A DNA stretch of 63,290 bases, filler included, from Cercozoa sp. M6MM (GCA_040357565.1; 9 parts of 9 records of this genome joined end to end with filler, not necessarily neighbours in it), one strand, 5' to 3'; positions 1-63,290 are shown, counted from the whole stretch's first letter. The notes: generated from the sequence alone by a model not told the origin. Program-made: numbers and translations.

Positions 1-3000
1 TGTGGTGGTGGCGGCGCAGTCTTGGGGCGTGCATAAGCAGCGCAATCAGTCCGTGATTGTCGACCTGCTGCAGGGCCAGTTCAAGGTAAAGTGCACCCTC
101 CTGCTATGCCTTCCCTTTACCCCCCCCCTGCCCTGTTGGCAGAGTCGCGTGTGTTGTCCCGAGTGTCCCAAGGTGTCGGTGACGTTCGACCCGTTCATGT
201 TCTTGTCGGTGCCGCTGCCGACGTCCAAGCAGAAGCGACAACTCGTTTATTTCGTCGAGAATCTGCCGCCGGCCATTGTGGTTCTTACCCTCTATCCCTC
301 TACCCTGCCCTACCCCTACTCCCTGCCCTGCCCTTACTCCCTGTCCTACCCTTACTCCCTGTCCTACCCTTACTCCCTACCCTTTGAACAGAGCGGCGAT
401 GCGAGCGATTGGGATGAGATTCGCGTGCGTTCGAACATCACCGTGCTGGCACTCAATGTCAAAGGTAGACAACTCATTTGCCTCCACACCCCCAGCACTT
501 TCCCCCCCCCCCCCCCGTAGGCACGACGTACATGCGTTCGTTGGCTAGCGAAGTCGTCGGCGAGCTGCAGGACATGTCGTCGCTTGAGCAGGGTAGTGTC
601 ATCCCTTCCCATTTTTCCCCCCCCCCCCCGATTACCCCCTCCCCCGGCAGGTGAGGACGAGGAACTCACTGGTGCGGGACCGGCGGCTGGCATCGATCCG
701 CGTCGTGTGCACTTCTTGACGCGTCTGGCGGTACTATCCATACAGCCTATCCCACCTCTTTACCCCACCCTTTACCCCCTCCCCTCCCCTTGGTATAGTA
801 CTCGTCGAGTTACCGCAGTCAGTGGGACATGGTGGCCGACAACACCATTGTGAACGAGCTGGAGGTGTGTGTGTATTTGGGCCCTCCCACCTTTGCCCCC
901 TTTACCCCCCTCCCCCTGGTAGGCCAGTGAAGATCTTTTCGCGTTTGTGACGCCGCGATTCGACGCGACGACGCACGTGCCGCTTCCGGAGAGTGAGGTT
1001 GTTGGGGTAGCCTTGTGTGCTTTATCCCGTACCCCCTCTTTACCCCTCCCCCTGTCGTGTTCCAGCAAGAGGAGCTGCCGGGCGTCGAGTACAACCTTAT
1101 GCTGCCCGTCAAGATTGACAAGTACTGCGGCTTTTACCCCCCCCCCCCCCCCCCCGCCACCAACACCTTTCTCCCTTCTGTAGTGGCCGCAAGTCGTACA
1201 GCATGCCGGAAGTGCCGTGCTTTTTGCATGTGCCGGAGGAGCAGATTGTGGTAGAACTTACTGCCTTTACCCCTCCCCTACACTTCACCCCCGTTGTGTA
1301 CCAGCCCAAGGCCAAGTCGTACACGCTCGGCAAACAAGCGCTGTTGCAGAGGTGTGTTTGATGTTTACCCCTTCCCCCCTCCTACCTTCTTACTCCCTCG
1401 GTTAGTGTGCGTGTGGCGGTGCGACCGATGCTGCAGTGCACGGCACTGGACGACACGGCACTCTCTGGCAGGTAGGCACCTTTACCTCTCCCCCTGACAT
1501 CCCACCTCTTTACCCCCCCCCCCCCCCCGGGGCGGGTGGGGGGACCACGGGGGGGCGGGGACCCGCGCAAGAAGCATCAAACAGTGAGCGCCTCGGTACC
1601 CTAATTTCCCCCCCCCCCCCCCCCTACTGTACTCCCTCTATGTCGCATGCTCACAGGATGACGAGGACGGTGAGATCGAAGTTACCGCGCGGACGACGGT
1701 GTACTTTGAACCGTCTGAACAGGCCGAGAAGCACCTGGTATGCACGTTATTACCGATGTTACCCCTTTGCCGGCCCCCCCCCCGTGGTAGGTGACGGACC
1801 TGTTCTTGGTGAAGAAACACTTTGGCCGTCACAAGACTTACGTCGAGTTCCGTCAGGTTACCCCCGCCGGTGCCGTATTCGCTATCCATTTAACCCTTGG
1901 TTGTTTAGGCTCGTGGCAACCGCTCGCGTTACTCTGCTGGGTGAGTTTACCCCCCCCCCCATTATCCCCCATGATGTGTGTGCGTGCGTGTGTGCAGTTA
2001 CTCTCGTGACGGTGCCGATAAGGAGTTCACGCTCGAGCAGTGTCTGGACGCCTTCACTGAGCGGGTACCTGATTGCAACTTTACCTCTCCTGCACTCCCT
2101 TAAATAACCCCGGGACCGGCAGGAAACGCTGAGTGAGGCCGACGCGTGGTACTGTCCCGACTGCAAGAAGCACGTGTGTGCCGACAAGAAGGTGCCTCTA
2201 TCTGCACATGTATATATATATGTGTGTGTATATTGTGTGTGTATGCATGTATGCATGTATGCATATATGTATTTATGTATATGCATCTATATGTGTTTAA
2301 TATATGGATGGATTTGCCAATGGGGGTGTACAGTTCGACCTCGGCCGACTGCCGGACGTGCTGATTATTCACATCAAACGCTTCTGCTACAGCAGCTACC
2401 GCCGGTACACTCTCTGTATTCACAAGTGAGGGTGAGGGGTAAAGGGTCTATGTCTGTTGTGTACGCGTGTGTGTATGTGCAGAGAGAAGCTGTCGAATCA
2501 GGTGCACTTCCCGCTGGAGGGACTGGATCTGTCGCCTTGGTGCATCGATGAGGACTCGGTCGCTGATGGTGCTTTCTCTTTCATGTTTAAGTATATATGT
2601 GTATGTATGTGTGTATGTCTATACTTTTTCTTAATATATGTGGATCTGGGTATATATGCTACTCTATCCCAGGCCGAGGCGTGTACGACTTGTACGCCGT
2701 ATCGAACCACATGGGCGGCCTCGGTGGCGGACACTACACCGCCTACGCCAAGAACTTTTTGGACCACAAGTGGTACCACTTCGACGACTCGAGTGCCTCG
2801 CGCGTGAGCGACCTTTCGCGCATCGTGTCGCCCTCGGCCTACGTGTACCTCACCCGCTCTCCTGTCCCATGTATCCTCCATACCCCCCCCCCCCCCAGAC
2901 TGTACTACGTGCGTCGCAAGGCCGACACGGTGCAGCGCTACGTCTCGTCGGAGGACCTGCCGGTCTTTGAGGAGATCGACCCGGTAGAGGGGGACTATAT

Positions 3001-3202
3001 ATATGTATGCTGTGTATAAATATATTTGTGTGTGTGTGTGTGCGTTGTGATGCAGCTCGGTGCGGCAGCTGCTGTTGCCAACGACCTCATGAGACGCCAG
3101 GCCATGTACCTCTCCCCCCTGTGTCCTTGTGTCCGTTTGCTCTCAATGCCTTGCACTGCTGACAGGGCGGAAGACACGGCTGAGAGCTCCGAATCGGCGT
3201 AG
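1..3202 (+). CDS. Ubiquitin-specific protease, USP4/11/15-like (5' truncated, about 20 introns)
   Basis: Spliced exons give [80 protein letters not shown] and [24 protein letters not shown]...WYHFDDS (His box). Introns read are GT-AG; stop TAG at 3200-3202. The 1500-1570 stretch looks like poor-quality sequence. Confidence 0.93.
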
Positions 3203-3749
3203 AACAGCGACGTGTGCATGTATTGATACCATCGATCACCTCCGATCGCGAGGAATGCGAGCCATGAGCATACGACACTGCTGTACCGTCGAGTTGCTTA
3301 CGTTATTAGTATACTAAATCGAGTGCCACGTCAAGCACGTTTGAGAAAACCAAACGCATCAGGGGTGGATGCCCCAACACGAGTTCTTGGGCACCACCGG
3401 CGGGAAACTCTCTGCCAATGTCGGTGGGATAGCGGCTCTATCTCACTACACTATGCAGCGACTCCTCACCCCCCTCCCTAAAAAAGGGGCATAATACCGC
3501 TTTTGGCACAGGACATTGCTTGGACAGAACAGTGCGACTCCGCCGGCACAACTGAAGACGTATTCGTACGCCTGGCGACGAGACGAACGACAGTTAAAAG
3601 AAAACTAACTCATTAACCTGCTATCTTAGTTGTGCTGACTCGTCTTCGGTCTTCTTATTATCATAACGTATGTACGTTTGGATACGTCACCGCGCGGGAG
3701 GGGAACAACGGCACGGATCCGCCGGTTGACGCGAATGAATCGAATAATA

Positions 3750-5551
3750 CTAGAGTCGAGTGACCTCGAGTCCCGCGCCACCAACTGCGGCCTCGAGGGG
3801 CAGCATGCCGCGCTGCGTCAGCATGTCACTCACCTGCTGCTTGGTCTCCTGTGCACAAGTCGTGTACCAGTGCGCAAGGACTTATCGATACATACAATGC
3901 GACACCCACTAGTACCTCAGACACGCCAGCTAGCAGTGAGATGGTGCAGCCACCACCACCCGCACCTACACAAATAGGCGATATGAGCTAGAGGATGGTT
4001 TCAAACGATACAACGAGTACCGGTGATTTTGGTGGCAACGCCTCGTGTCTCGCATACGTCGGCGACAACGTCGATGGCGTCATGCGAGACCCCAGCAGCC
4101 ACCAGCAGTGCCTGATTTATGCGCGCGTACAGACGGGTCCAAAGGTGATCAAGTAAAGTATGGTACATGATTGCGTCGCATCAGCGGTGCCAACGCAGTC
4201 AAGTCAGTCGACGAAGTTGCGTCTTGAAGAACAGTGGCCTATCACGGCACGTGTGCCACAACTCAGTATACAGGTGACAACTCAAAGGATTGGTCTACCA
4301 TCGCATCGGCAATGTCGCCGAACTCCTGTAGCGTCTTTTTCTTGTCTGCCGTCGATTGCTCGCTCAAATAATCAGCCACTCGGGCCACCTGAAACACACG
4401 GGGCTACAACGGGCGAATGTGTGCCACTACGATCAGTCTACCATCTTCTTGGTGTCCTTGGGCACTCGCGTGTGTGTCAGCAGGAGCGGCACCGCGCAGC
4501 GCAGCGGCAACTGGCGCATCGTCACGCTGGCATCACGCTTGCTGAACTCGAGTGCACCACCGTAGACAGCGACCTGTGGTCAATTCAGAAAGAGTTCTTG
4601 TGGGAATGGCGTTAAACAATGGAAAGCAAAGCTAATGATACAGTGTTATCCACGCCAGAAGGTGTGCCATGGACGACTCGCTCCAACTGGAAAGCCAGTG
4701 TGTTGACAGTTTCGCGATCAACATCAACACTCTGGCTCTCACCGTCGGTAAGAGACTTCAGTCCGAGCAAAGCACCCGACAAGGCTGCCGCAAATGCTGC
4801 CGACGAACCAAGCCCCTGCCAAAAACACACGCTCTGATAACTGATTTAAGGCGCGTATAGGTTTAAGCTACAGAAGCAACTGGAATCTTTGACGTGATCT
4901 CCACAGTCATTCCGTATTTCTCCTCAGCGAACCCAAGCAGGCAGTACAACACAAGAAACGCCACCTGCGCCGTGTGTGCCACCTGCGAAACGACATACGT
5001 ATGCACCCAGAAGGTAAAGAAGGGCGGAAAAGGTTAAAAACGCAGAGTGCGCGTACCCTATCGCCAGTGGCGAGCGGTGCCAGAATGGAGTACAGTGTGT
5101 CAAAATTCACTGACTCCAATCGCCTCCGCGGCGGCCACTGGCCTGTGCATTCAATACATACTGCATGCGGACTGAGGTACTCTGAAGTCATACCATTCTG
5201 CTGCAGCAGTTCCACAACTTCGTTGACCGACCACGTGAAACCGAGCGTCTGGTCGCCCAGTGACACGTGCAGTGAGAGCTGCTCCTCTTGCATGAGCTCG
5301 GCTTCCACCTACAGATCGATACAGGCAAGGCGGTTGGGACACTTAATTCGAGGAGGTCTACATTTGTTCGCAGAGCAATGGCACACGCGATGGCCTTGAT
5401 TCCGTAAACTACGGCGTGTTCACCAGCAAGAATGACCTGCGAGGCAACATGCCCAGAGTACGGATGGCGCAAAGGTCACATTCACTGCTCTGATCACCTT
5501 GCCAGGCGCGCTACAGCGCACACGCCGCCTAGATGCCGCAGAATCAACCAT
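3750..5551 (-). CDS. MVK: Mevalonate kinase (GHMP kinase)
   Basis: Spliced: SAPGK/VILAGEHAVVYGIKAIACAIALRT, GLGSSAAFAAALSGALL, ERVVHGTPSGVDN, GAGGGGC, C-terminal VGGAGLEVTRL*. Confidence 0.93.
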
Positions 5552-5749
5552 AATTACGGCAGCACACTTCCAGTCCCAATAGTATCGAAGTGTTAGTCCA
5601 AAAGCGTCGCTTAGGCGGAGCGCGCGCCTTCAAAGCAAAAATAAAAGGCAACTCGGAATGGAACTCTAAACTTCAGACGTTAGGCAAAAGAACAATTAAT
5701 AGATTGGTCTTAAATCAACGGCAGGGCTGTATGTATTTTTGTGTCGAAA

Positions 5750-8700
5750 TCACAACGCTTCGACAGAGTGCATGCACGCAACGATGTGCTGACTTGCACC
5801 TCCTTCCACCTGGATCTGGATAACAGTCTCACACTTTTCGGGCTTTGAACTGGCCTGGTAGGACACGTTGAAGTCCTTGTCGGAGTGCGGCGGAATCACA
5901 GACGAGATCGGTTCTACGTCTACCCCACTCTTCGCAAAGCGATGCAACGTGACGCAGGCTATAATATATGCAAAGACATCGTTATTAAGGGTACTAAAGT
6001 GTTTGCACGAACCAGGAATGTGGCTTGGGTTGTGAAGTCGAATCTGTCGTGTATCGATCGTATCGACAGCTTGGTTTTCGAATCGCAAGTACTTGCACAG
6101 CGGTACAACTTGTGGGACGCAGAACTGCGCGTGACACGGAATTCGGTGCAGCAGTCGCTCATTCATGTCATTGAACACGATTCGCACATCCAATGATGTC
6201 GTAAACTCGGCGCACGTGCGATGTTCTCGTGGGTCGATGCAGAAACTGATGTCGACTTGGCGCTCTTCGTTGCTGGGCAGGTACAGCTCGTGCTCGCTGA
6301 GCGTAAACATGCTGTGTTCACACTGTAGGCGAAGCGTCATTGGGTGACCCGCTAGGTTGCGAACCAGCAGGCCTTGCGCTTGACGAACGAAGTCGAACTT
6401 ACTTATGTGCTCCTCGGCTAGCGTTGCAGGACACTCGGTTTCTATCTGGAAACCCAAGCCATTGGAGCGAGTGACCGTCAAGTCGAGCTTCGAGTCGCAG
6501 TTTACAATGCCCAGGACCGGGTCAAACACATTCGCACGCAACTCAAAGTTGCACAGGTTTTTGCCGCTCTTTTGATCGTTGATTTTGATGGTTTCGGTCG
6601 CTTGGGTGGCAACAGAGCTTCGACACGCAAACGTAATAAGCTGAAACGACTCCGGCTGCAGCGTGAAGTCACGCGTATTGCTCGAAAAGACCGATTTTTC
6701 GCCGAATTCAAGTCTTAGATTGTGCACGTGCGCGGAATGGTTTGCAATCCGAAACTGCTTCGACTGAGGCTTTTCGACCCACAGGTTTCCGAAGAAGAGC
6801 GACGACGGGTGGTTGACATCTTGTGGTGAACTTTCGCTCTTAAGAATTTCCCGTTCATCGCTTCCAGTTTCTGTCTCTGGGCTAACCGAAGGGTCTGTCA
6901 CAACAATCTCGGTTCCTGGGGGCAGGAAGCAAGGTATCGTCGTATATCCAGGCGAGCGAGCGTTTATTTTAGATTGTACCTTGAATTTTGCACCGCAAAG
7001 AGAGTACTATCTCGGCAGGTTCGCCGTGTGTGACATGAGCACGAAGCTCGTCATTCTTGTGTTGCAGCTTTTGAGTCGGGAGCACATCGATCGGTATCTT
7101 AACTGGGGAGGGAAAAAGAAACGATCTATTCATACATGAATACATGTGAGAGTGATATAGCAGAAAATGAACGCGTAGAGTTGGCAGGTATCGTTGCATT
7201 CTCCGTGTCGATGTAGAAGGGACTGTTGGGGCTTGACAGAAACAAGGCGACATCTGCCGGAACTGACGAGATGTTTTCGAGAGTGATCTCGTGTCTCTTT
7301 AAGGAAAACAGATTCACAGACCCACAGTCGCCCGTGGTGTTGTCGAACTGCAAACGCGGACCCTTGCACCGTTTCACCAGGAAAGTGATGTAGATTGGGT
7401 TTTGTTCGTTTCCAACAACACGGAGAATGCACTGTCTGCTCGGATACAAAGCTTACATGTTTTAAGTTCTCTGAAGAAAGAAAAAACAACTTACATGACT
7501 GCATTTCCCAGTTGGAGCGGTGTCATGCTGATCGATATCGATCTCTTTGACTGTGGTTCGACACGCACAATGTCCTTTTCGAAGTTCACCTCAACGATAC
7601 CATCGCACTCAAGCTGATTGAGCAGCTCCATCGAGACTGTTGCAGGAACTGCCGACAGGTTTGAAAGCTCGACCTGTTTCGTGCACTCGGCTCCGACAAA
7701 CGGCGAATCGATGATGACACTGTTTTCAGCGAGCGTACAGTTCGCGGCTAAACACTTCGCCTGTATGGGGATCCGGAACTCCTCTTTTTCCGCCTTTCGC
7801 AAGTGTTCCTTTGGTGAGACGCCCACAAAACTGAACTGCAGAGACTGGGTTTCAAAGGTTTTGCACGAGTTCGAGCGCAGCTGTACGACAACATCCTTCT
7901 TCGAGTTAGGTGGCACGATCAGCGTGTTATTTACGAGGTCAGGTAGCGTGAACTCATTCTCAAAATTGCTCTCCCTTGGTTCGATCGAGAATTCTATCAA
8001 AGCGGGAGTGCTGCTGTCGTTGCGAACGCACGCAGTCCGTACAACAGGGTCCAACGGTGCGCACTCACCAAAATTGAGCTCTTGAGTGACAAACCGCACG
8101 TCTGGAGGGTAGACTTGCCCGTGAATGTCAAAGCGCAGACTCTTTGAGCGACCCTCAATCTCGACGAAGAAACGCTCACGGAATTCTCCAACTTGTGCGG
8201 CAGTGGCTTCGAACTGCAGCTGGACAACGCTGCCAGACACAAGCTGTCCCGAACGCGGCACAACGCTTGCCTCCATGATCGGTCGTGTCGTTTCTCCTTC
8301 GCTCAATGGATCACGACGCACAACGAAACTCGTATCAATTTCGCCGACGTTGTGAAGCTCAATCGCAAAGGTGAGCACGCTGTTGAGAACGGCATGGGGA
8401 CAGTGCACGGACTCAGCGCTGAGCACACACCTTGGACCAACCCCAAAACCCTGTATCACCACTGGTAACGGGTTGCTTCCAGATACACAGCACTCAACAG
8501 TCTCCTCCTTGGTCCCGCTCGAAAGGGGCGAAAACGTGAAAGTAACTTGCGTGCGGCCCATCGGCGCTATCTCACCATAGGCAGGCTCGATGCGAAAGTC
8601 CTTCGAACTGCCGTTTCTGGGTTTGTTCCAGCGAAAGCTCACGGGCTCGTCTCCGTTGTTTCGTATCCACACTACTGTCGACTTATCTTTGTGCACAAAA

Positions 8701-9655
8701 CAGTCTCCGAGAAGGACAACGTCCGTAGAAATTTCGACGTCGCTTTCCCCGGATGTAGCAACAACTATGCTCCGCCCGAGCACCGCTTGTGTGCGACAGT
8801 GTCGGAGAACAATGATTCCTCGCAAGCTCCCTCTTGGGTGATCTGGGTTGTAGTAGACGGAGAAATCAACTGCGCCATCACGAGGAATTTTCACGATACG
8901 GGGCTCAATGGTCAATATGCGCTCGTGTGCACTTTCATCCTTCGCTTTATCGTACGGAAAGGAGATTTCGTTGATTTCGACACTTGCTTCAACATCAACA
9001 GCACAGCCAGAGTTCAGAATTGAGAAGGGATGGACTTGCTTCGAGTAGCACGGTTTGAACTCAACAACGGGAGGAACGACAAGTTCAGGCTGAGTCCCAA
9101 ACGCCACCCTGAACATGTACCGTTTGAATAGCGCTATATTGTTGAAGAAAATTTGCTTATTTCCTTGATCTCAAGAACTTGTAGCATCTCTTCGTTATAC
9201 ATCCTATCACATCCGAGGCGAAAAGTAAACTTACAGCGGGATGATGAAAGTTTCGCCCTTGCTCGTGCTGCACTGAAGTTCTCCATGCACTTCTTCTACA
9301 TCCTCAGGATGTGTGAACAGCAGTGTTTTTTCCAGTCGCATCCCAGGCGCCAGTTTTGATGTTGTTCGCACAGAACGTGCATGGAAGGAAGGCTCTCCGA
9401 CGATGTCGTTCAAAAGTCCCCTCGCACCAGCGTCCTCCATGAAAGACCTACGAGACATGAAATATATAATACTGTAGATGCTCCTAAAATGCACATAACC
9501 GGGTAAAACCATGATGGATGATTCAAGTGAAAGCGCGGCGGACGAACGGAGTGCTTGCTTTTGTTTATCACGACAAACGTCGCTCTGCACACTGAACCTG
9601 GCTCGAAACGATCCACTCGCACTTCCCTCGGCTCAAAATCGAACTGAGACGTCAT
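5750..9655 (-). CDS. Hydin/DLEC1-like ciliary protein with tandem ASH/Ig-like beta-sandwich domains
   Basis: Long ORFs (541 and 383 aa) with repeated 'LNFGEC...V.N.S...F.I.P..G.I.P...V.FTF.P' units and KLAPGM near the N-terminus; start MTSQFDFEPREV at 9655. Exact orthology unresolved. Confidence 0.75.
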
Positions 9656-9889
9656 AAGTAGGAAAGCAAAGACCGTGAGAGTGTACTCTACTTGTCGCTG
9701 GAGTTTGGCGAAGCAGCGGAAGAGGACGAATACAACAAAAAATAAAAACTTGTCAAAAGTGAAGTAGCGCCGTGTTGTGCTGCAGCGGGTTTCACATCTT
9801 CCATAAAATACATCAACATTTAGCATATTGTACGGGCACACTGTTAAATAAATTTATACGTTATTTGCTGCTAGTATTAGGTGACGCTC

Positions 9890-10488
9890 GTCCAAATATT
9901 TCCAAACTGGCCGGGATATTTTTAAGCGGGAGATATGTCTTGATAGGGTTTCCGTGCTGTTTGAAGTCTTATAACCGCCGTTTTGACAAGGTAAAGCATT
10001 ATGCACTTGCGGACATTTCTTTAAAGGTCTCGAACACGTCTTTTGACTGTGTGTGATTTTCACAAGATTTCGCTCGTCCGCTCAGGTGCGTTTTTTGCGT
10101 GTTTACGTCATTTTTGTGCCTGATTGAAGGTTACGGTTGCTGTGGGTCATCTCTACGGCCATTCTTTTCGCCGCAGCTCGTGGTAGGTGTGCTTTTTTTT
10201 CTGAAACAGGGTTTTTCTTCTTTTTTTGCTTGTTTTCCAAGGTACTGGCGAAAATTCTCGTTATGCACCTGTTTTCCGTTTCAGCAGACTGTGACACTGC
10301 AAGAATGGAGCAGCATGGCTTTGTGCCGCCGCAGCACGGCGTCACTTTGGTACGATGATTTGGGCCTTTGCTGGGGCATGCCTGTATGTATGTATGTATG
10401 TATGTGTGTCTGGTGTTACATAGCCGCCGATGCCTCCATTAGTGCAAGCACAGACGACGCAGCAGCCGCAGTTGCACTCTCATTCGGT
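9890..10488 (+). CDS. 5' part of an unknown gene, cut by the contig end
   Basis: Short exon-like segments with GT-AG borders (MEQHGFVPPQHGVTL / PPMPPLVQAQTTQQPQLHSHS); start uncertain. Confidence 0.3.
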
Positions 10489-10536
10489 ACGCTGTTTAAA
10501 AAACTACATGCGTGTGTATGTGTATATATATATATA

Positions 10537-10581
<45 letters not shown>

Positions 10582-10681
10582 NNNNNNNNNNNNNNNNNNN
10601 NNNNNNNNNNNNNNNNNNNNNNNNNTTAATTAATTAANNNNNNNNNNNNNNNNNNNNNNNNNNNNNNNNNNNNNNNNNNNN
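10582..10681. other. Artificial contig spacer (N44-TTAATTAATTAA-N44)
   Basis: 100-nt linker with stops in all six frames; identical copies at 13477-13576, 16184-16283, 32110-32209, 36808-36907, 41845-41944, 58020-58119 and 60476-60575. Most contig ends next to them are microsatellites. Confidence 0.97.
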
Positions 10682-10775
10682 CACACACACACACACACAC
10701 AACATACACCATGATACGCATATGTATATGCTTGTGCAGTATAGGCATTTAATGTGCATTTGTGTGCAAATATAG

Positions 10776-12248
10776 TTGCTGTTCGTTCACCTGCCGACAA
10801 TCAGCGACCTGCCCAAGGTGACGTTTGCGGCGCATGGAGCCAACGCTGCTGATGTCAGTACCGCTGCTGCAGCTCAGGTATATCCATTGTGTATGTGCGT
10901 TCGTGCGTTGCGTGTATATGTCGTCTGTTTCTTACTAAATCTACAGGAGGCACTCGTGGGTCGTCTGTCAAGACTGATTGACCAGCAACCTGCGTCTTCG
11001 CAACTCACCGAGACTGTACCATACAATAAATGTGACTTTGTTTCGTCCTGGCATTCAGTTGTGCATGTTGTAGGTGAAACAACTCGTTGCTACTCCAGCC
11101 GCGGCCCAGTTGCTGCTTGATGAACTGTATTCTTCTGACTAAATTTACTCTAAGGTTGTAGAAGCGTCTTTAATTGCGACGTGCGCAGGCACACAGTGAT
11201 CAGCTTTGTCGTGATTGGTGAAACAAGCGGCGAAAATGGTACAAATGAACTCAATACCCTGAAGGCATAAATAATTTACTGTCCTTTGGCAGCCCTGAAT
11301 GGCAAGATTTTGCTGTCGGACTTTGCGTCAAATATCCTTCAGTCGACGGATCAAGGTATTGCGTCTCGTCATTTGCAGTACGAGTTACTAGTTTGTTGCC
11401 ACGCAGGGACGACTCATGAGGTGTGGAAGGTCACACCTTTGAAGAACGTGCGAGCACTGTCAGTTCCACGATAGTTCTTGAATGCCTGCAGTTGGTTATG
11501 GCACGACGTATGTTGCTTGGCATGTGGGGTAGTTGGCAACTATTGCGTTCTCGTGTGCAAGTTGACGTCTTCGCTGCGGTGCAAGACAAGTACCGGAAAC
11601 CTCTCCCCGCTGACTTGGGTAATGCCTGTTCTCACTGACAGTATTGTCTGTCAGCACGCTTTGATGACTGGCATATATAGTTCGGAAGGTTCGCGAAGCA
11701 TCGACAAAACTGGACTGCATTGTGCTGCTTCCGGCACTTCGCTTGTATCACTGGCCAGCCCAAAGTGGTGTTTCTGGGGGGGGGGGGGGGATTTTTTGAA
11801 ATAAATTTGAAGCTCCCTTCATTCTACTTCGTACTGTAGGTTTATCCTTCAGTATCTTCGAGAAGGCACCTACGATGCTGATGTATGCACTCTACATTTG
11901 ATGCTTACATAAAATACATGCACTGTAATTTTGTAGCAAGGACTTTCCGAAACTGTCGGATATCTTCCCACTGTTGACGGCGAAGGGTTTGACTGTAAAT
12001 TTACTGTAACAACTGTTATCGCTGTGCTCTCTAGCCTTCTGTACTGTAACGTAGCTCTGGCTTGGTTCAAAGAAATGCCAGAAGGTCCGCGTTTAAAACA
12101 CGTATGATTTCTCTATCATACCCCTGTCGGTTTTGTTTTTGATTTTCGTCATTGAGGTGTGTGAAACTGGCAGGCCCTTTCGTTCTATCACACGCTCAAA
12201 GCAGCAGACGAGAAGTTAGCGGCAACTAATTTGTCATTGGCCGTTTGA
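10776..12248 (+). CDS. C-terminal exons of an RNF213-like protein (5' truncated)
   Basis: Spliced with GT-AG introns: PLKNVRAL/WQLLRSRVQVDVFAAVQDKYRKPLPADL/VRKVREASTKLDCIVLLPALRL/FILQYLREGTYDAD/QGLSETVGYL...LAWFKEMPEGPRLKH/ALSFYHTLK...*. This resembles the RNF213 C-terminal domain as I recall it (LKHVLSLWQLL..PF..I..RYK..L). Confidence 0.6.
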
Positions 12249-12309
12249 ACACGACGACGGTCACCTCCCGCTCTTATGCGTCTCGTCCGTCTACGCGACG
12301 ACGTGAGTT

Positions 12310-13300
12310 TGTTAGTTCAGTCTAGAATATTCTAGACTCGGAGGTATTCTAGAAGAGATGTTGTTTTCTGCGGCTTCCATGTCGTCGAATTCGTCGAGAC
12401 ACCATCGAAATCGTCCTGTTTCTGTAAAAAAACCAGTAAACTTACGATGAGGAACGGAAGATCCCCAACACTAATTTGCAGAGAAACGTACCAAAGCATG
12501 ACAAAACTCTCGTCGCCCGAAGAAAAAATACGAGTGTGAGCCACAGGACAGCAAGCGACGCAACACCTTCGAAGTCTGTTTGTCGGTGGGGTTGTTGACG
12601 AATGTAAGTTTAGTGTACTGTGCTTCTGTGAGGCCCACAAAAATCGACTTCTGAGGGATGCAAACATGATAACATGAACAATAACAAGAGACGAGATGGC
12701 AAAGCGAAAGCTCAACGTCTGTCTCACAGCCGCATTGCACCTTGTGCATGCCGATCGTATGCTTGGCGAGCTGACTGTTCCCTCTCATGCTGACGAAAGC
12801 AGGAATCCGCCTGTCGACATCGACAAGGTCCTGCGAAACTCGAAACATGCTGACTTTTGCAGCCTGACGCAGCATGCGTGCAGGAGCGTTCTCTGGATGC
12901 ACAACAGGTGATGTCTGACGCGGAGTACCGCTATCGATTCGCCGTGGCTGCACTCGTGTGCCAGATGCTGACCGATTTCGCAAACGCAGCCGGTTTCACT
13001 GTGCCATGCACATGGTGGCACAGTGGCCGCTGACCAGCAGAACGACTCGGCAATGCCGCTCTCCACTTGGGGGGAGAGAGCTCCGATGTCGAGGATGACT
13101 GGCCGGAGGAGCTGCAGGCTGCGCAGACACAGACACAGTCAATTGGTGAGTAGTTGTTCCGAAGTTCGTTCAAGTCCCTCATCACGAGTCGCATATTGTA
13201 CTACAGTTTGTCTATCTTCAAGGCTTCCCGCCCAGGAACTTCCATCTTGGCATGACACTGTGACGCATCACCTCTTCGAGTTGCGAAGGAGTCAATATGG
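12310..13300 (-). CDS. 3' part of an unknown gene
   Basis: Exon-like segments with GT-AG borders (QDLVDVDRRIPAFV; IFSSGDESFVMLW; ETGRFRWCLDEFDDMEAAENN); no family recognised. Confidence 0.4.
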
Positions 13301-13365
13301 CATGTGTATCATAGATTGTCATTGTCCGGTGTGTCGCAGTGTGTATGTATGTATGTATGTATGTA

Positions 13366-13432
<67 letters not shown>

Positions 13433-13576
13433 CATGGTGTGTGTGTGTATGTGTGCGTACGCCATGGTGTGTGTGTNNNNNNNNNNNNNNNNNNNNNNNN
13501 NNNNNNNNNNNNNNNNNNNNTTAATTAATTAANNNNNNNNNNNNNNNNNNNNNNNNNNNNNNNNNNNNNNNNNNNN

Positions 13577-15536
13577 TCCAAAAACACTTCCCGAACGAGT
13601 CGCACCTTGATATCGGCCCTTTCATCTCTGTAGATACGAGAAAAGAAGAGTCACGCACACACAGTAGAAACCAAATGGTATTTATGTGTCAGAAATACAG
13701 AGGACGGTGCAGACCGGCCAGTGCGCGTATCAAACTGCCGGCATGCCGATAGTTTCCGCTGAAGCGACACATAGCCCAGAAATCCCCGCAGAACTCGCGA
13801 CAGCACACCAGCAATCTACGGCACTGCTGCTCAAACACGGTTGCTCAAAATACACACTCACAAATGCAAACATACATACATACATACACATACATACACA
13901 TACATATATACATACATACATACAGACACATACATACACATAAAGGAATAATGCGAATACATGCAGACATACATGTAGACACTCCTACCTCAGCGTCGTC
14001 AATCGAAAGTAAGATCTCAAAGCACTTGATCGCCGCATCTACCGTTAGCCGCAAGAATCACGCATGCATATTGTTTGCACCGGAGATTGTCCATTGAGAT
14101 GATTCTGTGTACTCTCATAGCGTGCCATGTGCAACTGCATCAGCGCTGGTGGCAGCGTGGACAAATCGGTGTGTTCGTGTTGGACGCGCGACATGAGGAT
14201 CCAGCAGTGGTGCACCAGAGGCTGAACTTCCGGTCGTCGCCACAGTGCTTTTAGGTGAGGTTGCGGCGTTACGTCGAAACACAGTGGCATACCCAACACC
14301 AGCAGCAGCGGAATATACCCGATCAACTACAGAAACACAAAAATACAAACACAGACAATGCAACACCCCCTAGTCCATTGTTCTAGGAGGTGAAGTACTT
14401 TGTCAACCGGCCAGTCCAAGATGATGCGAGTACAAGACTCGAGCTGCCACTGTACCGCCAAGGTCGCAGCGCCTTCCTCAGATTGAAGTACGTACGCGAT
14501 CGACGGCAACAGGGACCAAATAACGGCTCCATCGCACTTTTGAAAAATGAGTAAATGGTTCTTCAGTGCCTCCTCGGACGAGTCGGGCACGTTGTAGCGC
14601 AACAAGTTCTGGCGAGTCTCGATACACATAAATTGCAGAAAGAGCCGCGCCGGTGTTGCGATTCTCAGCTCTGCAAGCCACAACAATCAGGAAACGCAAG
14701 AACACACACACACACACACACACACACCCACACACACACACACACAATTGCGCTGTACCGACATATATATATATATATATATTTACCGGACCACTTGATG
14801 GACATTTCATATAACGCTTCCGCCAAGAAGCGACTCCTGTGCGTCTCCTCTACGCCTACGAAGGTACCCTCCAGGAGCAAAATCTCAGCCCGTTCGAACT
14901 CTTCTTCCTTTCTAAACCCGCCGATTTGATCTTCAAGCCATGCAAGCCACCTGTCCCACACAACAATAAGAATAAGGTCGCAGTGCACAAACACCATGAC
15001 AAAATCGAAGTGCACCCCATCTCAACAACTTCATTGTCGCTCCTGGTGCCCTTCATCTATCGCATGCAGTTTGAAATAGTGCACCAAGCGTTAAAGTACT
15101 ATAGCAAAGCGCTCGTCCACTTTTTTAATTTCTTTTTCACGATGTCCTGCTGCCGGCCCGCGTCCGCTTTCTGCACTGCTGAAGAGTGTTTACTCTAAGC
15201 CGCTCGTCGTAGCGCTGACACAAATCGTGACCAAAACAAGATCGATGAAAACGACAACACAGTAGCGCGAGTTGTTGAGTTTCTCTTGTTTCTTCTGCAG
15301 ATGTCGCACGTAGCCCAGTGCGCGTGCGTTCACGCTGTTCAAACAGAACAACAGAACTCAGAAGCACAACGTCTCCCAAGTACTCAAAAGAAAAGCTCAA
15401 CTTACTGCGCCTCTTTTCGGTGAGCCTCCCACTGCGAAGACTCGAACTTCTGCAGCGGTTTTCGCAGAATGGCGTTGGCCCATTCACTCACTTTGTCGGT
15501 CCCCTCAAGCTCTTCGTGCTCCAGTTTCGCTGTCAT
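13577..15536 (-). CDS. Unknown helical protein (3' truncated by the contig end)
   Basis: Splices in frame: MTAKLEHEELEG..., HREKEIKKVDERFAI/MKGTRSDNEVVEM, WLAWLEDQIGGFRKEEEFERAEILLLEG, LRIATPARLFLQFMC. Confidence 0.55.
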
Positions 15537-15921
15537 CTCATCACTTGAGTGCGAAATGCGAGATCTCTTGCGCTTTTTCGCTGGTGAGATTTAAATTTAA
15601 ATTTCAATTACTTGACAGAAGCCTCGCGAGGCGTCAAGACGAGTAAGATTCGAAACTTTGCCATAGCACTGAAGATGTCTTCTTCTTCAACTTTCGGAGC
15701 TCGATAGCGTGATCTCGTCACTGCAGGAACAGCATTCGGTTTCATCTCAACATCGACAGGTTTAGTTAAGAGCGCTTTGGTTGCGAGAAAACGTCGCGAA
15801 ACTGGACTGCGGTATAGTTGGTTTTCAGAGTTGTAGCCAGTTCCAGTGTCTTGTTCGGTGTCGAAATAGACTGATTAAACCGAAACTACCGCCCCGCGTA
15901 TCGCACCGTACTCCCTAGAAT

Positions 15922-16183
15922 TTACTGGTTCCACTGTCCGTCGAACGAGGCGAATCCAGTCATTTGGAAGATGCTGCGGGCACAGGTTCGATACAAACAG
16001 CAACAGCGACAGCAACAGCAACAAACAGACAGACAGACAGACAGGCAGCCAGACAGACAGACAGACAGAGAGGACAAAACTACGGGTAGAAGGGCTTCTT
16101 GGACAGGTTCTCGCACCAGTTCCACGCACTGGTCAGACGACCGTCGATGCAGCTGCCGGCGTCGAAAAAGTTCGTCGCTACGG
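15922..16183 (-). CDS. DUF2009/UPF0652 family protein, last two exons
   Basis: NFFDAGSCIDGRLTSAWNWCENLSKKPFYP/IFQMTGFASFDGQWNQ*, the conserved C-terminus of this family; the intron contains (CTGT)n. Confidence 0.85.
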
Positions 16184-16339
16184 NNNNNNNNNNNNNNNNN
16201 NNNNNNNNNNNNNNNNNNNNNNNNNNNTTAATTAATTAANNNNNNNNNNNNNNNNNNNNNNNNNNNNNNNNNNNNNNNNNNNNGGGTAAAGGGTAAAGAG
16301 GGTAAAGGGTAAAGAGGGTAAAGGGTAAAGGGGTAAAGG

Positions 16340-17481
16340 GGCCAAGAGGGTAAAGCACGGACCAAGACGAGGAGCTCGTCGTTTCGCGTTACGGTTTCGA
16401 CGACGCGCGCGATGGCCGCATCATCGCGAGTCAGCTCATGCAGCACGACACTGATGTCGAGACGGTCTCTGGCCGGACAGACACCGTGGAACAGCAGGGC
16501 GATCACACCGGCGACGGTGTCTGTGACGGTGTCTGCGACGGTGTCTGTAGCCACTGCAGGTGCAGCAACAGTCACGTGCAGGTCGGTGGCATGCAGCACA
16601 CGTGCCACCTTGACCAGCACAAAGACTACACGATCATTCGGTTGTTGCAATTGATCTGCACCGTCGCACTGCCGGAGAAACGCAGTCAGCAGGAGTGACC
16701 ACCGATCAGAGTCGAAGTCACCGTCATGCAGTGCGATCAGCAGCGCGTCCAGCACGACTACGACGGTCTCCACGAGCTCCGCGAACACCGCACGGTGCCG
16801 CAGTGCCGCCTGCATCAGCACTGCCAGCAACGACGGTGTCACACGCGTCGAGTCACCGTCGACACCGTCGAGGTCCTGCAGCTGCCACAGGCACTGCTGA
16901 AGCAGCTTCAACTCTAGCGTCGACCTGTCCATCCTACACAGTGCACACTCGCCTTATTCACACATATCTCCACGTACGAGAGGACGGCGACAATCGACAA
17001 CGTACATACTGTCATTGGCATCTTCTGCGATGCACGCGACTCGCTGAACAAGCCAGCGCACGTCGTGCGCTTCCAACTGCACAGCCACCTCAAGACACCT
17101 TCTTCGCGCGTGCTGATACGACATATCACTGTAACCAGAGCTGTGTTACTACCGATTTACACGCATTATTAGGCCAAACACCAGCTATACCGTCGTCTTA
17201 AATACTGTCCTCAATTTTAAGGGAACCGAGCTTTGCTTAAATGATGTCAGAAGTTGCTAGGATCTCAGTAAAAAACATGCCCAAGCCAACGCGCTCGTTT
17301 TGTTGTAAATCTGTTGACATTGGCCCATGGCACGGGTTTTCACGACTAAATTAGCAAAATGAATGCTGCGTTTCTTCAGCCTGTAGCTAACTGCGAGCTG
17401 ATTCCATTCAACTATCAAACCCACATTTCGCCTTTTACTAGATGTGGCTGTGGCTGGGATCGCTGACGCTCGCTCTTCCAT
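16340..17481 (-). CDS. Unknown Leu-rich, helical-repeat-like protein (3' truncated)
   Basis: MEERASAIPAT... plus a 200-aa Leu/Val-rich exon; GT-AG borders. Confidence 0.5.
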
Positions 17482-18248
17482 TGCGAATTTGTGCGGTTCC
17501 GTCGGGACTTCCCCTGTTTTTTTGTTTCTTTTGTTTTGCTTTGAACTCAAGGACATTCGCGAGCCTCTGTAGCTGAGACGGCTATTCACAAGCATCAAGC
17601 ACGCATGTGATTCCTAAAGCACGTTCAAACCTGCTCCCCAGACTGATTCGGTGGCGGGAGCGCCGGGTACTTTACTTCGTCAATCATACTGTATGTACCA
17701 ATGGTACGACTCGTGAGAAGATCGAAAAACCCCTTCTCTCTACAGCAGCCAATGCTTACTTGTAGAGGTGGATATCAGTACAACTGCAGAGCAACTGACC
17801 AGCTGATGCCAAGTAGATGAGGTTTTCTCTTTGCCAACTGGCAGGCTCAATTCACAGCACAGGCTTTCAGACAGGTCCAGCCACAGCTCTATAGGCAGTA
17901 GTATCGCAGAGCTACAAACTCTTCACTCTTTTTTCTCTTTTGATTCAATGATGGGAGACCAGCATAATCTGAGTCAGTCTGTAACAATCATGCACGGCCC
18001 AGAGCACACATGGTCAGTTTACAGCCTGGAGGGACTACCCGTACTCACGTCACGTCAAGTCCGGTCCGATGTAAATTACAACTGAAGTGAGTACGGTGTC
18101 AAGCTATCGCAGCCAACACACACGAACCTCGCCGAGGCGGTAGGAAAGGCTTCACGACGTTTAAACAATGAGTGGTGCTATTAAAACAGTAAATGGCTCG
18201 CTCACGCCGACGGGCAGCGCTACTTTTGTGCGCCGCACGAAACCATGA

Positions 18249-19391
18249 TCAGCTACGCGCCGGGTAGTCGCCTTCGATCGCAATAATGTACGAGACGCCA
18301 AGAGAAGGTTGGTGTTTGTGCACGGTGAGTGTGCCGGTTGCTGTCAACTCTACGGGCACCTACGAAAAGTGAAGTTCTCTTTTGCTGTAGATATGACTGA
18401 TTTGGATTATCGATGTAAGTGTACAACACCTGTACTGTCGTGGGAGCACCGGCACCGGAGCTAGGAGTGACACCGGGGAACGTGTTAAGGTCCATCTCTT
18501 GGACACCCACAGCGTCAGCACTAAATACAACAACAACAATGTGTTATCTGTCAAAGGCTAAATGCTGTATCGTACGGGTCGGAGAAGCTGAGACCTGCAT
18601 CGAGCAAAATTCGACCTGGCGAAAAATTGCCTGCTCATCATTATCATTTGTTTTTAGCTCAAGTTTTAGCCTCGCATGATATACCTGTAAAATAAAATAA
18701 CTCCCATGTATACATGTAAAATACAGTTTATTTCAATTTCCAATCACCACAACAGGAGCAGAAAGAAACAATAATGTCAGGACAGTAAGATTACTTTGCG
18801 GGTTAGTGCTGGCTCCGGCAAACTCTACCTGCGGCGTGAACGACGGAACAGCCGTGGCGGGGATGTCAATATCCAGCATTTGGTTCGAGCTAACTTCCAC
18901 GTCGTACGACCATTGCTCAACCCCAAACTGGAATCCAAGTGGTACAGCTAGGGAAAATAAACGATTTAGATCATAGCACATATAAGTTTACTCCCCTACT
19001 GTTTGAGCGTGCTTCAAGTTTGGGGCCTTACAGTTGAACTTACTGGAGAGTCCAGGACCTGTCCCCGCGCCGACGGGTACGCGGGAGCGAAGGTCTGGCA
19101 GTCGAAAAGTGGTAATTCCATTGCCGCCATACGCTGTGCCGATGACGCTCAAGAGTGCCTAGGCATCCGGGAGAAACAACTACTGTAAACTTACTTTTTC
19201 TCAGCGAGCGACTGAAATTTACAGAAACGACGTACCGGATATGCACTGGCTGCTAAGGTCTGCCCATTGCAGAATGCGTATCCGGCTGGTGCGTAGTTTC
19301 CAGCAAACAGCTTAATTTCTCCCTAGAGCAAGGAATGAACACAGATAGTCTGGGAGAACAGTTGCAGAGTACGACTCACAATAAAGGGCAT
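18249..19391 (-). CDS. Phage tail-collar domain protein (MdpB / 'microcystin-dependent protein'-like), 7 exons, 207 aa
   Basis: Exons 19391-19380, 19322-19236, 19158-19044, 18947-18795, 18630-18576, 18520-18430 and 18359-18249 join in frame across six GT-AG introns: MPFIGEIKLFAGNYAPAGYAFCNGQTLAASAYPALLSVIGTAYGGNGITTFRLPDLRSRVPVGAGTGPGLS...HKHQPSLGVSYIIAIEGDYPARS*. Both the N-terminal collar and the C-terminal QP.L..YIIA.EG..P motif match the bacterial family. Confidence 0.92.
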
Positions 19392-20249
19392 GCTGGATTC
19401 AGGTGACGTTGGGAACAGTGATGGAAGCAACAGTGGCTTGTCTGGATTTCATGCAAGCACAGCAAGGAAGTGGCAACGGTACCAAAGCAAAGCAGAGGAG
19501 TGATTGGGTCGTTGATCGATCATGGCACGTAGATCGATCAAACCGCCAACAGTGGCGTTTCAGCTGTTGCCATGTCGGCCCTTTGGGTGTGACAAATTCC
19601 GATTCTTGGGAGTAACTTATGCATGAGTGAGAACTTCGGGTACAGCACACTCATTCAGTTTAACTTGTTGATTTTAAGCTAAATTTATTATTTGCAACTG
19701 ACGGAAGAAACTGCATCAGTTCCAGGCAGCTCGCCTACGATGTCTTGAAACGCGATTCCGGTTCAATTGTTATTCATAACAAATTGACGAAACGGAGAGA
19801 CGTGGCATTGCTCCAGACACATGCCACCGACCATTCGATAGTGGGTCTCATCCAATTTCCAACCGTCACATTCACGCGTCGTGGACAACTTGCTAAGCTG
19901 AGCCACGTGCGGATGCTACAACACGCCCTCGAAGGCATCACTGAAGCACCGGCGCATGACTTCTCATTTAGTTTTTTCCACTGACAACCGTCAGTCGAGT
20001 AACGCATTCTTAAAAGACTGAACTAAGTTTTACTAACTAAACAAAACCGCAGCAAAAAGCTAACAGGGGAGCACTCGCCGCGCCGTATAGCCAGTTGTAT
20101 CTCGCATCGCGCGGCCTCGTGCTTTTGGAGCCTCGAACCTTTTCGAGAGCAGTGACGTGCAAAACAGCGAGCCGGCAGAGGATGTGAAAATACGCGCTCG
20201 TGGCAGCGCGACGAGCGTCCTCGGTCGCAAACGTCAACGTGCAGCCTGG

Positions 20250-21260
20250 GTGCAAATTCCATGCCGTTGCGTTTTGCCCAGGTGGTGGCCGTGTCCAAGA
20301 GGCGCTTACAAGCTTCCTGCATGTCTGATCTCTTGTTGTCCTTACTATGACGTATGAGTCATCGGCGTATCCGACACTGTGTGCAGTCTACTGCTCCTTT
20401 AATTTTATAACTATGGGGGTGTCGTTTCATGTGTTCTCCTGTTCTTTGCAGTTGTGTGTGCATGTCATCGAGGAAGGTCTTTGCGAGTAGAGGGCTGCAG
20501 ATGGCCCCTTGGGGAGTGCTGCCGTTGACTTGTTTGTCTGTCGATTCGGTGTCGTTTCTTCTCGCCGAGATGGTTCTGTCTGAGAGGAAGGACTCCATGA
20601 GTAGCAGTTCTTTGCCATTCACATGTTTAGACAGGGCAATGATTGCGCCCTCTTTGTGGAGCTTGTCGAAGAAGCCTTTGATGTCAGACTAAATTATGAC
20701 TGTCATGTACTCCCTGCTCTCTTTGCCATTTCTGTCTGTTGTTGTAAGTAAGCCAGTGTGTCCAGCGTTGACATGTGTTGTTTCCACCCAGATTGGTACT
20801 TGGATACACACTGTGTGTTCATTTGTTGGGATGCTCTCTCGTTCATAAGTTTGTCCAGTAGCTTGCCGAAGCACGGCAGCAGGGAGATGGCGGTAGGAAG
20901 CTGCTTTTGTATAGTCCTTGCCAGGCTTGGGTAGCATCACTAAGTTTATATTTGCATGTTTCCATGCCTTCGGGAAGTACCCATGTGTGAGACAGGCATT
21001 GTAGACCTTCAGTAGCAGTTGTTTGGCCTCATCTGGTTGGTGTATGGTGGTTCATGATTTTGTCTCTCCTTGAACGGCGGAAGAGTGTTGTCGCGTGAGA
21101 CGCGATGCCTTAGGTGAATTAAGTTCGCACGTGTGATCGATCCTACCAGTATCTGGCCGTACGCTGATGTATGTGTACACTTCGTTGCAGTGTTTGAACA
21201 TTGCAGCTTCCAGTTCGTCCATTGTCCATAGTTCTGTGTGGACTTTGCCGGACATCGTAT
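20250..21260 (-). mobile_element. Degenerate non-LTR retrotransposon (LINE) reverse transcriptase, frameshifted
   Basis: WTMDELEAAM; YNACLTHGYFPKAWKHA..MLPKPGKDYTKAASYR/ISLLPCFGKLLDK; DIKGFFD; TPQGAICSPLL; YADD; WAKRNGMEFAP. Several frameshifts, no introns. Confidence 0.88.
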
Positions 21261-21706
21261 GCTTAAGTGAAACCAGACACAACAACCCACGCAAAGACTA
21301 AACGAATACACATTGGTCGCCTCCATCACGCCAAAACCAGCACTGATACACACTGTTGGGAAGGCACACTCATATACAGCAAGCACAAAGCACTGATACT
21401 CACTGTTGGTGTCTGGAACCCAGCGACATCCTCGTACACCCACCTAGAGTGGGACAACATAAGAGAATGAGATTCCATCTATGGTACGCTTACATCCACC
21501 CAACCGACAGAAACTGCAAGGAACAAATGCAGCAACTGGCAACTGACTTCAAGGAATCTGCTTGAGATGTTGTTCCCGGACCATCATGCGAGTAGCGTAC
21601 TGCGTTACAAGCGATAACGTTGCCGTCTCTACGCTATCGTATGGAGGGTGCTATGGTGCCTATGGTGCCTAGGTGCCTACGTCCAAAGCGTACTACATTG
21701 GGACGA

Positions 21707-22396
21707 TCAATCGCTGGATAGATTAGTTTTCTCATCGGCGCCGCTCGTGTTCGACTCGGTGTTGCCCGTGCTTTCAGCGGTAGCAGAAGTGGCTTCGTTC
21801 TGCGCTTGCTTGAGCACGTCCGGCACAACGGCGTCCTTGAGCGGTCGCAGCGTTTCCTTGTCGCTCTTCTTCTGCTGCCTGTGATAAGGCACTAATAAGC
21901 ACACCGACACATCCTAAACGGGCATACCGCTTCTTTTGCTGTCGCGCCTTCTTCTTTCGGCGCTTTTCGGCTCTGTTCTTTCATGGCAAGGAATCACGCC
22001 CCCACACACGATTCGAAGGAATGAACGGAGAATATAAGTGGGAATAAGGGCACCTCTTGGCTCGCTTGGCATCCTCAACCGCGTCGAGTGCCTTCTGCTT
22101 CTTCTCGAACTCCTCGCGGTTCTTCTGCTTCTTTTCGGCCATGGCAAACGCTGCTTCACTGCGCACGCGCGCAGAAACCGCCTTCTTTCAATCACAGAAA
22201 AAGAGAAACTGGCGAACCGCTCGAGATTCAGGCGACGGTTTGAGCGAAACACGTCGTACGTCGACGTGTTGGCACCTGCCGTCGAGCCATAGTTTTTACC
22301 CTTAGGCATGTACGTGTCGGCGCCCGACTGTACTTGTTTCAGCCGTGGAGCCACCGCCAGAACGCACACAACTGATCACAAAACTAAATTTACCAT
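21707..22396 (-). CDS. PRKRIP1: PRKR-interacting protein 1 (DUF1168) homolog
   Basis: M/SGADTYMPKGKNYGSTAGANTSTYDVFRSNRRLNLER, then EEFEKKQK...AKRAKR/AEKRRKKKARQQKK; the first exon is the ATG alone. Confidence 0.75.
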
Positions 22397-22605
22397 GTCG
22401 GTAAACAAGTCAAAGTCGCGCTGCCTATCCGCCATCTCAGTGCTGTCTTGCTCTAATCTGACTCTGTTGAAGCGCTTGTATGGAGGTCAGATGGCCGTGG
22501 AAACTCAGAGTATCGAGGAGCGCCACCTTATTTTATACTGGCTCTTTTCGAGCGATCTTCTAAAATCATCTAAACTGTGCATCTGCGTGTTGATACACGC
22601 ACGGC

Positions 22606-24508
22606 ATGATGAGCGAGCCCGGCCCTCCTTTCGCTGACGCCGTGCGTGTGGTCTGGCCCGAGGAATCTGTTTCATTTGAAGGTGGCCATCCCAATGTGAC
22701 TTGTCGACTTCTGGGTGGAGGCTACAGCAAGTAAGTCTCGATCCCGCATGTTATAGTGACACCGTATTTCGACCACTTGCAGTCGTGTCTACGTGTGTGA
22801 GAATCCTCGAGGCGAGCCCATGAAGATTATTCTGCGTGTGTTTGGCCGAGCACACACTGCTGAAAGGTGGGTGTCAGTCTCTTGCCCCACTCTTGAACTA
22901 ACGCGTGTTGCTCCTTCACTTTGTTGTTGTTGTTTCAGAACGGAAATTCCGCTGGGTCCGGCGAAACACATTGTCGATTTCGAGAAGGAGCAGTCCAACG
23001 TACTACCTTGATACAACCCGGTCGCCGCCTTGCCTTGCGCTTTGCATGCATGTGTTTTCATGGTACAGTTCGTGGCCTTGGCTTCGAAAGGCCTTGCGCC
23101 AAAGTGTACCCTTTGGCCTGTGTTTGTGTATGTATCCAACATGGTGTAATCAAGTTAATTGTGCAGTGTACGGCAGCTTGTCCAATGGGCGTATCGAGGA
23201 GTTCTGGGAGGGCTCGACACTGGAGTTTTCGGAGATGACTGATGCCAAGACGATTGAGGTGTCCCCTCTTCTGTCTGTGTGTGTGTGTCTGTGTCTGTGT
23301 CTGTGTCTGTATCTGTGTCTGTGGTTATTGTTATTGTTGTTGTTATTGTTATCTCTACTGCAGGGCGTGATGAGGTGCCTGGTGCGACTGCACAGGCAGG
23401 GTCCAACGCAACAGCAGAGCGATGCCTTTGCGTCGCTGGAGAAACTGATGCTGAGGTGGCTCGCCATGTCGACTCGCAGGGTAGGACTTTATGCTGTATC
23501 CATCTGTATATATGTACGTATGTATTTGCCTGTATATATAGATTTAATTTATTTATTTATGTGTCTAAAGTCTGTGTATGTGTGTATGCATGTATGTGTA
23601 ACATATATATATATATATATATATATATTTGTATATATGTATATATATATATATATATATGTATATGTGAATGTATTACATAAGTGTATCTGTTGTGTGT
23701 ACACAGTGTGAGATACTCAAGGAAGGTAGCGCCGTGTGTCGCGAGTTGGCGACGGCGCCGTGGGCGCAGTACGTGCGTCTGCTGCTGGAGCGACTGCGCG
23801 CACAGGTGCAGTACACGCGTCCAGTGTTTGCCCACATGGACCTCAACTGCGGCAACATTGTGCGACTCGATTCGCGTGCCGCCGTTGGCCACGATGGTGG
23901 TACCGGCAGTAACAGCAAGGACACGCACCGACTGCTAGACTTCGAGTTTTCCATGACGGCCTGTGCCGCACTTGACCTGGCCAACTACGCCTGCGAGATC
24001 GCTATCGGTACGCGCCATATGTTGTGTCTGACTGTACCACACTATGTACTACATAAAATACTTGAACTGAGCAGACAACGAAGCTTGTGGCAAGGTGTGT
24101 CACGACATCGACAAGATCGTGCCGGTGGTGACACGTGCCTACGTGCGTGCCCTTGGCAAGCACGCCTCCTCCTGCTGCAGCGACACCTGCAGCAGCAGTC
24201 TCGACACCTTCAGTCACTGCAGCAGCAGCAGCAACACTGGCGAGTGCCACTACGACGCAACCGTGCTGCAGCGCGACGTGCAGCTTTGCGTGCCGGCGTC
24301 GCACCTGCTGTGGGCACTCTGGTCGCTCCTGCACTGCCGCGGCGATGAGTCCGGCCACTCGCAGACGGTATACTCAGTAGAAAACAACTCGAACTGGCAT
24401 ATTAATAGATGTGTCTCCCCTCTATCTGATTGTCTCCTCCAGTGGTGCTACGCCAAGTACGCCAAGACGCGTCTCGATCTGTTCCGCTCCGCCATGTTCA
24501 TCGAGTAG
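22606..24508 (+). CDS. Choline/ethanolamine kinase
   Basis: GGGYSN/RVY, KIILRVFG, NGRIEEFWEG, VFAHMDLNCGNI (Brenner motif), LLDFEFS...DLANYACE, SHLLWALWSL, YAKTRL. Confidence 0.88.
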
Positions 24509-25098
24509 TTTCCAGGAATTGAGCTCGCCTGCTTTCGCGTCAGGCTTGCATTGCATTGATATTATGACTGAAGCGAAGTATATCTACGTTATTAGTTGTT
24601 CAGTTCCCCTGTACCAGTCCTGGCGTGTCACAAGCCGAGCAACATTGGGACGCACAAAGCAGCTACAGTCAGTACTAACAACTCTCTATTGCAGACAAAT
24701 TTGGGAATATCTAACAGTGTCGAGAACAGTGCCACTTCACAACTATTAAGACTTGCAATGGCAAAACGGACGGCAACTAACCGTTAGTTTAGCCGTGCAA
24801 AATGTTCAGTTTTAGCAGATTCGAGTTTCAGGTTTTTCCGTATTTTTGCATCAGCGAGGACGCGATAAAACTGGCACTGACTAGTATCATTCGTCGAGAG
24901 CTTTGATACAGCAGGTGATGGACAAACGGCCTTTAATTGACATTGATGGCCTTGTTGGTGACAGCGTCGTCGGTCGCGATCCTGTCATCTACCGAAGTAG
25001 TCGCGACAGTCATGGAAAAATCCTTCGCCCGAGTTTGTTTGCAACCCCCGTATTTCTCAGTTACAGTTGCCTTCTACACTTTGCTTCAATCTCTTGAG

Positions 25099-27243
25099 AT
25101 GTCACAGGCGGGCTTGAGAAGAAGAAAACGAAGTGCGAATGCTGCTCGTTTGGAAGAGGCTTGGTTTACCCAACCAGTGTCGCTTGGGGGTGCCATTCAT
25201 TTCGTTTAGTTGGTGAATAGGGAAACTGAATTCATGAACTGAAACTGCAGTCATTCGGAGAGTGTGGAGGTGGTTGATTGCGCTGCCACGAATCGTTCTT
25301 CAATTAGCTCGCTTCTACACGCTGCAAGGCCTGCAGTTGATCAAATCGATATTCGAGTCTCGGCAGGTACACCCAGTTGGCGACCAGGGTTCAGTTTAAA
25401 AAAACCGGTGAATTTACTGTCCCAGATCTTGTGGGCTCTGCTGGTTGCACCGGTTTCGCTTTTGCTGACTCCTTTTGGCGACATCGAGTTTGCACAATCG
25501 TTGTACTATCTTGGGGTTGTAGAGGCAAGTTTGTTTAAATGGTTGTTTCTCTCGTAAAATTGTTGTTTCTCTCGTAAAATTCACCTTTCACAGCTGCAGT
25601 ACTTGCGAAGCACAGGGGTGCTAGGGACACTCCTTGGTTTTGTGCTGTCGAGTGCGGCGAGTGCCGAAACACGAAGATATCAGCAGTGGCAAGCTTGGTG
25701 CGCTGCTGCTTTGGCAGGTGCTTTCATTTCTCACATCCCTAATTCGAACATATCTTTGTCTGTGACTTCAGGCATCGGGTACGCCTGCCTCGCTGGCGCA
25801 GCCTCCGATTCTGTGTCGCACTCGATCGGTACACTCAAATTTGCGAAATAAACCGTATTCAGTTATTGAAAGGGATGTGGCACTCAGTGGCATTGACGCT
25901 CGCGGTGGCTGCACTTTCCATCGGAAGTGGAGTTGCCTTGTGTCTTGCACTTGAGCAGGTTTGTTGTTGTTTGAATTTTTCGGATTTTAAAACAAATGAT
26001 TGTGAAGCTGGTCTGGTTTACAGGTATCTCAGCACGCACCATACCGTCATTTGCGATTGACGAGAGGAGTGGTGATTGGTTTGGCTCTCGTGTCGTGCCA
26101 CTGGGTTTCTGATGTTGTTGGTACAGCATTTGTTGTCGTTAATCTGTGAATGGTCAGCTGCAATAACTTTAGAGGCGATAATCTCGGTGCTTGATGCTGA
26201 CTACAGACGCGACTCGTTACTGCCTGAACACGTACAGGTAAATTCGTAATGAGTATGCTGACAGTTTATGCGACGCATGTAACCTTCACCACAGTCACGC
26301 TTTTCGATGTCGATGTGGCTCGTCGTGGCAGCCGTTTCCGTCGGCGTTATTGTTCTACGCAATGACAACGGCGAAGAAGCAGAACAAACCTCACAACTTG
26401 AGAATGCAAAAGAAGAAACAGTACCTGAACCTTCCGTCAATCCTGTGGCCGCAGACCAGGTATCCGTGAAACCCTTTCGGCTTTTCTGCCGGTCACTGTC
26501 GTTAACGCACTGCTTAGGTGATACTCGACACGACTCCTGTCTTCGTCGCACTCGTGTTGGCACTCATACTGGCGCCTGTTCTGTACACACACTTTGAGTA
26601 CAGTTTAAGGGTGAGTTTATACAGAACATCCATTTCTGTTGACAGAACGGCCGCGTCAACACTGAGAGCGCTGCACACGGCGCAACGCGAAACAAGTCAC
26701 TTTGGCGACAATGCCAACCTGTACGCGCTCTGTTGTTGGATGCGGTTTCTCCTCTGCGCCATCCCGAGTCAGTCCTGTGAGTGCATAGGTACTGCTGGAG
26801 CGCAGCTGTTGCCTCAATAGTGACCGGTGTGCTTTTGGACTCGCACAAGGTGCCTCTCACCACGTTTGTTGCCTACCTGAGTGCCATTACGTTGCTGGTT
26901 GCCACGGTTGCCCCAAGCAAAGTAAATATACTTCAATTCGTATATTGAACCGACTCTGCTGGTGAATCGAGTGTCTGATTAGATTCCTGCCATCAGCGTG
27001 TTGCTGGGAGCGTCACTGGCTGCGGCTTTCCATATCGTGGTGGATCAGTTGCACATGAGAAGAGGTACATTACGTCCAGGCCGAGTTAAGTTACACATTC
27101 ACCTGTGTTCATACTCGACACCTTGCGTAGACACGAAATGGCTTTCAGTTGGCACGTGGTTTTGCTGTTTCGCAGTCGCTCTCGTTTTGTCTGGAGTCAC
27201 GGTAAAAACAGTGCCAGGAAAAATACGCAGCCAGCAACATTGA
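25099..27243 (+). CDS. Multi-pass membrane protein of unknown family
   Basis: MSQAGLRRRK start, followed by many hydrophobic exons with GT-AG borders. Confidence 0.55.
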
Positions 27244-27742
27244 ATAGTTGTGCAGTGGAAGGAATGGCTCGACGCAATCGATGTTCGCAGCGCCGGCGCA
27301 CTTGCTCAGACGTATCATTTCTGCAAGATAAATTGAGTTCTCTATGAGATATTACAGTTCGACTCTTGACTAACGAGTAGCTGCACCAACAGTAACGAGT
27401 GTCTGCGAAGAGGGCACATGCTCATGTTCGCATTCGCTGGTGCTGCCGCCGTGTTGCTGCCGCTGTTTCCAGACGCAGTTGATCCCGACCGACCTGCTGC
27501 CAGTCGCGCCAACATGCGCACCGTGATGCAGGATTCGCTTCGGACTACAGGTACACGTTCAAGCGGTGTCATCGATACTGAACTTTCAAGAAAACAAACT
27601 GACAACACTCATAGGCATCATGTTTGGAACTGTGCGGCCGCGTGACTCGCCGCTTGTGACTGCTTTTGATCGTTCACGCACGCAACAGATCGTGCTAGAG
27701 GTGCCTTTTCCTTCCAGTTTATCTTCAAACAGAAGGATAGCA

Positions 27743-28654
27743 ATGGGTTTGCAGGAACTACGTGCTCGAGCAGCACTGCAAAAGCAGGCGATTGAAGCGC
27801 AAAAACTCCAAATGGAAGCCGAAACGAGGCGGAGACAGCAGGCACAGGCTCAAGCGCAGTACGAACAACAAGTGCGAGAAAACAGGTACACCAACTGCGA
27901 ATTTTAAGTTCATACACACTGAACTGACTGAAACAGACGACGAGAGTTCGAGCAGTTGCTGCAACAGGCGAGGTATCGAAAGGAACAGGAGCAGCTGCGA
28001 CAGCAACGAGAGCAAGAGGAGCGCGAATTGCGCGAGCGACAGCTGCGCGAGCAGCAGCAGCGAATGGTGCGACAGCGCGTCGAAGCCGCCAAGCAACGGC
28101 AGCACGAGTCGATGCGACAGAAAGTGCTGCTGTCGAAGCAGAAGAAGCAACAGCAAATGCAGCGACTGCTTGAACAAGAGAGACAACAACAACAAGTGCA
28201 ACTGCAACCTCCACAGCGACCTGCAGTTCCACCCCAGCGACCTGTGCCTCCTGCTCCAGCCAAACAAGTGTCGAGACGACCGACGAGAGCCCATGGGCCG
28301 CCAAAACGACCACGTGGTCGACCGTCGCGATTGCGACGAGGTCCACGACCTACTTAGTGGTGCAGTATCCAAAGATCGGAAATCTCGTGAATTCTACTGT
28401 ACCGTAAAACTGAGCCAACAAGTTGATCAGTGTACAAATCAAATATCGTTGAGCGAGAAAACCAAAACATGGCTCATACCGTCCGAAAAAAGCCCCGGTG
28501 GGCGCGGTCACTTCGTCGCCGCAGCGTCGGCAACACCAACAGCACCGAAGGCGGCCACAGCCACGTGCGTCAGCTGCTGAGCAGGTTCGTGCTGCTCAAG
28601 GGCGTCACCGACCCTACTAGCATCGCCATGACTATGGCGTTCGTGCAGTGGTAG
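27743..28654 (+). CDS. Gln/Glu/Arg-rich coiled-coil protein
   Basis: MGLQELRARAALQKQAIEAQK.../REFEQLLQQARYRKEQEQLRQQREQEER...; 3' end uncertain. Confidence 0.55.
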
Positions 28655-29054
28655 CGTGCTCACGTGGTTCCGTGACACACGCGCCAGCTGAAAAAGTACG
28701 ATGACGATATTGAGCGAAAGCTGTTCTTGTGGAAGCGCGCGCTGCACTGTCTTTTCTCCCAAGTACTCTGATACACCAACCCTTATGGTGTCGCAGCACA
28801 TATATATATATATAGATATATAAATTTATATATATATATATATATATCTATTCACCCTATATCCAATGAATATAATGATTATATATAGGGCATACAAATG
28901 GAGAAGAACACACGAACTCAGGGAATTCTCGTGACGCAGCTGCCTTGTTCGCTCAGCAGCAGTACGACGCTCTAGAGGAAGGGTTCCCTCGTGAGAGATT
29001 GCTTCCGCGTACCAACTTACAGTAGCGTAGGTCATGTAGGACACAAGTCGAAGA

Positions 29055-29676
29055 TTAGTCAGAAGAGTTGGCCGGCGCCGAAAAAGAGCGTTGCAACAGG
29101 TCTATCGGTACCCACTTTTGGATCGGCTGACGCCCGGGCGGCGCGCAAAACCCAAGCACTCTCGTTTCCCCGTCGCGGAGGGACGAAGGATTGATACATG
29201 GCAAGCCCAAGGTTTCGAAGCTCATGCGTCCGTTGGCGTAGTCGCCGGCGCGGGCAGCTGCCTCAGACGACGATAGTAGCACCGGCTTTTGACCCTCACC
29301 CCTTATTTCAAAGCACGGCACGTGTAGCTCGAAGAAGTCCTTCTTGTTCAGACGGTAGCACGGTGCACCCAGTTTGATCTCCCGTTTGATCACGGCGTCT
29401 TTGGGCAGCACTGAGAGGACGGTGAAGCCAATGTCGCAGCACAGCGACGACACAGGCTCTGAACGGTCGCCAAAGGGCACGGTAGGCAGCACCTGCAGCT
29501 GGTGGTATTGAATCATTTTTCTGCCACGCTCAGTGGCGAAGCTGCGAGTCGGCACGGACAAGGAAGGTAGGTGGCACTTGGCTCGCATGACAGGGGTCAG
29601 CAACTAAGTTTAAAGTAGAACACAGCCCAGCAGGTTCCAACGCAAAAAAGACTTACCGCAAGCTTCGACACATCAT
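29055..29676 (-). CDS. Unknown protein with a mitochondrial-presequence-like N-terminus
   Basis: MMCRSLR/LLTPVMRAKCHLPSLSVPTRSFAT followed by a 180-aa open exon. Confidence 0.55.
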
Positions 29677-29730
29677 TATCGCCGGCCAACTTTTTCGGGC
29701 CTTGGGAGGTCTGCCAGTCGCGCTCGGCGC

Positions 29731-30660
29731 TCAACAGGTAGAGCGTCTGCTTCTCGCAGTCTGTGCAGCAAAAAACATTCTACCAAGCGTAGGCACGCAG
29801 TAGTGAAAACAAAGCTTACACGCAGAAAACTCTTTCAGCGAACGAAAGAAAGAGTTGAAGGACTTCGCGCGAGTCGCTTCCAAACGTTGGCCGGCAGGTA
29901 GCAGAGATTGCACACGGTTTGCGAATTGCAGAAGCACCGAAATCTGTTTCATAGTTTACTAAGGTAGCTGTATTGTGGTACTCGAACACCGTTACAGTGA
30001 ACATGTCGAGTCCGTTGACACAGGTGTCAAGTCGCTTGCCGAAAGAGCACAACGTCTGTAAAATAAAAATGTAACTTGGCTGTACCGATTTAGCGACAGA
30101 AAGACCGTACCTCATGGAAGTCTATGATAGGTGCAGCGAGTTGACTCAGTTCCTAAATATACAAGTTTTCTGACGCGTAAAGTTATCAGAAAAGTGATTA
30201 ACAGATCCAATCTACCCAATCCTCGGTTTCGCCATACGGGGTAAAAAGTCGCAACCTCTCGCCAAAAAACTGTTGATTTAACACTACGAGTGCGCCACGA
30301 GAAATCAAATAACTCCTTCAATACAGCAACACAGTGAGCGTACCTCTCACAACCGTCGGCAAGAAGACAGGCTTCTCTTTTTCGCGTCGGTCACGCGCCC
30401 AGTTCTGCACTTCTTCGACGGTTCTGCTCAGCAAATGCAGTGAAACATTTGTCTCGTCAACATTTCAGTACACTTCTGGACGAGCGATGTTAAGCTTGTC
30501 CGCTGAGCTGTCGCCTGCCAACTGAGCCTCGAAACTCTGCGTTCCACGGAAAACGTGTGAGACCAAAGTTGGATTGTTATGACATAGTGTGCTTCAAACC
30601 GTATTCTTCAGCTCTTTCGGCGCCAAGGCAACACCTGGCACCTCGGTTCCTATTGACCCT
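29731..30660 (-). CDS. Unknown multi-exon gene (boundaries uncertain)
   Basis: Exon-like pieces ELSQLAAPIIDFHE/TLCSFGKRLDTCVNGLDMFT/ISVLLQFANRVQSLLP with GT-AG borders. Confidence 0.4.
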
Positions 30661-31160
30661 TCAGGTGTTTATCACGCGGCCCGATTCGTTATCGCAAAAG
30701 TGAAAACTTCAAACAAAAACCACTAAGTAACTTTGTTGTCATTCTTATTACGAAAACTATTCGTGCGAAACTCGCTCTTCCGGAAACAATTACCATCTGC
30801 AAGTACAAAGCGCAAAACTCGCTCAGATGCTTGGGGCGCAACGCCTGATTCGGTCTCGTCCAGGCTCTCGCTGCTCATTTTTTACCTGTCAACGGTGATA
30901 GGGTTTCCCTCAGCACGGGTTTCCTGAACTTTCTGCGTAACCGTGATCGTTCCAACTCACAAAATTCATCCCAAAACACATAAGTGATGGCCACTTTTGT
31001 TAGCTTTGTTAGGTATAATTTAAAACATAGACGATTCTTGCATGCCAAAACTGGCGCTGCACTTAAGCTTCCAGGTGATTCAGCCAGCCAGACCCGTACC
31101 CGACCGATCATACTGTCAGTACACTTTAGGGCTAATGGGTTCGCCGTCGGCCTCGTTTTG

Positions 31161-31736
31161 TTAGTTGTGTCCATGGCGCCAAGAAGTACCTGTAGTTTGA
31201 CTAGCGTCTGCGTCGCTAAACTCTCGTTGGCGGTACGCGGGCACTGAAACAAGGGTCAGCACTCACAACAGCTTCGTCAGCATTTGCAGATGAAACACAC
31301 CTGATCGCTTGTTGAGTGAAACTGTCTCACGCTTCAGCACATGCAGCAGAGTTTGCGAGGATTCGCTGCAGGACAGTTCAGTTCTTCAATTGCTGAAGGA
31401 GGTGCGAAGAAAACTAGAAAGCTTACAGAATCTTCATGTAGGCCGCCTCGGTTTCCTGGATAGTGCGGTCGAAGTCGTTTCGGGCTTGAATCTTCTGGGC
31501 CATGGATTCGTTGAGCCTACATTGAAAGCCCAAAAAGTTCCCAGCTAAAGCTGAACACAGGCGAAAATGTACACTTGGAGCCGTTGCTGCAGCGAAAGAA
31601 GCGACTTCTCAATCTGCGCTTTTTCGCGTTCCTCCTCAGCGAGATCTCGACTGACACTATCACGCTTTTCGCGCAGATCTTCGATGCATCGCACAAGCTC
31701 CGCGTTGTAGTTTTGCATGTTTGTGTTGCTGCTCAT
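31161..31736 (-). CDS. SSNA1: SSNA1/DIP13/NA14 basal-body and microtubule coiled-coil protein
   Basis: [19 protein letters not shown]...[10 protein letters not shown].../[33 protein letters not shown]; last exon uncertain. Confidence 0.92.
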
Positions 31737-32209
31737 GCCGTGTTTGCTTAAATGGGTTCAAAACGTAGACTTCACTTGTTTCGGCCAACGAAAAGAACTT
31801 CGTCCGTTCTGCCCGAAATGCCTTCGAAAATAACACGACGACGTTCTGCCACGCCAGTTCAGTTTGTCAGTTCTCGCGTTAGCGTGCGAGAAGCAAGCTT
31901 TGGGGACAGCTTCCGCGTGAAACGCTTCCGCGGTGCGAAACGCTACGAGCGATCGAGAGCGTGAACTGAAATTATTAGTTCATCATTCCAGGGCGTCCAC
32001 AGTACATAAACTTACGGGTTCAGTCAGTTCAGTGCCTTTCGAGGAGTAGCATAGCCTGGGGGGGGGGGGTACATTACTGTACGACAGTCTATCCGTCAGT
32101 TCTAAACTTNNNNNNNNNNNNNNNNNNNNNNNNNNNNNNNNNNNNNNNNNNNNTTAATTAATTAANNNNNNNNNNNNNNNNNNNNNNNNNNNNNNNNNNN
32201 NNNNNNNNN

Positions 32210-32252
<43 letters not shown>

Positions 32253-32266
32253 GTAATACACGAGGA

Positions 32267-32896
32267 TACCAGTGGAGCAAACGCGGCACCTGGTGCGGCT
32301 TTTCGGCAGCTTTCTTCTTCAGCTCGGCCACTCGCTCCTCTGCATAAATAATTAATCATATACTCATTATTCACTCATATATACGTAGATATATATGCAA
32401 GAGACCAGTCAACTCGAAGGTCGGGAAGTTTTCCCAGCGCTCCTTTGGAAAACAAAACACGCATGCACAGCACACAACAAACACAGGGGGGGGTGGTGGT
32501 GAACACAAGGCAGGACTACCTTCTCGGGCTGTGGCTTCATGCGATGCATCGTGCGCGTCTCGTGTGCCAGTTTCGACATCTCATCCAAGTTGCCTGTCAA
32601 CACACAAAAAAAGTACAGCTCCGATGGACTCATGGTTCATCCTAGCGTTCAGTCCTACCGAGCTCGAGATCGCGACGACGGAATTTCGCGAAATGCCGAC
32701 TTTGCCTCTCTGAAAAAAACAAATGCACTGTAAAAACTGCTTGCGCTGATAGGTGTGACCGCGTGCTGGCACTAAATAAACTTGGTTCCACAGAGATCCA
32801 AGCATCTTGGGCCAGTTTTTGATGTGTTGTTTGGGTTGAAAAAGTGGGATTACCGACGAGCGATCTGCGCGACACACGCGCGGCCACGCGCTGCAT
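32267..32896 (-). CDS. 5' part of an unknown, probably mitochondrial, protein
   Basis: Arg/Ser-rich N-terminus MQRVAARVSRRSLV...RQSRHFAKFRRR; cut by the contig end. Confidence 0.4.
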
Positions 32897-33072
32897 GATC
32901 AACCTGGAACGGCAACGAAGAGCACGTCGTGCTGGACGTGTTCCGTTGCGTTTTGAAATCCGCTTCAGTGGCTCGTTCCCCTTAATTGTAGCCACCAAGT
33001 TTTCGTTTCTTGTTTTCCGTTATTGGTCAATTATAATACGCGCAAGGGCGTGTTCTGACTTATTAAAACACA

Positions 33073-34209
33073 ATGGTCTGCTCAGTTGGTCACGCGGCTT
33101 TGTGTTTCGACTCCATCCTGGTTCGAAAAACACATCACGTTATTGACCAAAAATGTGTAATCGCTGTTTTTGATTTGCAGAAGGCGCATGGTGTGAAGGT
33201 TGCATCACGGCGTCTGTCTCATGAAGGGGCCAGGGTATCGCCTCGCCTTTTTCTCCTTGATCTACTCTACCTGGAGGGAACTGTTCAGACAAAGGCGCCC
33301 TTGTTTGTCACGTGGAAGAAGGGCGGGCAGTTGCGTGGGTGCATCGGCACGTTTGCGCAGAACAAAGCACTTGGTGGTATTTCAGAGCTTTTCGGTGTTC
33401 GGTGTTAGAAAGTTTGATTTCTGGGCTGGGAACGTGCAGAGAGTCTTCCACAGTATGCCCTGTTGGCTGCAATGAAGGACTCGCGATTGTACCGGACCCC
33501 TTATTTATCTCTGCCTACCCTTCCTTAATCACTGTTGTGCAGTGCGCCAGTGTCGCTGTCGGAAGTGCCGGAGCTTGAGTGCAGCGTTTCGATCCTAAGC
33601 GACTTTGAATCGGTGTCTGGGTGGGATGACTGGGTCATTGGCGAACACGGTGTTCAGATGGTGCGTTATTCTGACCGTTCTTTTAGGTTCAAGTTGTTGT
33701 TTATGAGTACACTGCATGTACTGTTAGCAGGAACTGGACCACAGTAACAAGCACTACCGAGCGACTTTTCTGCCCCAAGGTATCAATTTATGTTGCACTC
33801 TGGTAGTTATTGGGTTTTGTATATATGTGTTAGGTATTTATACATATAACATTTACATTGTCTCCAGTTGCGAGCGAATTCGGTTGGGACCATCGGACGA
33901 CAATGTTGCACCTGCTGCGCAAGGCTGGCGTGCCAAAGCACCTTTGGCAAGAGTGCTTGCCTTTGTTGCGAATCACTCGGTAGCTTGAGTGCGTGTTTCT
34001 GCCTGTGTTTGCGCTAACATCACAGATTGACCTTTCAGGTACCGATCAAACAAGGCGCACCTGCAATGGCACCAATACGTTTCAGAGCACTGTTACGAAA
34101 GGTACAGTGGCATCATCCGATGGCAATAATCATATGTATGCAAGTGTGATATGTTCATTTTGACAGCGACGTGGTTGCGATTAAAGCAGCGCTCAACGCG
34201 CAACAGTGA
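33073..34209 (+). CDS. AMMECR1: AMMECR1-domain protein
   Basis: PLFVTWKKGGQLRGCIGTF, YALLAAMKDSRF/APV, CSVSILSDFE..WDDWVIGEHG, ATFLPQV/ASEFGWD, LLRKAG. Confidence 0.93.
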
Positions 34210-34654
34210 CTCGACTCGCGTCGATCATCCTGCCGCTGCGGCGACGCGACTGATTGAAGAGGGGACAGGTGTTCATGTCGATGTGTCGCGTGGTGCGCCC
34301 CGCTTAACCGCACTTGAATACACGACGTGATACGACACGGTTATTTACTCTATCGTTGCACTGGAGAATGTACGAAATTTGCAGGTATGGCCGAACCCCC
34401 CATACTATTTACCCTTTACCCGCTCCACGCCCATTTACCCCCTTTGTCGGGTATGGTGGGTTTTTCGAGGCAAAATTAGAGCAAAATCCTATCGTGTTTA
34501 ACCCCTTTGCCCCCCTTTACCCCTCCCCCCCCCCCCGCCTTGCCCCTCTCGTCTTTACCCAGTTATACTACGCTACGTACACTCCCACAAATTAATTATA
34601 AACTGCTGAACGGTTGGGACGGTAGCTATAGATTCAGTTTTTTTTTTTTTTTGC

Positions 34655-36640
34655 TTAGCTAGTAGTTCTGCTCCAAGTGTCGTTCGGACTTAAGGTGTCA
34701 GAGTCGCCAGAAACCAGAGTGGCGGCGTCATCGACTTCGACACTAATCATGGTGCCGTTGTGTTCTCCTGTTGTGGTCAGTACGTCGTAGACATTCGTGG
34801 TTCGGCTGTGCACGGCCGTACTGCCGGCTGTGCACACCAGCATACTTGACAAGTCAAGTTGTACATGCTCGAAACAACAAGTAGATGTACCAGTGCTGAT
34901 AAACAGAGTGGAGGAGACGTTCGTGAAGGTGCTTCGGTTGGATTCGGGCGCTTGCTTTCGCTCGTGTATGCGCGCGCAGCGAACGATTTGAGGACTCTGA
35001 ACAATTGTCAGGGAGGTCTACAAACATGAAGAAAAAAGAGGAACAAAAGGTCTACAGTACCGTATCAGGAGGTTGAACAGGCAGTTGTCGCATTAAGGCG
35101 CCTTGGTCGAGTTGTAGCGGCCGCGGCGTCGACGGAGCGCGTGTCGCACCCGACTTTCGCAGTTGCGGCGACTCCCACATCTGCGCTCGATAGACTGGTA
35201 TGTAAATTACAGGCATGGCAGATCTATCGACTTTCCTGACACGCCAATCTCGGTGTACTCAGACCGCCCAGCGGCGCCTGGCGAGGCGTCGGCTGTTGCG
35301 ACACAATAGAGCCGCCCGACAGTGGCGGCAGTGTGGCACGTGCCAGTCTACGTGGTCCTATCCTACGTATTACATGTTGTTGGTACCGACAAGACATGAT
35401 CGAACAGTATGTACCACGAGACAGCACACAAAGCAGCAGCGCAGCCGAGTTGTCTGCTCATGCGTCTCGTACAAGCGATACATTGAAAAAGAGAGAGACA
35501 GCGAAAGTACAGCCAGAAAAACGACGCGCACAGGAAGAAGCGGCCGTGAGAGGAGTTGCACGATGCAGGTGGACGGTGGTGTTGCAGCTCCATGCCATGA
35601 AACACCAGACGCAGAAGCTGCAGCAGACTGCACAGACATCGAGATTCTAGGACAGTACAAAGACAAACTGAAGGGACAGGGGAGAGCAGTACATAGCAAG
35701 AGGCACGAAGAAGAGCGACAGTGCCTGTCTTCATCTGGTGTGAATACACGAGTCATACTTGAACTGCAACAGAGTTTACACACAGACGTTCCAGGCGCCG
35801 GCGTGCTTTGCAGATTCGCTGCGATGACAGGAACACCGAGAAGCGTGCGATACTGAGCCCATCTTTTGACATGGAAAATCAGCAGGGACAGGGCAGTACA
35901 TTTACCCTTGAGCTTCAATAGCTGCCTCTCGCTTGGCCAGCTGCCGCACTACGGTACGCGTCGTTCGGAGAAAGAAACACAGCGCCAGTGCCTCGACGAC
36001 GATAACGATGCAGAAGAATACGACACGGAGATGCGACAGCATGCCTGCAATTTGGACACGTGTAACAATCACTGGGTGCTAGAGAAAGTTTTGCGGAGCA
36101 CCTCCTCCGAAGGCAGCAGCCAGCACGTCTATCATAACAGCTGTGAGCACTAGAGCCGCCACGAAGCAGGCGAACACGCGGGGTTCCCTAATGTGAGGGA
36201 AGTTGATATACCCCCACAATAGTAAAGAGGCAGTAGTACCACGCACGCTGCGGCAACAGAGCGCTGGCACGCGCTGCTCGAGAGGACATCCTAAATTTGT
36301 ATCCACGACAGCTCAGTCATTCGGCCGCTCTCTTCTTCGCTTTGCACTGTAAGAATCATAGTTACTTACCACCCTGTAGCAACGAATTCGGCCAGCAGGA
36401 GACAAGTCACCAGGTCTCCCTGTTTCAAAGGGAGTGTCAATTTACTCACCTGGTCATATCGCCTCTCGAGACGGACGAGGATGCCTACCAACAGGTGCAA
36501 GGCGACAGGTGGCATGACGTTGAGTGCTCCATACGGGTCTAGCGAACGCCCGATACACAGCGTGGCAACACTGGCCACGCAGAGACAGTTCCAGCGCACG
36601 AGGCGACCTGGCTTCTGCTTCAGGTGTCGGTGCACCCACT
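34655..36640 (-). CDS. Multi-pass (possibly 7TM) membrane protein, 5' truncated
   Basis: Hydrophobic exons SLDPYGALNVMPPVALHLL, ALVLTAVMIDVLAAAFGG/MLSHLRVVFFCIVIVVEALAL, plus a Ser/Thr-rich tail. Confidence 0.45.
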
Positions 36641-36704
36641 TGACACGCACGTTTAAATTAGATATCACAACATTTCACGTGCATAGTCCGTACTATATAT
36701 ATAA

Positions 36705-36807
<103 letters not shown>

Positions 36808-36952
36808 NNNNNNNNNNNNNNNNNNNNNNNNNNNNNNNNNNNNNNNNNNNNTTAATTAATTAANNNNNNNNNNNNNNNNNNNNNNNNNNNNNNNNNNNNN
36901 NNNNNNNACACACACACACACACACAGACACACACACACACACACACACACA

Positions 36953-38025
36953 CCTCAGGCAGTAGCACGCCATTGACGAAAGCGACGTTTTCGTCGTATC
37001 GCAGAATTCGCGCCGCGTCATGCAGCAGTACCACTTCCACCTGTCTCAACGGGGGGGGGGGGCCGAGTATAGGGGCCGGGGGAACAGGGGTAAACAGGGG
37101 GGTAAACAGGGGGTAAACAGGGTGGTATACACGCGGAAAGACGTGATTCACAAAGAGTTTCAGCAACTTGGCCGTGCTCTCCGTCGAGTTGTCCGACGGC
37201 TCGAACTGCCACAGGAGGGAGGGGTGAAGGGAGGGTGAAGGGGAGAGAGTAAAGGGTAGGGAGTAAAGGGTAGGGAGTAAAGGGTAGGGAGTAAAGGGTA
37301 GGGAGGGGGTACGTTGGGATTGCGCGGCTGCGAGACGCCCGACACGAGCACGAGAACGCAGCGCGTGCTGTCGGCGTCGGTGCGCGTGTTGGCCAGCCAG
37401 CGCGGCAGCACGGCACTCAGCAGTGGGAAGAAGATGCACCTCACTGTGGCCGGCGTCTCTGGCGGCACGTCTCTACTCATCGCCCCCTTAATTCCCTTCC
37501 CACCCCTATCCCACTCTCCTCTACCCCCCCCCCCCCCCCAGTGGAGACGGTACTTGCGACCACGCACGTGGTAATCCTTCCAGCACGACACGTTGCGCAG
37601 TGGTTCCGCCAGCTGCACGCCGACCGGCGCGTTCTCGGCGTCGTTCAGCACGCGCAGGAACTGCCGGTCCGTCACTGGCAGGCCTAGCTGCAGGAGGGGG
37701 AGGGGACAATGTGTTGAGTAGGTATACACAGGGGGGGGGGCAAGCACATGCAACACGCCAGAGTACCATCTGCCACTGCTGCTGAAAGCTGGGGTCTCGC
37801 TCCAGGAGTTCCTGTGCACGCGCCAACACGCGCTGACTGATGAGGTCCCACGAAGAGAAGCTCGGCCGCGCCATCACGTACTCATCGTGATGCTCCGACT
37901 GCTGCGGTTGCTGCTGCTCGGGCTGCGGACTCTGAGAGGGTTCCGGCGACTGCTCGAGTTCCGTCTGGTGCAACAACGGCGACGTGCAGGCCTGTCTCCA
38001 ATACACACACACACACATCCATATT

Positions 38026-38056
<31 letters not shown>

Positions 38057-38120
38057 GATATATGAGCAGAGGTACATCACAAGTGGACACTTTCGGCGGG
38101 CGCAGCAGCGTGCACAACAT
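36953..38120 (-). CDS. Hypothetical protein (3' truncated)
   Basis: In-frame exons RCIFFPLLSAVLPRW...VLVLVSGVSQPRNPN/FEPSDNSTESTAKLLKLFVNHVFPR/VEVVLLHD...LRYDENVAFV; globular-looking, function unknown. Confidence 0.65.
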
Positions 38121-38434
38121 GTCGCTGTGCGACACATTGTACACCAAGATGCTCGTTGCTGCAAGTACATAGATACACAGGTATGCCGTTGATACGAGAG
38201 TAATACGGGCAAGGCAACTCACAGTCGAAATCGTTGTCTTCTTGCATTTGTTATTTGTTGCTGTCCTCCTCGAGAGTCTTGGTTGCACTCGTCCGATAAA
38301 CTGACAGAATGTCACTGGCAGCAAACCACACGTGCGTACAGCTCAAGGAGCAACAGCTGCGGTTTCTGTGACCCCAGTCCGGTGGCGACGTTTTGAGCCA
38401 GTTATTTGGTCACCTCTGGACTACATTCGTCCAG

Positions 38435-39440
38435 ATGGACAGCACCGAGTCGGTAAGAGTGCAACAGCGATTTGTCGTTGTGGCGGTGCCGTGTGGCCGA
38501 TCGCGAGGTATCTGAGGACACTCGCGTGTCACGAGTGTCTGGAAATGGCGCCAGTTGGCAGCTATGCCGACCCGGCACTGTGCAGCTGCGAGAGGTCGCG
38601 GGATGAGGTTTCCTTCCTTCAGTCGAGATTAAGAACCATAGTTTCACCTATTTCGTCTAAGTGCATGGATGCACTTGTTCCTATGTTTCTTGTGCGTTGT
38701 AGCTATTCTCGCTGGCACAAGCGGCGCTCCACGCCGACGAAAGCGACATCGCGTTGTTCTGGGCCGAGAAGCTCGTGTCGGCAGCCACCGCGTGCTCTGA
38801 GGTGTTTCTCCTTCCTCGCTCATGTTCAGTCCTTTGGAGTATCGTCAATATAAACACACAGGAAGTGTCAGTGACACCGAGACTGTCTTGGCAAGCTAGA
38901 GCGTACCTACCAGTCTGTGCGGGTTCTTGCACCTAAGCATACGCGCGTCTGTGTTCAGAGTGCTGTTGCTCGGCAAGGCATTGTTCCGCGCGCGCAAACT
39001 GCGCCGTGTTGAGGAGCTGTTGCGGCGTACAAACGTTGTGTCCATGGAGGGTGTCACAGGTATGCTTTTAATTGTGTGCATACTCGCGTTCATGTATCAC
39101 TTTGCAGAGACTGAGTGGCCACTTTTGCCGTTTCAACTGCTGCTCGCGCGTGCACTACAAGAACGCGAAGCTTTTGACGAGGCACTTCAGGTGTCTTGTA
39201 ACTCCATGTGTGTGTGTGTATGTGGGGTGTGGGTGTGGGTGTGGGTGTGGGTGTGGGTGTGGGTATGGATGGGTGGGTGTTTATCCATGCCCAGGTTCTG
39301 GGAGGAGACGGTTTCGTGGCAGCGCTGGACCGCTACCGGTGCGAGCAAGGAGGTGAAACACGTGGCATTGCTCTCGACTCGCTGCTGGCCGCGCAACGGT
39401 ACTAATCACAACACTGTCTGGTGTCTGTGTTTGTGTGTGT

Positions 39441-39495
<55 letters not shown>

Positions 39496-40730
39496 TGTGT
39501 GCACCACGTATATGTGCTGACACAGGGCGCGTGCCTTGGAGTCGATAGGTCGCCGACCAGAGGCTATTCACTGGTTGCAGGATGCACTGCGACGCGACGT
39601 GCGCAACGTGTCTGCCAGGTGTGCAGTCTCGCTTACTGTCTGATTGCTTTTATTCAAGTATGTGTGTGTGGATGTGTTTATGTATGTGTGTATGCGTATG
39701 TATGTGTATGTATGTGTATGTGTGTATGTATGTGTCTGTGTGTATGTATGTGTGTATATGTATCTGGATGTGAAGTGACCTGCTGTTGCGCACGCGAATG
39801 CTGCTGCCGCGCGAGGAGGAGTCACTGATCCGAAGCCTCGTGGACAACAGTGGGAGCAACAGAAACATGAGAAACGTCGAAGGTGTCACTGTCAGAAGCA
39901 CCGACCTCGCACTCGACTTTTTGGCTGCACATGTGGCGGCACATCGCGTCGGTACGCTTGTACGCACTGGGCTCAAGCATTATTGCAGATACAATGTGCG
40001 AATAGATCGAGTGGACAACCGAAAACGGACTCGTTCAAAGTCGTGCTTTCATCTCCCGTATGTTGCGTATTTGTAGAAAGTATGGACATGCATACCGCGC
40101 TTCGTATCTGTAGCACGCTGGGCCAACGCGTTCGCGAGTCAGTCGGCGAATCCACGTCGGTACACTTCCACCCTAGATAAGTTAGGGAGTGTTGAATCAG
40201 CTACCCTGGCTGCCACTTGACTGCATGTGTGATCAGTTACCCCTGACTGCGTATGTGTGATCAGTTACTTCTGCTGGAAGCGCAACAAGCGCGACGAGTG
40301 TTCGACACAGAACGTGCCTTGTCGGCCACGACGACGGCACTGCTGCGCGACGCGTGGGACCTCGACGTGCTGCCCGAACACGCCCTTGCTCTGCTGCAAA
40401 AGGTAGGCGTGAGTGTGGCACCTGCAGTTTCGTGAATCTGTGTTGCTGCTGTGAGACAGGGCAACGCAGCGTCTCTCTACCACGCAGCTCACCGACTGCT
40501 TGCGTTGTTACCCGAGGTACCTTTCACTGTGATACTGGGTGGCGCTTACATTGTGCCAGATGTTTGTGGTGTGGCCATTGTAGCGAGCAGAGGCATGGCT
40601 GTGTGCGGGTGCGTACTACCTGTGTGTCGGACACCCCGAGTTAGCAGCAGGCTACTTGCGTCGTGCCACGGAATTGAACGATCTGGGTGCTGTACGTGCC
40701 ACCGCGTGGATCCTCGTAACATCTCTCTCC

Positions 40731-40766
<36 letters not shown>

Positions 40767-41790
40767 GTATTATCTATCTATCACTATATACATAGATGTA
40801 CAAATGTACCTGTCTAACCATCTCTCTGAAACACTCGCTGTTGTTTGCAGCTGGGCCGTGCGCACGCGCGCTGCGATCGATCTGATCGTGCGTTGCACGC
40901 CTTCCGCGTTGCCATGCAGCTTGCTCCTGGTGCATACGAGGTGTTCTTACTTTCTTGTATGGCAGCACTGGTGGATACACGGTGCTCACGTATTTCTCAG
41001 GCTCCCTTGGCGGCAGCGGCAGAACTGCGACGTGACGGCCGACTCGAAGCAGCGCAGGACTACTTACGCATGGCCGAAGCAGCAGCAGGTGTGTGTCTCT
41101 GCACTTTACTTGTGGTGATGTGGTGTATGTTGGGATGGTCGCAGCTGTGTCGACCGGGCCGTCGGCACCACCAATTTTGGCTTCACACTGCGTCGAACCC
41201 GCACTGGCACACGAGCGCGGCGTGCAAGCTCTCGCTCAGGTCCGCATGTGCATTTGGATCTTTGATCCGCATGAGTATAAGTATGCAGATTGGTGCACTA
41301 CATGCGCGCAGGGACAGCTGACGCAAGCCGTCAAGTGGCTCAAGTGCGCGCTTGATCGGATGCCTGTACTGAATTTTCCTTCGTGTTTGTGTGCGTGTGT
41401 GTGTGTGCGTGTGTGTTCGTGTGCGTGTACGTGTGTGTGTGTGTGTGTGTTTGTGTATGGAGCATCTGGTGTTGTTGTGTGTATTTGATCAGAAACACGC
41501 CGAGTTGACCACTGCCGCACTGAATACACACAAAGCTCTCGCAAACGCCTTGTTTGAGGTAACTACACACACCAGCACACACACACCAGCACACCAGCAC
41601 ATCAACACACCACACATTATTGGTCAATTGAGTGAGTGTCTGCAGTTGCGAAGGTACGACTTGGCACTCGAGGTGCTGTCGCGCGCACGCTGCGTGCACC
41701 CGACAGATGCCTCGCTGTGGCGAGATACGGGCGTCGTGTACCTTCATCGCTACCAGGCTTCGGTCGCCACTGCTGCCGGCTCTCGGTGCA
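38435..41790 (+). CDS. CDC16: Anaphase-promoting complex subunit 6 (TPR protein), divergent, 3' truncated
   Basis: ALFWAEKLVS, LLGKALF, LYHAAHRLL, AWLCAGAYYLCVG, DRALHAFRVAMQLAPG, EPALAHERGV, LRRYDLALEVL: the motif order of Cdc16/Cut9. Confidence 0.72.
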
Positions 41791-41796
41791 ACCCGG

Positions 41797-41844
<48 letters not shown>

Positions 41845-41944
41845 NNNNNNNNNNNNNNNNNNNNNNNNNNNNNNNNNNNNNNNNNNNNTTAATTAATTAA
41901 NNNNNNNNNNNNNNNNNNNNNNNNNNNNNNNNNNNNNNNNNNNN

Positions 41945-41994
<50 letters not shown>

Positions 41995-41995
<1 letters not shown>

Positions 41996-42705
41996 CAACC
42001 ACTACCCTTAAGGCGAGGCGGAAGTCGTCGCGACGCCGCAGTGCGTCCAACTCATCGGCGAACTCGACAGCCGTCATGCCCGGCAGCACGAATGACACCT
42101 GCACATGAACCCTTAGCTTGGTAGGAGGGTAAGAGGCAAAGCTCAAGGGAAGAAGGCACCTGCTGCCAGCGCCAGTTACCGCTGGTCTCCTGCACCTCAG
42201 TCACCTCGACAAAGAACGGCAGCGCATGCAGCTTCATGTGATGACACTCTTGCGGCACATGACTGCGCCATGTCTCCATCGACGTGCGCACCTGCACCGT
42301 CAATATATATTTTTCTTTGCCCTGCCTCTAGGCAGGTGGAAGAGCAGCTCACCTTGGCAGCAACGTTGGGCCCACTGTCGGCCGTGAATGGCAGATTGAT
42401 CACTTGCAGGGTCAGCACCGTTTCCGTGTCCTGGTCTGTCAAGCAAGTATGATGCAGGAGTACAGAGAGGAAAACAGGGAGGGGAAGGGGTACCCAAATC
42501 GCGCACCTCGCCTGCCTCGCCAAAGCAGCGCGTGCGCCGTCTGACCGCACGAACCGTCGGCTGCACAGGGACGGGCACCACAGCGACCGGCGCATCCTCC
42601 GGCAAAACCGACAGCTGCCGCTTCTGCGAGCACTCTGCTGCCTGAACCGACTCCTCATTCTCGGTCTCGCTCTCAGCCGGTTTAAGCCAACTATCACACA
42701 TCCAC

Positions 42706-42743
<38 letters not shown>

Positions 42744-44627
42744 GCACACCTATATCTCTATATACACACACGCACACGCGCACGCACACACACACACACG
42801 AGCACATGCATCACACACTAACCTGAGTAATAATTACCTGGGATTGAAAGCGCCCAGCACGCGTGCAGCCAGGCAGGCCTACACTTCCAAGTTTAACTCG
42901 ACATATCTACAAATCCAACCTTCAGAAAAGTTGAAGCAGACATGCCTCGTCAAGTGTCAACACTGCGCGCACTCGATATCGTTTGGCACTCGCTGCAGAC
43001 AACACACTGAGTCAGAGGCCATTCTTCCGTGCTACTCACACACATCCCTGGTACCTTGCAACAACAGTGCGAGCGCAACAGGCGTGCCGGCAGACTCAGC
43101 AGGCACCAGCAGGTGCAAGCGATCGTCGTGGAAGGCAGGAACCACTCTGTAAACATGCACACGTATATCTGTACTTCTAAATATACATATACAGTATTAC
43201 AGATTCGGACTAGCCACTGCGCGCGCATGTGCCGTCGTTAGATCGGCTTCTTGCAGTCCATTCACTTCGACAAGCCTGTGTGCAACGGGACGTACCATCT
43301 TCTGCCCCCCCCCACATACACACACACACACACACCCACACACACACATCCCGCCACCACAGCGACGGCCTACCAGGGCAGACGCGCGTCCAGTACGCGC
43401 TTCGACGACGTGAAGTCATCGTTCGCGCACGAGAACGGCGAGGCCGGTGCCTGCCCACAAACAATCGTATCCTTATCCTATCTACACACAAGATATTATA
43501 CCACAGTGAAGGCATCCGCGGTAGCCGTTTTCGTGCCATCATTTTCACCCCGAATAACGACTCGTGAGCTCAATGTCATTTTGCTGCCTTCCTGTAGTGT
43601 CAAGCAGTGTATGCATGAATGCCTAACTATATCTGTACCTATGTCTATATCTAGATTATATACAACTGTATACCTATCTATACCTCTATTTGTATCTATA
43701 CATATATATATATATATAGATGTGCGTGTGTGTGATAAGGGCGGGGAACAAACCACTTGGGCGTGCGTCTGCATGCCGCGGAGTCCTGGAATACGGCGCT
43801 GTCGCTGCGCGCTGCCGCGGTCCATCACAGCGTGCACCATCTGGAACAACACAACAGGTCTGAACAGAACCCAACAGATGCTAAACAGCTACTTTGTGCA
43901 ACGACGGCAGCTCACTCGCTTCCAGAAAGCGCACGATCATGAAAAGTGAGGTGCGGCTGCGCTGGCCCAGCTGGCGGCCGTCCAGTGCTTCCTCTAGTCT
44001 GATCGCACAGATACAACACAGGTGATATAAATTGAAGACACGGGGAGGGGATACAGATCATCGCGCACGTAGTCGGCGCGCACGAGCACTCCGTACAACT
44101 CGCTCCACGACTCGCCATCGTGCAACGACGTGTTGTACACCCTGAAAGGTATCAATGCCAACTCCTTTGTTTCAGGATACATGAGGAGCAGAAAACTAAC
44201 ATGGCAACCGGCGAATTGAGGTCGTTTCGAGCAGGGCCGGGCGACTTTTTGCCGGCTTTTCGGCGACGCTATGACGGCAATACGGAAGAGGGTAGATGAA
44301 AATAAAACGAGACAGAAGACAAAGCTACACTGATTTGCTTGGCGGCCTCGCGGTACAACTTGGCGTCCTCGGTCGATAGGAGACAGGCTACTTTCGACTT
44401 TTGCACCTGCACACACATATACACATACACACATAACACACACGGAGGTCTAACGAAGCAGGGAACAGGATGATAAAGTTACCGCACGCTGAAACACAAT
44501 GTCCTGGTGTTTTTGTAGGAGCGCCAAACGTTCTGCCGACCCTAGCCAAGAAAAACTTCGGATGAAAACCTTCACCCCACAACGAAGTTTCGATATCATA
44601 CAAAGAAGGGTGCCGTCGGCTCTGCAT
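41995..44627 (-). CDS. Large unknown multi-exon protein (3' truncated)
   Basis: Many in-frame exons (VYNTSLHDGESWSELYGVLVRADYVRDDLYPLP; DQDTETVLTLQVINLPFTADSG); start uncertain. Confidence 0.5.
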
Positions 44628-44701
44628 AGGGACAAGAGGAAGCTCGTGAAAAAAAAAACAATTCTAAGCAAGATCGTGGCTTGTTATACCTCCGCGTGGA
44701 T

Positions 44702-45350
44702 TTAGTGGCCAGGTCCCTCCATGGAGAATAGCTCGCATGCTTTGTCTCTGAGTCTAAAAGCACGCATAGAGATACATAGAAGCAACAGGTTCATCATATT
44801 TTGGGTAATTGCAGAAGACACCGTTGTACCTCGCGAGATGCAGAGACCATCGTATTCGCTGATTTCGAGCTTTGGCTTCTTGTGGTGAGGTGGTCTCTCC
44901 AGGTACAGTTCGCTGCGGCAAGTTCCAACAAAAAACGTTCCGTCTATGAGGACAGTATCATGGAGTTGCGGAGGTCCGTACTCAATATTATTCATCTGCT
45001 CGAGCTGGCCCAGCCACAGGCGTGCGACGCCGCGATCGCCCAGGCGTGTGTGCCACTGCAGCGGCATGTTGGCGTGTTGCTCTGCACACAACTGACGATA
45101 GTGGTGCTTGAGTCAAACGATTGAAACAATTAACGCTCGCAATCACTGGCCGGGCAAGCAGCTCGTCGGAAAAGTCAAGCAAGAGACGAGAAGAGCACAT
45201 GCGAAAACAGATCGATCGCAGTGCGCGATGGGAAGTGAAGGTCAAATTAAATATCGGAACAGTATCGGCCGGGAATCAGAAGATGAAAAGGTGCGAAAGA
45301 CCTTTTGGTGGTCTTATACCAACGGCTGGCAATGCCAAGAGCACACGTCA
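44702..45350 (-). CDS. Small unknown gene
   Basis: 129-aa ORF plus upstream exon-like pieces. Confidence 0.3.
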
Positions 45351-45598
45351 TGAAAACGGAAAATAACAAACCACAAAGTAAAACACACGTTCCGGTCTGG
45401 CACGGGTGGCCCTCCAATCTCCAATCCAGACTGCTATGAGCACCGTTCAATGTCTGGTTGCGTGATGACCCAATCGCGATCGGAGCACTTTTTGCAAAGT
45501 CAGGTGGCCACATCAAAAATCATTTTTCTACATCGATGATGAAGCAGGCACTAAAGTAGGCCCACCAACGTAAGCGAACGTGGTTTAACGCTGTTGAT

Positions 45599-48558
45599 AT
45601 GCGGCTGGCATGGTTATTACTGCTTTTGGTCGGTTATGGCTGTGCAAATGTGATGCGCGAGGGCCACTGCGAGGAGACGCTGCCTCGCAGGGCGCACTTT
45701 GACCGCGTGGATGCCGAAGTCTTTCGCGCAGACACCGAAGTAAAGTCTCCCTTGCTATCGCGCGAGTTCTGGCCGTCTCATTTCGCTGTGTACCGACACG
45801 TTGGGCACCCAGGTAGATCTGTATTCACACAGGTGCCAGAATGTGTTGTTAGAGTGGAACTGAAGTGTTCAACCAGACGCGTACGCGCAGAGTAGTACTG
45901 TTTGCTCATGGCAACGGCGGCGACTACTGGCAGGCACGTCACCTGTTCGACCTTCTCGAGTACCCAGGTGTGTCCGATGCGAATAGAGTTTCTAGTTGCC
46001 AAATATGGTGTGCTTAGATACGGAGCTGTACGCGCTGCACTTTGGCGAAGAGTTGAGTGCCCTCTCGGGTCTCACATTGTCCAGACAGGTTTACTTTACG
46101 GCAAGTGTAATCCGCATCTTGAGCATATCGTACCCGGGCGCTGTCTTCGTGCTGCTTGTAAACTGGCTTGACGGAACCACGTTCTACTTCTCTGACCTCG
46201 AGTTCCTATCAGGGTCATTCTATGGGCGGCGTCGTGATGCGAAGTGCACATGCGCACCTCCGTAAGACTAGGTCTATTGACATCGAGGCCATCGTGTGCA
46301 TCGGTACTCCCTCGCATCAGTGTACTTGGATAAGATAACGCAGTCATGGTGGGTGTGCAGGCTCACCCATGCTGCGTCCGGTCGTGCTGACTGATTGGTG
46401 GATGCATCAAGTGTATCGTAGCTACAATATCGACACCAGTGACAATACGGCCCTTCTCGCGATTGCTGGAGGTGCGCACGACACGCAAATTGACAGTGCA
46501 GGTATGGATGTCTCTCTCCGATTCTTCCTCTCTCTCTCCTTCTCCCTCTCTCCGTTTCTCCCTCTCTCTCTCTCTCTCTCCATCTCTCTCTCTCTCCATC
46601 TCTCTCTCTCTCTCTCCATCTCTCTCTCTCTCCCTCTCTCTTTCTCTTCATTTCTTCCACAGAGCATCTGTCGGTGAATCGTGCCTATTCAATTTTATGT
46701 AGACTCGCGTGTGCTTACGGGTTCTGTTCACAGTGCACATGTCGTCACCGTGCTGACACGGGCACTTCCGCAGGTACTTGCATGCTGTGTCTTTGTCGTG
46801 AATATAATGCACTGGTGTGTCATACAGGTGGACCACTCGGTGGGTCACCAGGCACTGACCTGGTGTACACCGCTAATCTCGGCATTGGCCCAGGCATTGA
46901 AGACACAGTTTTCCTCTGTCGACGGTGCCTTGGGGGCGTCCCTGGACACTGACGAAAGGGCCGTTACAATCGCCTCGACGTGGCGTGCGGTGTTGCTGCC
47001 TCCGGAAGGTGCCTCGATCAGTGATGATGACACAGTTGTGCTGAGTCGACGCTTCCTGGGTCGTCTGGTTGTCTCTGTTGACGATGGTACCTGTGTCCGG
47101 TAGTCTCAGTGTGTTTCTCATGGTTGATGAACACAGTGCCAATGGAGGTGTCAAACCCGCCAGTCGACACGCTTCACTCAATGAAACAAACGCATCTGGG
47201 GTCGCGTCATGGTGAGCACGGCCTTTACTTATTTTCACCCGACGCCGTACTGCCCCTCCCAATGCCAGGTGATCAAGTACACGTCTTCTGCGACGTTCAC
47301 GACGTCGTTGAACACGCCTGCACGATTCACGTTCCACGCGGAAGGTACTATCTGTGTCCTAACTCTTGTTAGTCTGTCCACCGTGTTTAGTAGTAATGGC
47401 AACGCAATTTTGGTGAACAATGTCGCTTCTGTCTTGGCGTCCGCCTTCTTGTCTCAGTACCGTGATAGAACTTTGTGTTTCTCACTTGGCAGATTTGTGT
47501 GCCTTGCTTTTGCCCAGATCGACACGCAAGCGAGAGGTGCTGCTGCACCTGGCGACAGATGCGGTGTACTTGGTGTTCCTGCCATTGCTACTGCCGGTGC
47601 TGTCACTGCGTCAAGTGGCACTGCTGCGTGCTGCTGCCTACACACTGTTTAGCACTGGTGCCCGGTTCTATCGGAACTACCGTATTTGTAAAGTACGTTG
47701 TGGTATCTGCACAGCGAGTCTGCTGCTCCAAATGACAGAGCAACGCACAGTTTCTGCCGATGACATCAACGACCTTTTCTGGGTGTGTCTATTCGCATGG
47801 TATTAAGGACAGTGTCGAGTAGTCATATATAGGGCATGCTGCCGCCCCTGATTCTGGACACACTGCGTGTGTGCTTGTGTGTGCTGTTGTTGCGAGTGAG
47901 TGCACTGCTGCTCTCGGTTTTCCGGCGCTTCAACTTGACGTTAACGTTGCTGAGGTAGTTCGACACCTTACCAGTTACAAGCTAAAATGTATCATGACTT
48001 GTGACAATAGGCTTTTTGCTTTGCTTTGTGTGATCCCTGTCATTCATACGCTTCTCGATGCATATGCGCCGATTGGACTTCCTGTTTGGTAGACTTCATT
48101 CTATATTTTTTCGGTAGCATTGACACAGACATACTGACATGTAGGCTGTGCGTGCACATTGCGCTGGCTGCCTACTTGGCCTCCTTGTCGTCGCAGCGGC
48201 TGTTTTTGGCGTTCTTTTTACTTGCTTCGCTGATGCTCACTCTACCGATGGCACTACCGGTATGTTCAGCTCATCCGCCGGGGCTATGGGGATGTGCTGA
48301 TGTGTTTTGATGTTCTTTAGAGGGAAACGAGAAGCATGCCCCTGAAGAGTCTGTGGCTGTTGTGTTGCGAGCTATCTGATGTCAGCTCGTGTCAGACACT
48401 GCTCTCTATCACACTGTCACAGTGCCTGCTGCTGCCTTTGGTATCGATACCACCTGATTGCGACCTTCGTGAATTCATGTTTGTTGCAGACTGCGCTGAT
48501 GACCACTCTGATCTCTCGGGCATTTACAACCTTCGGGTTGGCTTCTAAACCTTCGTGA
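45599..48558 (+). CDS. PGAP1: GPI inositol-deacylase (PGAP1/Bst1)
   Basis: VLFAHGNGGDYWQAR, ALHFGEELSALSG, GHSMGG lipase motif (about 46213), IGTPS, AIAGGAHDTQI, VGHQALTWC, C-terminal TM segments; last exon uncertain. Confidence 0.85.
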
Positions 48559-48966
48559 GTCTGAATTCGATACTGCGGAAGTCTGCCAAACAAGGCACTG
48601 CAACTGCAATGGAGTGTTTGTGGCAACTCGGAATTTGATCGATTCGCTGAAACCGAACTCGGCTGGCCATCATAGTAAAACGTTCGTTGGTTGCTTGCGT
48701 TCTGTTGAAGGAAACATGTCGCAGTGGATTCCGTGCGCTTTACGTGACTCTGCTCGACTAGCGAGTTTCAGACTTTCGTTTCCTGTTAGCCGCGCCAGTT
48801 CGCCCGCAACGCAATTCCATTTCTCTGCTGGCGCGGTGCGACTGTACGTACAATGAGGCGAAATTCGATTCGTAAATTAAGTTTAATAAAATCACATCAC
48901 AACGTCAGCTTTTATTTTGTTTTCCCGTCTCGGATCGTCCGCCCCGAGACGAGAGTTTCCTTTAGT

Positions 48967-50404
48967 TTACACGTGGGCCTTTCTGGCCTTGGTGCGCAGC
49001 GTGAAGAAGGCAATCGTGTAGAAGCCGATGGTGATCGCTGTGGCCGCACAAGGTCGAGAGTATCTCCAGGGCCCAAACTTGTGAGCGAAAGTAAAACTGT
49101 ACCAGCAAGCAACAAGAAGTTCTGCGGAATGTCATCGGTCGATACGGCCCACCTGTCGAGCACTTGCTGACCATCCGTAATGGGACACACAAGGTCACCT
49201 TGCGGGTTCTTGATGAGCTACACGCACACAAGAGGAGAAACTCGCACGTCAGAGTTTGTGAGAATCAATGGAGTACCTCTCGCTCGCGGCAACTCAGTTC
49301 GAGACCGTCAAACTCATTGGCCATCACGAGACTGAATGTGTACTGCAAACACAGGTAGACGCATCAACATAACATCAGCACAGCGCGGCGAAATAAAGGT
49401 TACCTTAAAGACGGAGATGTACTGCAGCCAGCTGATGAAATCCGGCACTGAGTCGAGGTTAACGTAGAAGCCGGCAAACTAAAACAACTCAATTTTGGAA
49501 CACCAACAAAACTCACTTCTAAAGGCACTAAGGTACCAGCATAGACGGCAAGAAGGCAAGCGGTGCCCTGCAAACAAAGCAACAAATGTGCCCATGCAGC
49601 TGTATCCGAAGGAGGTGAATATGGAAGCTACATGGCCATCGCAATGTTGACGTTCGGAGAGGCAGACGAAATCACCAGGCCCTGTTGACACAGATACGTG
49701 CATTCTCATCGCAAAAAAAAACACGACAACTACAACAAGAGCAGAGGGTACAAGTGAGTGTCCGGCAATCGTGGACATGGCCATCACGAGGTAGAAGAAA
49801 GCGAAACGATCTGTAGACAAGCACCGGATACTTATAGTATTGAAATCAAGAAGCCAAAGAACTCTGATGCATGTATAGTACCAAAGACGGGTTGGAAGCC
49901 GACACCCCAGTACGCGATGCTTCCCATGATCAGCGGCCATCTGCGCCGAACCAGTACGTAATTATCAGGTCGAGTCAAGTCAAGTCAATCAAGGTACAGC
50001 AGTTGGAACGGCAGATCGGCGATCAACTTGCCAATAAAGTAGGCTGGCGTCGTATACCTGCACAAGTACAGATATTCCAGCATGTAGCAGACATCGGGAA
50101 AAAGAGGCATACATGTTGGCAGCACGCTCACGCAAGAAAAGAGGCTTGTCGGATGGCTGTATCAAGTGTGCATGCATTAAAACACAATACACACGTTAAG
50201 CGAGAGAATAAGATACGAAAACAAGCGTCGTCGGAGTGAGACCCATCCTGCGGGAACCAGGGCAAATTCACACACGAAACAAATCAGCACAGGCAATCCT
50301 ACAAGCACGCGCCGACTGTGATAAAGAAGCCAAAGCCGAGTCGATCGAAAATCTCGGTTTGATAGCTCTCCAGCTGCCAGTACCTGTGCAGAGTATTACA
50401 TATG

Positions 50405-50486
<82 letters not shown>

Positions 50487-51038
50487 TAAAGGCAAAGGGT
50501 GTGTGTGTAAAGACAAAGGGTACATTAGAGTCACGATAGTGGCCATGAAGATCGTCTCGCCGATTCGAGCCTACCAAGAGTGCATAAAAAGATCAAATCC
50601 TCAAAAGATCAAAATCCAGAAAAAACGAGCGCACCCGGAAAGTGATCGGCTCGCGCACAATGTGTCGCAGCGAGCGCGATGTGATGGCCCGAACCTGCTT
50701 GAGCCAGGGCAGCTTCTCAACCTCGACGACGTCATTTTCGTCCTCGACAATCTCTGCCGACACTCGAGCAGAGTGGTCGTAGTGCAGCTCCCACTGTCGG
50801 ATCAGTTCTGTGTCGCAACACAGACACATATGCGAATATAGAGACAGAGAGGATAGGAAGGCACCCTGTCGAGTGGCATCGGCCTCAGCGCCCTTTTCGT
50901 TCATGATGCGCATGAAGTGGTCAGCCACGTTGCTGTACTTAGGCGGCGGCATGTCGATCTGGGTGAGGTAAGCACCCACATCCGAGGCGGCGCCTTGGTA
51001 CACTATGCGACCGTCCACCAGCAACAGCAGCTGATCGA

Positions 51039-51098
<60 letters not shown>

Positions 51099-52422
51099 GA
51101 ACAGCATTCTCGCTGAGTCAGGTCAAGTCAGGTCTACCAGGTCAAAAATCTCGGCACTTGGAGCGTGAATCGTCGTGATGATCGTGCGCTATGACAGCAG
51201 ACCATATAGAAGCAGCAACACAAGACATTATAAGGCGATGGTACGCCTCCGGTGTGTGCGAGGTCCTTGAGCACTCGCACCGTGTTGAGCGCAGTCTCCG
51301 AGTCCAGACCTGCCGAGAGTAACTCGTGTGTTAACTTGTTGTAAACTGTATCAAAGTAGCAGTACCAGTGGTAGGCTCGTCACAGAAAAGAATCGACGGA
51401 TCCGACACGAGTTCGACGGCGATGGAGGTACGCTTCATCTCACCGCCAGACAGGCCGCGCTTGGCGACGCTGCCGACTCTGGTGTTGGCGCAGTGGTCCA
51501 GAGACTGCATAGACAGACATTAAGGTATGTGTGTATAAGCTTGAAGTAAAGCCTACCAGGTCACGAATGATCTTGTCAACGCGGTCTTCTTGGACATCCG
51601 CCGGCACATTGGGCTACAGCGACAGTGCAGATTGTAATTTACATGAGCCAGAGACTTGACTGAGTCGTGTTGCAGTTGTACCAGTCTCATGTGCGCAGAG
51701 AACATGATGGACTCCTTAACTGTGGCAGTGGACATCAAGATGTCCTGCTGCAGCACGTAGGCCGCGTTCTTGCGCATAAACTTCTTGGTGACAGGGGTGC
51801 CGTTTCCACTCACAACGCCCGACACTACGCAGCAAATTGTATTGTGCACAGAACCTACCACACAACAAAACGTCATGTACCGATCTGGCGCGACTTGCCG
51901 TTGGTACGAGTACGAGTACTGCGCAAGGCCGCACATGTACCCAAGTACAGGACGGTAACACAGATCGGAAAACGCACCGCTTGGAAAGAATGTTCAGCAG
52001 TGTAGTCTTGCCGGCGCCACTCGACCCCATGCTACAGCACAGCACACGATGCATACGCGGACACAGATCAGCAAGACATTAAAAGGTACATGGCAGTGAG
52101 AGTGCCCGGCTGGAACTCGCCCGAGACTCCGTGCAGAATTCGACGCACTACGTGCAAGCATCAATAAGGCATGGATTGCCGGGAAAACAAGGAGGCCGAA
52201 CTCACTGTGTGGCTCGCCATTCTCATCGACGCCGTCGTCAGTCACCTCGAAGGAGACATCGGCGAACTCAAGTGCGATCTGCCGCTTGTTGTCCTTGTCC
52301 TGTCGGTACATGCAAGGTCGTTCATCCATTCCCAAGAATTTTAGACCGCACAGGACGGGTACCAAATCGGACGAAGTAACGATAACCTCCGGCGTAGCGT
52401 TACTTGAGGATGTGTCACTCAT
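48967..52422 (-). CDS. ABCG (White-family) half transporter A
   Basis: [78 protein letters not shown], then a C-terminal TMD. Confidence 0.93.
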
Positions 52423-52965
52423 CTTCCTCTCTTCTTCTTCTTTCTTGCTTTAACGCAGAGAACACAAGACCGTCAGAAGGAAACAGATGATCACGCGAGC
52501 AACGCACCACAAGGAGTGCGTTTACCTAATTCTGTTGCACGCACTCTACGGTAGCTCACACAACAAACACAAAACAGCGAAGTTAGCGTTAGGAAGTTTG
52601 CTGCCCTTCGCGCGAGTGCTCAGTACTTTGTGAGGTTGGGATGGCCAGCGATTGATTCTTGCAAGAAGATTCTGTGGGCTGGGGGAAACGTGTGACCACT
52701 CTACGAACGTGATCAGCTGCCACGCAGCCACGTGGCTGGTGACAGCATCCCAGCTCAGCACGACGGCTGCCCAGCCAGAAAAACTGTTCAGGATCACGTG
52801 CCGTTTTGGATTTGTGCTGAGCGTTTACCACAGGGCATCGCACACCTTCTTTCTGGCGCGCATTTCCAAGTCGCTAGACCTCACATCGCACTGCGTTTGT
52901 CTATTGTTTTGCACGTGAGTTTTTGTCGTCACTAGACGCCTTTTTGCTACCTTATTCACGCTCGA

Positions 52966-55900
52966 ATGACTGCGGACATTGAGCTGGAGTCACCCGCCGC
53001 CGGCACCAAGGTACCTGCTGCGTCTGCGCAGTGCCATGTTCGAGGAAGGGATGAACAAACCTTCATACATCTCCGTTGCAGGCGCACCACATCGCGGCCT
53101 GCGCGCCGCTGCAGTTGGACTTTGAAGACATTGTCTTCTCAGTCAAAAACAACAAGAACGATACTGACTCCAGAGAGATCCTGCACGGCATCTCGGGTTC
53201 CTTCCGACCCGGCCGTCTCACTGCTATGTGCGCTTTTTGCATACTTATTAGGTTCTTTCTTTTTTTCAATGTCTCGGTGACTCTTGAGCAGTATGGGCTC
53301 TAGCGGCGCCGGCAAGGTAGACTGTCTGGCTTTCGATATTTTGTATGTGTAAACCCTGCACCCTGTGTCCAGACCACGCTGCTGAACCTGCTGAGCAAGC
53401 GCACAAAGTCCACCGACCTCGTTGACTTTGGTGGCAGCGTGCGAGGTACCCTCCTGTCTCTCCCCTTTGCTCTCGTGCATACATGCCCGCATGTGTTCTA
53501 GTAAATGGCAAGGAAGCCTCGTCCGCAGATATGCGACGTCGCTCGGCCTACGTGCTGCAGCAAGATCTTTTGCTGGTAGCAAGCTCTGGATCTTAGTGTA
53601 GTTGTGTTAAAAAGACTTGTGTAGGGCACACTGACAGTACGAGAGTCGCTCGAGTTCGCGGCCGAGATGCGACTGCCGCACCTGGAGCGCACCGAGATCG
53701 AGGAGCGAGTCACCACACTGATCTCGGAGCTGTCACTCGACAAGTGCGCCGACACGCGCATCGGCGACGCCTCTAAGCGAGGCCTGTATATTCTCTTGCC
53801 TTTCACCTCTCCAGCTGGCTACCCTGTGTATTTCATGTCTCTTGCTGTTTCCGACAGCTCGGGCGGCGAACTCAAGCGTGCCTGTATCGGCACCGAGCTG
53901 TACCTTTTGTTGTTCTTGCTTTATATATATATATATATATATATATATCTTTCACTAGTGTGTCGAACCCGTCGTTATTGTTCTGCGACGAGCCAACGTC
54001 GGGCCTGGACTCTTACACCTCGTAAGAGCTGTTACATTGTATAGTATAATACACCATATGTACACTCTTGCAGGTACACGATCGTCAATCTGCTTCGTCG
54101 ATTGGTGTGTTGTTTTGGAAAGAGAAGCAGCTTGGGTAGGTGTACACTAGGTATCTCTGTGCAGGCACACGACGGTGGACGCAACGTGGTCACGACGATT
54201 CACCAGCCGAACAGCGAGACGTTTGCGCTGTTCGACGACCTGCTGCTACTGGTCGATGGCGAGATCGTCTACCACGGCCCTGTACCAACCTTGCAGTTCC
54301 TGTCGTTTTGCCTTTAAGACTAACCTCTGCCCAATACACTCATAGGCGATGGAGGTGGTGGACCACCTGGCGAGTCACGGCTTCGAGTGTCCCGTGCACA
54401 CCAACGTGGCCGACTTTGCCCTCAAGATCGTCAACGCCGACGATGAGGAGTCACTCCGCAATCGTGCTGTTGTAACACTGTCCTGTTACTCTGCCTTTCC
54501 CTGTTTGTGGTGTGTGTGTGTGTGCGTGGAGTCAAAACAATTTGTGTGTGTGTGCTTGTTTTCAGCTTAAGGAGGCCTGGCGTGCCAAGCCAAAGCCTGT
54601 GTTTGACGACGTCTTCACGACAGAACTGCCCGACATTGGGTGTGTTCTGAATATCTGGTCTGGTGCAATCAAGGTCATCGGCATGTCTTTATTGCGTGTT
54701 CAGACAACGCGGCTTTTTGTCGCAGACGCTGCTGCTGGCGAAGCGGTCACTCAAGAACTTTGTGCGAACTCCTAATGTGCGTTATTACCTGCCTCTTGTG
54801 TGCAACAGAGGTGTCCAGTCATTTCAGTCAGTTGTGTGCTTGTGTGTGCGCAGACCTTTGCTGCGCGAATCGTGCAGACCTTAGTTGTTTCGGTTCTCGT
54901 CGGCATTATTTTCTACCAACTCGATAATGATCAAGTCGGTAAATTGAAGTTTTTCTAAGTCTTACAGAATACCAACATTGGTTGGTGCCTTCAGGCATGC
55001 AAAATCGCAAGGGCGTGCTGTTTTTCTTGGTAGACTTTGCTTGTCTCTTGTTGTTCTGCTTGTTGCATTCTGTTGAGTTCTGTGCTTTGTTTCACAGATG
55101 CTGTTTGCGACGTTCGGCAGTGCCATGTCGATTTCGCTGACCTTCCCAGTCGAGCGGTAGCATTGTTCTGTGTGTTTACAGTTTTTGACTCATCTGTTGT
55201 TGCGTTTCTCTGCAGTGATCTCTTCAACCGAGAGCACGCGAACAACTTGTACTCGCTAGGTACCGCAACATGAGTCAGTCAATTTTTGGTGTCTGTGTCC
55301 ATGATTCTGCGTGGTCTACAGGACCCTACTTCTGCGGCAAGGTGGTCGCCGAGCTGCCGTTCCAGTTCGTGTGGCCGCTGCTCGTCACTTGTATCGGTAC
55401 CGTGTGTTGCTGATGGCGAGTCTTTCTTGCCTGTGTGTGTGTGTGTGTGTGTGTGTCTGTGTGTCTGTGTGTCTGTGTGTCTGTGTGTGTGTGTCTGTGT
55501 ATGAGTTGTTCTGCAGTGTACCCGATGTGCAACCTCAACATGCCCTTCGTCCACGCGGTTGGTTTCTACGGTCTCAACCTCCTCGTCAACTTCCTGGGCC
55601 AGGTACCTTTTGAGTAGCTTTTTTGAGTGAAGGCAAAGCCCTCGAACTCCCCTTGTTGGCGCAGTCGATCGGCATGTTTGTCGGTGCCGCCGCTTCGTCG
55701 CCAGAGGCCGCCTCGAACACGGCACCGATCCTTATTGTTCCCTTCGCTTTGTTCGCCGGCTACATTGTCAATCTCGGTACTCTACGTGCAAACATGCGTG
55801 TCAGTATGTGGATTTGTCACTCGCAGAGACGGTGAGTCCGGTGCTGTCATGGATCCAGCACGTGTCGCCCTTCAAGTACGTCTTCGAGGCCATGGTAGGA

Positions 55901-56319
55901 CTGCCACATACGCACACATACACAACAGCCTTGTATGCACCACATCTGATGCAATCGCTGTGAATTTAGATCATCAACGAGTTCGATGACGCCGATTTTT
56001 TCTGCACCCAGGATCAGCTGGTCGAGGTAGCTCGTTTCTCCTCGTAGCACCGTAGCCGAAACTGACTCATGCTACCCGGGTTTCTTTCTAGGGTGCCTGT
56101 CCCGTTACGGAAGGCAAACAGGTTGTCTCCCAGCTCTCCATGGGTAACTTTTTGTTTCCTCCAGTGGCCTCTGTGTGTATGCATAGTCTTGATCACTCGT
56201 GTTTTTGTCCCTCAGATACGGACGATTTCGCCACGGATGTCGGTGCTGTTGTCGGCATTCTGCTGCTGTACTGGGTCGGCGCCTTTGTCGCTCTGTGGAA
56301 CAGCACTCGGAAGCACTAG
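52966..56319 (+). CDS. ABCG (White-family) half transporter B
   Basis: [78 protein letters not shown]. Confidence 0.93.
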
Positions 56320-56828
56320 TGGGTGGAACGAAGACAGACAATTGACGTGGCTCGAGATCGGAGCTGAGTTTATTTCGATTTATTGACTGATTGCTAATTG
56401 ACTGATTGGTTCAATTGCATCTACTGAAGCGAGGATCCCTTCCGGCTGCGCGGTTGGCGTGCGTGGTGGCCCGGTCTTGCAGTGCAATAAGACAGTCTGA
56501 GAGCCAAGAAATGAGGTACAGGCACGCCGCGGCCAGGCCAGGGGCACGCCACTTGCTGCGCCGTTGTGCATTCGTGCTGCCAGTGCATTTTGGGTACCCC
56601 TGAACTCTGAGACTGCCCAGTGCGACGAAGTGGCGCGCGAGAACACGCGATTTGTCATAGATAGAACGTTAAAGTCGTCGGCCGAAACACTTCCGAGTCT
56701 GTCGAAATAAAAAAGACGGCAATCGAGATTTGAGGGTGGTAAACAGTTGTACTGCTGGAGCTCGGCTAGTGTGCACACTCACTCTGTTGAATCGCACGCA
56801 GAGTTCAATCAAAGTTAGGCACTAGCAG

Positions 56829-57949
56829 GATGAAGCTGCTCCTGGCGGCACTGTTGGGACTCTCGGTCCTGCCTGCAGACGCTGCCTCGAGTCGCGCAAC
56901 TGTAAGTTGTCGACTCGACCGGAGCAACGGAGTTTTGACCCGGCGTGTTGTGTCAGGTGGCGTCGCGACGCAGCACGGTGCCGCGAACGACGCCGCTTAG
57001 CCGTCTAAGCTTAGGGAATTCGAGATCCACCGGTAAGGAAAATACGAAAAAGGAAACTGACTTCATGTGTATTGATTTAATCGTGTGAGGGTTGCTTGTC
57101 TCTAGGCCAGCGAGACCGCATTCCGTCACCACCACCACCCCCGGTAGCATTCGCCCTCCCCTCCCTACTCCCGAAGGTGGCTGCACAGAGTTCCTGTATA
57201 TCTGTGGCTACTCAGACCGACCAGACGGACCAGACGGACCAGCCAACCCAGCCGCCGACTGATACCGGTCCAACTACAGGGACAGATGGACCAGATGCGG
57301 GCGGAACGGACACGGATGCTGACAATGCTCCATCGGCGACACTGGTGTACCCGATGAATGCACCGTCGCTGGACACTCGTCCGAGTTGCTGCGCGCCTGC
57401 TGGTACAGAGGGTGCCAATATGGATATAGAGGAGTATGGCTATAGAGGAGTATGGATATAGAGGAGTATGGAAATAGAAAAGTATGAACATAGAGAAGAG
57501 TAGGAAGAGATGAAGAAGGAAACAACAATGTGTGCCAGTAGCAGACCGACCAAGCAAGTACTACTACCCACATGGAGGTGTGCAAGTGACAACGACACCT
57601 GCAGGCGATGTCGGTGCACAGGTACATTGCTACGCCAATGGTCCCATAGATTCGAGTCTGTCCTGACCCCCTCTCCTTCCCAGACGGCAGCAAATGGCAA
57701 TGCCAACAACGTGAATCAGCAGACGGTGGTGCACGTGCACCTCAAGCGGCCCAACGAGTGCGCGCAGTGTACCACCCCCCGGATGGGCCCAACCCGCGGT
57801 GCGTCTGGACCTACGCTTTCCCTGCTTTGGCCTGTGCAGGTACAGGCCTCCCGCAGAGTATGCTTGATGCTCCAGGTGTCCAGCAGCAAGGTCGACCGAC
57901 ACAGTCTTCTGGACACTGGGTCTTCCAGCCGACACAGACACCTGCCTTG
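56829..57949 (+). CDS. Secreted low-complexity (Thr/Asp/Pro/Gln-rich) protein, 3' truncated
   Basis: Signal peptide MKLLLAALLGLSVLPADA; in-frame exons with TDQTDQTDQPTQPPTDTG, PSCCAPA, ECAQ/CTGLPQ. Confidence 0.65.
57419..57500 (+). repeat. Intronic 16-bp minisatellite (TATGGATATAGAGGAG)n
   Basis: About three near-perfect copies plus degenerate ones. Confidence 0.8.
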
Positions 57950-58019
57950 GTTTCGACCCCCCCCCCCCCCAGAAAGCGCAGCACCAGACGCACCGCGGGT
58001 TGGGCCCATCCGGGGGGTG
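57773..58019. repeat. Perfect 36-bp inverted repeat pair (57773-57808 / 57984-58019)
   Basis: CACCCCCCGGATGGGCCCAACCCGCGGTGCGTCTGG and its exact reverse complement; the contig ends in the second copy. Confidence 0.95.
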
Positions 58020-58119
58020 NNNNNNNNNNNNNNNNNNNNNNNNNNNNNNNNNNNNNNNNNNNNTTAATTAATTAANNNNNNNNNNNNNNNNNNNNNNNNN
58101 NNNNNNNNNNNNNNNNNNN

Positions 58120-58280
58120 GGTGGCGGTGAAGCCAGGGTTGGTGGTGAAACCAGTGGTGGCGGTGAGGCCAGAGGAGGCGGTGAAGCCAGGGTTGGTGAT
58201 GAAACCAGTGGTGGCGGTGAAGCCAGAGTTTGTGGTGAAACCAGTGGTGGCGGTGAGGCCAGAGGTGGCTGTGAGGCCAA
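58120..58280 (-). repeat. 18-bp tandem repeat that reads as (LASPPP/LVSPPT)n
   Basis: Repeated GGTGG(C/T)GGTGAAGCCAG-like units; open on the minus strand; truncated by the contig end. Confidence 0.7.
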
Positions 58281-58605
58281 AGATCTGATGACTGATTATC
58301 TTAGTATCTCAGTCGTTGCGGACCTGCAGTACCCAAAGCGGCCGTCAAAAATTTAACAAATAAGCGCCTAGTACAGTTCAGAAACGCTTAGGCTATCATT
58401 ACACACGTCCAGGCTCTATTAAAGGTAAAAATAGCTGGCTTCGCGACAGTTTTTTAATGGGCTCACTATTTTACCCGACGATAGAGGAGGATTCCCCTGA
58501 ACTCCTATCCTCTACCGTTCGATTCAGTTCACGTCAGTTTGCAATCAAACGAATGCAAGCAGCACCGCACGAAAATGTTTCTGGCGGATGGTTGAACCCG
58601 AAGCT

Positions 58606-60410
58606 TCACTCATGACCAACGTGCGTCATAACAGAGGATTCTTCACCCAGTTGATCGCACAAGTCCTTCAGACGCTGCCGCATCTGTATGACAAAAGGGC
58701 ACGTAAGGACCTCCAACAGAAAGCTGCTCGCTCTGTTGGTGGGCATGTGGTGAAGTACCTTCGGGATGCCGGCAAGCTGCTCCTCGAGCTGGTTCTTTCT
58801 CTCCTTGAGGTTCATCATGGCGTCCAGATCGAGCTCTTCGAAGCGGTACTTGCCATCGCCGAGATAGTGCAGCACGTGGCTGTGCCACTTCCACAGCGAC
58901 GGACGGTGCGACACCGTGAGCAGCGTGATGCCGCGCTGCCACAAAACACCATAGACACAGGCAGGACTGGTCGGAGTGACACGAATACCGCCTTCGCGTG
59001 TTGGTACATGCGTGCCTCAACGTCCATCGAGCACGCCGACGTGCACTCGTCGAGGATGGCGAAGTGTGGCCGGTGGTAGAACAGACGCGCCATGGCAAGA
59101 CGCTGCTGCTCGCCGCCACTCAGCAGGTCCTGGAAATCGGCCTCCTGATCGAGGCCGCCTTCGCGCTCGAGAAGGTAGGTCAGGTCCACGTCTTGCAACT
59201 GCAGCAACGACCTAAGCCTCAGCATGCCAGGTACAACAAACAGAAAAGCAGTACCAACTGCATTAGCTCGGCATCCAACTCGGCAGACTTGTAGTCCTCC
59301 TCGGCGTGCGGGTACAGCACCTGAAAGAATACATCTATAGTTCAAACCACTCTCCATTCTGGGAGCGAAGGTCACCTGCTGACGCAAGGTGCCACGCGTG
59401 AAGTACGGACGTTGCGGAATGTAGAACATCTTGTCCGACGACGGTTTGGTGAGCACACCGCCACGGCAAGGCCACAGGCCGCCCAGCGTGCGGAAGAAAG
59501 ACGACTTGCCACTGCACACACGGTACATCAAGAACCTCTCAGAAGTGCGAATATGAGCACTCCAGGTACCAGCCGTTGGGACCGATGATGAGCAGGTGCT
59601 GACCACGGCACAGATCCAGCGACATCGAACGAATCAGCACGTCGCCGTTCGGTGTCACAATCGGCACCTTGTCAAAGCACACGCGTTCGTCGTCAATGCG
59701 CACTAAAACACGCCACAGTCATTGTAGTCCTGAACAACAGACGTCCTAAAAGACGGATTACCCTCGCCGACGCCATGCACAAGCGGCGCATTCTCGGGTA
59801 GCTCAGCCGACGCGAGCAGTTGCTTCTGGAAGCGGCCTTCCTTGCAATCCTTGAGCACCTGCGAGGAACACACGAGTAGACAAAGTGGGGGGGGGGGGTA
59901 TGATAGTGTCCAGTGCCTCAAGCAGCTGGGAAACACGAGACGTGTAGCCAGCCAGTTCCGTGATCTCCTTGTACGACGACATAAGACGCTCGATGGCATC
60001 GGCAATGTTCTTGAGAAAGGCGCGCGATGTGACCTGACAGCACATCAGTTTCAGAGTGTGCACGAGGCAAGGCTTTAAACCTAAAAGTACCAGAAGCTCA
60101 GTCCGCTGAGACACGGCGTTCGTGAGTGACGCTGAGGATCTCGACTCTGCGCATTGTCACGCAAGTGAGAGTTCAGCAACAACACACAGACACACGCCGA
60201 GTCAGGTAGGAAAGATAACAAGCCTACCCTCGCTCTCCAAGAGCACACTCTGGAACTGCGGCACGGCCACGATGAGAATGCCCATGAAGGACCAGACGTA
60301 CTTGGTGAGGAACTGCTCGATCCACTTGTAGCCGAAGCGCGAACGAATGATGAGTCGCATCTGCGACTCGAGCGACTCATAGGCACGTAAGAGCACCGAG
60401 TGCTCCACCT
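58606..60410 (-). CDS. Peroxisomal ABCD transporter (PMP70/ALDP-like), 5' truncated
   Basis: [102 protein letters not shown]. Confidence 0.94.
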
Positions 60411-60427
60411 AGGAACCGGCAACATTA

Positions 60428-60475
<48 letters not shown>

Positions 60476-60575
60476 NNNNNNNNNNNNNNNNNNNNNNNNN
60501 NNNNNNNNNNNNNNNNNNNTTAATTAATTAANNNNNNNNNNNNNNNNNNNNNNNNNNNNNNNNNNNNNNNNNNNN

Positions 60576-60676
60576 TGCACGTGATGAGCTGCTCATACGA
60601 AAGATAGTTGGCATACGCAATGAGCACAGACACACACAGACAAACAGACACAGACATAGACACAGACACAGACACA

Positions 60677-60713
<37 letters not shown>

Positions 60714-61695
60714 ACACACAGACACAAGCAGAGAGTACGGCATGCTCGGCCACGAAGAAGGCAACAGTTGTGTTGATCAGCGTCACGAGCAGCACAATCG
60801 ACAGCGCGTACAGTGCCACGCGGCGCTGCGTGATCACTCCGTGCTCCTCGTGCTGCACACACACACACACACCTCAGTATCAGAGGCGAGAGGTGCGAGA
60901 ATATATGCACACCACATCGGCAACGAGAGGCGTGTTCAAGGAGTGCGATTCGGCAGTGTCAGGGTGCTGTGCGACAGAGAATCTCCACACAGACACACAG
61001 ACAAACACAGACACACAGGCAGTCAAAAGCAAAGACACCACCTCTGACTCCAACGTGAACACGCGAGATAAATGCCATGCTCGCAGAAGCTACACACTCA
61101 CAGGGAGCAGTCAACTCGCACAGAGTCACAAGAAACAACAGCTACCGTGGGAACGACCACTGCCGACCACTAGGCACAAGCAACACACAAAGACACGATG
61201 AGGGACACGATGAGGGTAGACACAGACACAGAGACACAGACACAACTATACGGCAAACAGGTGCGTCCGACCCCACAGTTTGCAGAACTGCAACAATTAG
61301 ATTTCGAAACACGGACAACGCGAGGGACAGAACATTACGAACTCGTCGGAGCCAAAGAAATCGTCATCGAAGCGAAGCAACAGCACCGTGGCCGCTGCAC
61401 CGGATCCCAGACCGGTCAGCAGCAGCACAACACTACCAATATGCCACAAACGCACATACGCACTCTCATACAGATACAGCACAGCCGAGGGTACGCATTG
61501 CGCTGCAGCACCGGCTGTCTCTTGCGCCTCCAAATCAGCAGCAGCAACTGCAAGCAAATCGAGAACTGAACTTGAGACAGTGCAATTCGGAAAGAAACTG
61601 CATACCGTCAGTACAACAAAGCCAAGCCAGCCATAGCTCACATACTCAAACAGCGGGTCCGAGATACTCGACCCGCCGTCTTCGGGGTGGGTCAT
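60576..61695 (-). CDS. GPCR-like multi-pass membrane protein, 3' truncated
   Basis: MTHPEDGG...YGWLGFVVLT/FSICLQLLLLIWRRKRQPVLQR/VVLLLTGLGSG.../ALYALSIVLLVTLINTTVAFFV. Confidence 0.5.
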
Positions 61696-62112
61696 CTCGT
61701 TTTATTGTATTTTCTCGTCCCACTCAAGCTGACTGACGTCTGACGATCGATCACCAGTTAATACAGCCTGTGCATAGGAGAAACCTCGAGCACACTCGAG
61801 CGTCGCAGATGCTGCTCTAGAATGACAGTGAATCGCTGATTCTAATGCAGTCCGTCTGGACCGTTAAAATAAACAATATTCGGTTTATTTTCTGTTTTCC
61901 GGGCCATGTGGCTCAAAGCCCGGCTCAGAACAACGGGGAGAACTCACACGCACAAAACTAGGTGCAACGTTACGTGCTGTGTGCACTTGGTCCGAGCCCT
62001 CGCACGCTGGTACTGATTTCCTTCAATTGGTGTCGTAGCTTGCCAAATGACAAAATTTTCCCCCAGGCGCGATTGTTCTTGGTTGTGTGTGTTCACGGTT
62101 GGCGTGGACAGT

Positions 62113-63183
62113 ATGGAGGAAGACGCGGCGTCGCTGCAGCTGCTGCTGGCGACGCAACGCGAAACCACCGTACCTCACGTTAGCGCACTGTGTGATCTCC
62201 TCGGTGCTGATGTTTGTTTATTGCTTTCGGCAGGCGCAGCTACAGGCTCAGTTAGCCGAGGCGAATGACGCCTTGCTCAACGCTGACGAGGTAGCACCGC
62301 TCAGTGTCTGACAGGAACACGCGAGTCTGGCGTACCTCTGTGCCTTTGTTTTTGTCAGAGACTGCACACATTGGAACGAGACAATGCCGACGTCACTGCC
62401 GAGCGAGGTACCCAGCATGAGGGGCAACACAAGGACACTGCTTGCTTCTTGAGAGTCTACTGTGTCTGCAGATGCGCTGGCGGAGCGTGTGCGCGAACAG
62501 ACGCGCAGTGCGCAGGTAGGCCGAGATCTTACCCCCCCGTTAAGCAGTACCCTGTGTGTGTAGGAGTTGGAGCACACGCTACAGCACGAGCGAGACGAGG
62601 TGCGACAGCTGCGGCAGCAACACTCGGAACTCCTCAAGGTCAAGGCCAACCTGCAGGGTACATTTGGACCGTCGGTTTGGACTTTTGTACTGTCGGTTTG
62701 GACTGTCATTTTTGTACATGGACTTGCTGTAGCCACCGCCACCGAACGCGAGGCTGACATTCGCTCACTCTCCAACACGCAGCTTCGCACGCAGCGCGAG
62801 GTCGATCGGTTGCAGGTGTTGCCCCGCACCTTTTACCCCCCACCTTTACCCCCCACCTTTACCCCCCCCCACCTTACCCTCCCCTCCCCCTGAGGCAGAA
62901 CAAGACGCGTGAGTGCGAGAAACGACAGCTCGAGATGGAAAAATCGCTGCGCGACAAGTACACAGTGTTTTGTGTCCAGGTGTACCGTAGAAATGTACAC
63001 GCGATAAATAGGGACGCCGAAATAGCCGCACTGCAGGCCACATTGTCGGCAGAAACTGTACGGTCCATTTGGACCAGAAGACTCTCCCTTAAACATATGC
63101 ACATCACAGGCCAGGAGGCAGGACGCCGAGCAACTCAAGGAGATGTACGCCAATGCCAAGAACGACACCGCTTCTGTACCCAT
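62113..63183 (+). CDS. Coiled-coil protein (3' truncated)
   Basis: MEEDAASLQLLL/AQLQAQLAEANDALL/ELEHTLQHERDEVRQLRQQHSELL..., with short GT-AG introns. Confidence 0.65.
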
Positions 63184-63189
63184 GTCTAG

Positions 63190-63290
63190 CCTCCCTACCC
63201 CCCCTGCTTACCCCCCTGTTTACCCCCCTGTTTACCCCCCTGTTTACCCCCCTGTTTACCCCCCTGTTTACCCCCCTGTTTACCCCCCTG
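63190..63290 (+). repeat. Intronic minisatellite (TTTACCCCCCTG)n
   Basis: Tandem 11-12-bp units running to the window end. Confidence 0.9.

Follow-up and report, generated by a model that had tools for sequence, protein, structure and literature searches.

A putative bacterial or phage tail-collar gene interrupted by six spliceosomal introns in the nuclear genome of the rhizarian amoeba Cercozoa sp. M6MM

Identification of the gene

As judged from its sequence, a tail-collar gene of bacterial or phage type is resident in the nuclear genome of the rhizarian Cercozoa sp. M6MM and has been intronised there. The analysed stretch of DNA, called the window below, comprises 63,290 nucleotides (GCA_040357565.1; nine parts joined end to end with filler), and all positions are counted from its first letter. 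The gene is located on the minus strand (19391-18249). It consists of seven exons and six GT-AG introns, which together encode a stop-free protein of 207 amino acids. We consider it likely that this nuclear gene goes back to a stand-alone tail-collar gene (COG4675) of a bacterium or phage and that its product would form the tip of a trimeric fibre.

Strain M6MM, now named Lemnamoeba sinaloensis, is an amphizoic marine amoeba from triggerfish gills which belongs to the Apofilosa (Rhizaria). The organism is bacterivorous and is kept together with co-isolated bacteria (PMC11069148, PMC13746701).

Exon-intron structure

The open frame was obtained by reading positions 19460-18200 in three frames and joining seven stretches. 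It comprises 624 nt, i.e. 207 codons and a stop codon. An earlier note on this DNA had proposed a seven-exon, six-intron collar gene for a protein of 207 residues; the exon set given below reproduces the length and the motifs of that model. In the order of transcription the introns measure 57, 77, 96, 164, 55 and 70 nt, all of them begin with GT and end with AG, and their phases are 0, 0, 1, 1, 2 and 0. With the exception of the 12-nt exon 1, the GC content of the exons is 0.52-0.62 versus 0.32-0.47 for the introns.

Exon 1 (19380..19391, minus strand as all exons of this gene) is a micro-exon of 12 nt which provides the ATG and the residues P-F-I and is followed by a GTGAGT donor. An ATG exon upstream of exon 2 is required, since the frame of exon 2 is closed by a stop codon just upstream and contains no methionine. 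The sequence MPFI of exon 1 together with GEIK of exon 2 restores the bacterial N-terminus. Among 72 homologs the three residues after the methionine are P in 45, F or Y in 56 and I, V or L in 62 cases, respectively. Exon 2 (19236..19322; 29 aa) encodes the first half of the Collar domain, and exon 3 (19044..19158; 38 aa plus 1 nt) encodes its second half and the GxGPGLS turn. Both are separated by intron 2 (19159..19235), a phase 0 intron of 77 nt with the boundaries GTACGT..CCTAG and a GC content of 0.43 versus 0.52 and 0.62 in the flanking exons.

The head region starts with exon 4 (18795..18947; 153 nt), which contains an insertion of 14 residues and the sequence P-S-F-T-P in place of P-x-H-x-H. 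An in-frame stop codon is present inside intron 3, upstream of this exon, and the first approximately 12 residues of exon 4 align to the family motif LG..GxE. Its 3' boundary is uncertain, and an alternative donor is found at position 18828. Exon 5 (18576..18630; 55 nt) is the least certain exon. It keeps the frame between exon 4 and exon 6 in the 207-residue model and has a GC content of 0.53 versus 0.32 and 0.35 in the flanking introns; comparison of the middle-exon paths with the family HMM gave no homology support for it. Exon 6 (18430..18520; 91 nt) belongs to the variable head region and has an open frame with a GC content of 0.60 versus 0.35 and 0.36 in the introns on either side. Finally, exon 7 (18249..18359; 36 aa plus stop, with coding positions 18359-18252 and the stop codon at 18251-18249) encodes the C-terminal strand of the collar fold, which ends with QPSLGVSYIIAIEGDYPARS directly before the stop codon.

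Exon 3 can be joined to exon 7 along 6387 different stop-free GT-AG paths if up to three internal exons are allowed. These paths obtained scores of 140-159 bits with the family HMM, and the 207-residue model reached 151.8 bits (rank 289). Since the middle region is not conserved, the family HMM cannot separate the paths through exons 4 to 6. For exons 1-3 and 7 homologous sequences support the model. The structure given for exons 4-6 is a provisional one, drawn from the open frame, the splice sites and the alternation in GC content.

Relationship to bacterial tail-collar proteins

Each exon was searched singly against Pfam. The Collar profile PF07484 comprises 57 positions and has a curated cut-off of 24 bits. 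Exon 2 alone matched profile positions 1-29 (E 8.7e-11, 42.1 bits) and exon 3 alone matched positions 30-57 (E 3.3e-11, 43.4 bits), so that the Collar motif described in the earlier note was recovered above the cut-off from two exons separately. Such single-exon matches are far beyond chance. As exon 2 ends at profile position 29 and exon 3 starts at position 30, intron 2 interrupts the domain exactly and no residue is lost or gained.

A stop-free stretch of 56 aa containing exon 3 was used as query and led to 79 bacterial loci. The joined 207-residue model, which was compared only with sequences already retrieved, aligned to these loci over residues 2-207 (ORFs of 169-210 aa, 35-42% identity, best tblastn E 1.5e-34). 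With blastp against the retrieved homologous proteins the best E was 3.6e-41 and the identity amounted to up to 43%. The start and stop codons of the model coincide with the bacterial ones. Exon 3 showed up to 79% identity to bacterial genes, and exon 7 was matched in tblastn by bacterial proteins with 42-50% identity and the same stop position. Its residues Q188, P189, L191, I197, G201, P204 and R206 occupy columns which are conserved in at least 70% of the homologs. In the reverse search bacterial proteins matched exons 2, 3 and 7 in this order and nothing else on the contig. Altogether, 55 columns are conserved in at least 70% of 72 homologs, and the amoeba protein keeps 42 of them (76%), including nearly all collar glycines and prolines. 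The kinship with bacterial MdpB-like proteins which had been proposed earlier thus extends over residues 2-207 at 35-43% identity, and the family C-terminus recognised at that time is carried by exon 7 with the stop at the bacterial position.

The nearest full-length relatives are small bacterial proteins annotated as phage tail protein, tail fiber protein or microcystin-dependent protein. The domain itself is shared with phage proteins annotated as 'minor tail' and 'tail collar'.

None of the exons had a match in NCBIfam, exon 6 alone had none in Pfam, and exon 3 alone gave no significant sequence match in the PDB. For exon 4 no meaningful relative was found among 1.84 billion representative proteins. 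Its five matches were all long repeat proteins, and the three of these that were scanned contained FG-GAP (two) or MucBP (one) domains and were taken as noise. A resemblance of ..PSFTPQVEFA.. in exon 4 (18796-18945, minus strand) to an FG-GAP inter-repeat linker in protein P0001, seen in several weak matches, was judged to be due to chance. In the ESM Atlas exon 4 reached a score of at most 0.82 versus CarboxypepD_reg-like clusters, which is below the useful threshold.

A query dominated by the scaffold (bacterial scaffold plus exons 2, 3 and 7) yielded relatives of the scaffold as the 120 matches listed, with no protein from M6MM or another eukaryote in this list. A protein collection clustered at 90% identity and related to the library of 1.84 billion proteins does contain another M6MM protein. 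That exon 4 remained without a match although such a protein is present suggests that the collar gene is missing from the public annotation or is modelled differently there. The literature searched contained no account of a eukaryotic tail-collar gene with introns, and the family is not mentioned in the supplements to the M6MM genome paper.

Remodelled head region and proposed function

The central HxH motif of the family has histidine at both sites in 71 of 72 homologs. The amoeba model possesses Phe108 and Pro110 instead and reads P106-S-F108-T-P110 where the family has P-x-H-x-H. According to a profile of 36 bacterial proteins, the HxH motif aligns with H445-K-H447 of T4 gp12. His445 and His447 from each of the three chains of gp12 reportedly hold an axial zinc ion. 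The 14-residue insertion (residues 84-97) has no counterpart in the 72 homologs compared. Moreover, the family motif G-G-x-Q-P-H-x-N-x-Q-P before the last strand has changed to ..T-V-H-K-H-Q-P in the amoeba model, which keeps only Q188 and P189 of it; T183, V184 and K186 stand in place of P, H and N. A new triplet H185-K-H187 (18305-18313, minus strand) adjoins the position of the lost QPHxN. The absence of the central HxH and the remodelling of the middle region had already been noticed in the earlier note, and both agree with these findings. As 42 of the 55 conserved columns are kept despite the insertion and the changes in HxH and QPHxN, the predicted collar scaffold is retained while the putative metal site and the head are remodelled.

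We propose that a stand-alone tail-collar gene of a bacterium or phage was the ancestor, its product corresponding to the receptor-binding-tip module of T4 gp12-like fibres. Once transferred, the gene would have gained six spliceosomal introns, about as densely spaced as is usual in the host. The residues of the collar fold, located in the N-terminal helix-loop-strands and in the C-terminal strand, would have been kept, and the head would have been remodelled by loss of the metal-binding HxH, gain of 14 residues and alteration of QPHxN. By analogy with gp12 and with the relatives from the virophage and from bacteria, the product would most likely be a short trimeric fibre tip with the collar residues as base of the trimer and with a variable head which may bind a surface carbohydrate. 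Since the amoeba is bacterivorous, a glycan of the bacterial envelope or LPS would be a natural candidate for this ligand. With one copy on the contig in place of a triad, the protein would act as a homotrimer or together with paralogs encoded elsewhere in the genome. Either a homotrimer is formed, or the partners are encoded elsewhere, or the assembly has been lost. Trimer formation and the carbohydrate ligand are presumed here by analogy, and expression of the gene is likewise presumed. The Collar domain begins at residue 4 as in the bacterial proteins and consequently leaves no room for a signal peptide, in keeping with the earlier note, which had seen none. The protein is most likely cytosolic.

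The statement that the sequence was kept as a functional gene is one that we infer from the intact frame and the retained scaffold residues. One may go further and regard the product as a domesticated phage tip, i.e. as a metal-free, homotrimeric, lectin-like protein for the recognition of bacterial surfaces, which would serve in the detection, capture or handling of bacterial prey or of intracellular bacteria. This specific role is speculative and rather unlikely.

The main rival explanation holds that the transferred gene, formerly spliced and in use, has become silent or non-functional, and that its frame is still intact because the decay is recent. Several features of the gene would fit such a decaying relic. 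Both histidines of the HxH motif, invariant in 71 of 72 homologs, are lost, the QPHxN motif is changed, and the gene stands alone, whereas three genes in tandem are found at 49 of 78 bacterial loci. The GC3 value of the collar gene (0.57) is below that of the neighbouring choline kinase gene (0.77), no protein of the public library matches exon 4, and the amoeba protein has the longest terminal branch in the tree described below (1.31 versus a median of 0.47). Furthermore, a degraded fragment of a reverse transcriptase gene precedes the collar gene by approximately 1 kb in the same orientation (20362-20688, perhaps 20026-21051, minus strand). It was detected by RVT_1 with an E value of 7.1e-06, its 26.3 bits are below the cut-off of 29.6 bits, and it probably represents a decayed retroelement. 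In contrast, 207 codons are open over seven exons, twelve of twelve splice dinucleotides are intact, and the start and stop codons are at their ancestral positions. In addition, 76% of the conserved columns are kept at an overall identity of about 40%, as expected under purifying selection on the fold. For these reasons we regard a relic as unlikely and continue to favour a retained fibre-tip gene.

Origin of the gene

A quick maximum-likelihood tree of 73 rows placed the amoeba protein in an unsupported polytomy; the bacterial phyla are thoroughly mixed in the tree. The earlier note had suggested a phylogeny with bacterial, phage, NCLDV and eukaryotic homologs. The amoeba protein was found on the longest terminal branch of this tree. 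No supported sister or donor phylum was obtained from the 73 rows. From these sequences the donor can be named no further than 'bacterium or its phage'. An old horizontal transfer, as the earlier note had assumed, is nevertheless the simplest reading of an intron density equal to that of the host, of host-like GTAC donors and of the long terminal branch. The gene transfer thus appears to be real and is probably old.

A different route would be arrival with a giant virus or virophage of the amoeba, in which case a viral fibre gene would have been endogenised. Fibre genes with PF07484 are known from virophages and large algal viruses (PMC3671162, PMC12724248), and a contig of a giant-virus MAG (L119) was among the relatives found. 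However, the relatives on viral contigs are no closer than the bacterial ones (best identity 38% versus up to 43%), no other viral gene was found on the amoeba contig, and the 73-row tree contains no supported viral sister. We regard this route as quite improbable and retain descent from a bacterial or phage gene.

In the earlier note the protein had also been envisaged as a fibre or adhesin of an extrusome, attachment or invasion apparatus, i.e. as part of an undescribed phage-derived structural system. The family does serve as fibre tip of phage tails, and the gene has been retained in a eukaryote. However, Pfam scans of the 15.8-kb contig detected no tail, baseplate, sheath or injection domain. 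Moreover, the nearest relatives are stand-alone chromosomal proteins of 170-210 aa which are encoded mostly in triads and outside tail modules. The amoeba protein itself, with its Collar domain from residue 4 onward, possesses no N-terminal shaft, attachment domain or signal peptide. A larger apparatus is therefore very unlikely, and this part of the earlier proposal found no support on the contig.

Genomic environment

The contig which carries the collar gene is a piece of 15,826 nt without any N. On the same piece an ORF for choline/ethanolamine kinase was found which is 99% identical to the NCBI protein MHM6MM_005033 of Cercozoa sp. M6MM. When this protein of 337 aa was threaded onto the contig, a gene with 8 exons was obtained (22820-24508, plus strand). 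It contains seven GT-AG introns of 61-226 nt, and the GC content is 0.60 in the coding sequence and 0.37 in the introns. Two microsatellites, (TCTGTG)9 and (AT)32, fall within introns 4 and 5 of this gene. A full-length U5 spliceosomal snRNA gene (17392-17509, plus strand; Rfam RF00020, 51 bits, model positions 1-117) is oriented convergently to the collar gene at a distance of approximately 740 nt from the collar stop codon. It is the sole recognisable RNA gene on the contig. Pfam scans of the contig yielded the choline kinase, the weak RVT_1 fragment and one marginal Cas_Csm6 HEPN match (E 0.001).

The introns of the collar gene are host-like with respect to length and composition (55-164 nt and GC 0.32-0.47 versus 61-226 nt and GC 0.37 in the neighbouring gene). 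GTAC donors are common in both genes, and the intron density of the collar gene is about one per 100 nt, like that of the choline kinase gene. The acceptors differ between the two genes. TAG is present in five of the six collar introns, including the three best-supported ones, versus CAG in all seven choline kinase introns. This contrast (Fisher exact p ~0.005, two genes only) is unexplained.

At the start of the contig (16284-16355) there is a (GGGTAAA/GGGTAAAGA)n array which is not of the TTTAGGG telomere type, and a G12 run (32057-32068) is located approximately 40 nt from the other end. The M6MM draft genome has a GC content of 52.8%, and simple-sequence repeats are found at the ends of its contigs (PMC11069148, PMC13746701). 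Both the array and the G12 run agree with M6MM contigs breaking at such repeats.

Bacterial contamination or a chimeric assembly, which the xenic culture and the later flagging of 0.6% of the M6MM genes as contaminant (PMC11069148) might suggest, has a negligible probability and is already effectively refuted, since the coding sequence itself is broken by six host-type GT-AG introns, of which introns 1-3 cut conserved motifs cleanly, on a piece without N gap that also carries the U5 snRNA gene and an intron-rich host gene. The eukaryotic context which the earlier note had held against contamination was thus borne out, and a nuclear gene of M6MM remains the preferred reading.

Significance

The transfer of bacterial and phage genes into bacterivorous protists is a known process. 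An intron which falls exactly within a short and defined domain would be a useful marker for intron gain after transfer in the supergroup Rhizaria, from which few genomes are available. Provided that the protein is produced and has retained its binding to glycans of the bacterial surface, a host-recognition module of phages would have been re-used by a eukaryotic predator. The protein would then also represent a natural variant of the gp12-type tip without the axial metal site. If the domestication considered above is true, a device for host recognition by a virus would have been turned into a prey or immune receptor of a eukaryote.

Comparison with known systems

The amoeba protein resembles the bacterial stand-alone tail-collar proteins of the COG4675/MdpB type, which occur in Bacteroidota, Pseudomonadota and others. 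It comprises 207 aa, theirs 169-210 aa, and the Collar domain starts at residue 4 in the amoeba protein and at residue 4-5 in the bacterial ones. Both share the C-terminus ..Y-I-I-x-x-x-G-x-(F/Y)-P-x-R-(S/N)-stop. In contrast to the bacterial genes, the amoeba gene contains six spliceosomal introns. In the amoeba protein F108 and P110 replace both histidines of the bacterial P-x-H-x-H, QPHxN has become TVHKH, and the insertion at residues 84-97 is confined to the amoeba protein in the comparison with 72 homologs. The bacterial genes usually form tandem triads: within 2 kb on either side exactly three collar genes are present in 49 of 78 loci and at least two in 59 of 78. The amoeba contig of 15.8 kb carries a single copy, whose protein showed no preference for any position of the bacterial triad. 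The collar triads among the bacterial loci L001-L079 (many phyla) share the layout of the virophage DSLV2, and their role in bacteria appears to be unstudied.

The collar module of T4 gp12 (PDB 1OCY, 1PDI, 5IV5) is homologous to the family. A profile of 36 bacterial proteins, used in place of the amoeba exons, aligned to gp12 (1OCY, 5IV5) from residue 343 to the C-terminal ..NYII, and the family profile places the C-terminal strand of exon 7 on ..SLNYII of gp12. A structure of gp12 (1OCY), reportedly that of Thomassen et al. from 2003, is said to be a knitted homotrimer with a metal ion on its axis. The histidines which bind this metal are absent from the amoeba protein. Whereas gp12 has an N-terminal shaft of 340 residues for docking to the baseplate, the amoeba protein has none: it begins 3 residues before the Collar domain, and an in-frame stop codon lies upstream of its ATG. 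An AlphaFold monomer of a bacterial homolog (P0064) reached a pLDDT of 64.8. With this low-confidence model Foldseek found nothing at E <= 0.001; phage tail fibres made up the first seven weak rows, and the Bizionia C24 protein came next.

The third system for comparison is the virophage DSLV2, whose tail proteins (approximately 19 kDa, PF07484) are likewise small, combine a collar with a variable head and belong to a virus of a eukaryotic system. No specific sequence affinity of the amoeba gene to these DSLV2 proteins was found. The PF07484 triad of DSLV2 forms a heterotrimeric fibre of 16 nm which binds Synechococcus cells, probably via LPS (PMC12724248). In DSLV2 three consecutive intronless genes encode this capsid-attached heterotrimer, whereas the amoeba possesses, on the contig studied here, one collar gene with introns.
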